Source: a virus (taxonomy: Duplodnaviria; Heunggongvirae; Uroviricota; Caudoviricetes). Taken from it: a stretch of 39,429 nucleotides of DNA. The stretch covers positions 1-39,429 of the IMG/VR virus record IMGVR_UViG_2529292726_000015; one strand, given 5' to 3'. This document shows positions 1 through 39,429 of the stretch, one piece after another. Numbering within the stretch: position 1 is the stretch's first letter; each line of letters starts with the position of its first letter. The translations under genes were made by a program, and so were the position numbers. The notes below the pieces were generated by a model, which saw only the letters and a list, made by a program, of their open reading frames with translations, had not been told where the DNA came from and ran no database searches.

Positions 1-930
1 CAGTTCATGGAATGTTGGCGGGTCTCCATCAAATGAGAGTCCAGATGCATTTCTCGCCTTTGTAAAATACTTTGATACTGTTTTCGGGGAAAGCGGATCG
101 TGATGCTTTGATGCAATTATTGTTTCACTGCCGCTGGCCTTCCTGCATTTCTGTAGTGTATCAGCCAATGAGATATTGAGCGCGTCAATCCTTAGCGTCA
201 GCGGAATGGCGAGCTTAGCCCCTGTTTTACCCTGTTCAATGTGAAGATAGTTGTCGTTTATGTCTGACCATTTCATTCTGCACAAATCGCCGACTCTCTG
301 CCCTGTAACGACAGCCAAATCCATCGCCAGTCTTAGCCAGATTGGGAGAGGTTCGGCTGCATGGTAAATCTCGACATACTCATTAGCTGTCAGCCTTGAG
401 CGCCTTACTTCTGACTTTGCTGTGCGGGTTGCTGTTACCGGATTCGTTGCTACATGCCCCTCGGCTATTGCCTCACGAAAAACGTCAACAAGGGTTGACC
501 TGATTAATTTTGCGGAAGCCGCTTTACCTTCTGCTACGTAGGTGTTTAGCATTGCTGCCACCTCTTTCGTTGATATGTCAGCGAGCGGTTTGTCCGGCAA
601 TTTTCTTCGGATTGCCCTGATTTTGCTGGCGTAGTCGAGTAGAGTTTTCGGCCTGATACCCCTCTCGCTGAGGATTGTTTCATATCGGTCAAGCCACGCA
701 TGAAGAGTGACTACGTCAGCGCCTTTAATTCTGTCTATCAGTGACTCACGCCTGTTCTCGGATAGCAACTCAATATTGGCCTGAATAGCCTCTGAAACTG
801 CTATCCTTCTGTCTCTGCCTAATCCGAACTCTTTACCCGTCCTTGGGTCCCTGTAGCAGTAATATCCATTGTTTCTTATATAAAGGTTAGGGGGTAAATC
901 CCGGCGCTCATGACTTCGCCTTCTTCCCAT
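1..930 (-). CDS. int: Tyrosine integrase, lambda Int-like; C-terminus lies beyond window start
   Basis: Minus-strand ATG at 928-930; frame runs off the window; N-terminus reads MGRRRSHERRDLPPNLYIRNNGYY as recalled for lambda Int; overlaps xis as in lambda. Confidence 0.88.
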   Translation of the reverse strand, partial: MGRRRSHERRDLPPNLYIRNNGYYCYRDPRTGKEFGLGRDRRIAVSEAIQANIELLSENRRESLIDRIKGADVVTLHAWLDRYETILSERGIRPKTLLDYASKIRAIRRKLPDKPLADISTKEVAAMLNTYVAEGKAASAKLIRSTLVDVFREAIAEGHVATNPVTATRTAKSEVRRSRLTANEYVEIYHAAEPLPIWLRLAMDLAVVTGQRVGDLCRMKWSDINDNYLHIEQGKTGAKLAIPLTLRIDALNISLADTLQKCRKASGSETIIASKHHDPLSPKTVSKYFTKARNASGLSFDGDPPTFHEL

Positions 931-1126
931 TTCTGATCCTCTTCAAAAGGCTACCTGTTACTGGTCGATTTAAGTCAACCTTTACCGCTGATTCGTGGAA
1001 CAGATACTCTCTTCCATCCTTAACCGGAGGAGGGAATATCCTGCACTCGCGTACCCATCGACGAACTGTTTCAAGGCTTCTTGGGCGTCGCTGGCGTGCG
1101 TTCCACTCCTGGAGTGTCAAGTACAT
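908..1126 (-). CDS. xis: Excisionase
   Basis: 72 aa MYLTLQEWNARQRRPRSLETVRRWVRECRIFPPP... matches lambda Xis as recalled. Confidence 0.9.
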   Translation of the reverse strand: MYLTLQEWNARQRRPRSLETVRRWVRECRIFPPPVKDGREYLFHESAVKVDLNRPVTGSLLKRIRNGKKAKS

Positions 1127-1149
1127 CGCAAAGTCTCCGCAATTACACG

Positions 1150-1174
1150 CAATAAAAAACCGCCATCAGGCGGC
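1150..1174 (-). terminator. Rho-independent terminator (minus strand) upstream of xis
   Basis: Minus-strand stem CCGCC-TGAT-GGCGG followed by TTTTTTATT. Confidence 0.5.
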
Positions 1175-1345
1175 TTGGTGTTCTTTCAGTTCTTCAATTC
1201 GAATATTGGTTACGTCTGCATGTGCTATCTGCGCCCATATCATCCAGTGGTCATAGCAGTCGTTGATGTTCTCTGCTTCGATAACTCTGTTGAATGGCTC
1301 TCCATTCCATTAACCTGTGACTTTGAATTTCATTAAGTTTCACCT

Positions 1346-1369
1346 GTAAAAAAAGGAGCCGAAGCTCCT
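1346..1369 (-). terminator. Rho-independent terminator after antirepressor-like gene
   Basis: Minus-strand stem GGAGC-TTCG-GCTCC followed by a T7 run, directly after the stop at 1376. Confidence 0.6.
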
Positions 1370-1375
1370 TTGATA

Positions 1376-2029
1376 TTAAAATTCGAATTGTCTCGCCCGA
1401 AGGCTTTTTAACATTGGTCTTGCCCGTTCGAAAATGGCGCTTGTCTGGTCAATTCGTGTTGCCTCCCTGAGCAATGCGTCTCTGTTTTTCGTCACCGCGT
1501 AGAAAGTCTCAAACGCGATGTCATACAGCTTGCTCGCGTATGATGAGTTCAGTTCCTTCAATATCGGATACAGGCGTTTGCTGATGTCCTGTGCTTTCTC
1601 CATCTGTACCTGCATGTAGCAGAGGAGGATGATTTCCTCGTCTGTGAATTGCTGTGCTGGTTGCATGCTGCGAAGTTTCTTTTCGCACTCGATGAAGTAT
1701 CGGCGTATCTGGCGGCCTTTTTCGTTGTGCTCCACCATCGCCAGTTCTTTGGCTGTGTCGAGGGTGAGGTGGTAATCCTTGCGGTTGTGACCGCCTCTAC
1801 CAGATGTTTGCTTTCCCAAATTGGAAAGCAAAATATAGTCTTGATTTTCAATGAATTCGTATTCTGAAATGCGATTTGTAATCCATGCCGCAAACACCTT
1901 TTTCACGCCTAAAAAAGCATGCAGATCGCGGGCATTGCAGAGCAGGGCTGTTTCGTTGGCGATAGTGCCGTTGAATACGGGGATGAGTTGACTGGTCATG
2001 ATGACCTCCTTTGAAGTTTTAGTTAGCAA
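1376..2029 (-). CDS. Antirepressor-like protein (AntA/KilA-N-type N-terminal domain); true start may be the Met at 1999
   Basis: 217-aa ORF; N-terminal region LIPVFNGTI...NARDLHAFLGVKKVFAAWI resembles phage antirepressor N-domains (from memory). Confidence 0.45.
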   Translation of the reverse strand: MLTKTSKEVIMTSQLIPVFNGTIANETALLCNARDLHAFLGVKKVFAAWITNRISEYEFIENQDYILLSNLGKQTSGRGGHNRKDYHLTLDTAKELAMVEHNEKGRQIRRYFIECEKKLRSMQPAQQFTDEEIILLCYMQVQMEKAQDISKRLYPILKELNSSYASKLYDIAFETFYAVTKNRDALLREATRIDQTSAIFERARPMLKSLRARQFEF

Positions 2030-2354
2030 TCACCAGTTAGTGGCTGGTGATCGGGTGTCAACTAGAGCCTTCAAAGATGCTCCGGGCATATTCCCCTTGC
2101 GGGTATTGTATTACGCCTCTCCACCCGACCTTTGTACGGATGTGACTATGCCAAATTGCAGGCATAAAAAAGCCGCAAAGCTATCGGGTGCGGATGACCG
2201 CTTTGAAGTTCTAGTGCGGTCAGTATGCGATAGCTCTGGCGGATTTGTCAAATCATGTAGCCTTTATCCTGCTGTAAGCCGCGCCATTCGGGATTTTCCC
2301 CATATTTGGGGAAAACTATCTGCGAAGTATTCACCTTTGACGGCAAGTTGCAGG

Positions 2355-3308
2355 TTAGCCACGGTTTACCTCCTGCGGCGGTTTCGGTAGCGGCATCCAG
2401 TGAGTTGCTTGCTCAATACCATTACCCGGCTTAATCGTTACATCTCCGCGCCGAAAGGTGCTTCCGGTATAGCGTGCGGAGCATATTAGCGGTTCAACCA
2501 GAGAGCTATCGAAATTCACCGAAATAAGCACGTTCTGGCCCTTTTCAGGCATTCGCTCACTACAGCTTATCCAACCATCCGGAGTTACCGGAGAGTTGCC
2601 AGCCAGTCTACGCAAAACAGCCTTAACAGCCTCAATACGGTCATCATCGCAATTTTCCAGCGTATCTATGCGGTCGAGCATGATGATGGCGTTATCAATA
2701 TCAGGATTGCCAGTCCACTCATTACCGCGATTGGATTCGGCAGCCTGGTTACCAGATGCGGGTTGATTGTCGGCCTTCCCCAGCCTGTCGTCGCTGCATG
2801 AATGCCCTTCCAGCCAGGCCAATGCTTGTCGCATGAAATACGCAATATGCTTGCCGTGGTAATCGTCTTCATCGATGTGAAAAGCGATACTGCGGATATA
2901 TTCAATTGCGTTTTCAATGGCCTCCGGCGTTACCGGTGCTGACATATTTTGATTTTGGAGTGCCAAGACGCGGCTGGCATCCTCTACGCCTTTAACTGCA
3001 TCTGCGCAGTAGTTATAGCGATTGCATTCCACTAACTTCTGCTTGAGATTTTCAATTGATTGTGCGACATCAGCCTGCAATTCCGGAACTGGCGGAGTGG
3101 CATATAACGGCACCCACTTTGGTGCTTTATCCCCGACCGAACGCTGATACCAGTCACCCGGTTTGTATTCATAAAACTCACCAACAGGCTCTGCTTCCAG
3201 CGATGCCAGCGCAATTCGTGCCAGTTCCATTTGTTCGCCACGAGTAAGCCCGTTTTCAAGCGGATTTTTAATGAACAATTCAATACGTTCTTTGGTAATA
3301 GTGGTCAT
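2355..3308 (-). CDS. Hypothetical phage protein with DUF551-like C-terminus
   Basis: 317-aa ORF; C-terminal PDGWISCSERMPEKGQ...THWMPLPKPP resembles the DUF551 motif common in enterobacterial prophages. Confidence 0.6.
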   Translation of the reverse strand: MTTITKERIELFIKNPLENGLTRGEQMELARIALASLEAEPVGEFYEYKPGDWYQRSVGDKAPKWVPLYATPPVPELQADVAQSIENLKQKLVECNRYNYCADAVKGVEDASRVLALQNQNMSAPVTPEAIENAIEYIRSIAFHIDEDDYHGKHIAYFMRQALAWLEGHSCSDDRLGKADNQPASGNQAAESNRGNEWTGNPDIDNAIIMLDRIDTLENCDDDRIEAVKAVLRRLAGNSPVTPDGWISCSERMPEKGQNVLISVNFDSSLVEPLICSARYTGSTFRRGDVTIKPGNGIEQATHWMPLPKPPQEVNRG

Positions 3309-3318
3309 GTGTTACTCC

Positions 3319-3582
3319 TTAACCCGCAGTGCTTTCAACTGATGAGGGGAACAAAATCTTTTCATCAAACCCTGCATTCATATCATGGACAGCAACACAC
3401 CAATCCATCGACGAACGATTATCAAGAGCCTCCATGATTTCATCCATGCGGCGCAGGTCATACAGGTAAATGCTTTTATCGCCAATGGTGTAAAAACCAA
3501 TTTTTTTCGGTGATGGGCAGCGATCAAGAACGTCCTGTAATTCGTTCAACCATGCCCGTTCTTTTTTTGTTAAAGTTGCCAT
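3319..3582 (-). CDS. Hypothetical protein (87 aa)
   Basis: Internal ATG at 3582 preceded by AAGGAG at proper spacing; stop of upstream gene 1 nt before. Confidence 0.5.
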   Translation of the reverse strand: MATLTKKERAWLNELQDVLDRCPSPKKIGFYTIGDKSIYLYDLRRMDEIMEALDNRSSMDWCVAVHDMNAGFDEKILFPSSVESTAG

Positions 3583-3583
3583 A

Positions 3584-4027
3584 TCACTCTCCTTTGATGC
3601 GAATGCCTGTTGCAATGCTGTTTATGATGCTGTCAGTGCATGGGGTAGAAAGCTGGGCATCTCCAGCAATTTTCATGACCTCAACATCTGCATATCGAAT
3701 ACCGAGGTGTATCAGACCGGCTATGCCTGACTTAAGCCGAGCATTTTCCATAAATAGAACTTTTGCCCGCTGTTTTTCTGCTTCAAGCTCAACGCGCAGC
3801 TTCCCTACCGTTAGCGCAATATCCTCGTTCTCCTGGTCGCGGCGTTTTATGTATTGCTGGTTTCTTTCCCGTTCATCCAACAATGCCAGCGCGATATCTG
3901 GCGAAAAGTGCTTCATAAAATCGTTAAGCGCATTAATTCGCTGATCGAAAGGCATTACAGGTGCTTCACCAGCAATTTTTGTTTTTTCAGCGATTTCACG
4001 AAGCTTTTGATAGTCAATCTTGCTCAC
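3584..4027 (-). CDS. Ead/Ea22-like early protein (tentative)
   Basis: 147-aa ORF starting [15 protein letters not shown], coiled-coil rich; resembles Ea22-family N-termini by recollection. Confidence 0.4.
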
Positions 4028-4191
4028 TGGTTGCCTCCTTTGCGCAACATCGCATTCAGATATTTGTTTTGATTCACTGATGGAAAAGAATTTCTCTTAA
4101 GCAATTCCTCTCTCGATGGCATTGGCTTTACGCGTTGGCGAATAATCATTTCTGCCGGAAGAATGCCGGGATTGTATGCAAGTCCTCTCAT
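4024..4191 (-). CDS. Small hypothetical protein (55 aa); alternative starts at 4209 or 4341
   Basis: ATG at 4191 preceded by GAGGAA; the longer ORF-track frame overlaps abc2 out of frame. Confidence 0.3.
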
Positions 4192-4201
4192 GGTAAATTC
4201 C

Positions 4202-4495
4202 TCAGTCATTACTGATAGCGCCATAGCGTGAGCGGTAATTACGCAGGCGCGGGTCAATTTCAGGGAAGTGGGTATATGTGGCTTTGCGGAATGGTCTGAT
4301 TGATGTCTGGTAAATTCGCTCTCGTTCTTCTTTCTCTGCAAGCCATATACAGTGGCGAAATTCCTTTTCCTCTTTCGTTTCCTGCGGTAGCGACATTATC
4401 CGGTCGTAGTTTTTCCTGAATTTATCCAGCACCTCCGATACGGAATTGCCGGAACAGCGGCGTGGGTCATCCGCACCATACAGAGGCGCTGGCAT
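4202..4495 (-). CDS. abc2: Anti-RecBCD protein Abc2-like
   Basis: 97 aa [31 protein letters not shown]... matches P22 Abc2 as recalled, and sits next to erf. Confidence 0.7.
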
Positions 4496-4518
4496 AATGG
4501 AATCCTTATGTTGCTAAT

Positions 4519-4902
4519 TTAGAAGGGAATTGAATCGTCGTATTCAGGATGATTTTGATGATTGCTACTTTGTTGCTGTTGGCTGTTTCCTGAAGTTGCA
4601 AATCCAATCTTTGCATTCAGTAATTCAAGAGTGATTGATTGACCATTTTGCCCCTGATAAACATCAACCCTGATGTTTTCTCCGGTAATTTCTACAATGC
4701 CACCTTCAACAAGAACACTACGGTAGTAATCCGCTTGCGCTCCCGGCTTGGCAAATACAACGGCACTGTAGTTTGTCCATTCTTTATTTTTTGTCTGGCG
4801 ATCGTAATACTGAACGCCAGCACGGATGTTGAATCCGATATTTTCCCCGGCCTGAAACTCTCTTGCGGGTTTGTTTAGCCTTACTGTAATCGAATGTGCC
4901 AT
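4519..4902 (-). CDS. ssb: Single-stranded DNA-binding protein (short phage SSB)
   Basis: Start at internal Met (MAHSITVRLNK); OB-fold-like; C-terminal acidic tip ...PEYDDSIPF as in SSB; TAATG overlap with erf stop. Confidence 0.75.
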   Translation of the reverse strand: MAHSITVRLNKPAREFQAGENIGFNIRAGVQYYDRQTKNKEWTNYSAVVFAKPGAQADYYRSVLVEGGIVEITGENIRVDVYQGQNGQSITLELLNAKIGFATSGNSQQQQSSNHQNHPEYDDSIPF

Positions 4903-5507
4903 TAAGCAGTTGCCCCTTCTAATTCGTCTCGTCTGATGTTGTAAACGTCCTGCGCTTTGTGCTGCTCCGGTGTGCCTTCGAGCATCTTCCACGCTTTGGC
5001 GAACGCCTGTTTAAGCTCTTCCACGGTGTTTTTCTGCAATGCTGCGTCAGTGAATGCTTTTAGAACCTGTTCAGGTGTAGGTGATGGTTTTGATTGCTTT
5101 GCTGCTGCGTTCTGCTGATGTTTATGTTCGTCGGTATCTGCATCTTTCGCATCATCAATGCCGAACAAACCATTGAGGCAATACTTGCGTGCATAAGAGC
5201 TTGTAGCTCCCGTAACTTGTGCAGAATCCATTCCTTTCTTGCTTTCTTCCTCTCGTGCAAGAGCGGTTGCCGTATGACTGTTTTCGCCATCGGTAATAGT
5301 TGCCGTGGCTTTCACATAATACCGATCACCAATCAACACAACTTCATCGCTGATTGATAAAAACAGGCCATTCAGTAACGGCTTAACGCCTTCAAGAATG
5401 TCTTCGCAGCTTCTGTATTTATATTTACCGAATGAGTTGTACTGATTCTTTGGCGCGTTCAGATTCTCCTGAATAGCTGCCAGTCTTGCGTAAAATTCTT
5501 TGCTCAT
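4902..5507 (-). CDS. erf: Essential recombination function protein Erf (single-strand annealing)
   Basis: MSKEFYARLAAIQENLNAPKNQYNSFGKYKYRSCEDILEGVKPLL... matches P22 Erf; the ORF-track start at 5537 is a TTG extension. Confidence 0.9.
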   Translation of the reverse strand: MSKEFYARLAAIQENLNAPKNQYNSFGKYKYRSCEDILEGVKPLLNGLFLSISDEVVLIGDRYYVKATATITDGENSHTATALAREEESKKGMDSAQVTGATSSYARKYCLNGLFGIDDAKDADTDEHKHQQNAAAKQSKPSPTPEQVLKAFTDAALQKNTVEELKQAFAKAWKMLEGTPEQHKAQDVYNIRRDELEGATA

Positions 5508-5596
5508 ATGATTGTTCTCAGAATGGACATGGCCCAAGGAAATAACGCTGATTTAATACTTCAGTCTTTGCCGCATTTAAAAATACGCGAACACCT

Positions 5597-5767
5597 TCAC
5601 GATCTCCCTTCTGGCGATACATTAACGCCTGCTGCGTGTACATGCGTCTCTGTAACTTGCTCTCCTTCACTGTGGTTGCAAGTGACATGAATATCTCCTT
5701 CGTTACCGATTAAATCTTTCATCTGACGAATGAATTCTTCGTCTGACCAGTTATTTGTAAAACTCAT
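5597..5767 (-). CDS. Small protein in the Arf position (56 aa), function uncertain
   Basis: ATG overlaps the kil stop (ATGA); position between kil and erf as for P22 arf; no sequence-level confirmation. Confidence 0.35.
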   Translation of the reverse strand: MSFTNNWSDEEFIRQMKDLIGNEGDIHVTCNHSEGEQVTETHVHAAGVNVSPEGRS

Positions 5768-5916
5768 TTCCTGCGATACCACGGAAGGTTGATAGCTGAT
5801 TTCATCGCTTTATTTGCTTCAAGCCACATTTTTGAATCACCAATAAATCGGGCTATTACTGCTTTGTTCTGTGCAGCACGAAGCATCTGGTGATTGATGG
5901 CTATTTCATTGCGCAT
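5764..5916 (-). CDS. kil: Kil-like host cell-division inhibitor (50 aa)
   Basis: Below ORF-track cutoff; MRNEIAINHQMLRAAQNKAVIARFIGDSKMWLEANKAMKSAI...; the FIGD-KM motif resembles lambda Kil (TFIGDEKMFREA). Confidence 0.55.
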   Translation of the reverse strand: MRNEIAINHQMLRAAQNKAVIARFIGDSKMWLEANKAMKSAINLPWYRRK

Positions 5917-6035
5917 AACGCCTCCAGTTGTTTCTTTGCTGCTCTGATTAATTGTTTAACTCGGCGTGATAATTCAGATTCGTGCGGGTAGAAAGCGGAC
6001 ATGACGCCGCTACCCGCGAGCTGAAAGTGCATCAT
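5901..6035 (-). CDS. cIII: cIII-like protease (FtsH) inhibitor (44 aa)
   Basis: Below ORF-track cutoff; MMHFQLAGSGVMSAFYPHESELSRRVKQLIRAAKKQLEALCAMK; the ESxLxRxxxxL amphipathic segment resembles lambda cIII; overlaps kil start. Confidence 0.55.
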   Translation of the reverse strand: MMHFQLAGSGVMSAFYPHESELSRRVKQLIRAAKKQLEALCAMK

Positions 6036-6110
6036 GGGTAACTCCTTATATTTGATTGCATAACGAAAACGCCTCAAGTGAAGCGTTATTGGTATGCGGT
6101 AAAGCCGCGC

Positions 6111-6479
6111 TCAGGCGGCTTTGATAGTCATATCATCTGAATCAAATATTCCTGATGTATCGATATCGGTAATTCTTATTCCTTCGCTACCATCCATTGG
6201 AGGCCATCCTTCCTGACCATTTCCATCATTCCAGTCGAACTCACACACAACACCATATGCATTTAAGTCGCTTGAAATTGCTATAAGCAGAGCATGTTGC
6301 GCCAGCATGATTAATACAGCATTTAATACAGAGCCGTGTTTATTGAGTCGGTATTCAGAGTCTGACCAGAAATTATTAATCTGGTGAAGTTTTTCCTCTG
6401 TCATTACGTCATGGTCGATTTCAATTTCTATTGATGCTTTCCAGTCGTAATCAATGATGTATTTTTTGATGTTTGACAT
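6111..6479 (-). CDS. Hypothetical PL-operon protein (122 aa)
   Basis: Intact ORF in the leftward early operon between N and cIII; no recognised family. Confidence 0.5.
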   Translation of the reverse strand: MSNIKKYIIDYDWKASIEIEIDHDVMTEEKLHQINNFWSDSEYRLNKHGSVLNAVLIMLAQHALLIAISSDLNAYGVVCEFDWNDGNGQEGWPPMDGSEGIRITDIDTSGIFDSDDMTIKAA

Positions 6480-6504
6480 CTATTCATATCCTCATAGATA
6501 AAAA

Positions 6505-6532
6505 ATCGCCCTCACACTGGAGGGCAAAGAAG
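6505..6532 (-). terminator. Rho-independent terminator (minus strand) within PL operon
   Basis: Minus-strand stem GCCCTC-CAGTGT-GAGGGC followed by GATTTTTTATC. Confidence 0.45.
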
Positions 6533-6629
6533 ATTTCCAATAATCAGAACAAGTCGGCTCCTGTTTAGTTACGAGCGACATTGCTCCGTGTATTCACTCG
6601 TTGGAATGAATACACAGTGCTTATTCGTA

Positions 6630-7100
6630 CTAATAAAACACCCAGTTTTCTGTTTCTTGGTTGTGTCCAAAGTTATATTCAATATCTGGTGTTGATGTAT
6701 CAATATCCTTCATCCCATCAACAAGAGTTGATACAACAGCCAAATCTTGTTTGATTCTCATTAAATGGTATTTCTTCCGGCGCAATAAACTCTCAATGGC
6801 AAGTTTCTTCGTTGGGAATGCAAAAGATCTTTCTGCATTTTTTGCTACTTTCTTAATTGCATATCTATTTCTCTTTTGTTTCCATTCCTGTAACCACTGA
6901 TTTGGTGCTGGTTTAAAATTAACAATCCAATGCGCAGGAACCAACCATGCATAATGCTCTGTCTGATGAAAAGCTATATATTGAAGTGCGAATATTTTGA
7001 TTCCATCTTCTTCAACTGTCGCCTGGAATCTCCAGAAAACAGGCATTCCATCATGTTCAGTTTCTGATTCAGGAAAAGGTACGCTCCATGATATTGTCAT
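6630..7100 (-). CDS. Hypothetical PL-operon protein (156 aa)
   Basis: Intact ORF immediately downstream of N; AT-rich; no recognised family. Confidence 0.5.
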   Translation of the reverse strand: MTISWSVPFPESETEHDGMPVFWRFQATVEEDGIKIFALQYIAFHQTEHYAWLVPAHWIVNFKPAPNQWLQEWKQKRNRYAIKKVAKNAERSFAFPTKKLAIESLLRRKKYHLMRIKQDLAVVSTLVDGMKDIDTSTPDIEYNFGHNQETENWVFY

Positions 7101-7108
7101 ATCTCACC

Positions 7109-7408
7109 TCAAATAAGTGGTTTGCTGCCTAATTTCATTTTCTGGCGACCAACACAAGTCACACCCATTTCACTGCGTGGCTTGCGGTAGTAAATACGAT
7201 TCTGTTTACTCTCGACTTCTTCTGTCTTCTTGCAGCGAAGGTTTCCGAGTGATGCTGCTTTATCTGCTCTGACGCAACCAGAGAGCTTTAGCGCAATTTT
7301 TCGCGCCAGTCGCTGCTCTTGCATTTCCTGTTCACGTTGAGCCTGTCTGCGTGCTCTGCGGCGATTTCTGGCGTTATCGTCAGCCAGATATGTAATGACT
7401 ACTGTCAT
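7109..7408 (-). CDS. N: Antitermination protein N
   Basis: Arg-rich motif DNARNRRRARRQAQ near the N-terminus; C-terminus YYRKPRSEMGVTCVGRQKMKLGSKPLI resembles lambda N (WYSKPGERGITCSGRQKIKGKSIPLI); first gene of PL operon. Confidence 0.8.
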   Translation of the reverse strand: MTVVITYLADDNARNRRRARRQAQREQEMQEQRLARKIALKLSGCVRADKAASLGNLRCKKTEEVESKQNRIYYRKPRSEMGVTCVGRQKMKLGSKPLI

Positions 7409-7719
7409 GTTGACCTCCGATGAAACAACTTTGGAATTTTTTTATTACAAAGTGGTTTCCTTCCCCGCCAATTAGACGGGGATGGAAGAGCATTTATGAG
7501 CCTTCATGGACTCTGCTCGATCAGTTCTATTTAATTAATCTCTCAATTGAATGTAAGTATTCACATAAATCCTCCTACCTCTTGTGCAGCTTTCTTGAAT
7601 ATGGTGGCGGCTGCATAACGCCTATGGAATTGACTTTGGCGGTGACGCGCCGGGTGCTTATCTTCCGGTTGCCGTCGTGCAGCTGCACTTCACGTCACCC
7701 CAAAGCCAACTACTCTTTG

Positions 7720-7762
7720 GTTCCCGCATTTCGGCGGGACAATCCCATCAATGTTAAAGAGC
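7720..7762 (-). promoter_or_regulatory. nutL (boxA + boxB hairpin)
   Basis: Minus strand reads GCTCTTTAACA (boxA-like) then GTCCCGCCGAAATGCGGGAA, near-identical to the plus-strand hairpin after cro. Confidence 0.6.
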
Positions 7763-7804
7763 CTGCCAATCTGTTCCGTTTGGCTACCAGCGTCCTGCTG
7801 ATGG

Positions 7805-7895
7805 CTTAAATTTAAGATCTCTTTAATTAATGGTCAAGAGTATTTTTGAAGAAAACTTAAATTTTCTTTCGTAACTTAAGTTTGGCTTTGATTTT
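7805..7895. promoter_or_regulatory. OL/PL operator-promoter region
   Basis: Repeated ATTTAAGA/CTTAA-type half-sites resembling P22 c2 operators, between the cI terminator and nutL. Confidence 0.5.
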
Positions 7896-7902
7896 TAAAG
7901 GA

Positions 7903-7930
7903 AATAAAAAAGGGGCGAATGCCCCCTTAT
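7903..7930 (-). terminator. Rho-independent terminator downstream of repressor gene
   Basis: Minus-strand stem AAGGGGGC-ATTC-GCCCCTT followed by a T7 run. Confidence 0.5.
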
Positions 7931-8577
7931 GGAAGGTTTGCTAGTTTTGCATCGACAACTACGCCGATGATTTTGCAGTTTCCGTTGATCTCGATCATCG
8001 GATATTGTGGGTTAAGTGGTTTTAGAAACTTCCTGCCTGCATCAATAACTAACTTCTTGAAAGTTGCCTCGTTTTCTCCTTCGAGCTTTGCAACTACCAG
8101 TTTCCCGTTACGCGGCTCTACTTCAGGATCGACGAGTATTATCATTCCTTCAGGGATACTGAGACCGGCCGGAGCCGTCATTGAGTCTCCCTTCACGTCC
8201 AACCAAAACGAATCTTCTGAACAGTCTACGGTTGTATCGTACCAGTTATCTATTGCACGCTTATGATATGGTTCTACAGCTTCCATCCAGCATCCTGCGC
8301 TCACCCAGCTAATCAGAGGGTATGACCCTCTTGGATCATGCCTACTGTGATAGGCAATGTTTGAAAGACTTTCCTCTCCTTTCATCAGATAGTCAGGGGA
8401 ACACTTCAACGCATTAGCCAGGGCGAGAAGATTCTCTCCATTTGGCTCTGTCTCAGAGCGTTCCCACTGAGATATGGCAACATTAGACACGCCGACCATC
8501 TTTCCAAGTGCGGCCTGCCTGATCTTGAGTTCTTTTCTCCGAGCGCGAATGCGCTCTCCCATCAATTGAGTTTTCAT
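7927..8577 (-). CDS. c2: Prophage repressor, P22 C2-type (HTH + LexA-like cleavage domain)
   Basis: 216 aa; MKTQLMGERIRARRKELKIRQAALGKMVGVSNVAISQWERSETEPNGENLLAL... near-identical to P22 C2 as recalled. Confidence 0.92.
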   Translation of the reverse strand: MKTQLMGERIRARRKELKIRQAALGKMVGVSNVAISQWERSETEPNGENLLALANALKCSPDYLMKGEESLSNIAYHSRHDPRGSYPLISWVSAGCWMEAVEPYHKRAIDNWYDTTVDCSEDSFWLDVKGDSMTAPAGLSIPEGMIILVDPEVEPRNGKLVVAKLEGENEATFKKLVIDAGRKFLKPLNPQYPMIEINGNCKIIGVVVDAKLANLP

Positions 8578-8657
8578 AGTTAAGACATCTTAAATAAACT
8601 TGACTTAAGATTCCTTTAGTGGATAATTTAAGTGTTCTTTAATTTCGGAGCGAGTCT
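8578..8657. promoter_or_regulatory. OR operators with divergent PRM/PR promoters
   Basis: Three roughly 18-bp partial palindromes (TAAGACATCTTAAAT, ACTTAAGATTCCTTTAGT, ATTTAAGTGTTCTTTAAT) between cI and cro. Confidence 0.7.
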
Positions 8658-8843
8658 ATGTACAAGAAAGATGTTATCGACCACTTCGGAACCCAGCGTG
8701 CTGTAGCTAAAGCGTTAGGCATTAGCGACGCAGCAGTCTCTCAGTGGAAGGAAGTCATCCCAGAGAAAGACGCCTATCGACTGGAAGTCGTTACAGCTGG
8801 CGCCCTGAAGTATCAAGAAAGCGCTTACCGCAAAGCGGCATAA
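8658..8843 (+). CDS. cro: Cro repressor
   Basis: 61 aa MYKKDVIDHFGTQRAVAKALGISDAAVSQWKEVIPEKDAYRLEVVT... matches P22 Cro. Confidence 0.9.
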   Translation: MYKKDVIDHFGTQRAVAKALGISDAAVSQWKEVIPEKDAYRLEVVTAGALKYQESAYRKAA

Positions 8844-8849
8844 GCAAAT

Positions 8850-8894
8850 TGCTCTTTAACAGTCATGGTCCTCATTCCCGCCGAAATGCGGGAA
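8850..8894 (+). promoter_or_regulatory. nutR (boxA + boxB hairpin)
   Basis: TGCTCTTTAACAG followed by TTCCCGCCGAAATGCGGGAA (7-bp stem), just after the cro stop. Confidence 0.6.
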
Positions 8895-8951
8895 TACAAC
8901 GCGCATAAGTTGATGCGCATAACTTCTTATTTGTTAAGGAAATACTTACAT

Positions 8952-9245
8952 ATGGTTCGTGCAAACAAACGCAACGAGGCTCTAAGAATCGAGAGGGCGT
9001 TGCTTAACAAAATCGCAATGCTTGGAACTGAGAAGACAGCGGAAGCTGTGGGAGTTGATAAGTCGCAGATCAGCAGGTGGAAGAGGGACTGGATTCCAAA
9101 GTTCTCAATGCTGCTTGCTGTTCTTGAATGGGGCGTCGTTGACGACGACATGGCTCGATTGGCACGACAAGTTGCTTCGATTCTCACCAATAAAAAACGC
9201 CCGGCGGCAACCGAGCGTTCTGATCAAATACAAATGGAATTTTAA
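8952..9245 (+). CDS. c1: Lysogeny establishment activator C1 (cII-like)
   Basis: MVRANKRNEALRIERALLNKIAMLGTEKTAEAVGVDKSQISRWKRDW... matches P22 C1; the ORF-track start at 8865 is an upstream extension through nutR. Confidence 0.85.
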   Translation: MVRANKRNEALRIERALLNKIAMLGTEKTAEAVGVDKSQISRWKRDWIPKFSMLLAVLEWGVVDDDMARLARQVASILTNKKRPAATERSDQIQMEF

Positions 9246-9267
9246 CAACATCCAACGAGGTAATTAT

Positions 9268-9540
9268 ATGCGAAACAAAGGCTTTAATCCACCTGATACA
9301 CACAAAGAAGCTAAGCGTTTGCGCTTCCTTCGTTCCATTGATGAAAGAACTCAAATCTCTTTTGTGAAAGTTGCCAGAACTGAGCTTCTGAAGGCTGAGG
9401 CGAGGGCGTTGCTCCCGTCTCTACCAAAAGAGGAGGGATATACGTTCATTCCAAACACATTTCTGGAAAAGCTTCTCAAAGAAGACATATCCGTAAGTCA
9501 GTTTAACGATGTTCTTAATGTCTTTCGTCAAGGCAGGTAG
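9268..9540 (+). CDS. Hypothetical protein (90 aa)
   Basis: ATG at 9268 preceded by CGAGG; the longer ORF-track frame from 9022 overlaps c1. Confidence 0.4.
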   Translation: MRNKGFNPPDTHKEAKRLRFLRSIDERTQISFVKVARTELLKAEARALLPSLPKEEGYTFIPNTFLEKLLKEDISVSQFNDVLNVFRQGR

Positions 9541-9542
9541 TT

Positions 9543-10490
9543 ATGAGCAATACAGCAAAAATCTACGATTTCAGCGCCGCACACGAGCGCAGGAGCAACA
9601 GGATGGAGAACCAGAAAACTGGTTACATTCCGTTGTACCGGAGCATTCTGAAACAGTCATGGGCGAAAGATGTTTATCTTCGCACCCTGTGGGAAAACCT
9701 TCTCCTGAATGCCGCCAGAAAGCCATACAAAGCGAATTTCAAAGGTCATGAATGGCATCTGCAACCCGGTCAACTGGTTGTGACAGCAGCTGATTTAGGT
9801 CTTCAGTTATGCGACAGACATGGCAAGCCAGCAAGCCGTGATCAGGTTGAGCGGATGCTTCAGGTTTTTGTGAAAGAGGGGATGATCTCCATTGATGGAG
9901 AGAAGCAAAAAGGTCGTGTGATCACCATCACAAATTACCATGAATACGCTCAAAAAATGGACAATTCACCCGCACATGAAGCCGCACAAACAACCGCACA
10001 TGATGCCGCACATGACGAAGCCAGCAATGGCGCGGCTTTCAGAGTACATGCCGCACATGAAAGCGCACATGAAGCCGCACAAACAACCGCACATCATGAA
10101 CAAGAAGGTATTAACAAGAATATAAATAATACCCCCCTACCCCCCAATGGGGGCGGCGATGGGCAGGTTAAACCTGAACGTCGCAAGGCAGAACGAATCG
10201 ACTACGAATCCTTCCTGAACGCCTACAACACCGAAGTCGGTGACAGACTGCCACACGCTGTTGCGGTCAACGAGAAACGCAAACGCCGCCTGAAGAAAAT
10301 CATCCCGCAACTGAAAACGCCAAACGTGGACGGTTTCAGAGCGTATGTCAGGGCGTTTGTACATCAGGCCAAGCCGTTTTACTTCGGAGACAACGACACT
10401 GGCTGGACGGCCGATTTTGATTACCTGCTGAGGGAAGATTCGTTAACGGGAGTTCGGGAAGGGAAGTTTGCAGACAGGGGGATTGCATGA
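9543..10490 (+). CDS. Replication initiator (lambda O / P22 gp18-like) containing the origin iterons
   Basis: N-terminus [10 protein letters not shown] resembles lambda O MTNTAKILNF; central repeat-encoded linker; immediately followed by the helicase gene. Confidence 0.7.
9969..10135. repeat. Origin-like iteron cluster plus flanking AT-rich segment inside the initiator gene
   Basis: About 8 copies of CCGCACA(T/A)(G/C)A within roughly 130 bp, including a 27-bp direct duplication, followed by AAGAAGGTATTAACAAGAATATAAATAAT. Confidence 0.6.
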
Positions 10491-11863
10491 AACAGGATAT
10501 CGAAGCGAGCGTTATCGGTGGCCTGCTGATTGGTGGATTAACACCAACCGCCAGCGACGTTCTGGCAACGCTGGAGCCGGAAGCGTTTTCAATTCCGCTC
10601 TACCGGAAAGCCTTCGAGGTTATCCGCAAGCAGGCGCGAAACAGAAACCTAATCGACGCGCTGATGGTTGCCGAGGCGTGCGGAGAGGAGCATTTCACGT
10701 CAATCCTGATGACCAGCAAAAACTGCCCGAGTGCCGCAAACCTGAAGGGATATGCAGGAATGGTCGCGGATAACTATCACCGCCGTCTGGTGCTGGAAAT
10801 CATGGATGAAATGCGTGAACCAATTCAGAGCGGAACCATCGACGCATCGAGTCAGGCGATGGATGAGCTTGTAAAGCGTCTTTCAGCCATCAGAAAGCCC
10901 CGTGATGAGGTTAAACCTGTACGGTTAGGGGAAATCATTACTGACTACACTGACACGCTTGACAGGCGTCTGAGGAACGGAGAAGAGTCCGATACCCTGA
11001 AGACCGGAATCGAAGAACTTGATGCCATCACCGGAGGGATGAACGCAGAAGACCTGGTGATTATCGCCGCTCGTCCTGGTATGGGGAAAACCGAACTGGC
11101 GCTGAAGATTGCCGAAGGTGTGGCAAGCCGCGTTATTCCTGGTTCTGACGTCCGGCGCGGGGTATTGATTTTCTCAATGGAAATGAGCGCATTGCAGATT
11201 GCAGAGCGAAGCATTGCCAACGCCGGGAGGATGTCGGTTAGCGTACTGCGAAATCCTGCATCGATGGATGACGAGGGCTGGGCACGTGTTGCTAACGGCA
11301 TGAGTCAGCTTGCAGATTTGGATGTATGGGTAGTCGATGCCTCGCGGTTATCGGTCGAAGAAATTCGCTCAATCGCAGAACGGCACAAACAGGAAAATCC
11401 AAACCTGTCACTCATCATGGCGGATTATCTTGGCCTGATTGAGAAGCCGAAAGCAGACCGCAACGACCTTGCAATTGCTCACATCTCCGGAAGCCTGAAG
11501 GCGATGGCGAAAGACCTGAAAACGCCTGTTATCTCCCTGAGTCAGCTTTCGCGCGATGTTGAGAAGCGACCAAACAAACGCCCGACAAACGCAGATTTGC
11601 GTGATTCAGGAAGCATTGAGCAGGACGCAGACTCAATCATCATGCTCTATCGGGAAGCTGTATATGACGAGAACAGTAGCGCCGCGCCATTTGCTGAAAT
11701 CATTGTGACGAAAAACCGTTTTGGCTCACTTGGTACGGTTTACCAGCGGTTCTGCAACGGACACTTTGTTGCATGTGACCAGGATGAAGCCAGACAGATT
11801 TGCACAGCATCAAATGCACCTGCTGCGCGTGGCAGACGATATGCACAAGGGGCTGACGTATGA
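10487..11863 (+). CDS. Replicative DNA helicase, DnaB family (P22 gp12-like)
   Basis: 458 aa; Walker [18 protein letters not shown]; DnaB-like architecture; ATGA overlap with the initiator gene. Confidence 0.9.
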
Positions 11864-11889
11864 CCATCTACATCACTGAGCTAATAACA

Positions 11890-11920
11890 GGGGCTATTTA
11901 CACAGTAGCCCTTTTTTATT
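11890..11920 (+). terminator. Rho-independent terminator after helicase gene
   Basis: Stem GGGCTA-TTTACACA-GTAGCCC followed by TTTTTTATT. Confidence 0.5.
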
Positions 11921-11944
11921 GGATTAAGAACGAGGGGAATCCTG

Positions 11945-12157
11945 ATGGACACCGTTAACGGAATGTGTTCAGACGCACCGCGTGCCAAGAAATGTAAATG
12001 CGGAAAATCACCGACAATATTCGACATGGAGAACGGGGGCCAAATCTACTGCGCTAACCACGCCGCTGTGGCGGCCGCGAATTATCGCAGTGCGGTAACG
12101 GAGTGGAATAACCTGAAATCTGTTAGAGAGGGAAGTCATGAAAAAACTAACCTTTGA
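11945..12157 (+). CDS. Hypothetical small Cys-rich protein (70 aa)
   Basis: GAGGGG RBS before ATG; CxC...C pattern; overlaps ninB start. Confidence 0.35.
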   Translation: MDTVNGMCSDAPRAKKCKCGKSPTIFDMENGGQIYCANHAAVAAANYRSAVTEWNNLKSVREGSHEKTNL

Positions 12158-12578
12158 AATTCGATCTCCAGCACATCAGCAAAACGCTATTCACGCAGTA
12201 CAGCAAATCCTTCCAGACCCAACCAAACCAATCGTAGTAACCATTCAGGAGCGCAACCGCAGCTTAGACCAAAACAGGAAGCTATGGGCCTGCTTAGGTG
12301 ACGTCTCTCGTCAGGTTGAATGGCATGGTCGCTGGCTGGATGCAGAAAGCTGGAAGTGTGTGTTTACCGCAGCATTAAAGCAGCAGGATGTTGTTCCTAA
12401 CCTTGCCGGGAATGGCTTTGTGGTAATAGGCCAGTCAACCAGCAGGATGCGTGTAAGCGAATTTGCGGAGCTATTAGAGCTTATACAGGCATTCGGTACA
12501 GAGCGTGGCGTTAAGTGGTCAGACGAAGCGCGACTAGCTCTCGAATGGAAAGCGCGATGGGGAGATCGGGCTGCATGA
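12138..12578 (+). CDS. ninB: NinB recombination protein (Orf-family)
   Basis: 146 aa MKKLTFEIRSPAHQQNAIHAVQQILPDPTKPIVVTIQERNRSLDQNRKLWACLGDV... matches lambda NinB. Confidence 0.9.
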   Translation: MKKLTFEIRSPAHQQNAIHAVQQILPDPTKPIVVTIQERNRSLDQNRKLWACLGDVSRQVEWHGRWLDAESWKCVFTAALKQQDVVPNLAGNGFVVIGQSTSRMRVSEFAELLELIQAFGTERGVKWSDEARLALEWKARWGDRAA

Positions 12579-13102
12579 CTATCAAATCAAATACGCCAGC
12601 ACACGACAAGGACTGCTGGCAAACGCCGCTTTGGCTTTTTGATGCACTGGATATTGAGTTTGGATTCTGGCTGGATTCGGCAGCGAGCGACAAAAATGCT
12701 CTGTGCGCTCACTGGTTAACTGAGGCCGACGACGCGCTAAATTCTGAGTGGATAAGCCACGGTGCAATCTGGAATAACCCACCGTACAGCAATATCAGGC
12801 CGTGGGTGGAAAAAGCCGCTGAGCAGTGCATACAACAGCGACAGACGGTAGTGATGCTTGTGCCAGAGGATATGTCAGTCGGATGGTTCAGCAAGGCTCT
12901 GGAGAGTGTCGACGAAGTTCGCATTATCACTGATGGACGGATTAATTTTATCGAACCATCGACAGGGCTGGAGAAGAAGGGAAACAGCAAAGGCTCCATG
13001 CTGCTGATTTGGCGACCGTTCATCAGTCCTCGACGGATGTTTACTACCGTATCCAAAGCGGCATTGATGGCGATCGGGCAGGGCGTCAGGAGGGCGGCAT
13101 GA
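12575..13102 (+). CDS. Phage N6-adenine DNA methyltransferase (Dam-like)
   Basis: Start ATG overlaps ninB stop; catalytic NPPY motif ([13 protein letters not shown]); occupies the lambda ninC position. Confidence 0.75.
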
Positions 13103-13275
13103 GACGACAGCGACGAAGTATCACCGACATCATCTGCGAAAACTGCAAATCCCTTCCAACGAAACGCACCAGAAATAAACGCAAGCCAATCCCAAAAGAA
13201 TCTGACGTAAAAACCTTCAACTACACTGCTCACCTGTGGGATATCCGGTGGCTAAGACATCGTGCGAGGAAATGA
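13099..13275 (+). CDS. ninE: NinE-family small protein
   Basis: [58 protein letters not shown]; recalled as lambda NinE-like (NinD/NinE assignment is from memory). Confidence 0.65.
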
Positions 13276-13637
13276 CAATGGATTATTCACAGTTAAGTGA
13301 TTTTGAAATTAACGTGGCGGTATTCGAAGCCATTCATAACGGATCACCGGATTACAAAGAAGGTGAGAATGGCGATATGGTGTTTGTCTCATTTGAGGGA
13401 GACATTGTAAACGGAGACGCAGTTGAAGTAGAAGTTGAGCGCGGATCATTTAACCCATGCGTAAACCCAGCAGACGCATGGCCGATTATTGAAAAATACA
13501 GGATTAGCATTATCAATCTCGATGAAGACGAGTGGGGTGCACGCGGTGTGGCCTACTGTAAATCTAAGCGAGCTATACATGAAAATCCCCTCCGCGCCGC
13601 CATGATTGTCTTTCTCATGATGCAGAGAATCCAATAA
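13272..13637 (+). CDS. Hypothetical nin-region protein
   Basis: GAGGA RBS before ATG at 13272; ATGA overlap with ninE stop. Confidence 0.5.
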
Positions 13638-13813
13638 TGCTTAGCCCATCCCAATCCATTCAATACCAGAAAGAAAGCGTCGAGCGAGCTTTAACGTGCG
13701 CTAACTGCGGTCAGAAGCTGCATGTGCTGGAATTTCACGTGTGTGAGCACTGCTGCGCAGAACTGATGAGCGATCCGAATAGCTCAATGTACGAGGAAGA
13801 AGACGATGAGTGA
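13637..13813 (+). CDS. ninF: NinF
   Basis: Below ORF-track cutoff; [58 protein letters not shown] matches lambda NinF. Confidence 0.8.
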   Translation: MLSPSQSIQYQKESVERALTCANCGQKLHVLEFHVCEHCCAELMSDPNSSMYEEEDDE

Positions 13814-14075
13814 TTTCTCTGAGCTTATTTACTTCAAAAAAGACAGAGAAGAAATGCGGACTGAATCTGTCTATTACGTTCAACACCGGAATAAACGCTC
13901 TGTGCTTGATCAGGAGCTGGTTATTACCGGAGACCTGGCATTCAGAACATATAAGGCCAGCATGGAAATGAAGGATTTCCCTAAATGTGGTTCTGAAAGA
14001 GAAGCCGCGTTAAAGCTGGCAGAGTGGATGCAGAGAATGGCTGCTGCAATTGAGAATTACTGGAGCGAACCATAA
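13806..14075 (+). CDS. Hypothetical nin-region protein (89 aa)
   Basis: Intact ORF overlapping ninF stop and abutting ninG start. Confidence 0.5.
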
Positions 14076-14686
14076 TGGCTAAACCAGCGCGAAGACGATG
14101 TAAAAACGATGAATGCCGGGAATGGTTTCACCCTGCATTCGCTAATCAGTGGTGGTGCTCTCCAGAGTGTGGAACCAAGATAGCACTCGAACGACGAAGC
14201 AAAGAACGCGAAAAAGCGGAAAAAGCAGCAGAGAAGAAACGACGACGAGAGGAGCAGAAACAGAAAGATAAACTTAAGATTCGAAAACTCGCCTTAAAGC
14301 CCCGCAGTTACTGGATTAAACAAGCCCAACAAGCCGTAAACGCCTTCATCAGAGAAAGAGACCGCGACTTACCATGTATCTCGTGCGGAACGCTCACGTC
14401 TGCTCAGTGGGATGCCGGGCATTACCGGACAACTGCTGCGGCACCTCAACTCCGATTTGATGAACGCAATATTCACAAGCAATGCGTGGTGTGCAACCAG
14501 CACAAAAGCGGAAATCTCGTTCCGTATCGCGTCGAACTGATTAATCGCATCGGGCAGGAAGCAGTAGACGAAATCGAATCAAACCATAACCGCCATCGCT
14601 GGACTGTCGAAGAGTGCAGGGCCATCAAGGCGGAGTATCAGCAGAAACTCAAAGACCTGCGAAATAGCAGAAGTGAGGCCGCATGA
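14075..14686 (+). CDS. ninG: NinG (Rap-like recombination endonuclease)
   Basis: 203 aa [41 protein letters not shown]... matches lambda NinG. Confidence 0.85.
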
Positions 14687-14889
14687 CGTTCTCAGTAAAA
14701 ACCATTCCAGACATGCTCGTTGAAGCATACGGAAACCAGACAGAAGTGGCACGCAGACTGAAATGTAGTCGCGTCACGGTAAGAAAATACGTTGATGATA
14801 AAGACGGGAAAATGCACGCCATCGTCAACGACGTTCTCATGGTTCATCGCGGATGGAGTGAAAGAGATGCGCTATTACGAAAGAATTGA
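14683..14889 (+). CDS. ninH: NinH
   Basis: 68 aa [39 protein letters not shown]... matches lambda NinH. Confidence 0.8.
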
Positions 14890-15538
14890 TGGCAGCAAAT
14901 ACCGGAATATTTGGGTAGTTGGCGATCTGCACGGATGCTACACGAACCTGATGAAAAAACTGGAGACGATAGGATTCGACATCAAAAAAGACCTGCTTAT
15001 CTCGGTTGGCGATTTGGTCGATCGCGGTACAGAGAACGTCGAATGCCTGGAATTAATCACATTCCCCTGGTTCAGAGCTGTACGTGGAAACCATGAGCAA
15101 ATGATGATTGAGGGCTTATCAGAGCGTGGAAACGTCAATCACTGGCTGTTTAATGGCGGTGGCTGGTTCTTTAATCTCGATTACGACAAAGAAATTCTGG
15201 CTAAAGCTCTTGCCCATAAAGCAGATGAACTTCCGTTAATCATTGAACTGGTGAGCAAAGGTAAAAAATATGTTATCTGCCACGCCGATTATCCTTGTGA
15301 CGAATACGAGTTTGGAAAGCCAGTTGTTCATCAGCAGGTAATCTGGAACCGCGAACGAATCAGCAACTCACAAGACGGGATCGTAAAAGAAATCAAAGGA
15401 GCGGACACGTTCATCTTTGGTCATACGCCAGCAGTGAAACCACTCAAGTTTGCCAACCAAATGTATATCGATACCGGCGCAGTGTTCTGCGGAAACCTCA
15501 CATTGATTCAGGTACAGGGAGAAGGCGCGTGGGCATAA
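14867..15538 (+). CDS. Ser/Thr protein phosphatase (lambda orf221-like, calcineurin-type)
   Basis: [29 protein letters not shown]...GDLVDRG...GNHE metallophosphatase motifs; matches lambda nin-region phosphatase. Confidence 0.85.
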
Positions 15539-16047
15539 GAGAACTAAACCTCACCAAAGAACAGCATGAGTGGCTGAATGGCTGGCTTGAACTGTGGGGC
15601 GCATGGGGTTATTCAGGTCGTCTGGAAAAGCGCATGAGCAGCGTAATAGCGAAGTTCATGGAGAGCGTAGAGCCGGGAAGAGTTATGACAAGGCCAATGT
15701 GCAATGATGATGATGGAATGTTGATTTCTCAGGTCGTCGATTCCGTCATGTACATTGACAAGAAAGCCTTTGGCATCCTCCTCAGCTACTACGCTCATGG
15801 TTCATCTAAGCGAGCAATTGCATCCTACTATCACGCGACTGCAAAGCCACGCAAGATGTGTGGACGTGGTGGCGAGGGATGGAGAAAACCTTCACTGGCA
15901 ACCTGTAGAAACGAAATTGACGACATCCTGAAAGCGTCATTATTTGTTTTATACCAGCCAATGCAAAATGCTTTCAAAATGCGTAAACGTGTTGAGAAAG
16001 TTAAGCATGTTGCTGTTAAAAGTCTTGACATGCAATTAGCCATTTAG
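15529..16047 (+). CDS. Q: Late-gene antiterminator Q (non-lambda type, phage 82/21-like family)
   Basis: 172 aa, last gene before the late promoter; [11 protein letters not shown] motif recalled from the Q-antiterminator family; not similar to lambda Q. Confidence 0.65.
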
Positions 16048-16054
16048 CCATAAT
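16025..16054 (+). promoter_or_regulatory. Candidate late promoter PR' overlapping the end of Q
   Basis: TTGACA (16025-16030), 18-bp spacer, CATAAT (16049-16054). Confidence 0.45.
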
Positions 16055-16093
16055 ATTCACATATGCTGCTGCTTTTGCATTCAGCAACCATCA

Positions 16094-16120
16094 AAAGCCC
16101 ACCTCCTGTGGGCTTTTTTG
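16094..16120 (+). terminator. Strong rho-independent terminator about 40 nt downstream of candidate PR'
   Basis: Stem AAGCCCAC-CTCCT-GTGGGCTT followed by a T6 run. Confidence 0.6.
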
Positions 16121-16241
16121 CATTCGCGTGCAATCAAAACAAGAGTCTTAGTGATATGGGCCTGAGATATGGTGGTGGAAACATCGCTCCGCTCTTGGCT
16201 GTCATATCTACGCGAACAGGCTCTATCCCTAAGGTAAAGCG

Positions 16242-16754
16242 ATGAAAGAAATAAAATTAACGCCAGAAATGGTGCTTTCTGTTGTTGATTACAATCCATC
16301 ATCAGGCGACTTTCACTGGAGATGGAGGCAGGGGAGAGAGAGGACCACTTTGACATGGAACTCTCGTTTTGCTTTCAAGAAATGCTCATCAATAAATTCT
16401 GATGGGTATTTAATGATTATGATTAATGGTAAAGCATACCCTGCTCACAGACTGGCATGGTTGATTGTTTATGGCACCATGCCCGATGGTTTTATTGATC
16501 ACATCAACAGGGTAAGAACAGATAACCGGATATCAAATCTTCGTCTTGTCACTCATTCCGAAAATATGCAAAACAGGAAAATTCAGAAGAATAATAAATC
16601 TGGATACCGTGGCGTGTCTTGGGATGCTAAGTACGGGAAATGGAGAGCAAGAATTAATGCGTCTGGAAAGTGTATTAACCTTGGATACCATGACACTGCC
16701 GAACTTGCCGCTGCGGCTTTTGAGGCAGCCAGAATGAAATATCATACCGTTTAA
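16242..16754 (+). CDS. HNH endonuclease with AP2-type DNA-binding domain (homing-endonuclease-like)
   Basis: HNH motif GFIDHINRVRTDNRISNLRLVTHSENMQN; AP2-like GYRGVSWDAKYGKWRARINASGKCINLGYHDTAELAAAAFEAA. Confidence 0.75.
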   Translation: MKEIKLTPEMVLSVVDYNPSSGDFHWRWRQGRERTTLTWNSRFAFKKCSSINSDGYLMIMINGKAYPAHRLAWLIVYGTMPDGFIDHINRVRTDNRISNLRLVTHSENMQNRKIQKNNKSGYRGVSWDAKYGKWRARINASGKCINLGYHDTAELAAAAFEAARMKYHTV

Positions 16755-16762
16755 AGATGTAA

Positions 16763-16805
16763 GCTGCCGTTAGTGACTCTTAAGTTGCGACGGTGGCTTT
16801 TTTGT
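16763..16805 (+). terminator. Candidate tR'-equivalent terminator
   Basis: GC stem with two G-U pairs followed by GGCTTTTTTGTTTG; followed by CACAACAGGTAAGAGCATT as recalled downstream of lambda tR'. Confidence 0.4.
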
Positions 16806-17244
16806 TTGCACAACAGGTAAGAGCATTCTCCCTTATGGGGCTTGGCTTAAATGCACCGAGTGCTCTTATCGTTGTGGTGAAGCTCAATGGCGAGCTAGCA
16901 GATAGGCGACAGTGAAAATACTAGTCATGTAGCTGACCGCCGCGCGTACTGCAATCGGCAGCGCACCGATGGAAGCCGGTTCGATTCCGGCCGCCACAAC
17001 CCAAACTGAGCCGTAGCCACTGGCTATCCTGAATTCATCAGTGATAGTTACGCTGCGGCCTTCTAAACATGACCTTCGTGAAAGCGGGTGGCAAGAGGCT
17101 GCGCTAACAACCTCCTGCCGTTTTGCCCGTGCATATCGGTCACGAACAAATCTGATTACTAAACACAGTAGCCTGGATTTGTTCTATCAGTAATCGACCT
17201 TATTCCTAATTAAATAGAGCAAATCCCCTTATTGGGGGTAAGAC

Positions 17245-17568
17245 ATGAAGATGCCAGAAAAACATGACCTGTTAGCCGCCATTCTCGCGGCAAAGGAACA
17301 AGGCATCGGGGCAATCCTTGCGTTTGCAATGGCGTACCTTCGCGGCAGATATAATGGCGGTGCGTTTACAAAAACAGTAATCGACGCAACGATGTGCGCC
17401 ATTATCGCCTGGTTCATTCGTGACCTTCTCGACTTCGCCGGACTAAGTAGCAATCTCGCTTATATAACGAGCGTGTTCATCGGCTACATCGGTACTGACT
17501 CGATTGGTTCGCTTATCAAACGCTTCGCTGCTAAAAAAGCCGGAATAGAAGATGGTGGAAATCAATAA
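17245..17568 (+). CDS. S: Holin S (dual-start MKM, class I)
   Basis: 107 aa [41 protein letters not shown]... essentially lambda S. Confidence 0.92.
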
Positions 17569-18028
17569 TCAACGTAAGGCGTTCCTCGATATGCTGGCGT
17601 GGTCAGAGGGAACTGATAACGGACGGCAGAAAACCAGAAATCATGGTTATGACGTCATTGTAGGCGGAGAGCTATTCACTGATTACTCCGATCACCCTCG
17701 CAAACTTGTCACGCTAAACCCCAAACTCAAATCAACAGCCGCCGGACGCTACCAGCTTCTTTCCCGTTGGTGGGATGCCTACCGCAAGCAGCTTGGCCTG
17801 AAAGACTTCTCTCCGAAAAGCCAGGACGCTGTGGCATTGCAACAGATTAAAGAGCGTGGCGCTTTACCGATGATTGATCGCGGTGATATCCGTCAGGCTA
17901 TCGACCGTTGTAGCAATATCTGGGCTTCTCTTCCGGGCGCTGGTTATGGTCAGTTCGAGCATAAGGCTGACAGCCTGATTGCAAAATTCAAAGAAGCTGG
18001 CGGAACAGTCAGAGAGATTGAGGTATGA
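17552..18028 (+). CDS. R: Endolysin R (lytic transglycosylase)
   Basis: 158 aa [42 protein letters not shown]... matches lambda R. Confidence 0.92.
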
Positions 18029-18462
18029 GCAGAGCAACCGCGATTATCTCCGCTCTGGTTATCTGCATCATCGTTTGCCTGTCATGGGCTGTTAATCACT
18101 ACCGTGATAACGCCATCGCCTACAAAGAGCAGCGCGATAAGGCCGCATCCACAATTGCTGACATGCAGAAGCGTCAACGTGATGTAGCAGAACTCGACGC
18201 CAGATACACAAAGGAGCTTGCTGATGCTAACGCGACTATCGAAAGCCTCCGTGCTGATGTTTCTGCTGGTCGTAAGCGCCTGCAAGTCGCCGCCACCTGT
18301 GCAAAGTCAACGACCGGAGCCAGCAGCATGGGCGATGGAGAAAGCCCAAGACTTACAGCAGATGCTGAACTCAATTATTACCGTCTCCGAAGTGGAATCG
18401 ACAGGATAACCGCGCAGGTTAACTACCTGCAGGAGTACATCAGGACGCAATGCCTTCGATGA
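18025..18462 (+). CDS. Rz: Spanin inner-membrane subunit Rz
   Basis: [34 protein letters not shown]... matches lambda Rz N-terminus. Confidence 0.85.
18218..18409 (+). CDS. Rz1: Spanin outer-membrane lipoprotein Rz1, embedded in +1 frame of Rz
   Basis: Signal peptide with lipobox (LLVVSAC), Pro-rich mature part; nested in Rz as in lambda. Confidence 0.7.
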
Positions 18463-18635
18463 TAGCGATAATTTTACTCATCATCCTTCACATCTGGCTC
18501 TGTAGACAGGGTGGTGATCACTTCTGGAGTGAATCCAGATTAAACATCTCATTGCTGATGCTTGATATTGAGCATCTGGCGCGCGGTAAGGGGCTGCGTT
18601 GAGATAAGAGCCAGTCATTACAAATACCAGGATTT

Positions 18636-18661
18636 AGCCTCGCATTTGCGGGGCTTTTTAT
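18636..18661 (+). terminator. Rho-independent terminator after lysis cassette
   Basis: Stem GCCTCGC-ATTT-GCGGGGC followed by TTTTTATT. Confidence 0.5.
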
Positions 18662-18766
18662 TGCCATTACAAAAGCCATTCCCTACAGAGTGGCTTTGAT
18701 AATGGCTTATACCCTACACGGGATAACTTAACTGATATCCCTTTTAACGGATAAACGGAGCCAACA

Positions 18767-19009
18767 ATGGCAGAGATTATTCCCATGACTGAAGAACAGA
18801 AATTCCAGTTAGAGATTTACAAACTGGTCATGAACCAGAACGCAGCCGCAGAAGAAGCATTTCAATTCATTGGCACTGACGAACTGAAGCTTGAGCTATT
18901 CAAAATTCACTTCCAGTCAGGTGGCGCTAATTCAGATATCACGATCCGCACATTTGAAGCGGTGCGTAAATCGAAGGAAGCGTTAGACCTGTTCACCACC
19001 GGAGCATGA
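18767..19009 (+). CDS. Hypothetical protein upstream of terminase (80 aa)
   Basis: Intact ORF; ACGGAG RBS before ATG. Confidence 0.45.
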   Translation: MAEIIPMTEEQKFQLEIYKLVMNQNAAAEEAFQFIGTDELKLELFKIHFQSGGANSDITIRTFEAVRKSKEALDLFTTGA

Positions 19010-19044
19010 TGCTCAACCTGAAATAACGATTAAGTGAGATGAAT

Positions 19045-19533
19045 ATGGCAGCACCAAAGGGCAACCGATTCTGGGAGGCCCGCAGTAGTCATGGGCGAAA
19101 CCCTAAATTCGAATCGCCTGAGGCGCTGTGGGCTGCTTGTTGTGAATACTTCGAGTGGGCTGATGATAACCCGCTATGGGAGGGTAAGGTATTTTCATAT
19201 CAGGGAGAAATAATTAAGGCTAATGTCCCTAAGATGCGAGCCATGACTATTTCAGGATTGTGTACCTTCCTTGATATCACCAGGCAAACATGGGGAACCT
19301 TCCGGTCAATGGAAGGTTTTTCTGACGTCACATCACGAGCGGAAGACATCATCTACGACCAGAAATTCTCTGGCGCAGCCGCTGACCTTCTCAACGCTAA
19401 CATCATCGCCCGTGATTTGGGCCTCAAAGAGCAGTCGCAAGTTGAAGACGTGACACCTGATAAGGGAGATCGCGATAAGCGGCGCTCTCGTATCAAGGAG
19501 CTATTCAACCGTGGAACTGGACGCGATTCTTGA
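19045..19533 (+). CDS. 3: Terminase small subunit (P22 gp3-like); ORF-track start at 19039 also possible
   Basis: [46 protein letters not shown]... matches P22 gp3. Confidence 0.85.
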
Positions 19534-21010
19534 TAACCTGAGCGACGAAGAGCAAATCGAATTGCTCGAGCTACTCGAAGAAGAAGAGAACTACCGGAAC
19601 ACACACCTGCTATATGAATTTACGCCATACAGCAAACAGCGTGAGTTCATCGACGCCGGGCATGACTATCCAGAGCGCTGTTTTATGGCTGGTAACCAGC
19701 TTGGTAAGTCATTTACTGGTGCTGCTGAAGTCGCGTTTCACCTTACAGGGCGTTATCCTGGCACAAAAGGCTATCCTGCTGATGGTAAATATGGCGGTGA
19801 GTGGAAAGGTAAGCGTTTCTATGAGCCTGTTGTCTTTTGGATTGGTGGCGAGACAAACGAGACTGTAACCAAAACGACTCAACGCATCCTGTGCGGTCGT
19901 ATCGAAGAGAATGGTGAGCCAGGCTACGGTTCCATACCGAAAGAGGACATCATTAGCTGGAAGAAGTCTCCTTTCTTTCCGAACCTTGTTGATCATCTTC
20001 TGGTTAAGCATCACACGGCTGATGGTGTTGAAGATGGCATTTCAATCTGCTACTTCAAACCATACTCGCAAGGCCGTGCTCGCTGGCAGGGTGACACAAT
20101 CCACGGCGTGTGGTTTGACGAAGAGCCACCATACAGCATTTATGGCGAAGGTCTTACCCGTACCAACAAATACGGGCAATTCTCAATTCTGACGTTTACC
20201 CCGCTGATGGGGATGTCTGACGTTGTTACCAAGTTCCTGAAGAATCCCAGTAAGTCGCAGAAAGTGGTCAACATGACCATCTATGACGCAGAGCACTACA
20301 CCGACGAGCAGAAAGAGCAAATCATCGCATCCTATCCCGAGCATGAGAGAGAGGCACGTGCTCGTGGTATTCCTACGATGGGTAGTGGTCGAATCTTCCA
20401 GATACCGGAAGAGACAATTAAGTGTCAGCCGTTCGAGTGTCCTGATCACTTCTACGTAATTGGCGGGATGGATTTCGGATGGGATCACCCACAGGCGCAG
20501 GTTCAGCTTTGGTGGGATAAGGACGCAGACACAATCTACGTTTCACGCGTGTGGAAGGCGAAAGAAAAAACAGCCGTTCAGGCGTGGGGAGCCGTTAAAT
20601 CATGGGCGCATAAAGTGCCAACAGCATGGCCTCATGACGGAAACCAGCATGAGAAGGGCGGCGGTGAGCAGCTCAAAGGGCAGTATGCAGACGCTGGATT
20701 TATGATGTTACAGGAGCATGCGACATGGCCTGATGGCGGTAATGCTGTGGAGCCTGGCATCACTGAATTGCGCGACATGATGCTCGATGGTCGCTTCAAA
20801 GTATTCAACACCTGTGAGCCATTCTTTGAGGAGTTCCGCCTCTATCACCGTGATGAAAACGGGAAAATCGTCAAGCTTAACGACGACGTTCTCTCAGCCG
20901 TTCGCTATGCATACATGATGCGCCGCTTCGCCAAAATGATGCGCGACATCAAAAAACCAAAAGAGAAAAAGATACCAGCCCCAATCAGGCCCATCGCACG
21001 GAGAACTTAA
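19511..21010 (+). CDS. 2: Terminase large subunit (P22 gp2-like)
   Basis: 499 aa, same length as P22 gp2; [46 protein letters not shown]... Confidence 0.92.
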
Positions 21011-23176
21011 ATGGCCGACGAAAACAGACTCAATTCCATTCTGTGTAAGTTTGACGCGGACTGGATGGCGAGCGATGAAGCCAGAACCGAGGCGACAAAT
21101 GACCTGTATTTTAGCCGAGTGTCGCAATGGGATGACTGGCTATCAAACTACACTACCCTGCAATATCGCGGACAATTCGATGTTGTTCGCCCGGTGGTCA
21201 GGAAACTGGTAGCAGAGATGCGCCGGAACCCTATCGACGTTCTCTTCCGACCCAAAGACGGCGCTAATCCTGATGCTGCCGATGTGTTGATGGGAATGTA
21301 TCGTACTGATATGCGCCATAACACGGCAAAGATTGCCGTTAACGTTGGCGTTCGTGAGCAGATAGAGTCCGGCGTTGGTGCATGGCGTCTGGTCACGCAG
21401 TACGAAGACAACGACCCAACAAGCAACAATCAGGTAATCCGACGCCTTCCAATCCATGAAGCCTGCTCACACGTCATATGGGACGCCAACAGCAAGCAGA
21501 TGGATAAGAGCGACGCTAAGCACTGCACGGTGATTAACGCTTTGCCACGCAATGGCTGGAAAGAGTTCGCAGAGGATTACGGTATTGATCCTGACACCCT
21601 GCCATCTTTCCAGAATCCGAACGACACATGGCTGTTTCCGTGGGTATCGAATGATGTCGTCTACGTCGCCGAGTATTACGAGGTAGAAGAGAAGAAGGAG
21701 AAAGTCTTCATCTACCGCGACCCGCTGACAGGTGAGCCGGTCAGCTATTACCAGCAGGATATTAAAGACGTTATCGACGACCTGGCTAATCGTGGATTCA
21801 TTAAGGTAGCAGAGCGCAAGGTGAAGCGTCGGCGTGTGTATAAGTCGATCATCACCTGCACGCAGATACTGAAAGATCGCGAGAAGATAGCCGGAGAGCA
21901 TATCCCAATCGTTCCAGTGTATGGAGAATGGTCATTTGCTGGTGACAAGGAGTGCTACGAGGGAGTGGTAAGGCTGACGAAAGACGGTCAACGCCTTCGT
22001 AACATGATCATGTCGTTCAACGCCGATATTGTTGCTCGTTCACCGAAGAAGAAACCGACCTTCTTCCCTGAGCAAATCGAAGGCTACGAATACATGTACG
22101 GTGGAAATGATGACTATCCGTACTATCTGCAGAACAGGACCGATGAAAACGGTAACGACCTGCCGATTGGTCCAATCTCCTACATGGAAAACCCTGAAGT
22201 GCCGCAAGCCAACGCTTACATGCTTGAGGCTGCCACCAACGCAGTGAAAGAGGTAGCTAGTCTTGGCGTTGATGCGCAGGCGGCAAATGGTCAGGTCGCT
22301 TTCGATACCGTCAATCAACTGAACATGCGGGCAGACCTTGAGACATACGTGTTTCAGGATAACCTGGCTACCGCAATGCGACGTGATGGCGAGATTTATG
22401 CCTCAATGGTCAACGATATTTATGACGTTCCTCGTCATGTAACGCTGACACTTGAAGATGGTAGCGAGAAAGACGTTCAACTATACGCGCAAGTTGTAGA
22501 TTACCAGTCCGGTAATGTGGTCACACTCAACGACATTCGCGGTCGCTATGAGTGCTATACAGACGTTGGACCATCCTTCCAGAGTATGAAGGAACAGAAC
22601 CGCGCAGAGATTCAGGAGTTGCTCACCAAGGTTCCGCAAGGTACTCCAGAGTTCCAGATGCTGATGCTGCAATACTTCACGCTGCTTGACGGTAAAGGCG
22701 TCGAGATGATGCGAGAGTACGCGAACAAGCAACTGGTGATGATGGGGCTGAAGAAACCAGAAACACCTGAAGAGATGGAGATGGTACAGCAGGCTCAACA
22801 GCAGCCGCAGCAGCCATCAGCAGAGCAAATTCAGGCGCAGGGTATCCTTCTGCAAGGTCAGGCTGAATTGCTCAAGGCAGAGAACCAACAGGCGCAGATT
22901 CAGGTTGAAGCCGCCAAGGTTGAAGCCCAAAACCAACTCAACGCCGCGAAGATTGCGGAAATCTTCAACAATATGGACCTCGACAAGCAGGCAGAACTGC
23001 GTGAGTACCTCAAGCTCGTAGGTCAATTCCAGCAACAGCGCAGCAAAGATGCTCGTGCTAACGCTGAGCTGCTTCTTAAAGATGCAGACCAGACTCATTC
23101 ACAACGCATGGATTTCGCGAATCTTATGCGTCAAGTTCAAATCCCCTCCGGCGGAGTAGCCGAGACACCTCAATAA
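21011..23176 (+). CDS. 1: Portal protein (P22 gp1-like)
   Basis: 721 aa directly after terminase; P22 gp1-like sequence and position. Confidence 0.92.
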
Positions 23177-23189
23177 GAGAGAGTTAATC

Positions 23190-24101
23190 ATGTACCAAAC
23201 CACCGACATTCAGGCTTCTGAAGAATTAACCCTGCCCGACAATCATGCAGCGGCATCTGCTGATGGCTTAGTTGTCGATAATGCCAACGACAACGCAGGT
23301 CAGGAAGAAGGCTTCGAGATTGTCCTGAAAGACGATGAGAAACCGAAACAAGACCCGGCAACTAATGCTGAATTTGCCCGTCGCCGCATCGAACGCAAAC
23401 GCCAGCGTGAGCTTGAGCAGCAGATGGAAGCGGTTAAGCGTGGAGAGTTGCCGGAGCACCTGCGGGGGAACCCTGAGTTACCAAAACAACCAGACCCTAA
23501 CGATTATCTTTCCGAAGATGCACTGGCTAAGTACGACTATGACCAGAGCCGCGCACTGGCTGCCTTCCAGCAGGCAAACAGTGAATGGCAGATCAAGGCT
23601 ATGGACGCACGAAGCCAGGCTGTCGCCGAGCAGGGTCGCAAAACTCAGGAGTTCACCCAGCAATCAGCGCAATACGTCGAGGCAGCCCGTAAGCACTACG
23701 ACGCAGCGGAAAAGCTCAATATCCCTGACTATCAGGAGAAAGAGGATGCATTCATGCAACTGGTGCCGCCAGCAGTCGGTGCCGACATCATGCGCCTCTT
23801 CCCGGAGAAATCCGCCGCTCTCATGTATCACCTTGGTGCTAATCCTGAGAAAACACGCCAGTTGCTGGCGATGGACGGGCAATCCGCGCTGATTGAACTC
23901 ACCCGACTGTCAGAACGTTTACCTCTCAAGCCTCGAGCCAAACCTGTTTCAGAAGCCCCGTTACCTGATGAACCCATTCAGGGACACGCTGTTGCTGCAA
24001 ATATCTCTGCGATTGAAAAGCAGATGGAAGCGGCAGCAAACAAAGGGGATGTAGAGACATACCGCAAGCTCAAGGCGCAACTGAATAAAGGAATTCGATA
24101 A
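23190..24101 (+). CDS. 8: Scaffolding protein (P22 gp8-like)
   Basis: 303 aa, helical and charged, between portal and coat. Confidence 0.88.
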
Positions 24102-25402
24102 TGGCATTAAAAGAAGGGCAGTTAGTTACTTACGCTATCGATGAAATCATCGAAACCGTCCAGAACCTGACGCCAATGGCGTCCAAAGTGACAAAATACA
24201 CCCCTCCGGCAGAATCCATGCAGCGTTCAAGCAACACCGTGTGGATGCCTGTTGAGCAGGAAGCGCCAACTCAGACTGGCTGGGATTTAACTGGCAAGGC
24301 AAGCGGGATTCTGGAACTCTCCGTGAAATGCAACATGGGCGATCCGGATAACGATTTCTTCGAGCTTCGTGCAGATGACCTGCGTGATGAGCGTTCTTAC
24401 CGTCGCCGCATCCAGGCATCCGCCAGAAAACTGGCGAATAACATTGAGTCAGCGATTGCCAAACAGGCAACTGAAATGGGCTCGCTTGTTGTTCACGATA
24501 CCCGCGCAATTGGTCCATCATCTACTGACCTGTCTGGCTGGGATTTTGTGTCTGATGCAGAGCGCCTGATGTTCTCCCGTGAGCTAAACCGCGATATGGG
24601 CATCAGTTACTTCATGAACCCTGACGATTACCGCAAATCAGGCCGCAACCTGGTAGATGGTGACATCTTTGGTCGCGTTCCTGAAGAAGCGTATCGTAAC
24701 GGTACTATTCAGCGTCAGATTGCTGGCTTTGATGAAATTCTTCGCTCACCGAAACTTCCGGCAGTTACCAAGTCAACCGCTACTGGTGTAACTGTGACTG
24801 GAGCGCAGAAGTTTAAGCCGCAGGCATACACCCTTGATACCGATGGTAACAAAGAGAACGTCGACAACCGTGTTGCAACGGTGACCGTATCCTCCACCGC
24901 CGGATTTAATCGCGGCGACAAAATCAGCTTCACTGGTGTGAAATTCCTGTCTCAGATGGCGAAGAACGTGCTGACTGATGATGCGACTTTCTCAATCACC
25001 CGTGTGATCGATGGTACTCACATCGAAATCACGCCGAAGCCGATTGCACTGGATGACGAGTCACTGACAAAAGAAGAGAAGGCTTACGCTAATGTAAACA
25101 CCTCTCTTGCTGCGAGCACTACGGTAAACGTTCTGAATGTGGCAACAACCACCGCTAACGTGTTCTGGGCTGATGACTCAATCCGTCTGCTGTCTCAGCC
25201 GATCCCTGTAACCCATGAACTGTTTGCTGGTATGAAAACGTCTTCCTTCAGCATTCCTGGCATTGGTGTTAACGGCATCTTCGCAACGCAGGGTGATATC
25301 AACACTCTGTCTGGTAAGTGCCGTATTGCTGTGTGGTATTCAGCATGTGCTGTACGACCAGAGGCAATTGGTGTTGGTCTGCCTAACCAGACTGCGGGAT
25401 AA
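24101..25402 (+). CDS. 5: Major capsid (coat) protein (P22 gp5-like)
   Basis: 433 aa [54 protein letters not shown]... matches P22 coat. Confidence 0.92.
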
Positions 25403-25404
25403 CC

Positions 25405-25431
25405 AGAGGGAGCTTCGGCTCCCTTTTTTAT
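25405..25431 (+). terminator. Rho-independent terminator after coat gene
   Basis: Stem GAGGGAGC-TTCG-GCTCCC followed by TTTTTTA. Confidence 0.7.
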
Positions 25432-25443
25432 CTGGAGACAAGC

Positions 25444-25698
25444 ATGACACACATGATCTTTCGTCATGGCGACATGAAGAAGTGGAAAGGCGTTGGCTAC
25501 GACTTTGAAATCGTGAAAGCCGAAGAGCTTCAGGAATATCTGGATGCTGGTTGGTTTTCACATCCCGATGACCTTCTGAAGGATGTTGCAGAGCCTGAGC
25601 CAGAAGAAAAACAGCGTAAAAAGCCTGGTCGAAAACCTAAGGCGGCAGCAGATGAACCTGACAACGAAGGGGGATTTAGTTCTTGCGGCATTACGTAA
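25444..25698 (+). CDS. Hypothetical small protein between coat and gp4 (84 aa); overlaps gp4 start by 47 nt
   Basis: GGAGACA RBS before ATG; C-terminal third is low-complexity and may be non-coding read-through. Confidence 0.3.
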
Positions 25699-26152
25699 GC
25701 TCGGTGTGGCATCAAATGCCACGTTAACCGATGTCGAACCGCAGTCTATGGAAGACGGCGTCAACGACCTTGAAATGATGATGGCTGAATGGCTTGGCGG
25801 TGATGCGTCACCTGGTATCAACGTTGGCTACATTTTTGCTGATGCAGATGTCGCTCCAGATCCGGGAGATGAGCACGGTTTATCAAATAACGCTATCAAT
25901 GCCGTCATTTTCAACCTTGCCTGCCGCATTGCTCCGGATTATGCGCTGGAAGCTTCTGCAAAACTTATAACCACTGCCAGATACGGGAAAGAGCGACTCG
26001 TCAAACTGTCTGCAATGGACAGAGCAAAAGCCGCTAAATGTAAGTCCGGTTATCCAAACCGTATGCCTGTTGGTAGTGGTAACCAGTTGGCGAAGTGGAA
26101 TGGTTGGAATTACTTCCACCGAAAGGAACCTTGCGATAACGGGAGCGAATAA
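25652..26152 (+). CDS. 4: Head-tail adaptor / tail accessory protein (P22 gp4-like)
   Basis: [41 protein letters not shown]... aligns with P22 gp4 N-terminus; the ORF-track start at 25583 is an extension. Confidence 0.85.
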
Positions 26153-27570
26153 TGCCTATTCAGCAACTTCCGCTTATGAAAGGTGTCGGCAAAGACTTTC
26201 GAAACGCCGACTATATCGACTATCTGCCAGTGAATATGCTGGCTACACCCAAAGAAATCCTCAACAGCAGCGGATATCTTCGCTCATTCCCGGGCATTGC
26301 CAAACGTTCTGATGTGAACGGTGTATCTCGAGGCGTCGAGTACAACATGGCGCAGAATGCTGTTTATCGTGTGTGTGGTGGCAAGCTGTACAAAGGAGAA
26401 AGTGAAGTCGGTGACGTTGCCGGAAGTGGTCGCGTATCAATGGCGCATGGTCGGACATCACAGGCAGTAGGCGTTAATGGTCAACTGGTCGAGTATCGCT
26501 ATGATGGCACGGTTAAAACCGTCTCAAACTGGCCTACAGACAGCGGATTTACTCAGTATGAGTTAGGTTCTGTTCGTGACATTACGCGCTTACGTGGGCG
26601 TTATGCGTGGTCAAAAGACGGAACTGATTCATGGTTTATCACTGACCCTGAAGACGAATCGCATCCTGACCGTTACAGCGCACAATATCGCGCAGAATCG
26701 CAGCCGGACGGCATCATCGGTATCGGCACATGGCGAGACTTCATCGTCTGCTTTGGTTCATCGACGATTGAATATTTCTCCCTGACTGGCGCAAACACCG
26801 TTGGTGCTGCTTTGTATGTCGCACAGCCATCACTGATGGTGCAAAAAGGCATCGCCGGGACTTACTGCAAAACGCCGTTTGCTGATTCGTATGCGTTCAT
26901 AAGCAATCCGGCAACAGGTGCGCCGTCTGTATACATCATCGGCTCCGGTCAGGTGTCACCAATCGCCAGCGCGAGCATTGAGAAAATCCTCCGCTCCTAC
27001 ACTGCTGATGAACTGGCTGATGGCGTGATGGAATCGTTGCGCTTTGATGCTCATGAATTGCTGATTATCCATCTTCCACGTCACGTCCTCGTGTACGACG
27101 CATCTTCAAGCGCCAATGGTCCGCAATGGTGTGTGTTGAAAACTGGCTTGTATGACGATGTGTACCGCGCTATCGACTTCATTTACGAAGGCAATCAGAT
27201 AACGTGCGGCGATAAGCTGGAATCCGTGACCGGGAAATTGCAGTTCGATATCAGCAGCCAGTATGGGCTACAGCAAGAACACCAGTTGTTTACACCACTC
27301 TTCAAAGCTGAGAACGCCAGATGTTTTGATCTGGAAGTTGAATCATCGACTGGTGTCGCTCAGTACGCTGACCGCCTGTTCCTCTCTGCAACCACTGACG
27401 GCATCAACTGGGGACGTGAGCAGATGATTGAGCAGAATGAACCGTTCGTTTACGACAAACGCGTTTTGTGGAAGCGAGTAGGGCGCATCAGGAAAAACAT
27501 TGGATTCAAATTGCGCGTTATCACGAAGTCACCTGTCACTCTGTCAGGCTGCCAGATAAGGATCGAGTAA
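26152..27570 (+). CDS. 10: Tail accessory protein (P22 gp10-like)
   Basis: 472 aa, same length and position as P22 gp10. Confidence 0.88.
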
Positions 27571-28271
27571 TGGCTGATTCGAATCTCAATACACCTGTTG
27601 TGGTTCAGGCTACGCGGCTTGATGCTTCAATTTTGCCACGCAATATATTCAGCCAGTCTTACCTGCTGTATGTCATTAATCAGGGGGCTGATGTCGGCGC
27701 AATTGCCGGGAAGGCAAATCAGGCTGGTCAGGGCGCTTACGATGCTCAAGTGAAAAACGATGAACAGGACGTCGAACTGGCAGATCACGATGCAAGAATC
27801 ACCGCAAACACAAAAGCGATAAATCTCCTTGAGGTCAGGTTAACAACTGCCGAAGGGAAGATTGTCGTACTGCGTAGCGATGTTGATCACTTGCTGGGTG
27901 AGGTTGTCGATATTCAGGCGCATCTGGTCACTGTTGACCAAAGACTGGATGACGTAGAAAACGATGTCTCTGGCATTAAGAGTGATTACGTATCGAAAAC
28001 CGTAACAGAATCGCAGTCTCTTGCGTCACCACTGGATGTAAAAACATCATATTCAGTTGATGGAATTCAGGTTGTTGGAGCAAGAAATACCGGATGGACT
28101 GCAGCCACAGGTACACCTCTTCTTGGCTCATTCAACGCTAACCAGTCATACACAGTCGGCACTACGTACACACAATCCGAAGTCGCAGCTCTCGCTACAG
28201 GTTTGCAGCAGGCGCGGCAGCGTATTCTGGCGCTTGAAACAGCACTTAGATTACATGGGTTGATTGACTGA
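27570..28271 (+). CDS. 26: Tail needle protein (P22 gp26-like)
   Basis: [36 protein letters not shown]... matches P22 gp26; 233 aa from the internal start (TAATG overlap with gp10). Confidence 0.88.
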
Positions 28272-28726
28272 TGATTACATTCAAACCAACGCGAAACATC
28301 GACCTGATAGAAGCTGTCGGAAATCACCCTGACATTATTGCCGGGAGCAACAACGGTGATGGATACGACTACAAGCCTGGATGCCGTTACTTTGAGGTGA
28401 GTGTGCACGGGCAGTTCGGCGGAATTGTTTACTATCAGGAGATTCAGCCGCTGACCTTTGATTGCCACGCCATGTACCTGCCAGAGATTCGCGGATTCAG
28501 CAAGGAAATCGGGGTGGCGTTCTGGCGATACATTCTGACTAACACCTCCGTTCAGTGCGTCACATCGTTCGCCGCACGCAAATTCCGCCACGGGCAGATG
28601 TACTGCGCAATGATTGGCCTTAAGCGTGTAGGAACCATCAAGAAATACTTCAAAGGCGTGGATGACGTGACATTTTACAGTGCTACACGCGAAGAACTAA
28701 TCGACTTCCTGAATCACGGGAGATAG
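28271..28726 (+). CDS. gp14-position morphogenesis protein (call by position)
   Basis: 151-aa ORF between needle gene and gp7-like gene, as P22 gene 14. Confidence 0.5.
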   Translation: MITFKPTRNIDLIEAVGNHPDIIAGSNNGDGYDYKPGCRYFEVSVHGQFGGIVYYQEIQPLTFDCHAMYLPEIRGFSKEIGVAFWRYILTNTSVQCVTSFAARKFRHGQMYCAMIGLKRVGTIKKYFKGVDDVTFYSATREELIDFLNHGR

Positions 28727-28728
28727 CC

Positions 28729-29418
28729 ATGTTATATGCATTTAAGCTGGGCAGAAAACTGCGCGGCGAGGAACCTTATTGCCCTGAAAAAGGCGGGAAA
28801 GGTGGCTCTGATAAAAGTGCAAAGTATGCCGCAGAAGCTCAGAAGTATGCCGCAGACCTGCAAAATCAGCAGTTCAATACCATCATGAACAACCTGAAGC
28901 CGTTTACTCCTCTGGCTGGGAAGCATGTCGGCAGCCTTGAGAACTTATCGTCTCTGGAAGGGCAAGGTCAGGCACTTAACCAGTATTACAACTCTCAGCA
29001 GTACAAAGATCTTGCTGGTCAGGCTCGCTATCAGAGTCTGGCGGCAGCGGAAGCAACAGGTGGATTGGGTTCCACCGCAACCAGTAATCAGTTAGCAACA
29101 ATCGCACCAACGCTTGGTCAGCAATGGCTGTCTGGACAAATGAATAATTACAACAACCTGGCAAATATCGGTCTTGGCGCTCTTCAGGGGCAGGCAAACG
29201 CCGGGCAAACATATGCCAACAACATGAGTCAGATTTCACAGCAAAGCGCGGCTCTTGCAGCGGCAAACGCCAACCGACCGTCAGCATTGCGGCAGGGTGT
29301 TAGTGGTGCTGCATCCGGTGCGCTTTTGGGTGGTGGCATAGCCAGTGCTCTCGAGCTATCAACTCCGTGGGGTGCTGGTATCGGTGCTGGTCTTGGTCTG
29401 CTTGGCTCGTTGTTTTAA
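28729..29418 (+). CDS. 7: Ejection protein (P22 gp7-like)
   Basis: 229 aa MLYAFKLGRKLRGEEPYCPEKGGKGG...; Gly/Ala/Gln-rich. Confidence 0.85.
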   Translation: MLYAFKLGRKLRGEEPYCPEKGGKGGSDKSAKYAAEAQKYAADLQNQQFNTIMNNLKPFTPLAGKHVGSLENLSSLEGQGQALNQYYNSQQYKDLAGQARYQSLAAAEATGGLGSTATSNQLATIAPTLGQQWLSGQMNNYNNLANIGLGALQGQANAGQTYANNMSQISQQSAALAAANANRPSALRQGVSGAASGALLGGGIASALELSTPWGAGIGAGLGLLGSLF

Positions 29419-29428
29419 GGGGTAATCA

Positions 29429-30814
29429 ATGGCTACGTGGCAACAGGGTATTAATTCTGGTGGTTTTCTGGCTGGAATTGGTGCGCAAAATGAGAATGCG
29501 CCAAAGGCAAGCGACATTAACGCAACGCTTGGTCTGATCCGCGAAAACAATGAACTGGCTCAATCAGGTGCAAATAACGTTGGTCTGACCGCGTTACGTG
29601 GTCTGGCTGGAGTTGCTGATATTTATAAGCAGGACCAGCAACAGAAAGCGATTAATGCGTTCAATAAGGTTCATGCTGATGCATGGGCTTCTGGTGATCC
29701 ATCGGGACTATTTAAGTTTGCCAAGGAAAATCCAGCGTTTGTTGCGCAGGCACAACAGGCATTTTCCGGTCTTAATGAGCAGCAACGCAACGATATGGGC
29801 GATTTAGCCATGAGGGCTAACGTCGCTCTTTCTCAGGGACCGGAAGCCTACAGTAAATTCATTACTGACAACAAGGACAGGTTAAATCGCGTGGGGGCGA
29901 ATGCTGATTGGATGATTCAGACAGGTATCCAGAATCCAGAGCAGCTATCACACATGCTGACTACTATGTCTCTCGGTGCGCTTGGACCAGAAAAGGCGTT
30001 TGCTGTTCAGGATAAGATGGTTGGTCGCCAGCAGGAGCAGCAAAGAATTAACGAAACCATTCGCAATAATGACATGACGAATGCGAGGGCTATTAGGGGG
30101 CAAAACCTTTCCTATCAGTCTGCAATGACCGGACACGGACTTGCAGCAGAAAGACTGGCACTTGATAAGCAGAAATTCGGTTTTGAAGTACAACAGGCAC
30201 AAAAGAAGGCCGAGGAACTTATTAATGCTGCGCCAAAATTATCAGTGAACATGGAAAAGGCTATAGAAAAATCAGCAGGTGATGCGGCAGCTAGTCGTAA
30301 TGCTGCCGATTCAATGACAACGCTCGCTGACACGCTGGAGAAGGAGAAGCCAACTCCTGGTTTGTTCGGTAACGCTGAAAATATGTTCTCTAAGCTTACG
30401 GGGCAAGATAACTACCTCCGAGATGTGCGGATTAGATTCAACCAACTAGCCAATGCGCAGGCAACCAAGCTTCTCCCTCCCGGCCCTGCATCAGATAAGG
30501 ATATTGAGTTTGCAAGGAAAGGCATTCCAAGCGAAACGGATAATCCAATGGTTATGGCTCGATGGTTAAGGGGTATGGCAAAAATGGAAAGTAATAACGC
30601 GAAATTCAACGAGTTTAGGTCAGAGTGGATGAGTGCAAACGGCAGCCCAGGACAATCTGATCGCAACCGAAACATCATGGGGATGGATGTTAAGAAGGGT
30701 GAATCATTGAACTCTGCGGCAAAACGTTTTCTTTCCTCAAGTTATGGCGATAGCCAACCTCAACAGCAATTGTCCGATGACGAATTAATTAGCAAATATC
30801 TCGGAGGGCAGTAA
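29429..30814 (+). CDS. 20: Ejection protein (P22 gp20-like)
   Basis: 461 aa; position and composition as P22 gp20. Confidence 0.8.
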
Positions 30815-32640
30815 TGGCTTATAGTCGTGAACAATTGATGACGGCGTTAAGGAATGCTGATGCTGCTGGTGATACTGAGGGAGCACGTCGCATTGCTCAG
30901 ATGCTGTCTTCTGGTGATCAATCCACTCAAAACCAATCGCAGCCAGAAGAACAATCTCTGGTAGGAAAAGCTACTGACTGGCTCACTGGTGGTCAAAGTG
31001 CAGGGCAAATTGCTGAACAGGCTGGTCGTGGTCTGGTAAACATACCATTTGACGTATTGCAGGGTGGTGCAAGTCTGATTAATGCAATCAGCCAGGGGCT
31101 TGGTGGCCCAAAGGTTTTGGATGATGTTTATCGTCCAGTAGACAGACCGACAGACCCCTACGCTCAAGCTGGAGAAACAATTGGCGGGTATTTAGTTCCA
31201 GGAGTTGGAACGGCAGGAAGCATGGCTATTGGATCACTGGCAGAAGCCGCAAATCAGAAAGGCGATTTCGCGCAAAATGCAGCAAGAAACGCCGGAGTTA
31301 ACCTTGCCGCTCAGGGGGTTCTTTCCGCAGCAGCAAAGGGAATAGGGCGTGGAATAACGGCTATAAAAGGTGATATTGCGCCAGAAGTGGCGAAGAAAAT
31401 TGCCACATCAGAATCGATGGGCGTGACACCAATGACATCTGATGTTATCCCGCCGAAAAATGCTTTCACTCGCGGCCTTACTCAGGATGCCGAGGGGGCT
31501 TTGCTCGGGACAGGCTCAAAGCGAGCTGAGCAATATGCAACGCGTAGTAAGCTGGTAAGTAATTATTTTGACCGTTTTGGTGAGTACAACCCTGATGATG
31601 TGGTGAAATCTCTGACCACCACGTTAAGGGGGCGGAAGGATGCCGCTGGCGCTGTTATCAATGACGTCACCAATAAAATGGGTAATGCCGCAGTTGATAC
31701 CACAAATACCATGAATGCTCTGAATACAGCGATCGCAAGACAGGAACGGCTTGGGACGTCTGCCAATCAAAGCCTGCTTACATCCTTGCGTAACCTACGT
31801 GAAGAATTAGCAAACCCTGCAACTGATTTGGATGTTACGTTTGATCTCTTGCGTCAGCACAGAACAGCATTTAGATCTAATGTTCAGGGAGATGCTATGG
31901 TCTTCCCCAACCAGGCAAAAGCAGCTACCAATATGGTAGAGAATGCAATGTCAAAAGACCTTCGTAACGCAGTTGCTAAAAACCTCGGTGCATCAGACGC
32001 AGCAAAATACCTTAAAGCAAATTCCGATTATGCAAACGTTTATAATAAGGTGCTTAATAAAAACATTGCTAACAAGCTCAACAAGGCAAGCAGTGAAGCC
32101 AGTCCTGAACTTATAAATACCGTTGTATTAAGCAGAAAACCATCTGACGTTAAACGAATCTGGAGCGCATTGGATGATAATGGGAAAGATGCTATGCGTG
32201 CAGCTTACGTCAGCAAAATAGCGGAAAAGGCCGGGGACTCTCCAGCCAAGTTCATCACTGAAGTTAATAAGCTGAAATCTCAGTCAGGCGGTGAAATTTA
32301 CAACACTATTTTTTCTGGAAAGCACATGAAAGAGCTTGATGCTCTTCATGAAGTTCTACAGCAAACAGCAAGGTCAGACACCGCAAATGTAGTAACTCAG
32401 ACGGGGCAATCGCAAGCCAACAGGATAAGGACGATTGGCGCAACTGCGACTCTTGGGGCAACACTGGCGCTTGAATCTGGTTTCGGTGCAATGATGCGCT
32501 TGTATGAATCCAAAGCCGCAAGGAATGCGCTCTTACGTCTGGCAAACACTAAAGCTGGAACGCCAGCCTATGAAAGAGCGCTGAATAACGCCGCAAATGC
32601 CATCAGACCAATACTTGCCAATGATGCAACTGATCGCTAA
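30814..32640 (+). CDS. 16: Ejection protein (P22 gp16-like)
   Basis: 608 aa; position and length as P22 gp16. Confidence 0.8.
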
Positions 32641-32661
32641 GGGTTGATGTCATGGATGTTG

Positions 32662-33300
32662 TTAATTGCGAATGGAATCGCGGAACTCTTTACTTGATAG
32701 AAAAGGATCTGTTCTCCTTAACTCATCATAGTTTTTATTAAACTTTCTTGCTTCACCAGGGTATCTGTTGAACAAAACATTGCAGAAAAAAGAGAGCAAT
32801 AACTCACATATGAATGCTAATATCCTGAAAAATAAAGGTATAAAAAGAAGGAAAGGTTCATTGAAGTCTCTATTCCAAACAAAATAGACAATCATCCCGA
32901 CATACCAAATTGATATCCCTATACTGATGATTGTTCCAACAGAGGTAACTACGATCCCGATTAAGTCGGACAGTCTGTTTGCCAGTAACTCATTTGAGTA
33001 TCTTGCAATCATATACCGCCAACATTTTGCAATATCATCCTGATCTGTAGAGTCTTCTGGAATGGCTAGGCTTCTACATATTGAAGCAGCTCTTTTTTTC
33101 TCAACTCTTTTTGAGAGCCATCCATTAAAGAGATACATCAACACCTGCGTTGCTATTCCTGCACCAAGTGATATCAAAGACATCCCCAAAAATCGCCACC
33201 CTGGAGATAGTGACTGGTACTGCCAAACAAAAAAAATTAAAAAACCTAATGATCCTATGACATAGGCTGATGTATCGCTATATATATCTATTTTTTTCAT
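32662..33300 (-). CDS. Polytopic inner-membrane protein; superinfection-exclusion (SieA-like) candidate by position
   Basis: 212 aa with several hydrophobic segments; strongly AT-rich; opposite strand to virion genes; sits where P22 carries sieA. Confidence 0.5.
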   Translation of the reverse strand: MKKIDIYSDTSAYVIGSLGFLIFFVWQYQSLSPGWRFLGMSLISLGAGIATQVLMYLFNGWLSKRVEKKRAASICRSLAIPEDSTDQDDIAKCWRYMIARYSNELLANRLSDLIGIVVTSVGTIISIGISIWYVGMIVYFVWNRDFNEPFLLFIPLFFRILAFICELLLSFFCNVLFNRYPGEARKFNKNYDELRRTDPFLSSKEFRDSIRN

Positions 33301-33678
33301 TGAGTAGCCACTCCTTAGTTTTGAGCAGGATACCAGATGATACTGTATTGGTGGAGTGGTGTGTGAAAACGTGTCAACGACAAACCATCCACAACTTGGA
33401 CGAATGATTTAGCAAAAAGTGCTATTTTTGGTGTTTAGTGTCATAGAAAAGTGAATAGCTCACTTTTCAACATTGCATGAAACTTGCAGGAAATGTGACA
33501 TTACCTTATAGGTAACTTCGGCGAAAATGCAGTAAATGTGAAACGTAATGGTTTAAACATGTCGCTAAAGTGGTTGTAAGTTAGCCTCCGAAGGATTGCT
33601 GATAGCTTTGTTATAGTATTAAATGACATTTGACATAGTTGGATACTTAGCTGTGGCTATCAAGATGGAGGTGTGTTC

Positions 33679-34122
33679 ATGCTTACTTGTTTTGATGTCG
33701 CCGACTACTTCCTGTCGCGGTGTGACGAGGATAGCGGTGACACAATCTCTAATTTAAAATTACAAAAGCTTGTTTACTATGCTCAGGGTTTTTCATTGGC
33801 GTTGCTTGGCGAGCCTCTTTTTCAGAATAAGATGGAAGCTTGGATGCATGGCCCTGTTGTCCCTGAGCTTTATCGCCGTTATAAACAATATGGTAATGGC
33901 GCTATCCCTTCTCCAGAGTCTTTTGATGCTGAAAAATTCAGCGAAGAACAGTTAGAGCTATTAGAAGAAGTCTGGGATGTTTTTGGGCAATTTTCTGCCT
34001 GGAAACTGAGGAACATGACACACGAAGAGTCACCATGGAGATCAAACTATATTGAGGGTGTTGGTGGTTCTGAAATTAGCTCTAAGGAGATGGCAGAGTA
34101 CTTTGCAACTCGGATTAACTAA
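33679..34122 (+). CDS. Panacea (DUF4065)-domain protein, putative antitoxin-type component
   Basis: LKLQKLVYYAQGFSLALLGEPLF...EAWMHGPVVPELYRRYKQYG matches the Panacea/DUF4065 signature as recalled; ATG at 33679 preceded by GGAGGTG. Confidence 0.65.
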   Translation: MLTCFDVADYFLSRCDEDSGDTISNLKLQKLVYYAQGFSLALLGEPLFQNKMEAWMHGPVVPELYRRYKQYGNGAIPSPESFDAEKFSEEQLELLEEVWDVFGQFSAWKLRNMTHEESPWRSNYIEGVGGSEISSKEMAEYFATRIN

Positions 34123-34126
34123 CGAG

Positions 34127-34546
34127 ATGGCAAGAAAATCTAAAAGGATTATCCCCCCTGCTGAATCTACAGGTAAGTTAAAGTTAGGGCCGCAGTCAGG
34201 GGGGAATTCAGATCAAAAGAAACCGAAATTTTCATTCTGTTACATCCAAAGCTCTCACTGCATAACGAAATGCCAAAAAGATGAGAAAGCTGGCTTAGCT
34301 GATAAATTATACAGATTAAGTCAACTAACATGGGCAGAGATTAAGCAGCAAGGTAGGCATAAGCTTGGATTTGAGAAGATTGCAAGGGGTGCGATTAAAG
34401 CAGGTATCCCCAGTCATATAACGGAAGACGTAGATCATTTCTTGGCTTTTAGATTTGATGATTTGAAAGCCATGGTTGGTTATCGTCTTGGATCGACATT
34501 TTTTGTTATATGGCTTGATAGAGAGTTCAACCTATACAAGCACTAA
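34127..34546 (+). CDS. Unrecognised 139-aa protein immediately downstream of the Panacea gene (candidate toxin/effector partner)
   Basis: ATG 5 nt after the Panacea stop; basic N-terminus (MARKSKRIIPP...); no family recognised. Confidence 0.45.
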   Translation: MARKSKRIIPPAESTGKLKLGPQSGGNSDQKKPKFSFCYIQSSHCITKCQKDEKAGLADKLYRLSQLTWAEIKQQGRHKLGFEKIARGAIKAGIPSHITEDVDHFLAFRFDDLKAMVGYRLGSTFFVIWLDREFNLYKH

Positions 34547-34547
34547 T

Positions 34548-34575
34548 AAAACCCACCGTCAGGTGGGTTTTTTAT
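34548..34575. terminator. Bidirectional rho-independent terminator between convergent genes
   Basis: Stem AAACCCACC-GTCAG-GTGGGTTT flanked by A-run on the left and T-run on the right. Confidence 0.6.
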
Positions 34576-34598
34576 AAGGAGTAATCATGATTTACCCA

Positions 34599-35135
34599 TC
34601 AAACAACCCACCAGTTTGCCTGATTGGATGCCAGCCTTGCAGTTTTTATGGAATTAATTATGCCATGCTCAAGAGCCTTGTTAGCATCCAAAATGGTCGA
34701 GTCTGCTATCAGGGATGCCCACCTAATATGGGTTCCGATGTCGATATTGAACGTCTCAACGAAGCGATCAAGATCGTTATCGAGGCATTTCCCGTACTCT
34801 CTCAATCTGGCATGGTCGGCGGCTGGGGTGGCAAAGCCCCATAATAGAGGATGTAACAGGAATCTTGATAATGGGTTTGCGAAACGTTCTGAGCCAGCCA
34901 GGAAAACGATATTAGCTATGGACTCAACATTGCTTATGTTGTGAGTTCTAACGGTAACAGGGAGTGACTTAAGAAAGTTATACGCAGTAAAACCAGCGGC
35001 AGTTTCCCCTCCCTGACTTGATATATGGATATTTAATTCAGTTGCGCCTTGAGATAATGCGGTGAGACAGTGGTTCTGAAGTTGCCCAACAGTGGCGGTG
35101 TTAACGGGGCATAAGAAATGAATTGTGTGCAGCAT
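34599..35135 (-). CDS. ClpP-like (S14/ClpP-crotonase fold) serine protease homolog
   Basis: IHISSQGGETAAGFTAYNFL...ISNVESIANIVFLAGSERFANPLSRFLLHPL aligns by eye with E. coli ClpP (YINSPGG...CMGQAASMGAFLL...MIHQP), including candidate Ser and His; ATGA overlap with mnt stop. Confidence 0.6.
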   Translation of the reverse strand: MLHTIHFLCPVNTATVGQLQNHCLTALSQGATELNIHISSQGGETAAGFTAYNFLKSLPVTVRTHNISNVESIANIVFLAGSERFANPLSRFLLHPLLWGFATPAADHARLREYGKCLDNDLDRFVETFNIDIGTHIRWASLIADSTILDANKALEHGIINSIKTARLASNQANWWVV

Positions 35136-35383
35136 TATTTATCATCCTTACCATACATGGTTTTCAGCGTCTCCAGCAGCGCCTCTTTGAATTTGTCAGC
35201 TTCTTGCTGAGCAAATGACTCAACTGACTTTGGCGACCTATCTTCATCAATCGCGGCTTGCAAAATCATGACGATCTCGGAGTTAACAGAGCGACCATTT
35301 TTTGATGCTCTAACAGCAAGAGCCTCGCGCAAAGATTCAGGGATTCTTACCGTAGTTGGAGAAATTGACACACCCTTTGCCAT
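35135..35383 (-). CDS. mnt: Mnt-like ribbon-helix-helix repressor
   Basis: 82 aa; N-terminal RHH region with NGRSVNSEI resembling P22 Mnt/Arc (ANGRSMNSEL); divergent from arc-ant. Confidence 0.75.
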   Translation of the reverse strand: MAKGVSISPTTVRIPESLREALAVRASKNGRSVNSEIVMILQAAIDEDRSPKSVESFAQQEADKFKEALLETLKTMYGKDDK

Positions 35384-35497
35384 ATCACACCTTTGGTATT
35401 CAATTTGATATCAAAGTGTATGCAAAAAAATTTTGACTAGATATACTCACTTTGCTATCTTTTGTATTCGAAAAGAGTTGTTTGCGTGGAGGGTAAC
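35384..35497. promoter_or_regulatory. Divergent Pmnt/Pant promoter-operator region
   Basis: TTGACT element and partial palindrome TAGATA...TATCT between divergent mnt and arc. Confidence 0.4.
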
Positions 35498-35650
35498 ATG
35501 GAGAAAGAAATAAGTAAGATTTTGGTAAGGATGCCGCAGTCGTTAAAGGATGCTATCGGTAGCAGGGCAAAGGAAGAGTGCAGGTCGTTTAACTCAGAGG
35601 TTATCAAGCGCCTGATAGACAGCCTGAAGAGAGAGGGGGTAACGGTGTGA
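35498..35650 (+). CDS. arc: Arc-like ribbon-helix-helix repressor
   Basis: MEKEISKILVRMPQSLKDAIGSRAKEECRSFNSEVIKRLIDSLKREG resembles P22 Arc; GGAGGG RBS before ATG. Confidence 0.7.
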   Translation: MEKEISKILVRMPQSLKDAIGSRAKEECRSFNSEVIKRLIDSLKREGVTV

Positions 35651-35882
35651 TTCGCTTGGATGCAGTAGTCAAAGAGATTGCGATTACCATTTTAAGACCA
35701 AATTTTGTTCATGGCGAATCATTTGGCACGAACGAAAAATTGAGAAGAGAAAGAGTATTCAGTGGCAAGCGCACGTTTTCAGAAGTGATGCTTGATGCGG
35801 CAAAGAAATCAAAACAGTGAAGCCCCAACTGCTGGAACAGTCAGGGCTTCGGTTGTCGGTAAATCCGTGGAGAAAAACCAAC

Positions 35883-36785
35883 ATGAATAGTATAGCAATT
35901 TTAGAAGCAGTGAACACCTCTTACGTGCCATTCAACGGTCAGCAAATTATCACCGCCATGGCTGCCGGAGTTGCATATGTTGCGATGAAGCCAATCGTTG
36001 AAAACCTCGGAATGAGCTGGTCAACGCAGCAAACAAAACTCATGAAGCAGATTAGCAAATTCAACTGTGTTCATATGAACATGGTTGCCGCTGATGGTAA
36101 GCTTCGTAAGCTACTCTGCCTTCCTTTGAAGAAGTTAAATGGATGGCTGTTCAGCATCAACCCTGAGAAAGTTCGTGCTGACATCCGCGATAAACTGATT
36201 CAGTACCAGGAAGAATGCTTTACTGTGCTGCATGACTACTGGACAAAGGGAGAGGCAGCAAATGCACGGAAGAAAACATCTGTTGATGACAGGACTCCGC
36301 TTCGTGATGCTGTAAATATGCTAGTCAGCAAAAAGCATCTAATGTACCCAGAAGCTTATGCAATGATTCATCAGCGTTTCAATGTGGAAAGTATTGAAGA
36401 GCTTGATGCATCTCAGATACCACAAGCAGTAGAGTACATCCACAGGGTAGTGCTTGAAGGTGAGTTCATCGGCAAACAAGAGAAGAAAACCAACGAGCTT
36501 TCTGCAAAAGAAGCAAACAGCCTTGTATGGCTATGGGATTATGCCAACCGCTCACAGGCATTATTCCGCGAACTGTATCCGGCGCTGAAACAAATTCAAT
36601 CGAACTATTCCGGCAGATGCTACGACTACGGTCATGAGTTCTCGTATGTTATCGGAATGGCGAGAGACGTTTTAATCAATCACACACGAGATGTTGATAT
36701 TAATGAGCCAGACGGACCAACGAATCTTTCCGCATGGATGAGACTTAAGAATAAAGAATTACCTCCTTCAGTACATAACTACTGA
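35883..36785 (+). CDS. ant: Antirepressor Ant
   Basis: [46 protein letters not shown]... matches P22 Ant; the ORF-track start at 35817 is an extension. Confidence 0.85.
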
Positions 36786-36802
36786 CAGATAACCAACGCG
36801 AC

Positions 36803-36828
36803 AACCCAGCTTCGGCTGGGTTTTTTTA
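36803..36828 (+). terminator. Rho-independent terminator after ant
   Basis: Stem ACCCAGC-TTCG-GCTGGGT followed by a T7 run. Confidence 0.7.
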
Positions 36829-36886
36829 TGCCCAAAATTCACCGTAGCCACGCTGCGGCGATTCCTTGTATCTGGAGCAAATTAAA

Positions 36887-38599
36887 ATGACAGATTCAAT
36901 AAATGCCAATGTTGTAGTGAGTATGCCTTCGCAACTCTTCACTATGGCACGTTCTTTTAAAGCCGTAGCCAATGGTAAAATTTATATCGGAAAAATTGAC
37001 ACTGATCCGGTAAATCCTGAAAACCAGATTCAGGTTTATGTGGAGAACGAAGACGGTTCTCACGTTCCTGTTTCGCAACCAATCATCATTAACGCTGCTG
37101 GTTATCCGGTATATAACGGACAGATTGCCAAGTTCGTAACTGTGCAAGGCCATTCTATGGCTGTTTATGATGCGTATGGTGCACAGCAGTTCTATTTTCC
37201 TAATGTGCTGAAGTATGACCCTGATCAGTTACGCCGAGAGCTTGCAGGAGATAATGGTTCAAATCTGGTTGGTGGTCTTCCGTTTGATTCTATGTATGGA
37301 GATCTCTCTACTACTGAAGATAACACAATGTCTATAAATGAACGTCTAAATTGGAGTAGAAAAACAGGTAAGACAGTAGAGCTTCCAGCAGGAAGGTTTA
37401 AAGTAAGCGGAGAGCTTGAACTTGGCGGTGTTAAGTTGAGAGGTAGATCTATAGGTTTTCGTAATAGTGACGGTACGGTACTTGTAGGTGTTGGGCAAGA
37501 TAGACTATTTAATCAATCTGAAAGTACATTTCCTTATTTCGCTTCCACAAAACTTGAAAGTTTACGCATTGAAAATGTTATATGCGGAATAGAATTTGGT
37601 TATCTGAATAGAGCTGAGTTTGAAGATATACATATAAAATGTACTGGTACAGGAGTGAGATTTGGGCGCGCTGGAAATGCGGGACCACAATGGAATATTA
37701 TGCGCAGATGTACAGTGGAAAGTATTGGTGGAAGCGCGATATACATGAATGGAGCAGAGTGGTGTAATAACAACACTTTTGAGCTTTGTTTCTTTGAAAG
37801 CAAGGAAAACGCAGATATACCAGCAGTGGTTATCGATTGTGCTGGAGGGTTTGGGGCAATTGATAACATTTTTATTGGGACAGAAATAGCATCTGAAGGA
37901 TATGGTGTTAGGCTGAAAAACGCTAAGGCAACTCATTTTTTTGGTGCATACTTAGAATGCTATGGGCCATCAATTTGGTTAAATGGCACATCTCTTGGAA
38001 CAAAAGTTGCCGGTGGGGTATTTGCAAGACAACGAAATAACAATGCCACTGGCATTAATTGGGCAATATATCATGAGTCTGGTAATGCATCTATTGAGAT
38101 TGATAAACCTTATGTTGTTGTGTCAAGCCCAATAAGTCAGAATGGGTGTGGCTTTATTGGATATAAAGGAGAAAGTCCGGCGTCTGGCTTGGTGGTGGAT
38201 ATAACATCAGACCCTCACACTGAAAATATCGGGGGTGTTGCATATACAAGATACAAGGATGGATTATTTAGTAAAACAACTAAAATTGTTCATGGAGATC
38301 AAATAATTCAATCAAATTCATCTCCATCACTTTCTCTTCAGCACGAAGATGGCACAAAAAAGGTTGAAATATATAGCAACTCATTAAAAGATGGGGAAGA
38401 TTTTGGTGCCACGCTTAAGGTGAATGATATATCAAGAATGCAATTCACAGCCGATGGTAAGAAAATATTACTTCCTGGACAAACTCTTGGTGTTAAAGCT
38501 GAGGAAAATACTGATACATCAGGCATTAAAACCCATAGGGTTCAACTACTTAATGAGTCAGGGGCGCATCTTGGATATATTCACGTATTCTCAAAATGA
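36887..38599 (+). CDS. 9: Tailspike protein: P22 gp9-like head-binding N-domain fused to a divergent receptor-binding/enzymatic C-domain
   Basis: N-terminal ~115 aa ([44 protein letters not shown]...VLKYDPDQ) match P22 gp9; remainder does not resemble P22; ORF-track start at 36866 is TTG. Confidence 0.85.
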
Positions 38600-39236
38600 T
38601 TCCTTGTTTTTAATATGTTTAATTTTTTATTAAGAGAACGCTCATAATTCTGTGCCACGTTAAAAAATCATTACAACGTAATCGCTTTATCGAGGCGGAC
38701 TCCAAAATAAATCGCCAACTGGGACAATATCAAATTCCAGGTCTGGATCGTCATTGTCCATTTTTCCTTCGCATCGAAGGGTTGGAACATGTGTCATTCC
38801 TTTTTGATTGCATATTACTGGAATGACACAGAATTTCTAACACACCATTTATTAATGGTTAACTTTATGAGTTATCACTATAAAAATATAAATAGGAGCC
38901 ACATGCGTTTAATATAATTATAATTATAGATGTTATCAATTCTGTTTTTATTATATAAAAAGTTAATAATTTATAATATATAGTTTACATTACTAATTAG
39001 ATAATTCTTCACTACTTGATCAAGTGTTTTTCCCAAAGCAGAATTGTTTATGACAAAACTGAGACACACAAAGCTTTGCACTGGATTGCAAGGCTTTGTG
39101 CTATCTGAGATATAGCAATGCTGGTTGCTACACCTTTTCATCAAGCCAGTCCGCCCACCACTGCATCATTTCTCTGCGCTTATCGAGATACTGAGCATGG
39201 TTGTAAATTCAGCTACCCCAGTGTGTTGACAAAAAA

Positions 39237-39271
39237 TTAGCGCAAGAAGACAAAAAATCACCTTGCGCTAA
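39237..39271 (-). promoter_or_regulatory. sib/tI-like hairpin (lambda int retroregulation element)
   Basis: TTAGCGCAAG...CTTGCGCTAA inverted repeat with T-run on the minus strand; matches lambda sequence just left of the attP P arm as recalled. Confidence 0.55.
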
Positions 39272-39275
39272 TGCT

Positions 39276-39429
39276 CTGTTACAGGTCACTAATACTATCT
39301 AAGTAGTTGATTCATAGTGACTGGATATGTTGTGTTTTGTCGCATTTTGTAGTCTATTATTTAACCGTAAATACTTATAAACATATGATTTTTAAATAAT
39401 TTATATGATTTTGTCATCCTTTAGTTCAG
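39276..39429. other. P arm of attR (lambda attP-like Int arm-type sites); core expected just beyond window end
   Basis: CTGTTACAGGTCACTAATAC...TCATAGTGACTGGATATGTTGTG closely matches the lambda attP P arm; window stops at ...TTAGTTCAG where lambda continues with the core. Confidence 0.6.

Follow-up and report, generated by a model that had tools for sequence, protein, structure and literature searches.

Three modules between N and cIII of a P22-like phage of E. coli: a gp45-family gene, the PreS/tL2a RNA block and ea10

The DNA considered here, a stretch of 39,429 nucleotides (IMG/VR record IMGVR_UViG_2529292726_000015) referred to below as the window, is by sequence a Lederbergvirus-type lambdoid phage of E. 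coli, a P22-like podovirus. Over the first 24 kb, megablast aligns it with the P22-like E. coli phages IME10, HF4s, CUS-3 and JEP4 at 95-98% identity, and the P22 immI antisense RNA sar is matched by Rfam at 35816-35882. The features that surround the interval of interest are collected in Table 1. Since the genes from the repressor to an SSB-like ORF, and with them a pL-like promoter, are all on the minus strand, the locus is read as a lambdoid PL operon. The promoter candidate lies just downstream of the CI-like repressor gene, a position that fits the cI / N layout. The N-type antiterminator also shows a weak match to the Pfam N_peptide model (20.2 bits, below the cutoff). Beyond cIII are found kil, two small HK97-gp42-like ORFs, erf and the SSB-like ORF. 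In the listed cIII ORF the Pfam match sets in only with residue 16; translation of this gene therefore probably begins at an internal ATG near 6035.

Table 1. Features of the PL operon from the repressor gene to cIII (window coordinates)
Feature	Position	Strand	Basis or remark
CI-like repressor gene	7927-8577	-	upstream of N (ORF list)
pL-like sigma-70 promoter candidate	7809..7837	-	TTGACC-17-TAAATT, consensus scan only
N-type antiterminator, 99 aa	7109..7408	-	phrog_271, E=4e-36
HK97 gp45 / 933W ST933Wp19 (L0079) family gene (orf156), 156 aa, ATG	6630..7100	-	
12-bp stem-loop	6588..6615	-	repeat finder and RNA fold
PreS (LPR1) small RNA, 87 nt, 3' end = tL2a	6500..6586	-	identity to lambda, published primers
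tL2a intrinsic terminator	6500..6527	-	8-bp GC-rich stem 6506-6527 and U-tract 6500-6505
ea10, 122 aa, ATG	6111..6479	-	lambda Ea10 identity, DUF2528
Second terminator-like hairpin, ea10/cIII gap	6068..6087	-	consensus scan only
cIII	5901..6077	-	Pfam cIII, 4.1e-30

Two ORFs of 156 and 122 aa separate N from cIII. The initial annotation had placed them in the PL operon directly downstream of N and in an AT-rich stretch, and both the positions (exact to the nucleotide) and the composition are borne out; the GC content is 36.5% in the 156-aa ORF (orf156) and 38.5% in ea10, versus 46.8% for the whole window. The terminator-like hairpin and the additional inverted repeat that were described between the ORFs are real as well. 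The statement that neither ORF belongs to a recognisable family fails for both, the shorter one being Ea10 of lambda (DUF2528) and the longer one a member of phrog_1636. Profile and structure-based searches, which had been proposed as a check, gave family matches for both ORFs and a PDB match for neither. Confident homology to a known early protein, with Ral and SieB as examples, had been named as grounds for giving the finding up; it exists for the 122-aa ORF, and this half of the finding is therefore refuted, whereas no similarity to Ral or SieB was seen. The interval can then be described as a mosaic accessory segment in which a gp45-family gene directly follows N and is followed in turn by a boundary block (the 'bsq4' of Sf6) and by ea10. 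The identification of these three modules (gp45-like gene, PreS/tL2a block, ea10) and of the mechanism of the PreS/tL2a block can be given with considerable confidence. Each element is 97-100% identical to, and annotated in, lambda, HK97, 933W or Sf6, and in terms of sequence the interval is ordinary and known.

Over its full length (residues 1-156 of 156) the 156-aa ORF matches phrog_1636, with E=1e-110. Proteins 97-99% identical to it are encoded by HK97 (gp45, 97.4%), H-19B, 933W (ST933Wp19, L0079; 98% for the 933W group), BP-4795, Stx2 phage 86 (orf57) and phi24B (vb_24B_11c), and all of these named relatives are annotated as hypothetical. A literature search found no functional work on L0079, vb_24B_11c or HK97 gp45 and nothing relevant on a hotspot in this region. 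Sequence searches with orf156 against Pfam, NCBIfam, PADLOC and the PDB gave no meaningful match; a PADLOC hit to Cas1_II (E=0.0098, 13 bits) was rejected as noise. Homologues down to 55% identity are found in Pectobacterium, Brenneria, Cronobacter and Rosenbergiella. In an alignment of 22 family sequences 40 columns are invariant, and dN is 0.25-0.29; synonymous sites are saturated, so that dN is not accompanied by a dN/dS ratio. Orf156 is on these grounds a genuine protein-coding gene.

The family reaches well beyond these close relatives. When 1.84 billion cluster representatives were searched with a profile, 87 proteins were returned at E<=1e-3, the majority with lengths of 130-155 aa. Positions conserved in the resulting 71-sequence alignment are an aromatic residue with R24 after it, G33, E/Q46-T47, K83, K87, R91/92, A94-F95, A101 and R108-K109. 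All 71 aligned members match phrog_1636, and many also match phrog_13631 and phrog_25384 (none of these with an assigned function); Pfam gave no meaningful family match across the 71.

With the 71-sequence alignment as input, AlphaFold modelled orf156 at a pLDDT of 94.5 and a pTM of 0.81. An earlier model from the shallow 22-sequence alignment (pLDDT 59) was discarded. In the confident model, residues 19-30, 33-46 and 50-55 form three long strands and residues 83-86 a further one; there are also short helices, and a long helix of 33 residues spans 98-130. Residues 61-120 carry a net charge of +13, and both termini are acidic. The gp45-like protein would thus be soluble and of the alpha/beta type, with a long helix towards the C terminus and a basic patch that appears to be conserved family-wide. 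A Foldseek search of the PDB with this model found no fold match (best E = 0.5). A fold search of BFVD returned 14 matches at E<1e-3, all of them uncharacterised proteins of diverse phages. These include the virulent phages Erwinia phiEa2809, Achromobacter phiAxp-3 and Delftia RG-2014, as well as phages of Rhizobium, Cellulophaga and Tenacibaculum. What is new here is the extension of the gp45 family to about 90 cluster representatives, the confident model and the conserved basic patch.

The position of the gene is also informative. The ATG of orf156 is found 8 nt after the N stop codon, and the TGA of N lies inside the Shine-Dalgarno sequence (TGAGGTGA; TGAGGTGAGATATG); orf156 is probably translationally coupled to N. 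The corresponding genes of HK97, 933W, phi24B and H-19B have the same length and the same order, N - gene - tL2a. The gap after N differs, being 8 nt in the window and 58 nt in 933W and HK97, and in HK97 the order is N-gp45-terminator-cIII, without ea10. More diverged homologues occupy comparable sites. In Salmonella phage NX263 and related contigs the homologue comes first and a gene for a ParB-type HTH protein follows; in a Vibrio phage it is flanked by a Cro-like HTH gene and a Rha regulator; and in a Pectobacterium prophage it adjoins xis/int. Members of the gp45 family are usually located at the start of early operons or near regulators.

Transcription of the interval can be outlined from the same signals. 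A consensus scan of the minus strand from pL (7809) to tL2a (6527) detected no other promoter- or terminator-like site, a statement that applies to sites of the intrinsic kind, rho-dependent ones being invisible to such scans. Since tL2a is the first intrinsic terminator-like site after the pL-like promoter, N, the gp45-like gene and PreS may share an immediate-early transcript. With no terminator-like site detected between pL and tL2a, PreS may in this phage be made without N antitermination.

What the gp45-like protein does at that stage can be proposed only tentatively. Early in infection it might bind nucleic acid, or else a host factor of acidic character, in a role that would be regulatory or concerned with takeover or counter-defence rather than with exclusion; for nucleic-acid binding the basic patch is weak evidence. 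In the same cautious spirit, the gp45-like protein may stand for a widespread phage-specific family whose fold has no solved counterpart and whose genes open early operons in temperate and virulent phages alike; it could be a new class of immediate-early takeover or counter-defence factor, or a nucleic-acid-binding regulator that acts alongside N, Cro or Rha.

A more specific proposal is that the protein is a counter-defence factor, anti-restriction or anti-abortive-infection, in the slot that holds ral in lambda and Sf6. In those two phages ral is one of the genes that immediately precede this PreS/tL2a block, and the slot is hypervariable between close relatives, the N-kil slot of HF4s carrying entirely different cargo (a TM protein and a phi80 Agt-like gene). 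The gene is predicted to be expressed first, together with N, and the presence of the family in virulent phages indicates a role that is not specific to lysogeny. Set against this are the lack of similarity between the orf156 family and Ral (hhalign probability 0.1; Ea10 shows no similarity to the family either), the basic character of the orf156 protein, unlike that of an acidic DNA mimic, and the fact that no supporting literature was found. Pfam, too, gave no match to Ral; its sole hit among the two ORFs was DUF2528, in Ea10. Counter-defence is a live alternative, though a rather doubtful one.

Between the two ORFs is the part of the interval for which most can be said. Over window positions 6480-6620, 139 of 141 bases agree with the ral-ea10 spacer of lambda, with full identity over 6499-6620; the two mismatches fall after the terminator and ahead of the start codon of ea10. 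On the 5' side of 6620 the sequence is unrelated to lambda, the upstream neighbour of PreS being ral in lambda and the gp45-like gene here. At 6527-6506(-) the consensus scan detected TTGCCCTCCAGTGTGAGGGCGA with TTTTTT after it, which resembles an intrinsic terminator. The repeat finder gave arms at 6583-6599 and 6604-6620 for the inverted repeat, described earlier as 9 bp, and in the RNA fold it becomes the 12-bp stem of Table 1 with one G-U pair and the loop CAAC. The 135-nt intergenic RNA is unusually stable, with a fold z of -4.95 and none of 200 shuffles folding as well.

These 141 nucleotides include the small RNA of lambda known as LPR1 and renamed PreS. In the window PreS is the 87-nt minus-strand sequence from 6586 to 6500, which reads GAGCAATGTCGCTCGTAACTAAACAGGAGCCGACTTGTTCTGATTATTGGAAATCTTCTTTGCCCTCCAGTGTGAGGGCGATTTTTT. 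Its ends are set by the published LPR1 cloning, qPCR and mutagenesis primers, which match the window exactly; the wild-type sequences of P810, P839, P889, P1142 and P1143 are exact matches that include the seed mutated in LPR1-M1/M2. The 87 nt and the 12-bp hairpin on the 5' side are 100% identical to lambda, and sequence, terminator and U-tail are the same in the two phages. The 87-mer by itself still folds into the terminator hairpin (z = -3.58), and its 3' end has the Rho-independent terminator and U-tail that form the Hfq-binding module, tL2a. At the gathering threshold of Rfam 15 the intergenic RNA has no family; the only matches, sar and sRNA-Xcc1, are elsewhere in the window.

The action of this RNA has been worked out in lambda. 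PreS is an Hfq-dependent sRNA of the lytic cycle only, present as species of ~88 nt and ~68 nt; it pairs with the leader of host dnaN, which opens the ribosome-binding site and raises DnaN, and it represses alaS (bioRxiv 10.1101/2024.10.31.621285). Deletion of PreS or mutation of its seed reduces both the replication of phage DNA and the yield, an effect that depends on Hfq (bioRxiv 10.1101/2024.10.31.621285; the work is reviewed in PMC12197685). By analogy with lambda, PL transcripts that end at tL2a, or that are cut from read-through RNA, would yield PreS in the window phage. Hfq would bind it through the terminator and U-tail, PreS would base-pair with the host dnaN leader and free the ribosome-binding site, and the resulting rise in the beta-clamp level would boost phage DNA replication. 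Production of PreS, binding by Hfq and activation of dnaN are in this way carried over from lambda to the present phage as an inference from sequence identity. The hairpins that the initial annotation had taken as punctuation, tL2a and PreS/LPR1, are nevertheless the best-understood functional element of the interval.

The 12-bp stem-loop is a separate matter. The 3' base of its stem is two nt from the PreS 5' end, and the conserved boundary block has this stem-loop as its 5' edge. It is present in 81 of 88 loci compared; 82 of the 88 carry orf156. The full lpr1 deletion made in lambda keeps this hairpin (primer P969; bioRxiv 10.1101/2024.10.31.621285). It could set a processing site, or it could cap the upstream mRNA at its 3' end.

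The block as a whole is widely distributed. It is found in 385 phage records, nearly full length in 318, and it has been annotated in several of them: in Sf6 as 'bsq4; boundary sequence' and as 'terminator; homology to phage lambda; tL2A', and in HK97, HK620, HK75 and HK106 as 'terminator'. Among IMG/VR loci, which came from a search with a shallow alignment and are near-identical loci only, the hairpin/PreS block follows orf156 in all 73 that have enough downstream sequence, and ea10 is the next gene in only 27 of these 73, cIII or other genes being found otherwise. In lambda and Sf6 the upstream neighbours of the block are ral-type genes. Because the block is kept while its neighbours vary among loci and phages, the RNA block is the constant part and the flanking protein genes are the exchangeable ones.

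Such a distribution invites the view that the intergenic block is a terminator and a recombination 'boundary sequence' only, conserved through its use in crossovers and not as an sRNA. It was annotated as a boundary sequence years ago, and it is located exactly at mosaic joints, with ral, gene 34 or gp45 upstream and ea10, gene 33 or cIII downstream. However, work in lambda has shown a discrete RNA, bound by Hfq, whose effects on dnaN and on phage yield depend on the seed. Here seed and terminator agree with lambda at every base, and the sRNA and boundary roles are not exclusive. That the block is nothing but a boundary is improbable. An invariant PreS and 5' hairpin between swapped flanking genes fits an sRNA/terminator that doubles as a recombination boundary.

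Downstream of the block, the 122-aa ORF is identical to lambda Ea10 (lambdap45, NP_040621) at 122 of 122 residues. It matches Pfam DUF2528 (PF10800) with 160.6 bits (cutoff 22, 1.8e-47), its residues 16-119 covering model positions 1-104 of 104, and phrog_646 at E=3.8e-71. The tL2a - ea10 - cIII order is that of lambda, where the gene is likewise directly downstream of tL2a/PreS and upstream of cIII. The protein thus shows no difference between lambda and the window, the carrier here being a P22-like podovirus. The Ea10 family is essentially limited to Enterobacterales and their phages. In lambda, Ea10 is an abundant early protein that was formerly taken for Kil (PMC3961180), and a genome-wide CRISPRi screen of lambda found it non-essential (PMC10695390). 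Ea10 and the gp45-like protein would both be placed among non-structural early accessory proteins, and Ea10 may bind some host or phage partner.

The initial annotation had named exclusion, its leading idea, and host takeover as typical of genes at this position. In the exclusion reading, either ORF or both would act in superinfection exclusion or defence and guard the lysogen. In favour of this idea, SieB of lambda and gene 17 / sieB of P22 are encoded in the equivalent region. Lambda Ral and SieB and P22 gene 17 share the N-cIII slot and are early and non-essential, but they have no sequence or profile similarity to the window ORFs. A search for SieB relatives gave no Pfam, PHROG or PADLOC match for either ORF, and PADLOC returned no meaningful match of any kind. 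SieB-type proteins are membrane proteins, whereas the two proteins here are soluble: both are hydrophilic and without a hydrophobic segment (GRAVY -0.53 and -0.27). Since the two ORFs follow N on the PL strand and have no promoter-like site of their own there, they should be repressed in a lysogen. Ea10, moreover, is abundant as a lytic early protein (PMC3961180). The lack of its own promoter and of a membrane segment, together with the PL location, makes an exclusion role unlikely for the gp45-like gene, and for the pair of ORFs the idea is improbable, the evidence speaking mildly against it.

Least tenable is the notion that Ea10 is a single-stranded-DNA-binding protein, which goes back to the legacy label 'ssb' ('ssb / putative single-stranded DNA binding protein') in the records of lambda, 933W and phi24B, the latter two also carrying ea10, and which is opposed by the absence of any match to SSB/OB-fold models in Pfam and NCBIfam (DUF2528 only), by the strongly acidic composition (pI 4.28; 22 D+E vs 8 K+R), by the lack of a PDB relative with either the single sequence or a 28-sequence profile, by the current RefSeq name 'hypothetical / DUF2528', and by the separate SSB-like ORF that adjoins erf in the window (compare the HF4s annotation). 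The 'ssb' label of Ea10 is probably wrong.

The interval can now be annotated as ea10, a gp45-family hypothetical protein and PreS/tL2a, none of them novel. The interest that remains is in the gp45 family and in the conserved hairpin 5' of PreS, the RNA being the only element with an experimentally shown function (in lambda). A deep alignment and a confident model without a known analogue make the gp45 family a reasonable candidate for early-protein functional screens, and the family is present in the medically relevant Stx phages, among others. If the tentative role in takeover, counter-defence or regulation is correct, the gp45-like factor would be delivered on an immediate-early transcript whose 3' end is PreS.

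The N gene, directly upstream of the gp45-like gene, encodes a protein with an unusual arginine-rich N-terminus (DDNARNRRRARRQAQREQ) whose score for the Pfam N_peptide family lies below the cutoff. The C-terminal half of this protein recurs in an IMG/VR locus, L003, where it stands behind a different, P22-like N-terminus. Elsewhere in the window, an Rfam match to sar, the antisense regulator of ant in P22 immI, marks the virus, as judged from its sequence, as P22-like and as having an immI region. A second Rfam match, to sRNA-Xcc1, is placed within the early-left/ea region of the phage.

Coordinates of the features discussed
Feature	Location	Strand	Details
sRNA-Xcc1 (RF02221)	2041-2130	-	Rfam, 65.4 bits vs gathering score 53, full length
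cIII ORF as mechanically called	5901-6077	-	58 aa, TTG start
Second terminator-like hairpin	6068-6087	-	AACGCTTCACTTGAGGCGTT then TTCGTT; between ea10 and cIII
12-bp hairpin	6588-6615	-	immediately 5' of PreS
N	7109-7408	-	
sar RNA (RF00262)	35816-35882	-	Rfam, 83.9 bits
Example locus, ea10 optional	L003 3584-3805		
Example locus, ea10 optional	L004 3666-3800		
N-to-kil slot, phage HF4s	L088 5464-7070		
Gene annotated 'DNA polymerase III beta subunit', Salmonella phage NX263	L091 4865-5401		

The 12-bp hairpin that precedes the sRNA PreS is kept together with it in lambda, 933W and almost every locus compared. The published PreS sRNA excludes this hairpin, and the deletion made by the lambda authors left it in place. 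It could be a processing determinant or a 3' stabiliser for the upstream mRNA, or it could be a mere portion of a recombination boundary. The second hairpin, on the far side of ea10, may be the counterpart of a further member of the lambda tL2 cluster or of the cIII leader structure. The cIII ORF itself is probably overlong at its start as called, since the Pfam match begins only at residue 16, which fits an internal ATG-ATG start (MMHFQLAG...).

In NX263, the early operon that contains the gp45 homologue also has a gene labelled 'DNA polymerase III beta subunit'; this gene is without Pfam support, and the label is probably a mis-annotation. Such a label is curious beside dnaN being the target of PreS. 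In a few database entries (e.g., P0140 and P0230), DUF2528, the family of Ea10, seems to be joined in one protein with a PF06064 or a Kil (PF06301) domain. The likeliest explanation is that the prophage genes in question were truncated or mis-called, and that the fusions are not genuine.

ea10 is an optional gene in loci that carry the gp45-like gene and PreS, being present in 27 of 73 such IMG/VR loci (L003-L082). In loci that lack it, cIII (lambda-type or HK97-type) or other genes come immediately after PreS. HF4s, a close P22-like relative, has an N-to-kil slot without the gp45-like gene, PreS or ea10; the slot holds instead a 'TM helix-containing protein' together with an 'antitoxin' of 322 aa that resembles phi80 Agt. 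With these different genes occupying the same position, the N-to-kil slot is a cargo hotspot.

Follow-up and report, generated by a model that had tools for sequence, protein, structure and literature searches.

Do the two nearly identical hairpin elements that flank the immunity region of this phage genome represent its N-utilisation (nut) sites, and which N specificity would they belong to? The analysed DNA, hereafter the window, is the entire 39,429-nt IMG/VR record IMGVR_UViG_2529292726_000015, and is that of a CUS-3/HK620-like P22-type coliphage. The 2.3 kb surrounding the two elements matches the P22-like coliphage CUS-3 at 99% identity and the phage 21 immunity region at approximately 87%. 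Based on the sequence comparisons described below, we consider the elements, with a probability of about 0.9, to be nutL and nutR of an N-antitermination system that is lambdoid and has the HK620 type of specificity.

The early region is organized around two divergent sigma-70-like promoters, the only ones found by the promoter scan between positions 6400 and 9700 (Table 1). The pL promoter lines up nucleotide by nucleotide with the pL annotated in phage 21, an alignment that places the transcript start at approximately 7802. The N leader contains a long hairpin, which may serve in RNase III-type processing or in autoregulation, and an insertion in which a Shine-Dalgarno sequence with an ATG-TGA mini-ORF (7576-7561) is accompanied by a strong hairpin (7457-7487). 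On the rightward side, the HK620 record annotates tR1 directly 3' of nutR.

Table 1. Coordinates of the early-region features of the window.
Feature	Position	Strand	Remarks
tL1 candidate	6506..6527	-	intrinsic-terminator-like site; follows N and ORF 6630-7100 in the pL operon
N gene	7109..7408	-	99 aa; first gene of the pL operon, GGAGG Shine-Dalgarno ahead
Insertion in N leader	7423..7628	-	206 nt, relative to phage 21 and HK620
Long hairpin in N leader	7633..7708	-	conserved with phage 21 and HK620
boxB-L hairpin	7721..7740	-	stem 7739-7734 with 7727-7722; loop CGAAAU 7733-7728
boxA-L	7753..7762	-	GCTCTTTAAC; exact match, rrn-consensus type
pL promoter	7809..7837	-	TTGACC-17 nt-TAAATT; promoter scan
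cI-type repressor gene	7927..8577	-	HTH_3 and Peptidase_S24; between both nut sites
pR promoter	8600..8627	+	TTGACT-16 nt-GATAAT; promoter scan
cro	8658..8843	+	P22_Cro family
boxA-R	8851..8860	+	GCTCTTTAAC; exact match
boxB-R hairpin	8874..8895	+	stem 8874-8881 with 8888-8895; loop CGAAAU 8882-8887
tR1 region	8896..8951	+	nutR to cII; hairpin GCGCAT-AAGTTG-ATGCGC at 8901-8918
cII	8952..9245	+	Phage_CII family, end-to-end match
O-like replication gene	start 9543	+	
DnaB-like replication gene	start 10487	+	
tR2-like site	11889..11913	+	strong intrinsic-terminator-like hairpin, directly after helicase gene

The original prediction had pointed to a near-identical 20-nt element, present in transcript orientation on both sides of the immunity region and preceded each time by a boxA-like sequence, and this description was borne out. 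The 20-mer TTCCCGCCGAAATGCGGGAA is found as an exact copy at 8875-8894 (+) and with one mismatch, as GTCCCGCCGAAATGCGGGAA, at 7721-7740 (-); the window contains no further match at up to three mismatches, 0.01 being expected by chance, and none of 100 shuffled sequences gave two. Exact copies of GCTCTTTAAC occur only twice in the window, both paired with the hairpins and located on the same strand 12 nt (nutL) and 14 nt (nutR) upstream of the 20-mer. At one mismatch the boxA 10-mer is not rare by itself (4 found versus 2.7 expected), and one-mismatch matches at 1403 and 17846, considered as a third nut site, were rejected for want of a significant hairpin downstream. One boxA-boxB unit is positioned approximately 40-80 nt from the pL start and the other directly after the cro stop codon; since pL and pR are the sole promoter-like sites in 6400-9700, both elements are sense-oriented in the divergent early transcripts. 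Folded as RNA, the 20-mers form stable hairpins in the transcript sense, as the prediction implied, with energies of -10.5 kcal/mol (z -3.7) and -10.7 kcal/mol (z -3.0); their G+C-rich stems (6 bp at nutL, 8 bp at nutR) carry the same hexaloop, CGAAAU. Everything that N-utilisation sites should show at the level of sequence is present: the placement and orientation of the sites, the boxA, the stable hairpin and, next to them, an N gene whose product carries an N-terminal arginine-rich motif.

The boxA of rrn operons is UGCUCUUUA and that of lambda CGCUCUUA (PMC2724277), and the window boxA matches the rrn type (consensus forms compared: CGCUCUUA and GCUCUUUA). AUU is present in both boxA-boxB spacers, and NusA has been reported to bind an AUU-containing spacer (PMC2724277). 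Rfam offers no nut or boxB family, and the only hit of a permissive scan of 6500-10000 was a chance match to RyhB.

The N protein encoded downstream of pL matches the profile phrog_271 ("anti-termination protein N-like", E 4e-36) and scores 20.2 bits against Pfam N_peptide, under the cut-off of 27.9. Its residues 34-99 are 92% identical (61/66) to phage 21 N, versus 6 identical residues out of 33 in residues 1-33, and N is therefore a mosaic composed of a phage-21-type body and of a different arginine-rich motif. This motif (DDNARNRRRARRQAQREQ, residues ~10-27) is distinct from those of lambda, P22 and phage 21, in line with the distinct Arg-rich motif that had been proposed. The lambda-like C-terminus that had been proposed along with it exists only remotely, with residues 63-99 aligning to residues 75-110 of lambda N in the antitermination complex (6GOV chain N, E 8.8e-4), but this part of the protein is of the phage 21 type. 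Free lambda N is intrinsically disordered, and structures are available for phage 21 (1NYB, NMR), P22 (1A4T, NMR) and lambda (1QFQ and 6GOV). At mEp235-like loci, where N was assigned from tblastn match coordinates, an N remnant adjoins Nun.

The mosaic structure extends to the DNA level. Compared with phage 21, the window is 92% (nutL) and 95% (nutR) identical upstream through boxA, 40% and 35% identical across boxB, and 76% and 45% identical in the approximately 90 nt past boxB, so that identity recovers past boxB in the N leader and not past nutR. Two modules that are otherwise homologous thus differ in three short pieces, one being the 5' end of N (its first ~33 codons) and the other two the boxB hairpins. 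RNA-binding specificity is expected to reside in precisely these pieces, and the phage 21 module and the HK620-type module can be regarded as a natural swap experiment on one backbone that points to ~33 codons and two 20-nt hairpins as the seat of specificity. New N-termini of N are expected to imply new boxB specificities (epsilon34 paper, PMC2629481), and the C-termini of N are recognised as exchangeable (phage L paper, PMC8022706).

The same combination of parts is found in phage HK620 (AF335538.1), whose nutL, from boxA through boxB and with its flanks, is identical to that of the window, as is the entire sequence from the nutR boxA to cII. The 33 N-terminal residues of HK620 N are those of the window N save one (E28 vs A), and the boxB CCCGC-CGAAAU-GCGGG at both sites occurs together with the motif DDNARNRRRARRQAQREQ, which assigns the window to the HK620-type class. 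The two phages differ in the remainder of the module: HK620 N has an H-19B/P22-like C-terminus (...CLPNVAIYAAGYRKSKQLTAR) where the window N has that of phage 21, the immunity cassette of HK620 contains a 434/L-like cI, and HK620 lacks the 206-nt N-leader insertion. HK620 was reportedly described by Clark et al. in 2001 (J Mol Biol 311:657). In its GenBank record (2001), sequences that match the window without a difference are labelled "nutL; putative N-utilization leftward" and "nutR; putative N-utilization rightward", and the comparison with catalogued nut sites therefore both agrees with the predicted sites and identifies them as an HK620 specificity type already recognised by annotation.

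HK620-type nut sites are consequently not novel; they are ordinary, widespread and annotated since 2001. HK620, HK630, ECP1, IME10, N7, JEP4, Gally and others all carry the nutR-to-cII segment at 100% identity, and the same boxA is marked in the records of HK630, HK140 and mEpX2. CUS-3 (CP000711.1) matches the window at 99% identity across a stretch that takes in N, the leader insertion, cI, cro and cII; in its record N is annotated as a putative antitermination protein, the nut sites are unmarked and the cII CDS is extended through nutR. Among 5,426 complete E. coli genomes, the nutR segment is present in 501 (~9%) and the motif-coding 5' end of N in 508. The searchable literature, which extended neither to the genome papers of HK620 and CUS-3 nor to Cocozaki et al. 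2008, yielded no experimental or structural study of the HK620-type N-boxB pair, and a full-text search for this boxB sequence returned no paper.

Comparison with the N-boxB systems of phage 21, P22 and lambda places the window outside all three boxB types. Phage 21 (OL657228.1) has an identical boxA and, at the same position, a boxB that likewise has a 6-nt loop, but its boxB sequences (CUCAAC-CUAACC-GUUGAG and CACCU-CUAACC-GGGUG) and its motif (GTAKSRYKARRAELIAERR) are different; no CUAACC hairpin is found at the nut positions of the window, and only the C-terminal 66 aa of N are of the phage 21 type. According to PMC12550061, the phage 21 loop C-UAAC-C makes a turn resembling GNRA over a flanking C.C pair, a layout that is the same as the one proposed below for the C-GAAA-U loop of the window. 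P22 (NC_002371) has an rrn-type boxA like the window; neither its GACAA pentaloop nor its motif GNAKTRRHERRRKLAIER occurs here, and the P22 nutL boxB GCGCTGACAAAGCGC has no match at up to three mismatches in the whole window. Lambda shares the overall system, with divergent nut sites composed of boxA and boxB and with an N that has its arginine-rich motif at the N-terminus and a homologous segment for RNA polymerase binding at the C-terminus, and differs in its boxA (CGCUCUUA), in its boxB, a GAAAA/GAAGA pentaloop on a 5-bp stem, and in its N, whose Trp18 has no counterpart in the window N and whose central region is not alignable. The lambda-type boxB GCCCU-GAARA-AGGGC has only two chance-level matches in the window, both far from the early promoters.

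If the hairpins are the targets of the arginine-rich motif, hairpin type and motif type should be found together, and this association was scrutinized in 160 loci retrieved through N homologues in IMG/VR. All 89 loci in which both sites were found and which encode the window-type motif have the window-type boxB at nutL and nutR, and all ~62 loci with the phage 21 motif have the phage 21 boxB; mixed combinations of motif and boxB were not seen among the ~150 related loci. Loci with a single exact match were truncated, carried a same-class variant at the partner site or were decayed (L190). These locus counts do not represent independent events, as many of the loci are close relatives, and because nutL is located only ~300 nt from the motif-coding region its co-inheritance is partly due to linkage. 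The association of nutR across cassettes is therefore the only independent one, and it holds without exception across different immunity cassettes. The exact core CCCGCCGAAATGCGGG is present in more than 120 IMG/VR contigs, with nearly all copies located behind a boxA. Most of the copies form divergent pairs with many different spacings, a geometry displayed by more than 100 IMG/VR contigs, and the DNA between the divergent boxB pairs clusters into ~20 groups, representing many different immunity cassettes.

The hairpin is also maintained in more distant relatives. Diverged N proteins with the motif core [DS]DNARNRRR[AVI][RKQ]R are encoded in Cronobacter, other E. coli prophages, Pantoea, Erwinia and metagenomic viruses. 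A scan of one genome per species gave only 4 loci; the boxB diversity was taken from IMG/VR, with the nutR variants having stem mismatches picked by a loop-anchored search, and comprises 27 distinct variants from Escherichia, Cronobacter, Pantoea, Erwinia and metagenomes. Five of the eight stem pairs show compensatory changes on both sides (e.g. U-A to C-G, C-G to U-A and G-C to A-U). Stem cells are paired in 88% of the cases versus 37-60% after a shift of the 3' partners by 1-3 columns. The 88% is inflated because only variants with 6 or more of the 8 pairs were kept, a selection that leaves the compensatory changes unaffected. The loops seen are CGAAAU (152 sites), CGCAAU, CGUAAU, UGAAAU, AGAAAU, AGGAAU and AGAGAU, and all 27 variants obey the rule x-GNRA-U, in which x is C, U or A, N is any base, R is a purine, and the G, the A and the final U are invariant. 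This pattern is the signature of a GNRA loop, with either a pyrimidine.U mismatch or an A-U pair on its flanks. In view of this loop pattern and of published structures (PMC12550061), the boxB loop is most likely a true GNRA tetraloop that stacks on the C.U flanking pair, or on A-U in some relatives. The stem G.U pairs occur in the transcribed sense only, which indicates that RNA, and not DNA, is the functional form.

The nut-site reading is strengthened by these three observations, the joint switching of motif and boxB types at both sites, the covariation of the stem and the conservation of the loop, which also weigh on the other explanations for the paired hairpins. That they are transcription terminators or attenuators of the tL0/tR0 type, instead of N-binding sites, would fit G+C-rich stem-loops in leader or intergenic RNA, and the boxB 16-mer is followed by a T-run, terminator-like, in one unrelated IMG/VR context. 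Neither copy in the window is followed by a U-tract, however, nor was either called by the terminator scan; terminators, moreover, do not require an x-GNRA-U loop that is conserved while the stem covaries, and such a role is hard to reconcile with the fixed short distance from boxA or with a boxB type that tracks the N motif type. We consider it very improbable. A function of the repeats as DNA, e.g. as a recombination boundary, an operator or another protein-binding palindrome, is suggested by the inverted repeat that the two copies form around the immunity region, since such boundaries are mosaic junctions in lambdoid phages, and by the label "boundary sequence" given to the adjacent DNA in CUS-3. 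Yet the asymmetric loop always lies in the same sense relative to transcription, the stem G.U pairs would read as A.C mismatches on the opposite strand or be of no consequence in a DNA duplex, and the phage 21 and HK620 annotations put the repressor operators at other positions, around pL and pR; this explanation appears even more remote than that of terminators.

A closer alternative accepts the elements as genuine nut sites and regards the N specificity as relaxed or overlapping with that of P22 or lambda N, the window being a minor P22-type variant. The loop conforms to GNRA, a fold that is recognised by lambda and P22 N (PMC12550061), and the P22 nutR boxB ACCGC-CGACAAC-GCGGU, compared by eye only, has the same CCGC-C...GCGG frame with a pyrimidine.pyrimidine flank and one extra loop base. 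The proteins resemble each other as well: residues 4-21 of N and 3-23 of P22 gp24 are identical at 10 of 21 positions (MTVVITY...NARNRRRARR in the window, MTVITY...NAKTRRHERR in gp24), and the motif aligns with those of lambda and P22 as A-x-x-R-R-x-x-R-R. The claim that the boxB is unlike those of lambda and P22 thus holds in that no lambda- or P22-type boxB is present at the nut positions, but not with regard to the GNRA-conforming loop and the frame shared with P22 nutR. Against a P22-type variant, the similarity to gp24 is marginal (E 0.05), the His of the P22 sequence RRHERR is Arg in the window N and the rest of the protein is unrelated. In P22 the GACAA loop adopts a GNRA fold from which the C is looped out onto an Arg and a His of the peptide (PMC12550061), whereas the window loop lacks the extra base, so that the looped-out base used in the lambda and P22 complexes is absent. 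Together with the strict pairing of motif and boxB within the ~150 loci, this makes a relaxed or P22-like specificity rather unlikely, at odds well above those of the two preceding explanations. Somewhat better placed, and still tentative, is the proposal that the HK620-type pair represents a fourth N-boxB recognition mode, in which a GNRA tetraloop on a pyrimidine.U/A-U platform with an invariant 3' U would be recognised by a P22/lambda-like arginine-rich helix devoid of a partner for a looped-out base, orthogonally to the lambda, P22 and phage 21 pairs.

With the elements read as nutL and nutR of HK620 type, the early circuit can be pictured as follows, N binding, Nus dependence and terminator read-through all being inferred by homology with the lambda system and from the co-variation. 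The pL and pR transcripts each carry the boxA GCUCUUUAAC, followed 12-14 nt later by the boxB hairpin. Host NusB-NusE would bind the rrn-type boxA, the arginine-rich helix of N (DDNARNRRRARRQAQREQ) the boxB hairpin, and the phage-21-type central and C-terminal parts of N would engage NusA and RNA polymerase. The polymerase modified in this way may then pass the tL1 candidate (6506-6527), the tR1 region and the tR2-like terminator (11889-11913), read-through of the latter presumably being needed to reach the nin and Q genes, and the delayed-early genes would be expressed after this read-through.

The early circuit of the phage is accordingly a standard N/nut antitermination switch, and the region needs no new explanation. 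What the comparison reveals is an annotation gap: the NCBI pipeline calls N a "hypothetical protein" in ~500 complete E. coli genomes, and the nut sites are unmarked in most phage records. The x-GNRA-U loop suggests a candidate N-boxB pair for orthogonal RNA tethering, and, if the fourth recognition mode is true, a natural orthogonal peptide-RNA tether would be gained. For the phages themselves it would mean that specificity is reset by a swap of ~33 codons and two 20-nt hairpins in an otherwise unchanged phage 21-type module.

The 408-nt leader of N, the predicted antitermination protein, folds in its entirety with a z-score of -4.5 in RNA folding, and contains a long hairpin that separates boxB-L from N and is conserved with phage 21 and HK620. 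In its placement this hairpin resembles the N leader that RNase III processes in lambda. The leader is also 206 nt longer than those of phage 21 and HK620 through an insertion; these 206 nt are present in CUS-3 (99.5% identity), where they bear the label 'bsq5 boundary sequence', and in HK140 (72% identity). This insertion encloses a start-stop mini-ORF and a strong hairpin, and modulation of N translation may be considered as its candidate role. A strong intrinsic terminator is predicted between cI and pL, which is where the phage 21 and HK620 annotations also place terminators (tIMM), on the 3' side of cI.

Features of the N leader, the immunity region, the boxB sites and the C-terminal ends of N
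Feature	Position or sequence	Strand	Remark
Long hairpin	7633-7708	-	Between boxB-L and N
N-leader insertion, 206 nt	7423-7628	-	Extra relative to phage 21 and HK620
ATG-TGA mini-ORF	7576-7561	-	Inside insertion; preceded by AGGAGG
Strong hairpin	7457-7487	-	Inside insertion; directly 5' of N ribosome-binding site
Intrinsic terminator (predicted)	7909-7928	-	Directly 3' of cI, 5' of pL
cII as annotated in CUS-3 record	window 8865-9245; locus L001 3271-3651	+	Deposited CDS
nutR boxB with third-pair mismatch	L291 2923; L292 2390	-	Related loci
nutR boxB with third-pair mismatch	L097, L131, L139, L178, L185, L196		Related loci
N C-terminal end, phage-21-type	…SKPLI		Same arginine-rich motif
N C-terminal end, H-19B/P22-type	…YRKSKQLTAR		Same arginine-rich motif
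N C-terminal end, mEp235-type	…KLYSKPPYGAY		Same arginine-rich motif
N C-terminal end, fourth kind	…GKSIPAYYD		Same arginine-rich motif

The cII CDS of the CUS-3 record (126 aa) begins at an ATG located 5' of boxB-R and reads through nutR. This deposited start is probably wrong, because the ORF of 97 aa that starts at 8952 is matched over its full length by the Pfam Phage_CII model.

Among the relatives of Pantoea/Erwinia type, the nutR boxB retains a mismatched third pair, counted from the loop (C.A, C.C, C.U or U.C), unlike the cognate nutL, in which all pairs are formed; a difference of this kind may be a conserved feature of the two nut sites. Locus L190, where unrelated DNA breaks boxB-R after CCCGCCG and N is cut off after the arginine-rich motif, looks from its sequence like a decayed prophage.

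The N 5' end and nutR of the window type were found in approximately 500 of the 5,426 complete E. coli genomes in RefSeq, in which PGAP names N 'hypothetical protein'; the Pfam N_peptide model scores 20.2 bits on N, under its cut-off of 27.9. HK620-like E. coli phage DNA is also present in two records assigned to unrelated organisms, a 'Segatella copri' MAG (L290; N and both nut sites) and Aeromonas phage AP1 (MT713136.1, 253425-253517; most of the nutR-to-cII intergenic segment), which likely reflects binning or assembly contamination.

The mEp235-like loci L217, L221, L222 and L246 possess a Nun-like gene (…RRRIARWEKRIAYALKNG…) approximately 330 nt upstream of a CVGRQK motif, followed by an other-frame remnant of an N C-terminus (…IYYSKPRSEMGVTCVGRQKMKLGSKPLI), and a functional phage-21-type N elsewhere in the locus. 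Across the N loci, including L283, L289 and L206-L208, at least four unrelated C-terminal ends are joined to one arginine-rich motif, so that N is, as judged from these sequences, a modular assembly.

Follow-up and report, generated by a model that had tools for sequence, protein, structure and literature searches.

An HNH-AP2 endonuclease gene between Q and S of a P22-like phage belongs to a cassette with a structured leader and its own terminator

The question raised by this locus is why a gene for an HNH endonuclease lies between the antiterminator gene Q and the lysis gene S of a P22-like phage of E. coli, and what was inserted together with it. The window, that is, the whole stretch of DNA analyzed, is 39,429 nucleotides long. 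An initial annotation had placed in this segment an intact HNH gene with an AP2 domain, a strong terminator about 40 nt after a candidate late promoter PR', and a second terminator followed by a lambda-like late leader, and had read the gene as an insertion; all of these elements were found in place. The region was resolved into the following features.

15529-16047, + strand: Q antiterminator gene of the phage-21 type (Pfam Phage_antitermQ, 87.6 bits)
16025-16054, + strand: late promoter PR', with -35 TTGACA (16025-16030), an 18-nt spacer and -10 CATAAT (16049-16054)
16055-16092, + strand: initial transcribed region, "type B", with the -10-like hexamer TATGCT (16062-16067)
16093-16119, + strand: first intrinsic terminator, the working tR', type B; hairpin AAAAGCCCAC/GTGGGCTTTT and T6
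16118-16250, + strand: structured leader RNA of the HNH gene (covariance model, covariation and RNAalifold); the 125-nt leader before the gene spans 16118-16241
16118-16122 with 16129-16133, + strand: leader P0, a small hairpin
16140-16145 (CAAGAG) with 16192-16197 (CUCUUG), + strand: leader pseudoknot
16147-16156 with 16224-16233, + strand: leader P1, the basal helix, whose 3' strand overlaps the Shine-Dalgarno sequence
16158-16164 with 16217-16223, + strand: leader P2
16165-16169 with 16205-16209, + strand: leader P3
16170-16175 with 16199-16204, + strand: leader P4
16210-16216, + strand: conserved 3' internal loop of the leader, ACGCGAA
16242-16754, + strand: HNH(HNN)-AP2 endonuclease gene, ATG start, 170 amino acids (Pfam HNH_3 and AP2)
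16761-16803, + strand: second intrinsic terminator, the tR' hairpin of phage 21, Sf6 and HK75 (type A), 3' of the HNH stop codon
16804-17244, + strand: lambda-like late leader before S (alignment with lambda 44729-45201)
17245-18462, + strand: lysis genes S (17245-17568), R (17552-18028) and Rz (18025-18462), the next late genes

The protein matched Pfam HNH_3 with 66.1 bits against a cut-off of 24.8 (E 2e-18) and, over residues 120-167, AP2 with 35.1 bits against a cut-off of 33.3 (E 1.6e-8). Its AlphaFold model (pLDDT 93) was analyzed by Foldseek, and the best solved match was I-HmuI of Bacillus phage SPO1 (1U3E; E 7e-4, probability 1.0), covering residues of about 50-113 and the N-terminal sheet. 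The next matches were the plant AP2 domains of AtERF1 and TEM1 (rmsd 1.2-1.8 Å). The modelled AP2 domain has strands at 125-128, 133-140 and 143-150 and a helix at 153-167; both profile and model assign it to the AP2 DNA-binding fold, a three-stranded sheet on a C-terminal helix. Residues D86-H87, N99, H105 and N108 align to the catalytic DH...N...N motif of I-HmuI, and sequence and structure match together place the protein in the I-HmuI-like ("HNN") HNH_3 subfamily of the HNH/His-Me finger nucleases, whose beta-beta-alpha-metal motif has an Asp before the general-base His, a structural Asn and an Asn/His metal ligand. The sequence identity to I-HmuI is only about 23%, however, and I-HmuI is an intron-encoded nicking enzyme with a helix-turn-helix end, whereas the window protein is free-standing and ends in AP2.

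The initial annotation had allowed for an open reading frame lacking the catalytic residues. They are present: D86, H87, N99, H105 and N108 are invariant across eight diverged lineages, and the first three of them in 62 homologues. Between lineages pS is saturated at about 0.8 and pN is 0.19-0.29, and dN/dS is 0.26 for the closest pair; the gene is under purifying selection. By itself the gene adds little: the annotations of HK629, of the E2348/69 prophage and in RefSeq already include an identical one.

The regulatory region upstream is of the phage-21 type. The Q protein is about 88% identical to crystallised Q21 (6JNX/6P18; E 1e-91 by phmmer against PDB chains), residues 1-102 being nearly identical, and this Q21-family gene lies directly 5' of PR', as in a Q21-type antitermination cassette. 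PR' agrees with the consensus at 11 of 12 positions and was the sole strong plus-strand promoter match in 15400-17400; up to its -10 element it is the same as the promoters annotated PR' in Sf6 and HK75. The Q21 binding element consists of two direct 8-bp subsites within -40 to -1 of PR'21, and Q21 loading requires only this interval and a pause element at its native position (10.1101/651190). The PR' spacer holds two direct 8-bp repeats, ATTAGCCA and TTTAGCCA (16035-16050), which are the same as those of Sf6 on alignment and are presumed to be the Q-binding element. The hexamer TATGCT lies 7 nt past the -10 element, where Sf6 and HK75 have TAAGCT at equal distance, and is presumed to be a sigma-dependent pause element. 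The motif CATATGCTGCTnnTTTnnCnTTCAGC is common to many late leaders of the Q21 family, with or without the HNH gene.

The first hairpin starts 39 nt after the -10 hexamer and has a 10-bp stem (-14.3 kcal/mol, z = -3.5). It is the sole late terminator in the HNH-less WCHEC115106, L177, L182 and Hafnia phage yong1, and it is the working tR' of PR'. The hairpin appears to be bidirectional. The second hairpin (-19.9 kcal/mol, z = -3.2) has a homologue annotated as tR' in Sf6 and HK75, and retains 87-88% conservation downstream of HNH genes whose proteins share only 67-71% identity; it is the classical phage-21 tR', travelling with the HNH gene. Both are intrinsic terminators with a GC-rich hairpin and a U-run, and homologues of both are annotated as terminators across HK629, HK75 and Sf6. 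A simple terminator scan called neither of them, likely because the A/U-extended stems consume part of the T-run, and both were established by folding and by homology to the annotated terminators of Sf6 and HK75. Downstream, the lambda DNA between tR' and S has nearly identical counterparts at 16804-16830 and 17005-17244. The product of S belongs to Pfam Phage_holin_3_1, and homologues of S, R and Rz are annotated in HK629, HK75 and Sf6.

Compared with the late region of phage 21, Sf6 and HK75, Q, the promoter, the presumed Q-binding repeats and the tR' hairpin are alike. The differences are that the initial transcribed region and first terminator of the window are of type B, as in yong1 and WCHEC115106, and that the phage-21 tR' hairpin stands 700 bp further downstream, after the HNH gene.

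Alignment with the closest relatives, Sf6 and HK75, showed identical flanks and clean boundaries around the absent HNH gene, and the boundary is also clean against WCHEC115106. The inserted unit is a cassette of 685-705 bp comprising the structured leader, the open reading frame and its own intrinsic terminator, and it starts directly after the T-run of tR'. Among 5426 complete E. coli genomes, 40 carry the HNH gene and about 360 have an uninterrupted leader, so that only about 10% of Q21-type leaders are occupied. Since the gene is absent at clean boundaries and most sites are empty, both in the relatives and in the complete E. coli genomes, it is no conserved ancestral component, the other reading for which the initial annotation had left room. 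A presence/absence polymorphism at one locus between homologous genomes, one mark of a homing gene, is found here.

Over the 40 contexts identity is 98-99.7% for the cassette and 89-99% for the Q flank, and different modules follow downstream. The identical HNH-AP2 protein occurs in HK629, a lambda-like cos phage, and in the P22-like window phage, for which a P22 gp3-type small terminase implies headful packaging. Homologues at 53-76% identity occupy the same slot in phages of E. coli, Pantoea and Serratia and in metagenomic phages. One lineage in the same slot of several genera indicates that its tie to Q21-type late leaders is old, although occupancy is patchy. Truncated HNH copies were found in the PhiR12 phages and NCTC9112, where recombinants fuse them to late DNA of the Stx-phage type. 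The three kinds of empty site had no obvious recognition sequence in common. Phage-21-type and type-B leaders alike could have arisen from the occupied form by deletion, and an HNH cassette of this kind may have been the source of the classical phage-21 tR' hairpin, originally as its 3' terminator. A metagenome scan with a 22-mer yielded only 2 loci, and a scan of genome contigs with a 17-mer gave chance matches only.

The leader that precedes the gene is far better conserved than the HNH open reading frame itself. From the 5' side, the terminator and P0 are followed by a bent hairpin, about 100 nt long and formed by P1-P4; its apical loop pairs with 6-9 nt just 5' of the hairpin base. The 3' strand of P1 overlaps the Shine-Dalgarno sequence AAGG (16231-16234), which lies 8 nt upstream of the ATG. 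The covariance model scored 119.9 bits at the leader, which is present as a single copy in the window. In an alignment that was not fitted to the leader structure, 90.8% of cells were paired, compared with 33-47% in slid controls. Of the 31 pairs, 21-25 showed double compensatory changes. RNAalifold recovered P0-P4 independently. In P2-P4 the count of G.U against A.C was 57 to 9, favouring the sense strand; helix P1 repeatedly shows a C.A mismatch, which on the opposite strand would form a G.U pair, and is ambiguous for this strand test. From these data the leader is probably a pseudoknotted RNA whose helices are supported by covariation. A K-turn at the P2/P3 internal loop conflicted with the covariation of P3 and was discarded.

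A search of the plus strand of 16118-16250 against Rfam 15 at E <= 1 gave zero matches, as did Rfam searches with the leader copies of HK75, L011 and Hafnia phage yong1. Literature searches of limited scope on HK629, rha/IHF and KilA-N RNA motifs found no account of either the cassette or the leader. The leader may thus be new, outside the catalogued RNA families. It is also widespread, and many enterobacterial prophages have it ahead of other accessory genes: one subtype is present in 902 of the 5426 complete E. coli genomes, the leader is present in HK97, and more than 100 viral contigs contain diverged copies before Rha, KilA-N, Ant and GIY-YIG genes. Orientation is constant, and the distance to the downstream Shine-Dalgarno sequence and AUG is fixed. 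None of the distant HNH-AP2 relatives (L237-L273, at most 46% identity) has the leader, which is therefore not general to the protein family. Because the same leader stands before the non-nuclease genes Rha, KilA-N and Ant, the cassette resembles a general "late moron" format more than a homing-specific one.

These results point to a probable answer, in which the open reading frame at 16242-16754 is the functional, free-standing, homing-type endonuclease core of a Q-dependent, leader-repressed late cassette. We infer the nuclease activity, its target and the homing-type spread from sequence, and late expression under Q would fit the anatomy of the locus. PR' would fire constitutively, and without Q its transcripts would end at tR' (16093-16119), giving an RNA of about 60 nt. 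With Q loaded at PR', RNA polymerase would pass tR' and transcribe the leader together with the HNH gene, which would be the first of the late genes; the polymerase would then continue past the second terminator to S-R-Rz and the genes for morphogenesis. Translation of the nuclease would be kept low by the pairing of P1 with the Shine-Dalgarno sequence, a repression predicted from the fold. The enzyme would most likely nick or cut the HNH-less late-leader region of co-infecting or resident lambdoid phages, and recombinational repair would copy the cassette in, by intron-less homing or marker exclusion. A point against homing is that the patchy distribution and mosaic flanks could arise by ordinary lambdoid recombination, without nuclease-driven bias. 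The low occupancy, the truncated copies, the lack of an obvious recognition sequence common to the empty sites and the presence of this leader type before non-nuclease genes count against it as well.

Other roles for the protein were weighed against this reading. The gene might encode a domesticated accessory late nuclease, benefiting the phage rather than only itself, for example by cutting the DNA of competing prophages or superinfecting lambdoid phages, by stimulating recombination or by degrading host DNA late. Strong purifying selection and the retention of the lineage in one regulatory slot across genera speak for this, as do the strict timing conferred by the position as first late gene and the tuned dosage implied by a dedicated conserved leader. 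Yet the gene is missing from about 90% of otherwise near-identical late regions and is therefore dispensable, its family is known mainly as selfish homing genes, and marker exclusion by homing enzymes also yields "competition", so that the two readings overlap; we regard domestication as rather unlikely. It is highly unlikely that the protein acts chiefly through AP2 as a DNA-binding regulator resembling Rha, KilA-N or Ant, its nuclease being inactive or unimportant. In favour of such a role, most genes behind this leader family encode DNA-binding regulators, AP2 serves plants in transcription factors, and the homing enzyme I-TevI, which doubles as an autorepressor, offers a precedent; but all HNH catalytic and metal-binding positions are invariant over saturating divergence, which is unexpected if catalysis is dispensable. 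HNH proteins reportedly assist terminase in HK97-like phages, and HK97 gp74 is likewise a late-expressed HNH nuclease of a lambdoid phage, so that a helper of terminase in cos cleavage was considered, the window gene presumably being late-expressed as well. Proteins of the gp74 type, however, are small, belong to a different HNH subfamily without AP2 and must adjoin the terminase genes, whereas the window protein has an I-HmuI-like plus AP2 architecture and its gene lies about 2.3 kb from the small terminase gene, with five genes in between that include S, R, Rz and a DUF2560 gene. Moreover, the identical protein occurs with both cos (HK629, lambda-type) and headful (window phage) modules, and relatives with the same packaging genes do without it. 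The packaging role was rejected on this gene context and has hardly any probability.

The leader was likewise considered as a DNA-level element, such as a mosaic boundary, a recombination linker or a protein-binding site, or as an antisense RNA, instead of a sense regulatory RNA. In CUS-3 and Sf6 the Q-S interval has annotated lambdoid "boundary sequences", and the leader coincides exactly with module junctions; the P1 mismatch and the bidirectional appearance of tR' noted above would also suit a DNA element or the opposite strand. However, the doubly compensated pairs, the invariant orientation and the fixed spacing to the translation start argue against these readings, and the wobble asymmetry of P2-P4 disfavours both an antisense RNA and a DNA cruciform. 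The promoter scan showed no leftward promoter near the ATG. Together these make a DNA-level or antisense nature quite unlikely. In the sense reading, we tentatively propose, at somewhat under even confidence, that the leader represents an uncatalogued, widespread and probably pseudoknotted class of cis-regulatory RNA of enterobacterial temperate phages that gates accessory late genes. It would gate the translation of potentially toxic late genes (HNH-AP2, GIY-YIG/T5orf172 nucleases, Rha, KilA-N and Ant), and the trigger would be a ligand, a protein or processing by RNase III.

The preferred reading, a homing-type nuclease in a leader-repressed late cassette, has partial parallels in known systems. 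Stx phages carry cargo (stx genes, tRNAs) between PR'/tR' and S and make the short PR' RNA StxS, comparable to lambda 6S RNA. The slot and the Q-dependent late logic are the same in the window, where the PR' RNA is probably a terminated transcript of about 60 nt; in contrast to Stx phages, the cargo here codes for a nuclease instead of a toxin and has its own leader and terminator. T4 Seg and Mob enzymes perform intron-less homing and marker exclusion, and translational control of I-TevI and mobE has reportedly been described in T4. The likeness lies in a free-standing nuclease between conserved genes and a presumably restricted expression, the ribosome-binding site being buried in RNA structure, although the window leader is much larger than those of I-TevI and mobE, probably pseudoknotted, and shared with non-nuclease genes.

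The wider family of the window protein is that of the free-standing HNN-AP2 or "IPA-HNH" phage genes, which share its domain architecture and size and are 40-45% identical by tblastn. Such homing genes occur in Xp10/Xop411/OP1, ICP1, T5 and FelixO1-like phages, where they are patchy between related phages and lie at genetic-exchange boundaries (Magnani 2004; PMC2248197; PMC10448857). They are mostly found in virulent phages, scattered among structural and replication genes, with conserved flanks unreported (PMC2248197). Unlike these genes, the window lineage is bound to one regulatory slot of temperate lambdoid phages and has a conserved structured leader and terminator.

The cassette lies within Q antitermination at PR', which is among the best-understood regulatory switches, so that homing, dosage control and the effect of an extra terminator on late timing are directly testable, and the existing lambda and phage-21 tools suit such tests. 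The leader RNA matters because it is abundant, shows strong covariation, lies outside Rfam and precedes toxic or regulatory genes. If it is a sensor or processing signal, it would give the accessory genes of lambdoid late operons a control layer in common.

Several smaller candidates in the region were dismissed. No promoter consensus was matched between tR' and the HNH ATG in the scan of 15400-17400, and this includes the site labelled pR' in the HK629 record (window 16207-16212), which falls inside helix P3; a separate HNH promoter was thus rejected. A small protein from the 60-amino-acid open reading frame at 16063-16245 was rejected as well, its frame being broken by indels of 1-2 nt between lineages. 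Intact tRNA genes were rejected for the slot because ARAGORN found none; at 16944-17002 there is only a tRNA-like 3' remnant, which the Rfam tmRNA model matched through its ends only (20 bits, below gathering), and the same slot holds tRNA-Asn and tRNA-Thr in Sf6 and E2348/69.

While the boundaries of the HNH cassette (structured leader, HNH-AP2 ORF and its own terminator, behind the first late terminator, tR') were being defined, a conserved and probably pseudoknotted leader RNA emerged, which is more interesting than the HNH gene itself. The window belongs to an E. coli phage or prophage of the P22-like (IME10/CUS-3/Sf6-like) kind, and its Q-to-S interval contains the following features.

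15529–16047, + strand: Q gene (Pfam Phage_antitermQ; ~88% identity to the crystallised phage 21 Q)
16025–16054, + strand: candidate late promoter PR' (TTGACA, 18-nt spacer, CATAAT; near-consensus, overlapping the end of Q)
16093–16119, + strand: first terminator (hairpin + T6, −14.3 kcal/mol)
16242–16754, + strand: HNH-AP2 ORF, 170 aa (HNH_3, E = 2e-18; AP2, E = 1.6e-8)
16761–16803, + strand: second terminator (hairpin + T6, −19.9 kcal/mol)

The initial annotation had proposed an intact HNH gene with an AP2 domain between Q and S, a terminator shortly after a candidate PR', and a second terminator followed by a lambda-like late leader, and all of these were recovered. Both Pfam scores exceed the curated cut-offs, and alignment showed that the DNA 3' of the second terminator is nearly identical to lambda DNA from tR' to S, with S, R and Rz following. 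PR' matches the phage-21-type PR' of Sf6 exactly, including the two direct 8-bp repeats in the spacer. The phage HK629 record (L001) places a "putative late promoter pR'" at 2178–2183, equivalent to window 16207–16212; this site falls within helix P3 of the leader RNA, beyond the first terminator, and 16025–16054 is a much stronger candidate. An A-run precedes the stem of the first terminator on its 5' side, giving this terminator a bidirectional appearance, and a weak minus-strand match to the Rfam "P9 sRNA" (16094–16158, E = 0.085) was rejected as merely this hairpin.

The HNH-AP2 protein was modelled with AlphaFold from an alignment (pLDDT 93), and a search with the model gave the homing endonuclease I-HmuI as the best solved match (1u3e, E = 7e-4, probability 1.0), followed by AP2 domains of plant factors (rmsd 1.2–1.8 Å); a PDB sequence search agreed. 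The annotation would have failed had the HNH catalytic residues been lacking, but D86-H87, N99, H105 and N108 are invariant in 8 lineages (54–96% identical to the window protein), and D86, H87 and N99 in 62 wider homologues. Between lineages, pS is ~0.8 (saturated) and pN 0.19–0.29, and dN/dS is 0.26 in the closest pair. Judged from these sequences, selection has kept the protein functional as a nuclease. The gene belongs to the large free-standing HNN-AP2 ("IPA-HNH") homing endonuclease gene family of phages described previously (PMC2248197, PMC10448857). A tblastn search gave relatives in 3783 phage records, every one except HK629 being below 60% identity. It is nothing new in kind and is annotated already in relatives: as "HNH endonuclease" in HK629 and, by RefSeq, as "HNH endonuclease signature motif containing protein" in the E2348/69 prophage.

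Alignment of the Q-to-S interval with relatives defined three late-leader states, and the gene could thereby be delimited as an insert, as had been suggested. Type A (phage 21, Sf6, HK75) has TAGAAGG and then TAAGCT after the −10 hexamer, and next the hairpin annotated as tR' in the Sf6 and HK75 records. In type B, seen in E. coli WCHEC115106, in the viral contigs L177 and L182 and in a more diverged form in Hafnia phage yong1, ATTCACA and TATGCTGCTGCTTTTGCATTCAGC come after the −10 hexamer, ahead of another hairpin (GCCCAC...GTGGGC) whose T-run directly joins the downstream DNA common to the other states. The occupied state (window, HK629, E2348/69 prophage) consists of the type B start and terminator, 122 non-coding nt (16120–16241), the HNH ORF, the type A hairpin and the common downstream DNA. 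The extra DNA is thus 16055 to ~16759 relative to type A and 16120–16803 relative to type B, where it starts exactly after the T-run. Among 5426 complete E. coli genomes, 40 carry the ORF and ~360 an uninterrupted type A junction, so the gene is an optional insert and not the ancestral conserved component that would have spoken against this reading. The upstream 187 nt occur in 41 genomes; in the 41st, WCHEC115106, the match is limited to the type B start and terminator.

The phage-21-type tR' hairpin (window 16755–16803; Sf6 (L003) 2026–2080; L016 3598–3650) stands constantly at the 3' end of the HNH lineage. Since it is 87–88% conserved behind HNH genes 67–71% identical in protein, the classical phage-21 tR' may, on this comparison, have originated as the terminator of the HNH cassette. 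Evolution could have run in either direction, and deletion from the occupied form could have given rise to both type A and type B.

Across 40 contexts in E. coli phages the cassette shows 98–99.7% identity and the Q flank 89–99%; in these contexts the gene upstream of Q varies, and at least three kinds of DNA lie downstream (HK75-like, HK629-like, and with tRNA-Asn and tRNA-Thr). Homologues 53–76% identical occupy the same slot, between a directly preceding Q21-family Q gene and the lysis genes, in another E. coli prophage type, Pantoea, Serratia and metagenomic phages. In every lineage a terminator lies within a few nt of the HNH stop codon and is followed by the leader that directly follows tR' in relatives without HNH, so the mobile unit is leader, ORF and terminator. 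Shortened HNH copies are joined to Stx-phage-type late DNA in the PhiR12 phages and E. coli NCTC9112; only the first 68–76 nt of the ORF are left (PhiR12_1 (L005) ~2699–2776; NCTC9112 (L008) ~2188–2255), and the fused DNA includes a SASA/NanS-p esterase gene. This slot thus marks a junction at which Q21-type and Stx-type late regions have recombined. The nin regions of four phages (L009 1776–2297, L012 959–1549, L014 1544–2098, L015 1042–1518) that also carry a late-leader HNH homologue contain additional free-standing HNH_3 genes, part of them with AP2, giving several such genes per genome.

Identity over the 121 nt before the ATG is 86–100% among lineages whose ORF DNA is 59–68% identical. 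A conserved small ORF was excluded by frame-breaking indels; the mechanical ORFs 16063–16245 (+, 60 aa) and 16081–16356 (−, 91 aa), both of which overlap the leader, contain indels of 1–2 nt between lineages, so their frame is not conserved. The motif CATATGCTGCTnnTTTnnCnTTCAGC of the early transcribed region is found in Q21-type leaders without HNH as well and probably serves Q function. Within the PR'-to-lysis interval, the stretch after the T-run is present only together with the HNH gene; its profile picked up diverged copies at other places in lambdoid genomes, both following the lysis-gene terminator in HK75 and HK97-like phages and in several viral contigs. A covariance model found exactly one copy in the window (16118–16250) and at least 102 more in viral contigs retrieved by a loose pattern. 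Copies outside the window include HK75 (L002) 3819–3962, Hafnia yong1 (L006) 3924–4062, L011 5459–5597 and 5787–5931, and L275–L374. Every copy has a terminator before it and a Rha, KilA-N, Ant, T5orf172/GIY-YIG or HNH gene after it, mostly Rha (with or without ORF11CD3) and KilA-N, less commonly Ant/KilAC, T5orf172/MUG113 (GIY-YIG) nucleases or other HNH_3 genes. A single subtype was found in 902 of the 5426 complete E. coli genomes, where the gene behind it is annotated as Rha family or GIY-YIG nuclease. Weaker copies precede a 54-aa remnant of an HNH-AP2 gene (L289 11106–11242) and a different HNH_3 lineage (L370 12597–12734). No Rfam 15 family matched any copy, and a limited literature search found no description of the RNA.

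Helices P0 to P4 form a secondary structure common to the copies. In a MAFFT alignment made without reference to structure, paired cells make up 90.8%, compared with 33–47% when partner columns are slid, and 12 pairs change on both sides (0 of 500 shuffles reached the observed values). In two model-fitted alignments, which lean towards the covariance model's structure, 25/31 and 21/31 pairs do so, and RNAalifold recovered P0–P4 independently. P2–P4 contain 57 G.U against 9 A.C pairs, favouring the sense strand; P1, with a recurrent C.A mismatch, is ambiguous on this test. In 76 of 78 distinct sequences the apical loop can pair with the 6–9 nt that directly precede P1, in several covarying forms (CAAGAG/CUCUUG, CCCGAG/CUCGGG, CGAGAG/CUCUCG, CACAGA/UCUGUG), with a mean of 6.2 bp for flank and loop of the same copy against 4.5 bp for those of different types. 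This covariation makes a pseudoknot probable. In its 3' strand, P1 overlaps the Shine-Dalgarno AAGG (16231–16234); the start codon is the ATG at 16242.

Q21 loading requires −40 to −1 of PR'21 and a sigma-dependent pause element at its native position (10.1101/651190). TATGCT (16062–16067) stands at the position of the type A TAAGCT, so Q should load normally at the window PR'. Without Q, PR' transcripts would stop at 16119, giving an RNA of ~60 nt. Such an RNA would be analogous to lambda 6S RNA and StxS, and by this analogy lysogens may make 16061–16119 constitutively as a small RNA; it folds at −23.3 kcal/mol (z = −3.8) into a 5' hairpin (16064–16086) and the tR' hairpin. With Q, polymerase would read through and transcribe the HNH gene first among the late genes, translation of the nuclease would be held back by P1, and the second terminator would likewise be read through into S-R-Rz. 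Most simply, the leader would constitutively damp a toxic product or act as a signal for RNase III-type processing; a ligand or protein sensor is also possible. The enzyme would then cut or nick late leaders without HNH in co-resident lambdoid genomes, and repair would copy the cassette in. The steps up to the second read-through follow from the anatomy, and cutting and copying-in solely from family membership and the distribution pattern.

The main weakness of this homing reading is that ordinary lambdoid mosaic recombination could account for the distribution with no drive needed. A beneficial accessory nuclease, acting for example in competitor exclusion, cannot be separated from homing on the present data. 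A packaging helper like HK97 gp74 is contradicted by the gene context and by two different packaging types, as the identical HNH protein occurs in the lambda-type cos phage HK629 and in the headful-packaging window phage, whose small terminase is of the P22 gp3 type. Similarly, the invariant catalytic residues contradict a purely regulatory AP2 protein.

Downstream of the cassette, 16944–17002 resembles the 3' remnant of a tRNA (T-arm GGTTCGATTCC and acceptor end). ARAGORN called no tRNA there, and the Rfam tmRNA model matched through its ends only (20 bits, below the gathering score). The same remnant is present in HK75, and its slot holds tRNA-Asn and tRNA-Thr in Sf6 and the E2348/69 prophage.

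Follow-up and report, generated by a model that had tools for sequence, protein, structure and literature searches.

A very probable type B allele of the superinfection-exclusion gene sieA in a P22-like Escherichia coli phage or prophage, and the exchangeable position it occupies

SieA proteins and other prophage-encoded blocks to DNA entry

The superinfection-exclusion protein SieA of phage P22 is an inner-membrane protein, as established by fractionation of P22 SieA only, and it blocks DNA injection by P22-like phages, an effect measured for P22 SieA, with other phage types being unaffected. A single chromosomal copy of the gene together with 85 bp of upstream DNA is enough for exclusion, and hybrids carrying HK620 ejection proteins partially escape from P22 SieA. 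In the published view, SieA most likely disturbs the assembly or the working of the conduit that is built from the ejected proteins gp20 and gp16, and an alternative, the masking by SieA of a host factor in the inner membrane, for instance YajC, has been kept open (PMC10883804). Three sequence types of SieA are distinguished, among which type B has a ~30-aa N-terminal extension with one more predicted transmembrane (TM) helix (PMC10883804), and a FxRYPxEAxxFNK motif has been defined for all types (Leavitt et al. 2024, mBio; PMC10883804). The type B protein EcHS_A0321, encoded by prophage HS1 of E. coli HS, provides full exclusion of P22, L, MG40, MG178 and LP7, and a single chromosomal copy on its own, with 106 bp of upstream DNA, has the same exclusion spectrum as P22 SieA (PMC10883804). 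Type C SieA, found in Providencia, Morganella and Proteus prophages, belongs to the same family and likewise has an N-terminal extension with an extra helix (PMC10883804).

Prophage-expressed membrane proteins that block DNA entry are also known from other phages and include HK97 gp15, Sie2009 of the Lactococcus phage Tuc2009 and Ltp of the Streptococcus phage TP-J34 (PMC10883804). All three are overcome by changed DNA-conduit proteins of the incoming phage (PMC10883804). They have no sequence kinship to SieA, and they target long-tailed phages via the tape-measure protein rather than podoviruses via their ejection proteins.

Identity and predicted topology of the gene product

The window, as the term is used here, is the whole 39,429-nucleotide stretch analysed (IMG/VR record IMGVR_UViG_2529292726_000015), and the minus-strand gene considered below is very probably a type B allele of the superinfection-exclusion gene sieA, carried by a P22-like (Lederbergvirus-type) E. 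coli phage or prophage (Table 1). The initial annotation had described a 212-aa polytopic membrane protein in a markedly AT-rich segment directly after gene 16, at the site where P22 carries sieA, and these points were corroborated. The ATG-started ORF is convergent with the gene 16 homologue, the two stop codons lying 21 bp apart, and has a GC content of 36.3%, whereas the window has 46.8% and gene 16 has 47.4%; a GC content as low as this occurs in just 1.7% of 639-bp segments. The position is the one that characterises the SieA family, i.e. between the homologues of genes 16 and 9, adjoining gene 16 on the opposite strand, and the gene lies upstream of mnt/arc/sar/ant and the tailspike gene.

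The window protein matched the PHROG 7745 family, ‘superinfection exclusion SieA-like’ (E = 1.7e-20), and BLASTP against P22 SieA (NC_002371 13336-13830) returned 41 identical residues over 148 (28%, E = 2e-24), aligning aa 44-191 of the window protein with aa 14-159 of P22 SieA, so that the similarity spans the three core helices. A tblastn search of 50,697 phage records with the window protein matched 38 records, all of them P22-type sieA at 27% identity; no close relative was found among these records, and a phage genome with this sieA would therefore be unusual among sequenced phages. In contrast to P22 SieA, the window type of gene is found in E. coli prophages rather than in Salmonella phages; a search of 5,426 complete E. 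coli genomes detected it in 21, with nucleotide identities of 95-100%. The gene of E. coli H22 is 100% identical, its RefSeq product name being hypothetical protein. The window protein shares 52-98% identity with 12 type B homologues from E. coli, Salmonella, Yersinia and Serratia, and residues F177, N178, R179, Y180, P181, E183, A184, F187, N188 and K189 of the family motif, which reads FNRYPGEARKFNK in the window protein, are invariant across the 12 proteins. Judged from these comparisons, the 52-98% conservation of the family across Salmonella, Yersinia and Serratia shows selection acting on the protein.

The closest described protein is HS1 SieA (EcHS_A0321 / ECHS_RS01600, WP_000717773.1), which also has 212 residues, of which 208 are identical in the window protein; the DNA is 97.8% identical over the gene and ~46 bp upstream. 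ECHS_RS01600 is a minus-strand gene situated directly after a gene 16 homologue that is 99% identical to that of the window, and it is the sole sieA-like gene at this place in prophage HS1, so the two elements share the same slot. The window sieA is thus already known, since its product shares 98% identity with a protein characterised by experiment. The four substitutions, from the window protein to HS1 SieA, are L62I, A72T, F150S and I159V. Beyond approximately -46 the HS1 upstream sequence is unrelated to that of the window, and the neighbour of sieA is a helix-turn-helix (HTH)-domain gene in HS1 but a Panacea toxin-antitoxin module in the window.

With P22 SieA (type A, 164 aa, NP_059639), the window protein shares a homologous three-helix core, a cytoplasmic loop and the FxRYPxEAxxFNK motif, and the two genes share low GC, a convergent position 21-22 bp after gene 16 and a leader ending in GGTATCCTGCNCAAAACTAAGGAG. 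The window protein differs in having a ~30-aa N-terminal extension with a fourth helix and a C-terminal tail that is ~16 aa longer. Assignment to type B is indicated by 98% identity to HS1 SieA as compared with 28% to P22 SieA. Type C is described as having a ~40-aa N-terminal extension and ~10 extra C-terminal residues, and as occurring in other genera (PMC10883804); the near-identity of the window protein to HS1 SieA places it in type B. Taken as a whole, the sequence features looked for in a SieA protein (homology, motif, three core TM helices, position and type B features) were all found.

Kyte-Doolittle analysis of the window protein gave three strong hydrophobic stretches at aa 37-58, 110-142 (peak 2.26) and 146-178 (peak 2.42), and a weaker, sub-threshold one at about aa 9-26 (mean ~1.2, computed by hand). 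An AlphaFold2 model built with the 12 homologues (mean pLDDT 77) has helices at residues 9-26, 33-77, 87-101, 105-142, 149-177, 181-197 and 204-211. On the basis of the hydropathy stretches and the modelled helices, the window protein is polytopic, with four predicted membrane helices; the three core TM helices expected of the SieA family are present in both analyses. The N-terminal extension of type B has moderate support, since the P22 alignment pairs aa 44 with aa 14 and AlphaFold2 places a helix at 9-26, the hydropathy of which is sub-threshold. The first eight residues, MKKIDIYS, contain two lysines, and there are 10 lysine and arginine residues in loop 59-112 and nine in tail 170-212, counts that, by the positive-inside rule, fit a cytoplasmic location of this loop and tail. 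From this rule and the AlphaFold2 model, a four-helix topology with both termini inside is predicted, in which both ends, the ~50-residue loop and the ~35-residue tail bearing the motif would be cytoplasmic and only two loops of ~6 residues (27-32 and 143-148) would be periplasmic. A Foldseek search of the model against the PDB and BFVD gave no match with E < 1, and hence no structural analogue and no clue to the mechanism.

Table 1. Features of the sieA region and of the ejection-protein genes; positions are those of the window.
Feature	Position	Strand	Basis
Gene 20 homologue (ejection protein)	29429..30814	+	N-terminal third 91% identical to P22 gp20
Gene 16 homologue (ejection protein), 608 aa	30814..32640	+	72% identical to P22 gp16, 99% to HS1 gp16
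Weak terminator-like hairpin ~95 nt past the sieA stop, antisense within the 3' end of gene 16	32552..32569	-	Pattern scan only
sieA (type B) CDS, 212 aa	32662..33300	-	ORF; matches to PHROG 7745, P22 SieA and HS1 SieA
SieA family motif FxRYPxEAxxFNK = FNRYPGEARKFNK, aa 177-189, predicted cytoplasmic	32734..32772	-	Read from translation
Predicted membrane helix 4, aa 149-177	32770..32856	-	Hydropathy 146-178; AlphaFold2 149-177
Predicted membrane helix 3, aa 110-142	32875..32973	-	Hydropathy 110-142; AlphaFold2 105-142
Predicted membrane helix 2, aa 33-58, equivalent to P22 SieA TM1	33127..33204	-	Hydropathy 37-58; AlphaFold2 33-77; aligns with P22 residues 14 onward
Predicted extra N-terminal membrane helix, aa 9-26; type B/C SieA trait, absent from P22 SieA	33223..33276	-	AlphaFold2 and hydropathy
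Conserved 24-nt leader GGTATCCTGCTCAAAACTAAGGAG, with Shine-Dalgarno AAGGAG (33311-33316) 10 nt before the ATG	33311..33334	-	Sequence comparison
Candidate extended -10 (b), TGGTATCCT (inference only)	33327..33335	-	Leader contexts
Candidate PsieA (a): TTCACA (33367-33362)-19 nt-TATCAT (33342-33337), 10/12 consensus	33337..33367	-	Relaxed scan
Remaining AT-rich spacer, co-inherited with the Panacea module rather than sieA	33347..33678		~99% identity to phages and prophages lacking this sieA
Terminator-like hairpin just upstream of the candidate promoter	33385..33403	-	Pattern scan only

Probable exclusion function and expression of the window allele

The exclusion or membrane-defence function that the initial annotation had proposed is supported, as far as sequence comparison goes, by the homology to P22 SieA (28% identity) and the 98% identity to HS1 SieA, and because of the latter the window allele would be expected to have the same exclusion function as HS1 SieA. 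Four helices were predicted and no homology to a structural or lysis protein was seen, the two points on which that annotation had staked its reading. If the predicted topology is right, contact between SieA and the conduit would be possible only inside the membrane or on its cytoplasmic side, which points, speculatively, to the membrane-associated gp16 rather than the periplasmic gp20 as the direct partner. The gp16 of the window has G531, corresponding to P22 G532, and A545 where P22 has P546, and is of the P22 type, a type excluded by both SieA classes; a lysogen is therefore expected to exclude phages like itself. The C-terminal third of gp20 is 28% identical to that of P22 and 99% identical to that of HS1, and thus represents a different mosaic module. 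Mapping of the published gp20 escape positions (T338, T341, A348 and G350) was unreliable, this C-terminal module being 28% identical to P22 and gapped at these positions.

A SieA-family protein with a specificity or role unlike that of the HS1 and P22 proteins, directed at another set of phages or at a host membrane factor, is very unlikely. There are four substitutions relative to HS1 SieA, the recognition by SieA of very divergent gp16 and gp20 proteins is unexplained and the YajC host-factor model remains in the literature (PMC10883804), and the predicted, almost entirely cytoplasmic location of the non-membrane mass would be a poor fit to direct contact with periplasmic gp20. However, all four substitutions (positions 62, 72, 150 and 159) fall at sites that vary among the 12 type B proteins, and types A and B, at 24-28% identity, have indistinguishable exclusion spectra (PMC10883804), which makes a changed spectrum unlikely at 98% identity.

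The initial annotation had seen the 370-bp AT-rich spacer to the right of the gene as rich in promoters, a view that holds for its composition and for its -35-like elements but not for complete promoters. The spacer extends over 33301-33678 up to the annotated ATG of the Panacea gene and has 38.4% GC between 33301 and 33672. It contains two exact TTGACA hexamers, at 33372-33377 (minus) and 33630-33635 (plus), and nine hexamers within one mismatch of TTGACA, about twice the 4.5 ± 2.1 of shuffled sequences; nine or more occur in ~4% of shuffles and 1.3% of other segments, so the number is mildly above chance. A standard -35/-10 scan of 32500-33800, allowing only 16-18 nt between the two elements, gave one site against 4.5 expected, located inside the ORF on the plus strand, and none in the spacer. 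A relaxed scan with 15-19 nt spacing gave candidates only just upstream of the sieA ORF on the minus strand and no promoter candidate on the plus strand. Neither exact TTGACA could be accepted as a -35 element: the minus-strand copy is separated from TATCAT by 29 nt and from TACAGT by 24 nt, both distances being too long, and the plus-strand copy has no acceptable -10 at 15-19 nt. Rfam models searched over 32500-36900 left the spacer empty, the only matches being the sar RNA, located farther to the right, and two sroH fragments at chance level.

Most of this spacer belongs to the neighbouring module rather than to sieA. To the right of about position 33347, it shares ~99% identity with Salmonella phage Emek, Escherichia phage phiv205-1 and many E. 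coli prophages, each of which has the Panacea module and lacks this sieA, and it is unrelated to the HS1 sequence upstream of sieA. The leader just upstream of the gene is common to P22 sieA, phiv205-1 and E. coli 14EC017, with HS1 differing at two positions. Identity to HS1 ends ~46 bp upstream of the ATG and identity to phiv205-1 begins at 33311 and extends rightward, so that the overlap between the two, from 33311 to ~33346, corresponds to the leader ending in TATCATCTGGTATCCTGCTCAAAACTAAGGAG, which P22 sieA shares from GGTATCC onward.

Two candidate promoters were recognised here. Candidate (a) was missed by the standard scan because its spacing is 19 nt and 16-18 nt were allowed; the same 19-nt spacing is seen in the putative P22 PsieA, TTGGTA-19-TTTCAT (read from NC_002371), and its TATCAT is present in HS1 too. 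Candidate (b) is an extended -10 in which the GGTATCCT part was fixed by the search pattern; the T before GGTATCCT is 100% conserved in 85 unique leader contexts, which have no common -35. HS1 has CGGTGTTCT at this site, and yet the 106-bp HS1 upstream fragment sufficed for exclusion (PMC10883804), which favours candidate (a) over (b) for type B. Both candidates would be weak, in keeping with the low sieA transcription reported in lysogens (PMC10883804). The expression signals of sieA likely lie within ~70 bp of the ATG, and the gene would be expressed from its own weak promoter in this interval, independently of the virion operon. The hairpin upstream of candidate (a) could insulate sieA from leftward read-through.

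It is highly improbable that the gene is an intact but silent relic, in which the sieA cassette was joined to a foreign upstream region and ceased to be expressed in the lysogen. The origin of the upstream sequence beyond about -46 in a different module and the lack of a canonical sigma-70 site in the standard scan would be compatible with such a relic, but the -10-like TATCAT, the leader and the Shine-Dalgarno sequence have all been kept, the same upstream sequence fronts a different, intact cargo ORF in phiv205-1 and at least 11 other contigs, and the ORF is intact and shows 98-100% conservation in the 21 E. coli genomes.

Domain libraries contributed little to the identification as sieA. 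Scans of the window protein against Pfam, NCBIfam and PADLOC returned nothing usable, SieA being absent from these libraries, and the sole Pfam entry listed, DUF3918 (E = 0.052), did not reach the cutoff. A precomputed match to PF26849.1 exists for all 12 close homologues, and the copy of Pfam-A that was searched matched neither these 12 proteins nor P22 SieA nor the window protein, PF26849 apparently being missing from this copy. Although small polytopic, AT-rich phage membrane ORFs are often holins or of unknown function, and no Pfam, NCBIfam or PADLOC family was matched, the reading as an unrelated membrane protein, be it a structural protein, a generic moron, or a lysis protein such as a holin, is refuted by the specific SieA homology and near-identity to the tested HS1 SieA, by the lack of any lysis or structural family match and by a location outside the lysis cassette.

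Cassette exchange and a possible multi-cargo slot

The region between genes 16 and 9 is a known hypervariable ‘ant moron’ (Villafane et al. 2008, PMC2629481). In phiv205-1, whose flanks are 98.5% identical to those of the window, the interval from the end of gene 16 to the leader is occupied by another ORF, which encodes 62 aa with two helices, and the same sieA is found beside an HTH-domain gene in E. coli HS and a LexA-family gene in H22. On these comparisons, sieA would have arrived by the swapping of a cassette, with the 3' end of gene 16 on one side and the shared leader on the other as the conserved flanks. The horizontal acquisition suggested in the initial annotation is hence supported in the form of cassette exchange among P22-like phages.

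The pattern GGTATCCTGCNCAAAACTAAGGAG was found in at least 119 IMG/VR viral contigs, and the ORFs starting 6-13 nt after it fall into at least 13 unrelated clusters, with SieA types A and B together forming one of them. Cluster sizes refer to the ORFs among the matches listed from these contigs, and on this count the cargo includes a 129-aa secreted protein (n at least 21), two distinct clusters of single-pass coiled-coil proteins of ~109 aa (n at least 19 and at least 13), a 161-aa lipoprotein (n at least 16), the 62-aa protein (n at least 12), SieA types A and B (n at least 9) and at least seven smaller clusters. The types of cargo are secreted proteins, one lipoprotein, membrane proteins with one to four passes and one soluble protein. 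At nearly all usable loci listed, the cargo ORF faces a convergent long ORF whose end lies -4 to 91 nt from the cargo stop, and this long ORF usually has the conserved N-terminal region of gp16. The signal common to the slot combines TGGTATCCT, which is invariant, with the leader CAAAACTAAGGAG and, in most cases, a GTTGGYGTG that leads into a GTG start. Matches of the other cargo families in PHROGs are of ‘unknown function’, and no Pfam match was obtained for them.

It is conceivable, if at present a tentative proposal, that the sieA position is a general plug-in slot, in which the leader fronts interchangeable envelope proteins, expressed from the prophage, which protect the lysogen by blocking injection or in some other way. 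No description of a shared slot expression signal was found in a non-exhaustive search of the literature. There is little new in the sieA gene itself, and the potential for novelty is limited to this multi-cargo slot.

Among the slot genes, the 134-aa protein of E. coli 14EC017 was considered as another SieA type and rejected, there being no BLASTP similarity. For this gene (CR536_RS07920, L005 2665-3069), the RefSeq start is upstream of the leader and the Shine-Dalgarno sequence and is probably over-extended; translation likely begins at the GTG that follows AAGGAGGTTGGT, yielding a single-pass protein of 109 aa.

Several further features were observed in the surroundings of sieA. To its right lies a two-gene module on the plus strand (33679-34546), comprising a gene with a Panacea/SocA-like antitoxin domain (Pfam E = 1.9e-24; RefSeq start ATG 33679) and a partner of 139 aa (phrog_8366, with a weak PADLOC NsnC match of 5.9e-6), which together are probably a toxin-antitoxin or defence pair; the module is also present in Emek, phiv205-1 and many E. 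coli prophages. The minus-strand pair at 34599-35383, convergent with the Panacea module, consists of a 178-aa ClpP-like protease gene (Pfam E = 4.3e-12), here outside the head-gene cluster, and an 82-aa Mnt/Arc-type ribbon-helix-helix gene, the two overlapping by one base. Since SocA of Caulobacter is a ClpXP adaptor, the pairing of the Panacea protein with the phage ClpP-like gene may be functional. A sar antisense RNA is found at 35816-35882 on the minus strand (Rfam RF00262, 83.9 bits, E = 2.6e-17), overlapping the start of the ant-like ORF, and together with arc (35462-35650) it indicates a complete P22-type immI region. Other low-GC patches occur in the window at 6051-6700 and 37000-38800, going down to 0.32-0.39, and the latter overlaps the 3' part of ORF 36866-38599, at the expected position of the tailspike gene. 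Type B sieA is also carried, at 98.6% identity, by two E. coli ‘plasmids’ of ~39.9 kb (NZ_CP146561.1 and NZ_CP146567.1), which resemble genomes of P22-like phages that were assembled into circular replicons.

As regards annotation, the protein identical to that of the window is WP_023145941.1, and both this entry and its HS1 counterpart are named ‘hypothetical protein’ in RefSeq; the window gene and these entries can be annotated as type B sieA. A lysogen with this element is expected to be resistant to P22-like phages and also to their generalized transducing particles, and such resistance bears on E. coli phage typing, phage therapy and transduction. If the proposal of a plug-in slot is true, sieA would belong to a far larger set of interchangeable genes, and the shared leader would be both an expression signal and a recombination joint. 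The slot, with at least 13 uncharacterised envelope-protein cargo families behind one leader, provides a concrete list of candidate exclusion and defence genes.

Follow-up and report, generated by a model that had tools for sequence, protein, structure and literature searches.

A Panacea gene and its RelE-fold partner in the accessory region of a P22-like phage: an already published candidate PanAT pair

What is the two-gene cassette that lies between the ejection-protein gene and mnt in a P22-like phage, and does it work as a toxin-antitoxin (TA) system, as a defence system or as something else? The stretch of DNA analysed here (39,429 nucleotides, referred to as the window) is the genome of a P22-like (Lederbergvirus) temperate phage. 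Over about 33400-34600, it shares 99.8% DNA identity with Escherichia phage phiv205-1 and 99.4% with Salmonella phage vB_SemP_Emek (hereafter Emek). A first-pass annotation of the window had delimited two genes, ORF1 (33679-34122) and ORF2 (34127-34546), and had presented them as a candidate uncharacterised system. Both genes are real and lie where it had placed them, between the ejection-protein gene and mnt; this interval, which corresponds to the sieA/immI accessory region, also holds two other accessory genes, SieA-like and ClpP-like. The features of the region are the following:

30814-32640, ejection-protein gene, left of the cassette and of the SieA-like gene
32662-33300, minus strand, gene of a SieA-like superinfection-exclusion membrane protein (phrog_7745, E 1.7e-20), adjoining the cassette on its left
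33311-33678, plus strand, non-coding leader of the cassette (368 nt); identity with Emek begins at about 33311
33609-33617, plus strand, tentative extended -10 element TGtTATAGT, picked by eye
33667-33671, plus strand, Shine-Dalgarno sequence GGAGG of panA, 7 nt before the ATG at 33679
33679-34122, plus strand, panA (ORF1), 147 aa, standalone Panacea/SocA-like domain protein
34127-34546, plus strand, panT (ORF2, cluster T1), 139 aa, disordered basic N-terminus (1-30) followed by a RelE-fold putative RNase domain (31-139)
34548-34571, no strand assigned, hairpin terminator common to the cassette and the convergent clpP-like/mnt operon
34578-34844, plus strand, 85-aa ORF with a strong AAGGAG and an ATG, antisense to the ClpP-like gene
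34599-35135, minus strand, ClpP-like serine protease gene, terminal gene of the mnt operon
35135-35383, mnt, in a leftward operon with the ClpP-like gene; arc and ant lie beyond

The Panacea signature that had been noticed in the first gene was borne out by a Pfam HMM check. The panA product matches SocA_Panacea (PF13274, DUF4065) with an E-value of 1.8e-24 and 87.3 bits, above the gathering threshold of this model (25.7 bits), and therefore belongs to the Panacea family. The match covers residues 28-120 of PanA and positions 1-112 of the 113 of the profile, and the protein is a bare Panacea domain, without DNA-binding or additional neutralising domain. It also matches phrog_1281, is named 'Panacea domain-containing protein' in RefSeq (WP_000954425.1) and is found with its exact sequence on at least 1000 contigs, while a sequence search against all PDB chains gave no meaningful matches. 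A GTG at 33673 was considered as an alternative start of panA and excluded, as it is too near the GGAGG.

The second gene begins 4 nt after the stop codon of panA. The two genes are translationally coupled and ORF2 is a genuine gene: RefSeq PGAP annotates genes of 147 aa and 139 aa at exactly equivalent coordinates in E. coli prophages, and a search of 5.8 billion proteins yielded 182 relatives of ORF2, nearly all of which are 135-145 aa long. A profile of the family retrieves 1572 members among 1.84 billion cluster representatives, 872 of them at E <= 1e-10. Between the two enterobacterial alleles of the cassette (see below), pN/pS values are 0.34/0.78 for ORF2 and 0.20/0.79 for panA, synonymous sites being saturated (pS about 0.8); judged from these substitution patterns, both genes are under purifying selection. 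In the second allele, a stop codon directly precedes the ATG of ORF2. Taken together, the lengths of the homologues, the PGAP annotation and this stop-bounded allele indicate that the ATG at 34127, giving the 139-aa form, is the true start. In public annotations, ORF2 is given at least four start positions, which lead to products of 139, 147, 160 and 161 aa (34052-34126 in the window, 3662-3727 in locus L001). The three longer forms, which open at TTG codons inside panA, are gene-calling artefacts.

The claim that the cassette is an uncharacterised system did not survive comparison with the literature, as a near-identical pair from Emek had already been catalogued and its partner expressed in E. 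coli. Using the DUF4065 model to scan genomes, Kurata et al. 2022 (PNAS, PMC8832971) predicted 1268 pairs of PanA and toxin, the latter falling into 88 clusters. In Dataset S1 of this work, the Emek proteins YP_006560565.1 (PanA, 'noNTD') and YP_006560566.1 form a pair of cluster T1 in antitoxin-toxin order. Among the Panacea-associated partner clusters, T1 is the first in the numbering and occurs in many bacterial phyla; HHpred predicts 'mRNase' for the T1 partner, which is classed as a predicted mRNase in Table S1 (PMC8832971). To be retained in that study, a locus had to have its two genes no more than 100 nt apart, paired in two species or more and not part of a longer operon (PMC8832971). 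With its 4-nt spacer, its conserved pairing and its own leader and terminator, the cassette of the window is a predicted PanAT locus by the same rules. It has the same gene order and the same standalone Panacea protein as the Emek pair, from which it shows no material biological difference. The cassette of the window is thus an already published candidate PanAT pair.

According to Table S1 of the same study, the Emek T1 protein proved 'not toxic' to E. coli BW25113 cells expressing it from pBAD33, the neutralisation entry for this pair is 'n/a', and the T1 protein from E. coli MOD1 was likewise 'not toxic' (PMC8832971). In contrast, the Clostridium cadaveris member of T1 was 'toxic' in E. coli, and its own PanA 'failed to neutralise' it (PMC8832971). 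The authors caution that non-toxicity in E. coli leaves toxicity elsewhere possible (PMC8832971). Given the published status 'not toxic', the Emek pair is a candidate and not a validated TA system. Once translated, YP_006560566.1 is found to consist of 161 aa: 22 residues (LVVLKLVLRRWQSTLQLGLTNE), encoded from a TTG inside panA that lies 66 nt upstream of the ATG of ORF2, precede the 139-aa protein, the core of which differs from that of the window by a single residue (E71D). The published gene overlaps, -62 for Emek and -20 for E. coli MOD1, agree with forms of 161 and 147 aa, respectively. As the plasmid is named after the accession, it can be inferred that the annotated sequence is what was synthesised, and both enterobacterial T1 proteins were probably tested with extended N-termini. 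The 'not toxic' result is therefore not decisive: the accession tested for Emek carries 22 spurious N-terminal residues. The first-pass annotation had held that a non-toxic second ORF would speak against its proposal; such a result is on record for the Emek partner (PMC8832971), and its weight is reduced by this 22-residue false extension. In the searched literature, no later paper was found in which the toxicity of T1 pairs or their role in phage defence is tested, and no RNase activity, PanA-PanT binding or anti-phage phenotype of the T1 family was found to be reported. The supplement text of Ernits et al. 2023, in the part that was available, does not mention the pair of Emek and the window.

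What, then, is the partner? The earlier statement that ORF2 belongs to no family holds for Pfam only, since the protein has a RelE/ParE-type fold, shows homology with NsnC and falls into PanT cluster T1. A Pfam scan of ORF2 and 50 relatives (51 members) returned only noise. The predicted structure adopts, with high model confidence, an alpha/beta fold of the RelE/ParE superfamily, of the RelE/YoeB/YafQ type, and the closest folds are all those of toxins or defence effectors. Searched with Foldseek against a library of viral structures, the model had no match at E <= 0.001. In sequence comparisons, the family profile has no meaningful match among all PDB chains and gives no signal (probability <1%) when compared by hhalign with E. 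coli YoeB and YafQ, the query sequences of which had been verified against PDB entries 2a6q and 4ml2. ORF2 does not match any curated Pfam or NCBIfam model of RelE, ParE, YoeB, YafQ or HigB either, and this lack of a sequence-level link to RelE, YoeB or YafQ counts against the RNase reading. The NCBIfam model MAG6450_fam is matched below threshold by 42 of the 51 family members, which brings no functional information.

A link of another kind was found with NsnC, the effector of the Menshen defence system. ORF2 matches the PADLOC model of NsnC with an E-value of 5.9e-6 over positions 178-279 of 284, i.e. in the C-terminal domain alone, and this C-terminal match is found in 50 of the 51 family members (best E-value 1.7e-10). 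According to Li et al. 2025 (PMC12065111), the C-terminal PB-BECR1 domain of NsnC belongs to the Barnase/EndoU/Colicin/RelE superfamily and is a YafQ-like RNase with a His-Arg-His triad; their paper makes no mention of a link to T1 partners. Ten positions (R77, H78, E83, K84, R109, Y119, R120, D131, Y137 and the C-terminal H139) are invariant or nearly so in the ORF2 family and fall on predicted strands, the sheet and the C-terminal tail. Mapped in this way from conservation and secondary structure, they may form a putative RNase active site, and the His-Arg-His pattern is compatible with that of NsnC (H78, R109/R120, H139). Judged by sequence homology, the T1 partner is the RNase domain of NsnC, a known defence effector, in free-standing form. 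The two proteins differ in their N-terminal parts, as NsnC carries an inactive-PIN domain where ORF2, with its 139 aa, has only a disordered segment. The surroundings differ too: nsnA (ParB-DUF262) and nsnB (ABC ATPase) are absent near ORF2, whose neighbours are panA, the SieA-like and ClpP-like genes and mnt. A PADLOC scan of panA and the SieA-like and ClpP-like genes (mnt not being included) gave no match.

Other known systems resemble the cassette less closely. RelE, YoeB, YafQ and HigB are BECR-fold ribosome-dependent mRNA interferases, which ORF2 resembles in its predicted fold without detectable sequence-profile relationship. ORF2 differs from them by about 30 extra disordered basic N-terminal residues and by its pairing with a Panacea protein instead of the usual antitoxins RelB, YefM, DinJ and HigA. 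SocAB, the type VI TA system of Caulobacter and founding Panacea system, has the SocA/Panacea domain in common with PanA, but PanA scores well under the SocA equivalog cut-off (NCBIfam NF047745, 71.4 vs 190 bits) and the RelE-fold ORF2 is unrelated to SocB.

The panA-ORF2 pairing is conserved far beyond this phage. Among 30 IMG/VR loci, only two alleles of the cassette were found (17 and 13 loci), whose products share 71% amino-acid identity for PanA and about 55% for ORF2, and the pairing is the same in both enterobacterial alleles. Of 5426 complete E. coli genomes, 48 carry the window allele with a query coverage of at least 80%, the exact proteins occur on hundreds of E. coli and Salmonella contigs, and relatives within clusters at 90% identity are found in E. 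fergusonii and Klebsiella. In three of three distant homologues of ORF2 (45-53% identity), a Panacea gene lies directly upstream at a distance of 5-35 nt. One of them, from Aeromonas, belongs to a P2-like prophage, where it lies, with two other genes, between the tail-completion gene S and the baseplate gene V; that of Solidesulfovibrio, in another, unrelated prophage, adjoins a P22-type portal gene; the third, from a metagenomic bacterium, has a chromosomal, non-phage context. panT was found without panA in no locus, and the sole locus with panA but without panT carries a degraded cassette (L041, IMG/VR UViG 2681813004_000016, about 4836-6812). In this locus, panA is truncated at the equivalent of window position 34087 and panT is replaced by about 2 kb that include an IS5-like transposase fragment and lambda-like tail genes, with the terminator retained.

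The cassette is also mobile. The unit exchanged relative to Emek spans about 33311-34590 (1.28 kb), and the left and right neighbours of the cassette vary between phages. In similar prophages, among them the one of the E. coli type strain, this slot is occupied instead by a gene of a 188-aa hypothetical protein and a gene of a YafO-family toxin:

2428-3452 of loci L010 and L011, 188-aa protein and YafO cassette, prophages of E. coli APEC 16-1068 and ATCC 11775

This cassette agrees with PanAT in its position and orientation, in its layout of two genes and in its terminator, right junction and neighbours, but its gene products bear other annotations and its leader is common with that of PanAT in the first 47 nt only. 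It ends at the same terminator, and the slot is thus a hotspot for TA-like two-gene cassettes, and this hotspot adjoins superinfection-exclusion and immunity genes. The gene found at the SieA-like position varies in every related phage that was inspected, and all of them have in common a 47-nt junction bearing an RBS. On the right side, the RBS and start of the 85-aa ORF (34578) constitute the conserved junction of the cassette, which in Emek opens a different gene, orf61. In the window, the 85-aa ORF 34578-34844 is probably a recombination remnant and not a gene.

The leftward sie-like gene has its RBS (AAGGAG in reverse complement) within the left 47 nt of the leader; past them, the leader was found only together with panAT, and the idea that it is a general backbone element of P22-like phages was rejected on this ground. 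The segment 33311-33545 (235 nt) is 96-100% identical across both alleles of the cassette; over the 133 nt that adjoin the start codon (33545-33678), allele 2 is about 88% identical. The leader contains a perfect 9+5+9 palindrome (GAAAAGTGA-ATAGC-TCACTTTTC, 33446-33468, 23 bp) and two copies of a 14-nt direct repeat. Its folding signal on the plus strand is modest (z -2.5), and an Rfam scan of the cassette and leader returned terminator look-alikes only and no family. The 33311-33545 segment may act as a flank for recombination, as a divergent promoter/operator region or as an RNA. The AT-rich promoter region that had been described upstream of panA holds in part: the region is mildly AT-rich (GC 0.39-0.41 vs 0.45-0.49 in the ejection-protein gene 30814-32640), but a scan of the plus strand of the cassette region for consensus sigma-70 promoters found no canonical site. 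The bidirectional terminator proposed at the other end agrees with the hairpin 34548-34571 (-15.8 kcal/mol, z -3.86), which is preceded by AAAA and followed by TTTTTT; with an A-run upstream and a T-run downstream, it is plausibly bidirectional. A simple terminator scan missed this hairpin, the counterpart of which is annotated as a rho-independent terminator in the Emek record.

The ClpP-like gene that faces the cassette raised the possibility of a dedicated partnership with PanA, in the style of the SocA adaptor. Its product matches Pfam CLP_protease (E 4.3e-12), has 'Clp protease' 9uxt_A as best solved relative (E 4e-35) and possesses a Ser and a His that are aligned to the catalytic residues Ser and His of ClpP1. 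The gene was found in 128 of the 5426 complete E. coli genomes; among the matches listed in these genomes, it adjoins an Arc-family gene in nearly all. It was found with both PanAT alleles and also with the YafO cassette, is absent from Emek and is missing in several PanAT-bearing phages. This distribution rules out a dedicated partnership.

The cassette is thus a self-contained T1 PanAT moron of the accessory region of a P22-like phage, and the question becomes what it does. The reading that accounts best for the data, tentative and held at slightly less than an even chance, is that PanT is a conditionally active RNase restrained by PanA and serving prophage defence or exclusion. The PF13274 match of PanA, the RelE fold of its partner, the homology with NsnC, the conserved pairing, the purifying selection, the mobility and the toxic member from C. 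cadaveris all speak for it. Against it stand the two enterobacterial T1 proteins reported as 'not toxic' and the failure of the C. cadaveris PanA to neutralise (PMC8832971). The 'toxin-antitoxin or defence moron' of the first-pass annotation fares similarly: this framing fits the anatomy, the conserved pairing and the mobility of the cassette, but the partner is reported as 'not toxic' (PMC8832971). The published non-toxicity speaks against a simple toxin; an artefact of the construct or a latent effector would each be in line with it.

By analogy with validated standalone PanAs, the following model can be proposed. In the lysogen, PanA would bind PanT directly and keep the RNase silent. A trigger, most plausibly the infection by another phage, would then inactivate or release PanA. 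Once free, PanT would cleave RNA, probably ribosome-associated mRNA, so that translation would stop and the infection would be aborted. The non-toxicity of the partner alone might result either from the mis-annotated N-terminus of the construct or from an RNase that remains latent until it is activated. Ernits et al. 2023 (PMC10440598) found that standalone Panacea domains neutralise toxins directly; the domain has also been suggested to act as a sensor, and its role is debated.

A more speculative proposal, possible and on balance rather unlikely, is that the T1 partner is a latent RNase of the Menshen-effector lineage that is switched on only during infection, PanA being a sensor or gatekeeper and not a simple antidote. 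In that case, the two genes would amount to a minimal prophage defence, exchanged for other TA-like cassettes at a dedicated hotspot of P22-like phages, with the almost invariant 235-nt segment and its palindrome involved in its control. Such an infection-activated RNase would explain why two enterobacterial T1 proteins are non-toxic in standard TA assays.

Among the alternatives to a PanA-restrained RNase, the one that survives best, although doubtful, is that the pair is not a TA system at all. The RelE-fold protein would be an RNA-binding or RNA-processing factor, either benign or highly specific, or would be catalytically tuned to a phage or host target; PanA would be the partner or regulator of this protein, and the phage would draw from the pair a benefit that has nothing to do with growth arrest. 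This would account for the two enterobacterial T1 proteins that are non-toxic in E. coli; the strong conservation of the family, which implies that the protein does something, also speaks for it, as does the fact that the role of Panacea is itself debated (PMC10440598). However, catalytic-type residues are nearly invariant, the nearest folds are all toxins or defence effectors, one member of the family (that of C. cadaveris) is toxic and the tested constructs carried extended N-termini.

Classical addiction by post-segregational killing, in which a stable PanT and a labile PanA would penalise prophage loss with no defence role, is improbable. The cassette does have the architecture of a type II TA system, with the antitoxin gene first and tight coupling, it is retained intact in the 48 complete E. 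coli genomes mentioned above, its exact protein occurs on hundreds of contigs, and a YafO TA-like cassette fills the same slot. Addiction nevertheless requires toxicity, and the partner alone is reported as not toxic; segregational killing would be of little gain to integrated prophages; and the neighbouring exclusion and immunity genes, together with the kinship to a defence effector, suggest a role against other phages. That ORF2, a RelE/ParE-superfamily protein of RelE/YoeB/YafQ fold type, would be a ParE-like gyrase poison and not an RNase is very improbable.

For the T1 family, which spans many bacterial phyla, of which a profile search retrieves 1572 cluster representatives and whose activity is so far only predicted, the present analysis adds three points, beyond which it is a rediscovery of a published candidate. 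The version of T1 carried by enterobacterial phages was probably tested with a wrong start codon. The T1 partners are connected by sequence to the effector domain of Menshen. Lastly, the pair, with the leader anatomy described here, occupies a swap-prone slot beside exclusion genes.

Follow-up and report, generated by a model that had tools for sequence, protein, structure and literature searches.

Among described proteins, the closest relative of the one reported here is Pseudomonas plecoglossicida PpClpP1, a ClpP paralogue that is truncated at its N-terminus and carries a Ser73-His96-Pro151 arrangement (PMC12900304, PLoS Pathog 2026). PpClpP1 forms a homotetradecamer with an axial pore of 42.7 Å, and its peptidase activity is ~13-fold weaker than that of the canonical paralogue; its Ser and His are essential, and the Pro151Ala and Pro151Asp variants keep ~60% of the activity (PMC12900304). 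ClpX is not bound by PpClpP1 itself; together with canonical ClpP it forms a heterotetradecamer which is engaged by ClpX and degrades substrate faster (PMC12900304). PpClpP1 is encoded by a conserved Pseudomonas chromosomal gene adjoining genes for KGG stress proteins, whereas the gene described below is phage cargo. We considered the possibility that PpClpP1 is itself derived from a prophage and rejected it, as its orthologues are chromosomal across Pseudomonas, Azotobacter and Stutzerimonas and their neighbours encode KGG stress proteins and DUF6555, with no phage genes among them.

The second described system that bears on this locus is the immI region of phage P22, with the order sieA-ORF59-mnt and, divergently, arc-sar-ant. 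The window, by which we mean the whole stretch of 39,429 nucleotides that was analysed, is a P22-like (Lederbergvirus) prophage whose region 33300-36900 is 99.4% identical to Escherichia phage phiv205-1. Like P22 it carries a SieA-like gene, mnt, a divergent arc, sar and ant, the order mnt, arc, sar, ant being canonical, and a tailspike gene (head-binding domain matched) then follows downstream. What differs is the slot behind mnt, which holds ORF59 in P22, orf77 and orf69 in phage Emek and a short ClpP-like gene in the window; unlike in P22, a Panacea-type two-gene module separates this last gene from the SieA-like gene. We consider it highly probable that the gene is autonomous phage cargo and that its product is a short ClpP of the PpClpP1 type instead of a head protease. 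The protein family is already known, with one member characterised in 2026, and it is the phage-cargo setting that is new. Apart from the PpClpP1 paper (PMC12900304), a literature search yielded no relevant work on ClpP-like morons or defence genes carried by phages or prophages, and the P22 SieA paper mentions neither Clp nor a protease. The features of the locus are collected in Table 1.

Table 1 Coordinates of the short ClpP-like gene and of the surrounding prophage features in the window.
Feature	Position	Strand	Details
Terminase, portal, scaffold and coat genes	19511-25402	+	Contiguous; ejection-protein genes next
SieA-like gene	32662-33300	-	
Panacea/SocA-like gene and 139-aa partner gene	33673-34546	+	Partner converges on the ClpP-like gene
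Hairpin	34548..34571	both	10 bp, GC-rich; between the ClpP-like gene and the convergent 139-aa gene
Short ClpP-like gene (PpClpP1-type, N-terminally truncated ClpP paralogue)	34599..35135	-	178 aa, ATG start; Pfam PF00574, 9UXT match, fold and alignments
Translational-coupling junction	35133..35149	-	AAGGA (35149..35145), 9-nt spacer, TAATG
mnt-like ribbon-helix-helix repressor gene	35135..35383	-	82 aa; Pfam Arc 41.8 bits; 36% identity to P22 Mnt
mnt-arc divergent control region	35384..35497		Alignment with P22, Emek and Pectobacterium
arc	35498..35650	+	Pfam Arc 45 bits; annotated as Arc in phiv205-1
sar antisense RNA	35816..35882	-	Rfam RF00262, 83.9 bits against a gathering score of 43, E 3e-17
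ant antirepressor	35883..36785	+	Pfam P22_AR_N 152.8 bits, P22_AR_C 103.5 bits

Assignment of the protein to the ClpP family (S14 fold), which had been proposed in a preliminary description of this DNA, is borne out by both profile and structure comparisons. Pfam CLP_protease (PF00574) matches residues 24-165 with 46.7 bits (E 4.3e-12), the cut-off being 20.2, while peptidase S49 (SppA/lambda C) gave no Pfam match at E<=0.1. The closest solved structure is PDB 9UXT, with E 4e-35 over residues 3-175 and the next match at 3e-8, and an AlphaFold (AF2) model with pLDDT 85.7 and pTM 0.84 superimposes in Foldseek with a TM score of 0.91 on 9UXT and ~0.77 on E. coli ClpP. This CHARACTERISED homologue, 9UXT, is PpClpP1. 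The two proteins are similar over their full length (39-45% identity; 183 aa in PpClpP1 and 178 aa in the window protein), and neither has the N-terminal axial loops or the ClpX-docking features. They part at the C-terminus, which is a conserved NWWV in the phage and enterobacterial clade (NWWVV in the window protein) and QWSVHA in Pseudomonas, and the WWV has no PpClpP1 counterpart; a strand is predicted for this tail at residues 173-177 of the model. When 1.84 billion representative proteins were searched with a profile, 60 clusters (50% identity) were returned at E<=1e-30 and 2054 at E<=1e-10, and the top matches are nearly all 180-195 aa long and aligned from their residues 1-10. The window protein reaches none of the curated NCBIfam cut-offs: housekeeping ClpP models of the TIGR00493 and NF001368 type, whose cut-offs span 228-361, gave 22 bits against 308.6, 33.9 against 249 and 41.1 against 251.

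Compared with E. coli housekeeping ClpP (MEROPS S14, TIGR00493), the window protein has the same fold, GG oxyanion loop, catalytic Ser and His and handle helix, and differs in its low identity of 22-26%, its N-terminus, its third active-site position and its docking pocket. In an alignment with ClpP of E. coli MG1655, Ser72 (codon 34922..34920) falls opposite Ser97 and His95 (codon 34853..34851) opposite His122, corresponding to Ser73 and His96 of PpClpP1, and the position of the canonical Asp171 is taken by Ser146 (codon 34700..34698). The Ser and His put forward earlier thus hold, and the acidic third residue is lost. The third position is non-acidic in PpClpP1 as well, being Pro151 there, and loss of the Asp is not expected to be disabling because P151A and P151D leave PpClpP1 with about 60% of its activity. 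Ser72 and His95 do not vary in any of 20 family members with identities down to 32%, and the Asp171 column holds S, A, T, P, R or E; the 20 included proteins from Pseudomonas, Massilia and MAGs labelled actinobacterial and thaumarchaeal. The full set of invariant positions comprises G42, G43, G48, Y52, F54, N66, S72, G81, R84, F92, H95, P96, W99, E113 and D121.

The window protein begins opposite 'LLKERVIFL' of E. coli ClpP, so that it lacks the axial loops, ~25 N-terminal residues in mature ClpP which gate the pore and contact the ATPase. The ClpP pocket for the IGF/IGL loops of ClpX and ClpA, which we take to consist of Y60, Y62, F82, I90, M92, F112, L114 and L189, corresponds to N35, H37, S57, H65, I67, F85, N87 and K164 in the window protein. 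With the changes Y60N, Y62H, F82S, I90H, L114N and L189K, and with only M92I and F112F staying hydrophobic, the predicted docking pocket is largely polar, at five to six of the eight positions on this presumed list. Furthermore, Arg170 of E. coli ClpP, the inter-ring sensor residue, aligns with Asp145, and ring-ring contacts may therefore differ from those of ClpP.

A subunit with a lost ClpX pocket and no canonical Asp could in principle be a decoy or dominant-negative ClpP, which would poison host ClpP barrels or block the face on which the ATPase docks, so that ClpXP/ClpAP activity falls and phage or antitoxin proteins are stabilised. Lambda RexB is reported to have a similar stabilising effect. 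Such a role would also fit the observation that PpClpP1 does not bind ClpX (PMC12900304), and mixed barrels would offer only one ATPase-competent face. However, all the family members compared keep Ser72 and His95, and comparison with the Pectobacterium copy gives a dN/dS of 0.08; the gene is under strong purifying selection, and the two observations together argue for retained catalysis. The sole tested case also points the other way, as PpClpP1 raised ClpX-dependent degradation in mixed barrels (PMC12900304). We regard a decoy role as quite improbable, and the best reading of the ClpP-like protein is that it is a Ser-His peptidase.

The GenBank record of phiv205-1 labels this gene a head maturation protease, and phage head-maturation proteases (NF045542, PHROG 94) do resemble the window protein in being phage-encoded proteins with a ClpP fold and no axial loops. 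The label agrees with the best PHROG match, phrog_94 'head maturation protease' at 76.8 bits, and with a match of 49.7 bits to NCBIfam Clp_rel_HeadMat (NF045542). The latter score is, however, far below the model's cut-off of 120, and phrog_94 gives E. coli housekeeping ClpP 158 bits, which makes it unspecific for head proteases. The genomic position is equally at odds with a role in the head. As had been pointed out in the preliminary description, the gene lies outside the head module: the terminase-portal-scaffold-coat block on the plus strand contains no protease, and the ClpP-like gene is ~9 kb away on the minus strand, against late transcription. P22-type capsids mature without proteolysis. 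Unlike the head-maturation proteases, the gene is mobile between unrelated phage types; a close copy is present in only 6 of 50,697 phage records, most P22-like phages do not have it, and related proteins are chromosomal in Pseudomonas and Massilia. A prohead protease is therefore exceedingly improbable, and we attribute the GenBank label, an artefact, to phrog_94 being a broad profile and the best PHROG match.

The ClpP-like ORF sits directly behind mnt on the same strand, as first described, and the identification of the upstream gene as Mnt is confirmed: its identity to P22 Mnt extends over residues 11-79 (E 8e-14), the product is a full-length homologue, and the gene lies in a complete immI region. 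In the profile search Mnt also matches FitA-like_RHH. The start/stop overlap had been given as ATGA and needs correction, since the junction is TAATG, in which the mnt stop TAA (35137..35135) and the ClpP-like start ATG (35135..35133) share a single A and not four nucleotides. The AAGGA Shine-Dalgarno sequence is embedded in the final mnt codons (..MYGKDDK and stop), and between the two genes the sequence has zero intergenic space and no hairpin. As far as gene arrangement can tell, the co-expression with mnt that had been proposed is upheld: co-transcription and translational coupling appear well supported by the anatomy of this junction, which leaves no room for a promoter. Downstream of the ClpP-like gene, the hairpin listed in Table 1 was missed by a terminator scan, but folding confirmed it, giving -18.5 kcal/mol for the minus strand and -19.7 for the plus strand (z -4.6). 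It looks like a bidirectional terminator, and in phage Emek this element carries the annotation of a rho-independent terminator.

Mnt is the established maintenance repressor of ant. Given this role and the lack of promoter space at a translationally coupled junction, the ClpP-like gene of P22-like phages should be expressed wherever mnt is, that is, in the lysogen. In another E. coli P22-like prophage, Gally of strain LF82, mnt is transcribed in lysogens and is 40-fold up in macrophages (PMC9928086); a Clp-annotated gene was sought near Gally mnt and none was found. On the other side of mnt, the divergent control region contains a Pant-like -35 element, TTGACT (35433-35438), which aligns with TTGACA of P22, and an 18-bp near-palindrome, CAATTTGATATCAAAGTG (35401-35418), which is absent from P22 and is a candidate operator. 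A promoter scan returned three sites with 3.2 expected. The GC-content profile did not show the ClpP-like gene to be distinct in composition.

The tight junction raises the question of whether Mnt and the protease are functional partners. In such a pair the protease might take part in antirepressor or repressor control, or be the toxic arm of an abortive-infection or toxin-antitoxin module restrained by the ribbon-helix-helix protein. A survey of the mnt-protease pairing, one of the checks suggested at the outset, found that it does recur in P22-like phages. The junction TATGGnAAGGATnAnAAATAATGCT stands behind at least four mnt alleles, namely those of the window, of Pectobacterium, of PhiR12 and one 85% identical to P22 mnt, and TAATG and AAGGA are conserved at the junctions of these four. 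The final 81 nt of mnt accompany the ClpP-like gene even where the remaining mnt differs. In lambda-like PhiR12 siphophages the whole clpP-mnt/arc-ant cassette is found between the tail genes L and K, transferred there as a unit. Of 5426 complete E. coli genomes, 128 (~2.4%) carry the gene, including ExPEC and APEC strains such as S88, and among the E. coli matches listed every copy adjoins an Arc-family gene. Ribbon-helix-helix proteins are, moreover, common antitoxins, and the FitA-like_RHH match of Mnt would be in keeping with this.

Wider sampling, however, separates the two genes. Mnt is upstream in 44 of 80 phage loci in IMG/VR, all of them in the clade of >=80% identity, and is not upstream in the remaining 36; among these are every one of the 33 loci under 70% identity and two of 75%. 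In many prophages relatives of 52-75% identity have no ribbon-helix-helix gene nearby. Stand-alone copies are oriented against the phage genes that flank them and have been placed in at least four prophage positions besides the mnt slot. Lambdoid prophages of Klebsiella and Leclercia carry the gene in the gap that separates the lysis cassette from the terminase genes, Proteus has it in the interval from N to erf/ssb, and in Chromobacterium, Pantoea and Rahnella it lies inside tail or baseplate modules of myophages. Distant chromosomal members adjoin KGG stress-protein genes in Pseudomonas and, in Massilia and Telluria, genes that resemble those of purine-catabolism enzymes as judged from their translations. 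Against a partnership, too, Mnt is a full-length homologue of P22 Mnt encoded at the canonical position beside arc, sar and ant, and unrelated ORFs fill the same slot in Emek and P22. The PhiR12 copies are 98.9% identical, indicating a recent transfer that is not independent evidence for the pairing. Functional coupling to Mnt, whether as antirepressor control or as a two-gene abortive-infection pair, is thus disfavoured, and we consider it very unlikely. The stand-alone copies, the chromosomal relatives and the other ORFs found behind mnt indicate that the ClpP-like gene is an autonomous moron. Its link to mnt is best read as positional, the slot behind mnt being a cargo slot that gives lysogenic expression and not a sign of partnership with Mnt.

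The neighbouring Panacea/SocA-like module was considered as a second possible partner because SocA of Caulobacter is a ClpXP adaptor. An obligate link was rejected: the Panacea pair occurs in Emek, which lacks the ClpP-like gene, and Pectobacterium, PhiR12, Klebsiella and others show the reverse.

How might such a cargo gene act? By analogy with PpClpP1, the phage protein probably alters host Clp proteolysis. We give about an even chance to a specific form of this proposal, in which the gene is mobile prophage cargo (a moron) whose PpClpP1-type short ClpP acts through hybrid barrels. The protein would be made in the lysogen from the mnt transcript and, judging by its homology to PpClpP1, would form a barrel whose pore is wide and ungated and whose Ser-His peptidase activity is weak. 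The protein alone would be unable to dock ClpX. Its main action would come from a heptamer of the phage protein stacking on a heptamer of host ClpP, and ClpX or ClpA could then engage the resulting mixed barrel via the host ring. Clp-dependent proteolysis in the lysogen would change in rate or in range as a result, and the benefit to the prophage could be stable lysogeny, superinfection resistance or host fitness.

Alternatively, the protein may be a self-sufficient open-pore peptidase, whose homo-14-mers would need neither an ATPase nor host ClpP and would degrade peptides and unfolded or nascent proteins that diffuse in; the targets might include the unfolded proteins ejected by superinfecting phages, resulting in exclusion or defence. 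The loss of both the axial loops and the docking pocket is what such an enzyme would look like, and the PpClpP1 homo-14-mer, with its 42.7 Å pore, has measurable peptidase activity of its own (PMC12900304). The positions are suggestive as well, as classical exclusion or defence slots are occupied (behind mnt near the SieA-like gene, N-erf, and lysis-terminase). Yet the activity of PpClpP1 alone is weak and is higher in mixed barrels (PMC12900304), and a constitutive, ungated protease would be expected to be toxic, although the gene is stably kept in the 128 complete E. coli genomes. PADLOC 2.0 defence models (2023 library) matched neither the ClpP-like protein nor Mnt. We regard independent action of this kind as possible but rather unlikely.

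A broader and more speculative suggestion, which we hold tentatively and think unlikely to be right in full, is that the gene is a single-gene lysogenic-conversion factor, driven by lysogen-active promoters from exclusion or defence slots, which reprograms host Clp to block superinfection or to tune induction. The reprogramming could proceed either through hybrid barrels with host ClpP or through an ungated peptidase. If this is true, the gene would stand for a new class of anti-phage genes or of proteolysis modulators encoded by prophages.

ClpXP and ClpAP control phage regulators, antitoxins and stress responses. Should the phage copy act as PpClpP1 does, temperate phages would be passing around the Enterobacterales a subunit able to join the central ClpXP/ClpAP protease of the host, and prophages would have a direct route to rewire host proteolysis.

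The region between the SieA-like gene and ant carries several features besides the ClpP-like gene. The SieA-like gene itself occupies the place held by sieA in P22 and is followed by a two-gene module. The first of its products, a 149-aa Panacea/SocA-like protein, matches Pfam SocA_Panacea at 87.2 bits and the NCBIfam SocA antitoxin model at 71 bits, where 190 would be needed to pass. Its partner, the product of the second gene, is 139 aa long and matches phrog_8366 and, weakly, PADLOC NsnC (E 6e-6). These two genes are probably a toxin-antitoxin or defence pair, and the same pair is present in the P22-like phage Emek as orf149 and orf161. Proteus prophages also carry a DUF4411 and Peptidase_M78 (ImmA/IrrE-like) pair that lies beside the S24 repressor and adjoins a stand-alone ClpP-like gene and the N gene, and this is likely another accessory or defence pair of the immunity region.

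The mnt-arc intergenic region of the window is ~27 bp longer than those of P22, Emek and Pectobacterium, and the extra stretch contains a near-palindrome that may be the operator for the window's divergent Mnt or Arc allele. Between arc and ant lies a 57-aa ORF whose start overlaps the arc stop codon as GTGA and whose end falls just inside sar. No family is assigned to this ORF; its counterpart in the P22-like phage phiv205-1 is annotated as hypothetical, and Emek has orf73 in the equivalent place.

Coordinates of features in the window and in other ClpP-family loci
Feature	Location	Positions	Strand	Remarks
SieA-like gene	window	32662-33300	-	212-aa predicted membrane protein; phrog_7745 'superinfection exclusion SieA-like', 74.5 bits
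Two-gene module	window	33673-34546	+	between SieA-like and ClpP-like genes
18-bp near-palindrome, CAATTTGATATCAAAGTG	window	35401-35418		just upstream of mnt start
57-aa ORF	window	35647-35820	+	between arc and ant
P22-type cassette	L040, Escherichia phage PhiR12_1	3525-5537		ClpP-like, mnt, small arc-position ORF, ant
DUF4411 + Peptidase_M78 pair	L033-L035, Proteus prophage	6421-8051		
Short ClpP gene	L017-L027, Massilia, Telluria and related betaproteobacteria	~6001-6546		
PpClpP1 orthologues	L041-L044, Pseudomonas	5001-5552		

In the lambda-like siphophages PhiR12_1, PhiR12_4 and PhiR12_5, a P22-type cassette has been inserted between the tail genes L and K; it represents the transfer of an immI module to another type of phage. 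When phrog_94, the PHROG profile named 'head maturation protease', was tested with E. coli clpP (L038:1178-1798), the housekeeping ClpP scored 158 bits, and therefore any phage ClpP-fold gene risks automatic annotation as a head protease, an instance of which is found in MN340231.

More distant relatives of the gene are chromosomal. The short ClpP of Massilia, Telluria and related bacteria sits at a conserved, non-phage locus where its neighbours, judged from translations alone, look like a putative allantoinase PuuE, a 5-hydroxyisourate hydrolase and a porin. Orthologues of PpClpP1, the characterised Pseudomonas plecoglossicida relative, are likewise conserved chromosomal genes, and the paper describing PpClpP1 (PMC12900304) makes no mention of a prophage. 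Because KGG-repeat general-stress proteins and DUF6555 flank these orthologues, their setting hints at a stress-linked role.

What the first reader, a model, noticed from the sequence alone, without database searches (positions are those of the whole stretch)
36887..38599. Chimeric tailspike: P22 head-binding domain fused to an unrelated C-terminal domain
The first ~115 residues closely match the P22 gp9 head-binding domain, ending at the conserved VLKYDPDQ hinge. The remaining ~455 residues share no obvious similarity with the P22 endorhamnosidase domain and contain repeated beta-strand-like motifs typical of a right-handed beta-helix. This implies receptor-domain swapping and a different polysaccharide specificity from P22.
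Basis: partly seen in the sequence, partly recalled or inferred. Interest (0 to 1): 0.55.

Follow-up and report, generated by a model that had tools for sequence, protein, structure and literature searches.

The report
P22-type tailspike with swapped receptor domain
This is an ordinary modular phage tailspike: a P22/HK620-type virion-attachment domain joined to a rare, uncharacterised beta-helix sugar-cutting domain that also travels between other phage types, so the swap is real but of a well-known kind.

Summary
An intact 570-aa gene (36887-38599, +) encodes a Pfam Head_binding domain (aa 4-114, E=8e-66) that ends at VLKYDPDQ (aa 107-114). The anchor is ~99% identical to HK620 gp9 and 74% identical to P22 gp9. 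Residues ~124-570 show no detectable sequence similarity to the receptor domains of P22, HK620, Sf6 or CUS-3 (BLASTP, PDB HMM search, hhalign prob <2%).

The DNA crossover lies at 37231-37254. A second, recent exchange tract (37276-~37570) is 97-100% identical to an epsilon15-like prophage tailspike, against ~75% for the rest of the domain.

The same receptor module sits on at least six different anchors. It is rare: 2 of 5426 complete E. coli genomes, no close relative (only a 27%-identical Rhizobium phage protein) among 50,697 deposited phages, and 118 cluster representatives among 1.84 billion. It is under strong purifying selection (dN/dS ~0.05).

The likely function is surface-polysaccharide (probably O-antigen) binding and cleavage, with E333 and E357 as candidate catalytic residues. 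The substrate is unknown.

Verdict: a new member of a known kind, of modest interest.

The parts
36803..36832 (+). Intrinsic terminator-like hairpin plus T-run downstream of the ant (antirepressor) gene. It corresponds in position to tANT of HK620/P22.
   Evidence: Terminator scan; sequence; HK620 and P22 annotation for comparison.
36873..36889 (+). Ribosome-binding site (GGAG) and ATG start codon of the tailspike gene.
   Evidence: Sequence. The start matches the MTD... N-termini of the HK620, P22 and Sf6 tailspikes.
36887..38599 (+). Complete tailspike CDS, 570 aa plus stop.
   Evidence: It is 100% identical to database protein P0003, 'bifunctional tail domain protein [Escherichia coli 2875150]'.
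36887..37231 (+). Head-binding (virion anchor) domain, aa 1-115, ending in the VLKYDPDQ hinge (aa 107-114).
   Evidence: PF09008 E=8e-66. Sf6 gp14 and P22 gp9 structures match aa 1-119 only. The DNA is 95.6% identical to HK620 over nt 1-344.
37232..37254 (+). Linker and crossover zone, aa 116-122 (RRELAGD of the motif [16 protein letters not shown]). Neither the anchor donors nor the receptor-domain donor is homologous here.
   Evidence: Local DNA alignments. An LRxxLxxxxGxxLIGG motif precedes the module in most alternative-anchor relatives.
37255..37570 (+). 5' tract of the receptor module (aa ~124-228: cap helix and first beta-helix coils). It is 97-100% nt identical to the allele in epsilon15-like prophages, which marks a recent secondary exchange tract.
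   Evidence: Sliding identity. dS is 0.12 here against ~2.0 downstream.
37304..38266 (+). Right-handed parallel beta-helix, aa ~140-460, the predicted polysaccharide-binding and cleaving body.
37883..37885 (+). Glu333, a candidate catalytic carboxylate (38 of 40 in distant family members; Gln in the other 2).
   Evidence: Column conservation in alignment A3; codon position. The catalytic role is inferred, not shown.
37955..37957 (+). Glu357, a candidate catalytic carboxylate (40 of 40 conserved). It lies 24 residues, about one helix coil, after Glu333.
   Evidence: strand periodicity in the model. The catalytic role is inferred, not shown.
38267..38596 (+). C-terminal beta-rich domain, aa 461-570, ending in the conserved KTHR(I/V)Q..G..LGY motif. 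It is probably a trimerisation or accessory binding domain.
   Evidence: AF2 strands with pLDDT 51-83. The motif is conserved in alignments A1 and A2. It is the most divergent part (70% aa identity to the epsilon15-like allele).

Best explanation
The gene encodes the tailspike of a P22-like (Lederbergvirus) temperate phage or prophage of E. coli. It was built by modular recombination.

The N-terminal ~115 residues are an HK620-type head-binding domain that docks the trimer on the tail hub. The remaining ~450 residues are a receptor module of separate origin: an alpha-helical cap, a ~320-residue right-handed parallel beta-helix, and a ~110-residue C-terminal beta domain.

By analogy with every characterised tailspike of this architecture, the beta-helix binds a host surface polysaccharide and cleaves it endolytically, so the virion can work its way down to the outer membrane. 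The most likely substrate is an O-antigen. The conserved pair Glu333/Glu357, with Gln210, Tyr239, Asn294 and His396, is the best candidate for the active site.

Shown here: the domain composition, the junction, the fold, the mobility of the module, and purifying selection. Inferred: trimer formation, enzymatic activity, the catalytic residues and the substrate. My estimates: about 0.9 that it is a functional modular tailspike, about 0.75 that it is a glycan-cleaving enzyme, and about 0.55 that the substrate is an O-antigen.
For: Anchor: PF09008 E=8e-66, with 113 of the first 114 residues identical to HK620 gp9.

Genomic setting: the window is a P22-like genome, ~95% identical to phages IME10 and APC_JM3.2 over 55%. 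The gene order is gene-16 homologue, sieA-like, mnt/arc/ant, tailspike. Carriers are integrated at argW next to intS.

Junction: anchor homology ends at 37230-37233, and receptor-module homology to an epsilon15-like prophage tailspike begins at 37255.

Family: distant relatives (21-29% identity) mostly carry PF12708, the pectate-lyase-like domain (27 of 40). Invariant or near-invariant polar residues are Q210, Y239, N294, E333, E357 and H396.

Module mobility: the same module at 64-85% identity sits on epsilon15-type, TSP1/gp66-type (PF18668), T7-tail-fibre-type (PF03906), PF26208-type and unclassified anchors. One of these is in a lambda-like siphovirus tail cluster and one in epsilon15-like prophages.

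Selection: dN/dS ~0.05 across the helix.

Literature: exchange of receptor-binding domains between Lederbergvirus (HK620 anchor) and Uetakevirus (phiV10 anchor) prophages of E. coli, tied to O-serogroup, is described in PMC10408124.
Against: No enzymatic or binding data exist for any member of this receptor-module family. No solved structure is detectable by sequence. The query itself does not reach any Pfam or NCBIfam model beyond the anchor.

The two complete E. coli genomes that carry the gene have different O-antigen clusters: an O86-type cluster in WP4-S18-ESBL-08, and an rml+man wzx/wzy cluster in EC6563. No single serogroup can therefore be named, and a non-O-antigen receptor remains possible.

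The only functional label attached to a matching family (PHROG 8280, 'colonic acid degradation activity') points to an exopolysaccharide rather than O-antigen. I could find no experimental basis for that label.

Confidence: 0.8

Rival explanations
1. The receptor module is a depolymerase for a capsule or exopolysaccharide (for example colanic acid or a group-4 capsule) rather than for O-antigen. CUS-3 is a precedent: it carries a K1 endosialidase on the same anchor.
For: PHROG 8280, the only library family matching the C-terminal module (E=2.5e-67), is labelled 'tail spike protein with colonic acid degradation activity'. The two complete-genome carriers have different O-antigen clusters. PMC10408124 notes receptor-binding proteins found across several serogroups that may use another receptor. 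CUS-3 shows the anchor tolerates capsule-specific modules.
Against: The PHROG label is an untested annotation. The profile shows no relationship to WcaM, a colanic-acid-cluster protein taken from the WP4 genome (hhalign probability 0.5%). The closest alternative-anchor carriers are epsilon15-like prophages, a group whose characterised members use O-antigen (established knowledge; PMC10408124). With only two carriers, one of them a prophage remnant, the O-type mismatch is weak evidence.
Confidence: 0.2
2. The beta-helix is a non-hydrolytic receptor binder, or it uses other chemistry (a lyase acting on a uronic-acid polymer, or a deacetylase) rather than being a glycoside hydrolase.
Against: Two carboxylates conserved in 38/40 and 40/40 family members, one coil apart, are the usual signature of beta-helix glycosidases such as HK620 D339/E372 and the catalytic carboxylates of P22 (established knowledge). 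Strong family-wide conservation of polar residues in a module that changes specificity argues for catalysis rather than binding alone.
Confidence: 0.12
3. The gene is a decaying prophage remnant with no current function.
For: In E. coli EC6563 the gene sits in a heavily deleted prophage remnant, with only lysis genes, an Arc-family (Mnt-like) gene, the tailspike and int left.
Against: In the window and in L007-L009 and L017 it sits in an apparently complete P22-like morphogenetic module. The ORF is intact with an RBS. dN/dS is ~0.05. Eighteen near-identical cluster representatives (98-100% identity) are all full length.
Confidence: 0.03

Closest known systems
Coliphage HK620 tailspike gp9 (Lederbergvirus; endo-N-acetylglucosaminidase specific for the O18A1 O-antigen)
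   Different: No sequence similarity exists after aa ~115 (BLASTP; hhalign probability 1.1%). The protein is shorter (570 vs 710 aa). The catalytic residues are not alignable, and the substrate is presumably different.
Salmonella phage P22 gp9 (endorhamnosidase)
   Same: Homologous head-binding domain (74% identity over aa 1-118), VLKYDPDQ hinge, and a right-handed beta-helix fold class.
   Different: The receptor domain is not detectably homologous, and Foldseek TM is only ~0.25-0.28. P22 carries gtrABC downstream, whereas this prophage type has no conversion genes between the tailspike and int.
Tailspikes of epsilon15/phiV10-like (Uetakevirus) prophages of E. coli (P0019/P0145 cluster, 626 aa, unnamed hypothetical proteins)
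   Same: They share the receptor module: 85% aa identity overall, and 97-100% nt identity over window 37276-~37570.
   Different: The N-terminal anchor (MTVSTEVNHNEYTGNGVTTSFPYTF..., ~165 aa) and the prophage backbone are entirely different.
Pectate-lyase-like (PF12708) beta-helix depolymerases of phages, e.g. CBA120 TSP2, phi29 gp12, GVE2 ORF18
   Different: Identity is 10-15%. The query itself is below Pfam detection, and the conserved Q-Y-N-E-E-H constellation is specific to this small family (118 cluster representatives among 1.84 billion).
Rhizobium phage RHph_N3_8 tail fibre protein (MN988551)
   Same: It is the only deposited phage protein with detectable similarity to the module (27% identity over 94% of it, E=4e-41). 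The top BFVD structural hit (A0A7S5REB8, unnamed, 25% identity, E=6e-24) is possibly the same protein.
   Different: The host is an alphaproteobacterium, the anchor is unrelated, and it is also uncharacterised.

Membership tests
P22-like (Lederbergvirus) tailspike, gp9 family | N-terminal head-binding domain (Pfam PF09008) | tested here: met
   E=8e-66, aa 4-114, full profile 3-113/113. Solved Sf6 and P22 head-binding domains match at E=4e-64 to 3e-45.
P22-like (Lederbergvirus) tailspike, gp9 family | Conserved hinge (VLKYDPDQ) separating the anchor from the receptor domain | tested here: met
   aa 107-114. Homology to HK620, Sf6, CUS-3 and P22 ends within a few codons of it.
P22-like (Lederbergvirus) tailspike, gp9 family | Genomic position: last late gene, downstream of immI (mnt-arc-ant), in a P22-like morphogenetic module | tested here: met
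   Arc-family genes at 35135-35383 (-) and 35462-35650 (+), and ant (P22_AR_N/C) at 35817-36785. The window matches IME10/APC_JM3.2 structural genes at ~95%. Compare the P22 and HK620 maps.
P22-like (Lederbergvirus) tailspike, gp9 family | Homotrimeric right-handed beta-helix receptor domain with endoglycosidase activity | tested here: inconclusive
   The beta-helix fold is predicted with high confidence. The trimer state and the activity are not testable with these tools.
P22 gp9 endorhamnosidase receptor domain (sequence family) | Alignable sequence across aa ~120-666 of gp9, including the catalytic carboxylates | tested here: not met
   BLASTP finds nothing with E<0.098 beyond aa 118. hhalign probability is 1.9%. 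No PDB sequence hit exists beyond aa 119.
Pectate-lyase-like beta-helix superfamily (Pfam PF12708 Pect-lyase_RHGA_epim) | Match to the Pfam model above the gathering threshold | tested here: not met
   0 Pfam families for aa 121-570. However, 27 of 40 HMM-linked distant relatives match PF12708 (best E=2.9e-19), so membership is supported only transitively and by fold.
Pectate-lyase-like beta-helix superfamily | Right-handed parallel beta-helix fold with an N-terminal capping helix | tested here: met
PHROG 8280 ('tail spike protein with colonic acid degradation activity') | Significant match of the receptor module to the family profile | tested here: met
   C-terminal module alone: E=2.5e-67, profile 122-632/632. 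Full length: E=5.6e-185.
PHROG 8280 ('tail spike protein with colonic acid degradation activity') | Colanic-acid-degrading activity | not testable with these tools
   No experimental source for the label was found in the literature searches. There is no similarity to WcaM of the colanic acid cluster.

The most novel reading that the evidence does not exclude
The receptor module represents a small, structurally uncharacterised clade of beta-helix depolymerases with its own conserved active-site constellation (Q210-Y239-N294-E333-E357-H396). Its substrate may not be the serogroup-specific O-antigen but a glycan shared across serogroups. That would explain its presence in hosts with unrelated O-antigen clusters, and the absence of any O-antigen conversion genes next to it in this prophage type.
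Probability: 0.15. Interest if true: 0.5.

Novelty: new member of a known kind. Interest (0 to 1): 0.27.

Why it matters
Tailspike receptor modules decide which strains a phage can infect. They are also used as serogroup-specific diagnostics, and as depolymerases and retargeting modules for tailocins.

This module is rare and has no solved or characterised relative. It is clearly under selection and is moving between at least six virion anchor types. One of those exchanges, between P22-like and epsilon15-like prophages, is very recent.

Identifying its glycan target would add one more entry to the receptor-module-to-glycan lexicon for E. coli. The principle it illustrates, modular exchange at the hinge after the head-binding domain, is textbook, so the conceptual gain is small.

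Tried and rejected
1. Sequence searches for a solved or curated relative of aa 121-570 gave nothing usable. PDB phmmer and a profile HMM found nothing (0 hits even at E<=10). NCBIfam found 0 families. Pfam gave only a sub-threshold Glucodextran_B hit (E=0.029), dismissed as chance.

2. hhalign of the family profile against the HK620 and P22 receptor domains gave probabilities of 1.1% and 1.9%. A hidden sequence relationship is rejected.

3. I tested whether the 'colanic acid' label could reflect homology to WcaM. hhalign probability was 0.5%, so this is rejected.

4. I tried to infer the receptor from the host serogroup.
- I located the O-antigen clusters of the two complete-genome carriers. 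They differ: one is O86-type, the other an rml/man wzx-wzy type.
- The EC6563 wzy is shared by 17 genomes, none with a serotype in its name.
- The attempt is therefore inconclusive.

5. I looked for the epsilon15-anchored allele in complete E. coli genomes and found none.

6. A scan of 185,579 species-representative genomes for relatives found none. IMG/VR yielded a single contig.

7. The word-indexed profile search added only one truncated protein. The exhaustive HMM search was needed to find distant relatives.

8. The first AF2 run, with a 13-sequence alignment, left the C-terminal domain at pLDDT 37-60. A 36-sequence alignment raised it to 51-83, which is still not enough to name its fold.

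9. Model coordinates are not exposed, so the spatial clustering of the conserved residues could not be verified.

Full report
**1. What is there**

The window is a P22-like (Lederbergvirus) genome. Its late region is ~95% identical to coliphages IME10 and APC_JM3.2 over 55% of the query. It has the canonical order: gene-16 homologue (30814-32640), a sieA-like gene, an immI region with two Arc-family genes and a P22-type antirepressor (35817-36785), and then the gene in question.

The ORF listing reports 36866..38599 from a TTG. The real start is the ATG at 36887. It is preceded by GGAG, follows the ant terminator hairpin at 36803-36822, and gives the MTD... N-terminus shared with HK620, P22 and Sf6. 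The product is 570 aa. It is 100% identical to a database protein named 'bifunctional tail domain protein [Escherichia coli 2875150]' (P0003).

**2.

Pfam Head_binding (PF09008) covers aa 4-114 at E=8e-66. VLKYDPDQ is aa 107-114. Against all PDB sequences, only aa 1-119 find anything: Sf6 gp14 at 4e-64 and P22 gp9 constructs at about 1e-48.

Pairwise BLASTP gives the following:
- P22 gp9: 74% identity over aa 1-118, and nothing afterwards (next best E=0.098).
- HK620 gp9: 113 of the first 114 residues identical, diverging immediately after DPDQ.
- Sf6: the same pattern.
- CUS-3: identical through DPDQLR.

**3. The refutation test was run and failed to refute**

A profile of the C-terminal module finds no PDB sequence even at E<=10. 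hhalign of a 36-sequence family profile gives 1.9% probability against the P22 receptor domain and 1.1% against HK620's. The only aligned piece is the short cap-helix motif.

**4. Fold**

With a 36-sequence alignment, AlphaFold2 gives a mean pLDDT of 85.7. The model has these parts:
- a disordered linker;
- a capping helix (model residues 38-51, protein aa ~147-160);
- about thirteen coils of beta-strand with pLDDT 91-98 (aa ~140-460);
- a C-terminal beta-rich domain with pLDDT 51-83 (aa 461-570).

All are at 8-18% identity. Foldseek agrees and also lists Sf6 and P22 at 10-13% identity with poor TM scores. The relation to P22's domain is one of fold class only.

**5. Recombination anatomy**

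Local DNA alignments place the end of HK620, Sf6 and CUS-3 homology at window 37230-37233. Homology to a tailspike from a different prophage type (P0019, locus L010) starts at 37255.

The ~24-nt gap encodes RRELAGD, within an LRxxLxxxxGxxLIGG linker. This linker recurs in front of the module on most other anchors.

Inside the module there is a second boundary. Window 37276-~37570 is 97-100% nt identical to the L010 allele, whereas the rest is 62-82% identical. Synonymous divergence is 0.12 in the tract against ~2.0 (saturated) downstream. The gene is thus a mosaic of at least three segments, the middle one exchanged recently.

The copy in strain WP4-S18-ESBL-08 also differs from the window in the first 144 nt of the anchor.

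**6. The module is mobile and rare**

Near-identical full-length proteins (98-100% identity) occur only in Escherichia assemblies. In three carriers with long contigs, and in two complete genomes, the prophage sits at argW next to intS and yfdC.

The same module, at 64-85% identity, is fused to other N-termini:
- an epsilon15/phiV10-type anchor, in prophages with holins, a GH19 endolysin and DUF2514;
- TSP1/gp66-type anchors (PF18668), one of them downstream of a lambda-J-like tail-tip gene;
- a T7 tail-fibre N-terminus (PF03906);
- PF26208;
- others with no Pfam match.

Its abundance is low:
- The anchor occurs in 1129 of 5426 complete E. coli genomes, but the full gene in only 2.
- Among 50,697 deposited phages, the module's only relative is a Rhizobium phage protein at 27% identity.
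- No GTDB species-representative genome encodes a relative, and only one IMG/VR contig does.
- An exhaustive HMM search of 1.84 billion cluster representatives finds 118 relatives at E<1e-3.
- Among 39 distant relatives plus the query (alignment A3), 27 match PF12708, the pectate-lyase-like domain.

**7. Function and mechanism (inferred)**

The module is under strong purifying selection (dN/dS ~0.05 across the helix).

Across relatives at 21-29% identity, the conserved polar residues are Q210 (40/40), Y239 (39/40), N294 (40/40), N327, E333 (38/40), Y355, E357 (40/40), N384 and H396. E333 and E357 are 24 residues apart, about one coil. Each begins a predicted strand (model residues 224 and 248).

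That arrangement is typical of the carboxylate pairs of beta-helix glycosidases (established knowledge for P22 and HK620). I therefore propose an endoglycosidase with these two Glu residues as the catalytic pair.

**8. Substrate**

The usual expectation for Lederbergvirus and Uetakevirus tailspikes is O-antigen. Exchange of receptor domains between exactly these two prophage genera in E. coli has been described (PMC10408124).

I could not assign a serogroup. WP4-S18-ESBL-08 has an O86-type cluster with a frameshifted wzy. EC6563 has an rml/man wzx-wzy cluster with an ISAs1 element. The EC6563 wzy is shared by 17 genomes, none with a serotype in its name, and WP4 is not among them.

The only functional label on a matching family, PHROG 8280 ('colonic acid degradation activity'), has no experimental source that I could trace. 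The module is also unrelated to WcaM. O-antigen remains the most likely substrate (about 0.55), with a capsule or exopolysaccharide as the main alternative (about 0.2).

**9. Verdict**

Specific to this case are the rarity and lack of characterisation of the receptor module, its spread over at least six anchor types, and the recent intra-module exchange tract with an epsilon15-like prophage.

Novelty: a new member of a known kind. Interest: modest.

Noticed in passing
window 33673-34546 (+): A SocA/Panacea antitoxin-domain protein (PF13274, E=2e-24) at 33673-34122 is followed 8 nt later by a 138-aa ORF (phrog_8366, with a weak PADLOC NsnC match at 5.8e-6). This is a candidate toxin-antitoxin or defence moron between sieA-like and immI.
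   Followed up: partly
window 34599-35383 (-): A ClpP-like serine protease (PF00574, E=4e-12) at 34599-35135 lies immediately downstream of the Mnt/Arc-like ribbon-helix-helix gene at 35135-35383 and overlaps it by one base. This partner is not seen next to mnt in the P22 or HK620 maps I retrieved.
   Followed up: partly
window 32662-33300 (-): A SieA-like superinfection exclusion protein (phrog_7745, E=1.6e-20) with no Pfam match.
   Followed up: partly
window 38600-39429: No O-antigen conversion genes (gtrABC, oac) follow the tailspike, unlike P22, Sf6 and HK620. Instead there is AT-rich DNA (GC falling to 28% around 38700-39150), 97.8% conserved in three of the argW-integrated carriers compared (L001, L007, L017) up to 39210. 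Beyond that point the window diverges from the intS-bearing loci. No terminator-like hairpin was found right after the stop codon.
   Followed up: partly
L019:14323-15721 (NZ_AP022095.1) and L018:39179-40318 (NZ_CP095856.1): Both complete genomes carrying this tailspike have a lesion in their O-antigen cluster: an O86 wzy annotated as frameshifted, and an ISAs1 element between wzx and the wzy region. This may be coincidence, or a sign of selection against the O-antigen in lysogens.
   Followed up: no
L017:5345-5833 (NZ_AP022095.1): In strain WP4-S18-ESBL-08 an HNH endonuclease gene sits between ant and the tailspike. In the same strain the first 144 nt of the tailspike anchor differ from the window. 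This may be a homing-endonuclease-associated exchange boundary.
   Followed up: no
window 36908-37285 (aa 8-133 of the tailspike): PDB 6tgf, deposited as an 'exopolysaccharide biosynthesis protein' (736 aa), matches the head-binding domain at E=1.1e-10. From memory it is a bacterial (non-phage) protein, which I did not check; if so, it carries a tailspike-like N-terminus.
   Followed up: no
L020:2438-7344 (IMGVR_UViG_3300011531_000031): A 70%-identical copy of the receptor module, on a PF18668-type anchor, lies directly downstream of a 1032-aa lambda-J-like tail-tip gene and is followed by a further 147-aa ORF. Here the module serves as a side tailspike of a siphovirus-type tail.
   Followed up: partly

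Follow-up and report, generated by a model that had tools for sequence, protein, structure and literature searches.

At which chromosomal site does the phage insert whose attachment-site half closes this stretch of DNA, and what directs it there? The stretch analyzed here (the window) is the whole of the draft-genome contig APXK01000123.1 (assembly GCA_000356245.1), 39,429 bp in length, which carries phage sequence only and zero host DNA. Its last 200 bp or so very probably represent the P-arm half of an HK022-family Int/Xis attachment site, directed to yahL, in a P22-like temperate phage of Escherichia coli. Read towards the contig end, this half comprises the sib/tI hairpin, P1, H1, P2, X1, X2/F, H2, the core site C (ATCCTTT) and the overlap AGTTCAG. 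Positions are collected in Table 1.

A complete P22-like gene set is encoded on the contig. The early genes include a C2-like repressor, an O-like replication protein and a DnaB-like helicase; packaging and head genes are represented by gp3, the large terminase, the P22 portal, the scaffold and the coat; the ejection proteins are gp7, gp20 and gp16; and the late end holds SieA, Arc, a second Arc-family (Mnt-like) protein, Ant and the tailspike. A relic of an IntS-type integrase gene, 26 codons long, stands just ahead of sib, and the attachment module lies 3' of the tailspike gene.

Table 1. Positions of the attachment module and of the genes used to find relatives
Feature	Position	Strand	Remark
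int, codons 1-310 of 357	1-930	minus	cut by contig edge
xis, 72 aa	908-1126	minus	
TTGC-N6-TTGC box (TTGCGTGTAATTGC)	1139-1152	minus	read directly
AntA-like protein gene	1376-1999	minus	
Tailspike gene	36887-38599		
sib/tI hairpin	39229-39279	minus (int-sense)	fold and homology
11-bp inverted repeat, stem arm ATTAGCGCAAG	39236-39246		
11-bp inverted repeat, stem arm CTTGCGCTAAT	39262-39272		
Arm-type Int site P1 (ACAGGTCACTAATAC)	39281-39295	plus	identical to lambda P1
IHF site H1 (AATCAACTACTTA)	39300-39312	minus	exact match to WATCAANNNNTTR
Arm-type Int site P2 (plus-strand letters TCATAGTGACTG)	39312-39323	minus	exact consensus CAGTCACTAT at 39314-39323
Xis site X1 (TATGTTGTGTTTT)	39326-39338	plus	identical to lambda; assigned by homology
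X2 overlapping Fis site	39346-39362	plus	assigned by homology
H2-like IHF site (AATCATATGTTTA)	39378-39390	minus	1 mismatch; assigned by position
Core-type Int site C, ATCCTTT	39416-39422	plus	HK022-type; 7/7 HK022, 4/7 lambda
7-bp overlap (crossover), AGTTCAG	39423-39429	plus	contig's last bases

The P arm and the int/xis module

A sib/tI inverted repeat with arm-type Int sites had been predicted at the right edge of the window, and both are present, the hairpin at 39229-39279 being followed by P1 and P2. On the minus strand the hairpin folds with -30.7 kcal/mol (z = -3.9), a value equalled by 0 of 200 shuffled sequences, and the plus-strand A-run at 39230-39236 appears as a U-run (UUUUUU) behind the hairpin in int-sense RNA. 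Compared with sib of lambda and of HK022, identity over the segment is 98% and 94%, respectively; in the HK022 record X51962 the homologous stretch is annotated as a 'sib transcription processing site', and an 'attP site' is annotated as well. No Rfam family matches the hairpin, and a simple terminator scan did not call it, its apical loop region being above the limit of that scan. A stable hairpin with a U-run, on the int-sense strand and on the P-arm side beyond P1, is the arrangement of a retroregulator.

If this element behaves as in lambda, the hairpin would lie about 145 bases past the core and 3' of int in circular phage DNA. Transcripts from a PI-like promoter would stop at the hairpin and U-run (tI) and stay stable. 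Antiterminated PL transcripts would read through and form the longer stem of the fold given above, which RNase III would cut, and the int message would decay, with Int lowered. In the prophage, sib would stand at the opposite end from int, and PL transcripts made on induction would escape it, giving both Int and Xis. RNase III processing and termination at the predicted sib site are thus expectations taken from the lambda model. The TTGC-N6-TTGC box ahead of xis likewise sits where the lambda PI promoter, the int promoter activated by cII/C1, would be expected.

The sites of the P arm show a divided relationship. P1 of HK022 differs from that of the window at its first two bases only (CTCAGG... 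vs TACAGG...), and H1 and P2 are conserved in lambda and HK022 alike; over P1-H1-P2, identity is 95% to lambda and 100% to HK022. The X2/F region has diverged from lambda and is near-identical to the corresponding sites of HK022-family attR sequences; the names X1, X2 and F are those of lambda attP. Over the core-proximal 90 bp (39326-39415), HK022-family attR sites in E. coli match the window at 99%, compared with 79% for HK022 itself and 73% for lambda. The match to the lambda P arm in the original prediction thus holds for the distal half, with sib at 98% and P1-H1-P2 at 95%, and fails for the core-proximal 90 bp. Measured from the overlap center, the offsets are exactly those of lambda (P1 at -145 to -131, the H2-like site at -48 to -36).

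A search of the whole window with the arm-site consensus MAGTCACTAT, allowing at most one mismatch, gave 4 matches against 3.8 expected; consensus counting alone is not significant, and the arm sites are supported by homology. As judged by homology and spacing, the right end has the P-arm layout of the lambda/HK022 heterobivalent Int, with P1 and P2 around H1, Xis sites, H2 and fixed distances to the core.

The int and xis genes lie at the left edge, where lambda Int/Xis had been announced; they are there and pair with the P arm, but their type is that of HK022. The int gene is 95.8% identical to HK022 int in nucleotide sequence, and matches to 434-type int genes reached about 83%, with only some three quarters of the query covered. 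By domain, the arm-binding part of Int agrees with HK022 at 61 of 64 residues (lambda, 55), the core-binding domain at 108 of 111 (97%, vs 79 or 71% for lambda) and the catalytic domain at 127 of 135 (94%, vs 95 or 70% for lambda). Residues 1-44 are identical to lambda Int.

Residues 99, 282, 283, 287 and 319 are, reportedly from work of Dorgai et al. in 1995, the determinants that separate lambda from HK022 in core specificity. In the window they read D99, P282, K283 and K287 as in HK022, where lambda has N, S, G and R, and R319 (HK022-type; lambda E319) was read in a full-length, near-identical Int copy. That the distance to HK022 is small is also apparent from the Int of a full-length relative, which differs from HK022 Int at 14 of 357 residues. 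Xis is identical to HK022 Xis at 72 of 72 positions and to lambda Xis at 71. These comparisons indicate that the Int/Xis/attachment module is HK022-type, not lambda-type.

Core, overlap and junctions at yahL

The core had been expected immediately beyond the window; C and the overlap are instead its last 14 bases. The position of the overlap was assigned by alignment to HK022 and lambda: the window ends in ...GTC ATCCTTT AGTTCAG, to be compared with ATCCTTT AGGTGAA TAAGTTG in HK022 attP and CAGCTTT TTTATAC TAAGTTG in lambda. AGTTCAG differs from the HK022 overlap AGGTGAA at three of seven bases and from the lambda overlap TTTATAC at five, and it is identical to the overlap of yahL attB, attL and attR in other genomes. 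The block of identity common to attP and attB is 11 bp long (CTTTAGTTCAG). C' (TAAGTTG) falls outside the contig and is present in the near-identical relatives L019, L021, L022 and L026, and also in L017.

Relatives of the right end were sought among contigs that share the tailspike protein of the window exactly (exact-protein look-up). Four contigs (L005, L006, L007 and L012), from GCA_049978025.1 (NCBI), two Logan assemblies and an ENA metagenome and thus from different samples, agree with the window at every base between the tailspike stop and the end of ...ATCCTTTAGTTCAG. Past AGTTCAG they read AAAGGGTTCC / AAAGGGTTCCACC / AAAGGGTTCCACCTGC... and proceed into yahM, yahN, yahO and prpR. Relatives of the left end were found by a look-up with the AntA-like protein. 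Over the left 2 kb of the window, L019, L021 and L022 are identical at 1999 of 2000 positions and L026 at 1997 of 2000; past the window start, these four contigs continue through the last 47 int codons, a 66-bp P' arm and TAAGTTG-AGTTCAG into yahL, yahK and yahJ. The arrangement of attL in the source strain would accordingly be yahL-ACTCTTTAGTTCAG-TAAGTTG-P' arm-int 3' end.

These flanks decide most of what had been proposed for the chromosomal site. Inspection of the left flank for attL, which had been recommended, was borne out by the int 3' end, P' arm, TAAGTTG-AGTTCAG and yahL of the relatives. The same inspection on the right, for a lambda core GCTTTTTTATACTAA, gave a different answer, since identical ends elsewhere run through AAAGGGTTCCACC into yahM. 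A lambda-type insertion at the gal-bio attB has to be abandoned, as the flanks of the relatives are yahL and yahM and the core of the window does not fit C and the overlap of lambda. The view that the window spans nearly the whole prophage was correct: only 224 bp are absent, all on the left (the int 3' end, P' arm, C' and overlap), and the complete element is estimated at about 39.65 kb.

The empty site reads ACTCTTT AGTTCAG AAAGGGT (ACTCTTTAGTTCAGAAAGGGT) in E. coli C and in thousands of other genomes. In this site the boundary of B and O falls within TAG, the stop codon of yahL, and for this reason yahL would be left intact by integration. By its junctions, the attB of the phage is located at the yahL stop codon, neither at gal-bio nor at torS/torT. 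The ends found in other assemblies, identical to that of the window, suggest that the phage is integrated at yahL in the source strain as well.

The yahL site is occupied in complete genomes too. Z1323CEC0005 and Z1323CEC0006 carry a lambda-like prophage with NleA and NleG there, with attL ACTCTTT AGTTCAG TAAGTTG and attR ATCCTTT AGTTCAG AAAGGGT. At least two unrelated phage backbones, one P22-like and one lambda-like with NleA, carry the yahL-type att. Such occupation is rare: the yahL junction was found in only 2 of 5426 complete E. coli genomes, and the torS-type attL in at least 194. The free-phage attP form, ATCCTTTAGTTCAGTAAGTTG, was found in none of the GenBank phages, IMG/VR, JGI metagenomes or GTDB representative genomes. 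Exact-pattern scans of IMG/VR for the junction or attP gave either 0 matches or two chance matches inside unrelated genes, and the scan of JGI metagenomes and GTDB representative genomes gave three chance matches without P-arm homology. It is the independent prophage junctions alone, then, that point to an active site. No description of yahL or yahM as a prophage integration site was found in the literature, papers on yahL being judged by the titles listed.

State of the contig and its two ends

The right end of the contig is the last base common to attR, where AAAGGG follows the overlap, and to attP, where TAAGTTG follows it. A break at this point would be given by a fork in the assembly graph if both forms were among the reads. 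On the left the contig breaks off within int at codon 310, 224 bp short of the overlap, and this break suggests that the strain holds a second copy of an HK022-family int with its P' segment.

The position of the right break, together with the purely phage content of the contig, is what makes it conceivable that the contig derives from phage DNA in its excised or replicating state (the attP form), or a mixture of that with the integrated form. We consider this unlikely, though deserving of some weight. If attP alone had been present, the assembly should have gone on through the P' arm to give a closed circle; the left stop inside int would need a second cause, such as another HK022-family int; and each of the close relatives open to examination is integrated. 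The question bears on the state of the DNA, not on the identity of the element, which by the preferred reading is the yahL-directed phage described above.

A deletion that fused C and the overlap to int codon 310 (with a junction such as ATCCTTTAGTTCATGG) would give a circular, integration-dead element whose contig ends abut. Such a deletion is very unlikely. The contig end ...TTTAGTTCAG and the contig start CAGTTCATGG... do share AGTTCA, but six shared bases, two of them fixed by the core, make a weak coincidence, with a rough chance estimate of 0.05-0.1. With the predicted junction, the contig should stop one base earlier at either end than it does, the flanks inside int (GCTACGC / GGAATGT) are unlike core-type sites, and near-identical relatives have intact attL and attR. 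The AGTTCA at both contig ends is taken as chance, because the predicted ends are off by one base and the relatives are intact.

The reading of an ordinary HK022 attR at torS/torT, in which the last five bases (TTCAG in place of GTGAA) would be contig-end junk, started from a BLAST comparison with phages and complete E. coli genomes, where every match ended 5 bases before the window end; the closest Int (one residue off) and the closest P arm (99%) also come from torS/torT prophages. It is highly improbable nonetheless. The terminal 14-mer, with identical upstream sequence, occurs in four independent contigs that enter yahM and also in two complete genomes. An assembly artefact in TTCAG was rejected on these grounds, and the end AGTTCAG is regarded as genuine because the four independent contigs carry it into yahM and the empty chromosomal site contains it.

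A lambda attR at the gal-bio attB, whose core GCTTTTTTATACTAA would lie just outside the window, has practically no probability: sib, P1, H1, P2 and X1, 95-98% identical to lambda, and the first 44 residues of Int would agree with it, but C (4/7) and the overlap (2/7) do not, the core-proximal P arm, the core-binding and catalytic domains of Int and residues 99, 282, 283 and 287 go with HK022 and its family, and the same ends elsewhere (L005, L006, L007 and L012) enter yahM, not bio.

Targets of the HK022 family

The yahL-directed module can be set beside its nearest counterpart at torS/torT. For this purpose, a yahL-type attP was rebuilt from the window and L019 and compared with the torS/torT module of one genome, Z1323CEC0001. 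In the span from -200 to +1300 relative to the overlap, 14 nucleotides distinguish the two modules, and 3 of these fall inside the 7-bp overlap. The full-length Int of the yahL lineage differs from the torS/torT copy at one of 357 residues (D303N). D303 also occurs with the AGGTGAA overlap, in the attP of phage Gally and in an Stx1a phage at torS; residue 303 (D vs N) was therefore rejected as a determinant of the target. Because Int is nearly the same and residue 303 does not track the target, the comparison places the retargeting in the overlap DNA, not in the protein. Prophages at different sites share the same Int to within one residue, and what sets them apart consistently is three bases of the overlap alone.

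The recombination itself would proceed as in lambda and HK022. Int would bridge arm and core sites, with IHF bending the P arm; for excision, Xis and Fis would occupy X1, X2 and F; and strands would be exchanged at both edges of the overlap, for which identity of the attP and attB overlaps would be required. In the lineage of the window, Int, Xis and the arm and core sites of HK022 are kept, and the overlap AGTTCAG would pair with ACTCTTT AGTTCAG AAAGGGT at the yahL stop. This overlap most likely arose, by analogy with lambda saf, when the phage inserted at a secondary site and, on excision, took the bacterial overlap along into its attP.

The nearest known system is HK022 (X51962 / NC_002166), whose recombination module of attP, sib, int and xis was reportedly described by Yagil et al. 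in 1989. In the window, sib, P1, H1, P2, the X sites, H2 and C follow one another as they do in HK022; C (ATCCTTT) is the same, Xis is identical at 72 of 72 positions, and the Int residues 99, 282, 283 and 287, with 319 in the full-length copy, agree. In HK022, however, the overlap is AGGTGAA and the attB is GCACTTT AGGTGAA AAAGGTT between torS and torT, with half-sites similar to those of yahL, and the module of the window sits in a P22-like podovirus genome. The module of the window is classed as a variant within the HK022 family because its overlap and attB are not those of HK022's own site. The location of the HK022 attB between torS and torT has been documented (PMC6814406).

Lambda attP resembles the window in the hairpin, the U-run, P1, H1, P2, X1 and the core spacing, but not in C, the overlap, the core-proximal P arm, the core-binding and catalytic domains of Int or the chromosomal target. 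A closer likeness is found in the lambda 'site affinity' (saf) mutants, which are said to have been isolated by Weisberg, Enquist, Foeller and Landy in 1983. In these, the attP overlap is changed, Int is unchanged and preference moves to a site with the same overlap; they are laboratory isolates in lambda, whereas the window carries a natural HK022-family variant. The leftmost overlap bases AG are kept in AGTTCAG relative to HK022 AGGTGAA. Lambda site-affinity mutants have been described together with the conservation of left-side overlap identity at lambda secondary sites (PMC2817482).

Engineered HK022 systems agree with this picture. Their overlap 'can be arbitrary if identical between the recombining pair', and for B and B' the conservation of about five bases in each is enough (PMC7736782). 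The attP/attB pairs of Kolot, Yagil and co-workers (PMC7736782) were directed to synthetic or human-genome targets, whereas the site of the window is natural and bacterial. The sib, P arm, Int and Xis are known machinery, and the yahL-directed overlap is a modest natural variant of it. As direct comparative evidence, it indicates that temperate phages can switch their insertion site by DNA alone, which had earlier been shown with laboratory lambda saf mutants and engineered HK022 sites. It also follows that inferring the insertion site from the integrase type would misplace the prophage of the window.

A third target of the HK022 family was recognized in prophages located between the ibs toxin genes and mdtA, with the overlap AATAAGG. 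Their attL is GGCCTTA AATAAGG TAAGTTG and their attR ATCCTTT AATAAGG AAAGGGT, and this attL is found in at least 85 of 5426 complete E. coli genomes. Among the papers listed in a literature search, none dealt with mdtA as a prophage integration site. The Int common to two of the three copies examined (WP_061360905.1) is three residues from the yahL-type Int; that of the third copy is twelve residues away.

Across the three target lineages, Xis, C and C' are the same, the arm sites near-identical and Int essentially the same. There is about an even chance that the HK022 family of E. coli forms a natural 'site-affinity series', torS/torT with AGGTGAA, ibs/mdtA with AATAAGG and yahL/yahM with AGTTCAG, in which the aim is set purely by the overlap. 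If so, lambdoid phages in nature acquire new insertion sites when they take over the overlap of a secondary site, with the protein unchanged. The yahL lineage, to which the window belongs, is the rarest of the three, and no description of it was found. The half-sites of both newer targets, ...CTTT-N7-AAAGG... at yahL and ...CCTTA-N7-AAAGG... at ibs/mdtA, fit the half-site rule established with engineered HK022 (PMC7736782), and both loci offer natural alternatives to the torS/torT landing site for integration vectors based on HK022.

Targets of the HK022-family integrase

The HK022-family Int has a third natural target, flanked by the ibs toxin genes on one side and mdtA on the other; prophages were seen there in E. 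coli 2022N21-074, CE0007a, and GPEC709. The overlap at this site is AATAAGG. Among 5426 complete E. coli genomes, at least 85 contained an attL (left prophage-host junction) of the ibs/mdtA type, compared with at least 194 for the torS type and 2 for the yahL type. Two of the three copies of the ibs/mdtA Int are identical and differ from the yahL-type Int at 3 residues; the remaining copy differs at 12.

In E. coli Z1323CEC0005 (3,141,000-3,189,000), the yahL site is also occupied, here by a lambda-like prophage of 48 kb whose genes include nleA and nleG, both for type III effectors. Therefore, the yahL-directed att module moves among unrelated phage backbones, including those that carry effectors.

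Int residue 303 (window about 22-24, minus strand) was compared at the homologous position in the comparison loci L001, L003, L017, L019, and L033-L038. D303/N303 appeared at first to mark the yahL or torS target (2 vs 2); this link was broken by phage Gally and an Stx1a phage, in both of which D303 occurs together with the AGGTGAA overlap of HK022. D303/N303 is therefore a neutral or hitch-hiking polymorphism.

Locations of the att sites and window features
Feature	Location	Strand	Sequence or context
attL, ibs/mdtA site	L035-L037, about locus 380-400		GGCCTTA AATAAGG TAAGTTG
attR, ibs/mdtA site	L039, 17,990-18,020		ATCCTTT AATAAGG AAAGGGT
TTGC-N6-TTGC box	window 1139-1152	minus	TTGCGTGTAATTGC; just upstream of xis start codon
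Accessory region	window 32662-35135		between gp16 and tailspike
IntS-type integrase relic	window 39125-39205	minus	translates to ...IYNHAQYLDKRREMMQWWADWLDEKV, then stop

Integrase relic and putative int promoter

The translated stretch beside the sib hairpin is identical to the last 26 residues, final E excepted, of an IntS-type (P4-like) integrase. An older integrase module has thus left a relic between the tailspike region and sib. In other P22-like prophages, the gene for this integrase directly follows the tailspike and adjoins argW. The attR sites on the torT side contain the relic too, and the stretch is also covered by BLAST matches to phage 434.

At the other end of the window, the TTGC-N6-TTGC box has the same position as the PI promoter of lambda and suggests C1/cII-activated transcription of int in this P22-like phage.

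Contig ends and accessory region

Window position 39429 is the final base that attR and attP have in common, and position 1 falls within int (codon 310), 224 bp before attL. The hexamer AGTTCA is common to both ends. Assembly forks, together with chance, probably account for these ends; the forks would come from phage DNA in excised form and from another HK022-family int that the strain carries.

The accessory region encodes SieA, a SocA/Panacea-domain protein, a ClpP-family protease, Arc, and a second Arc-family (Mnt-like) repressor. Gene content between gp16 and the tailspike varies among otherwise near-identical relatives, such as L005, a comparison prophage in which P63C-domain genes replace this set.
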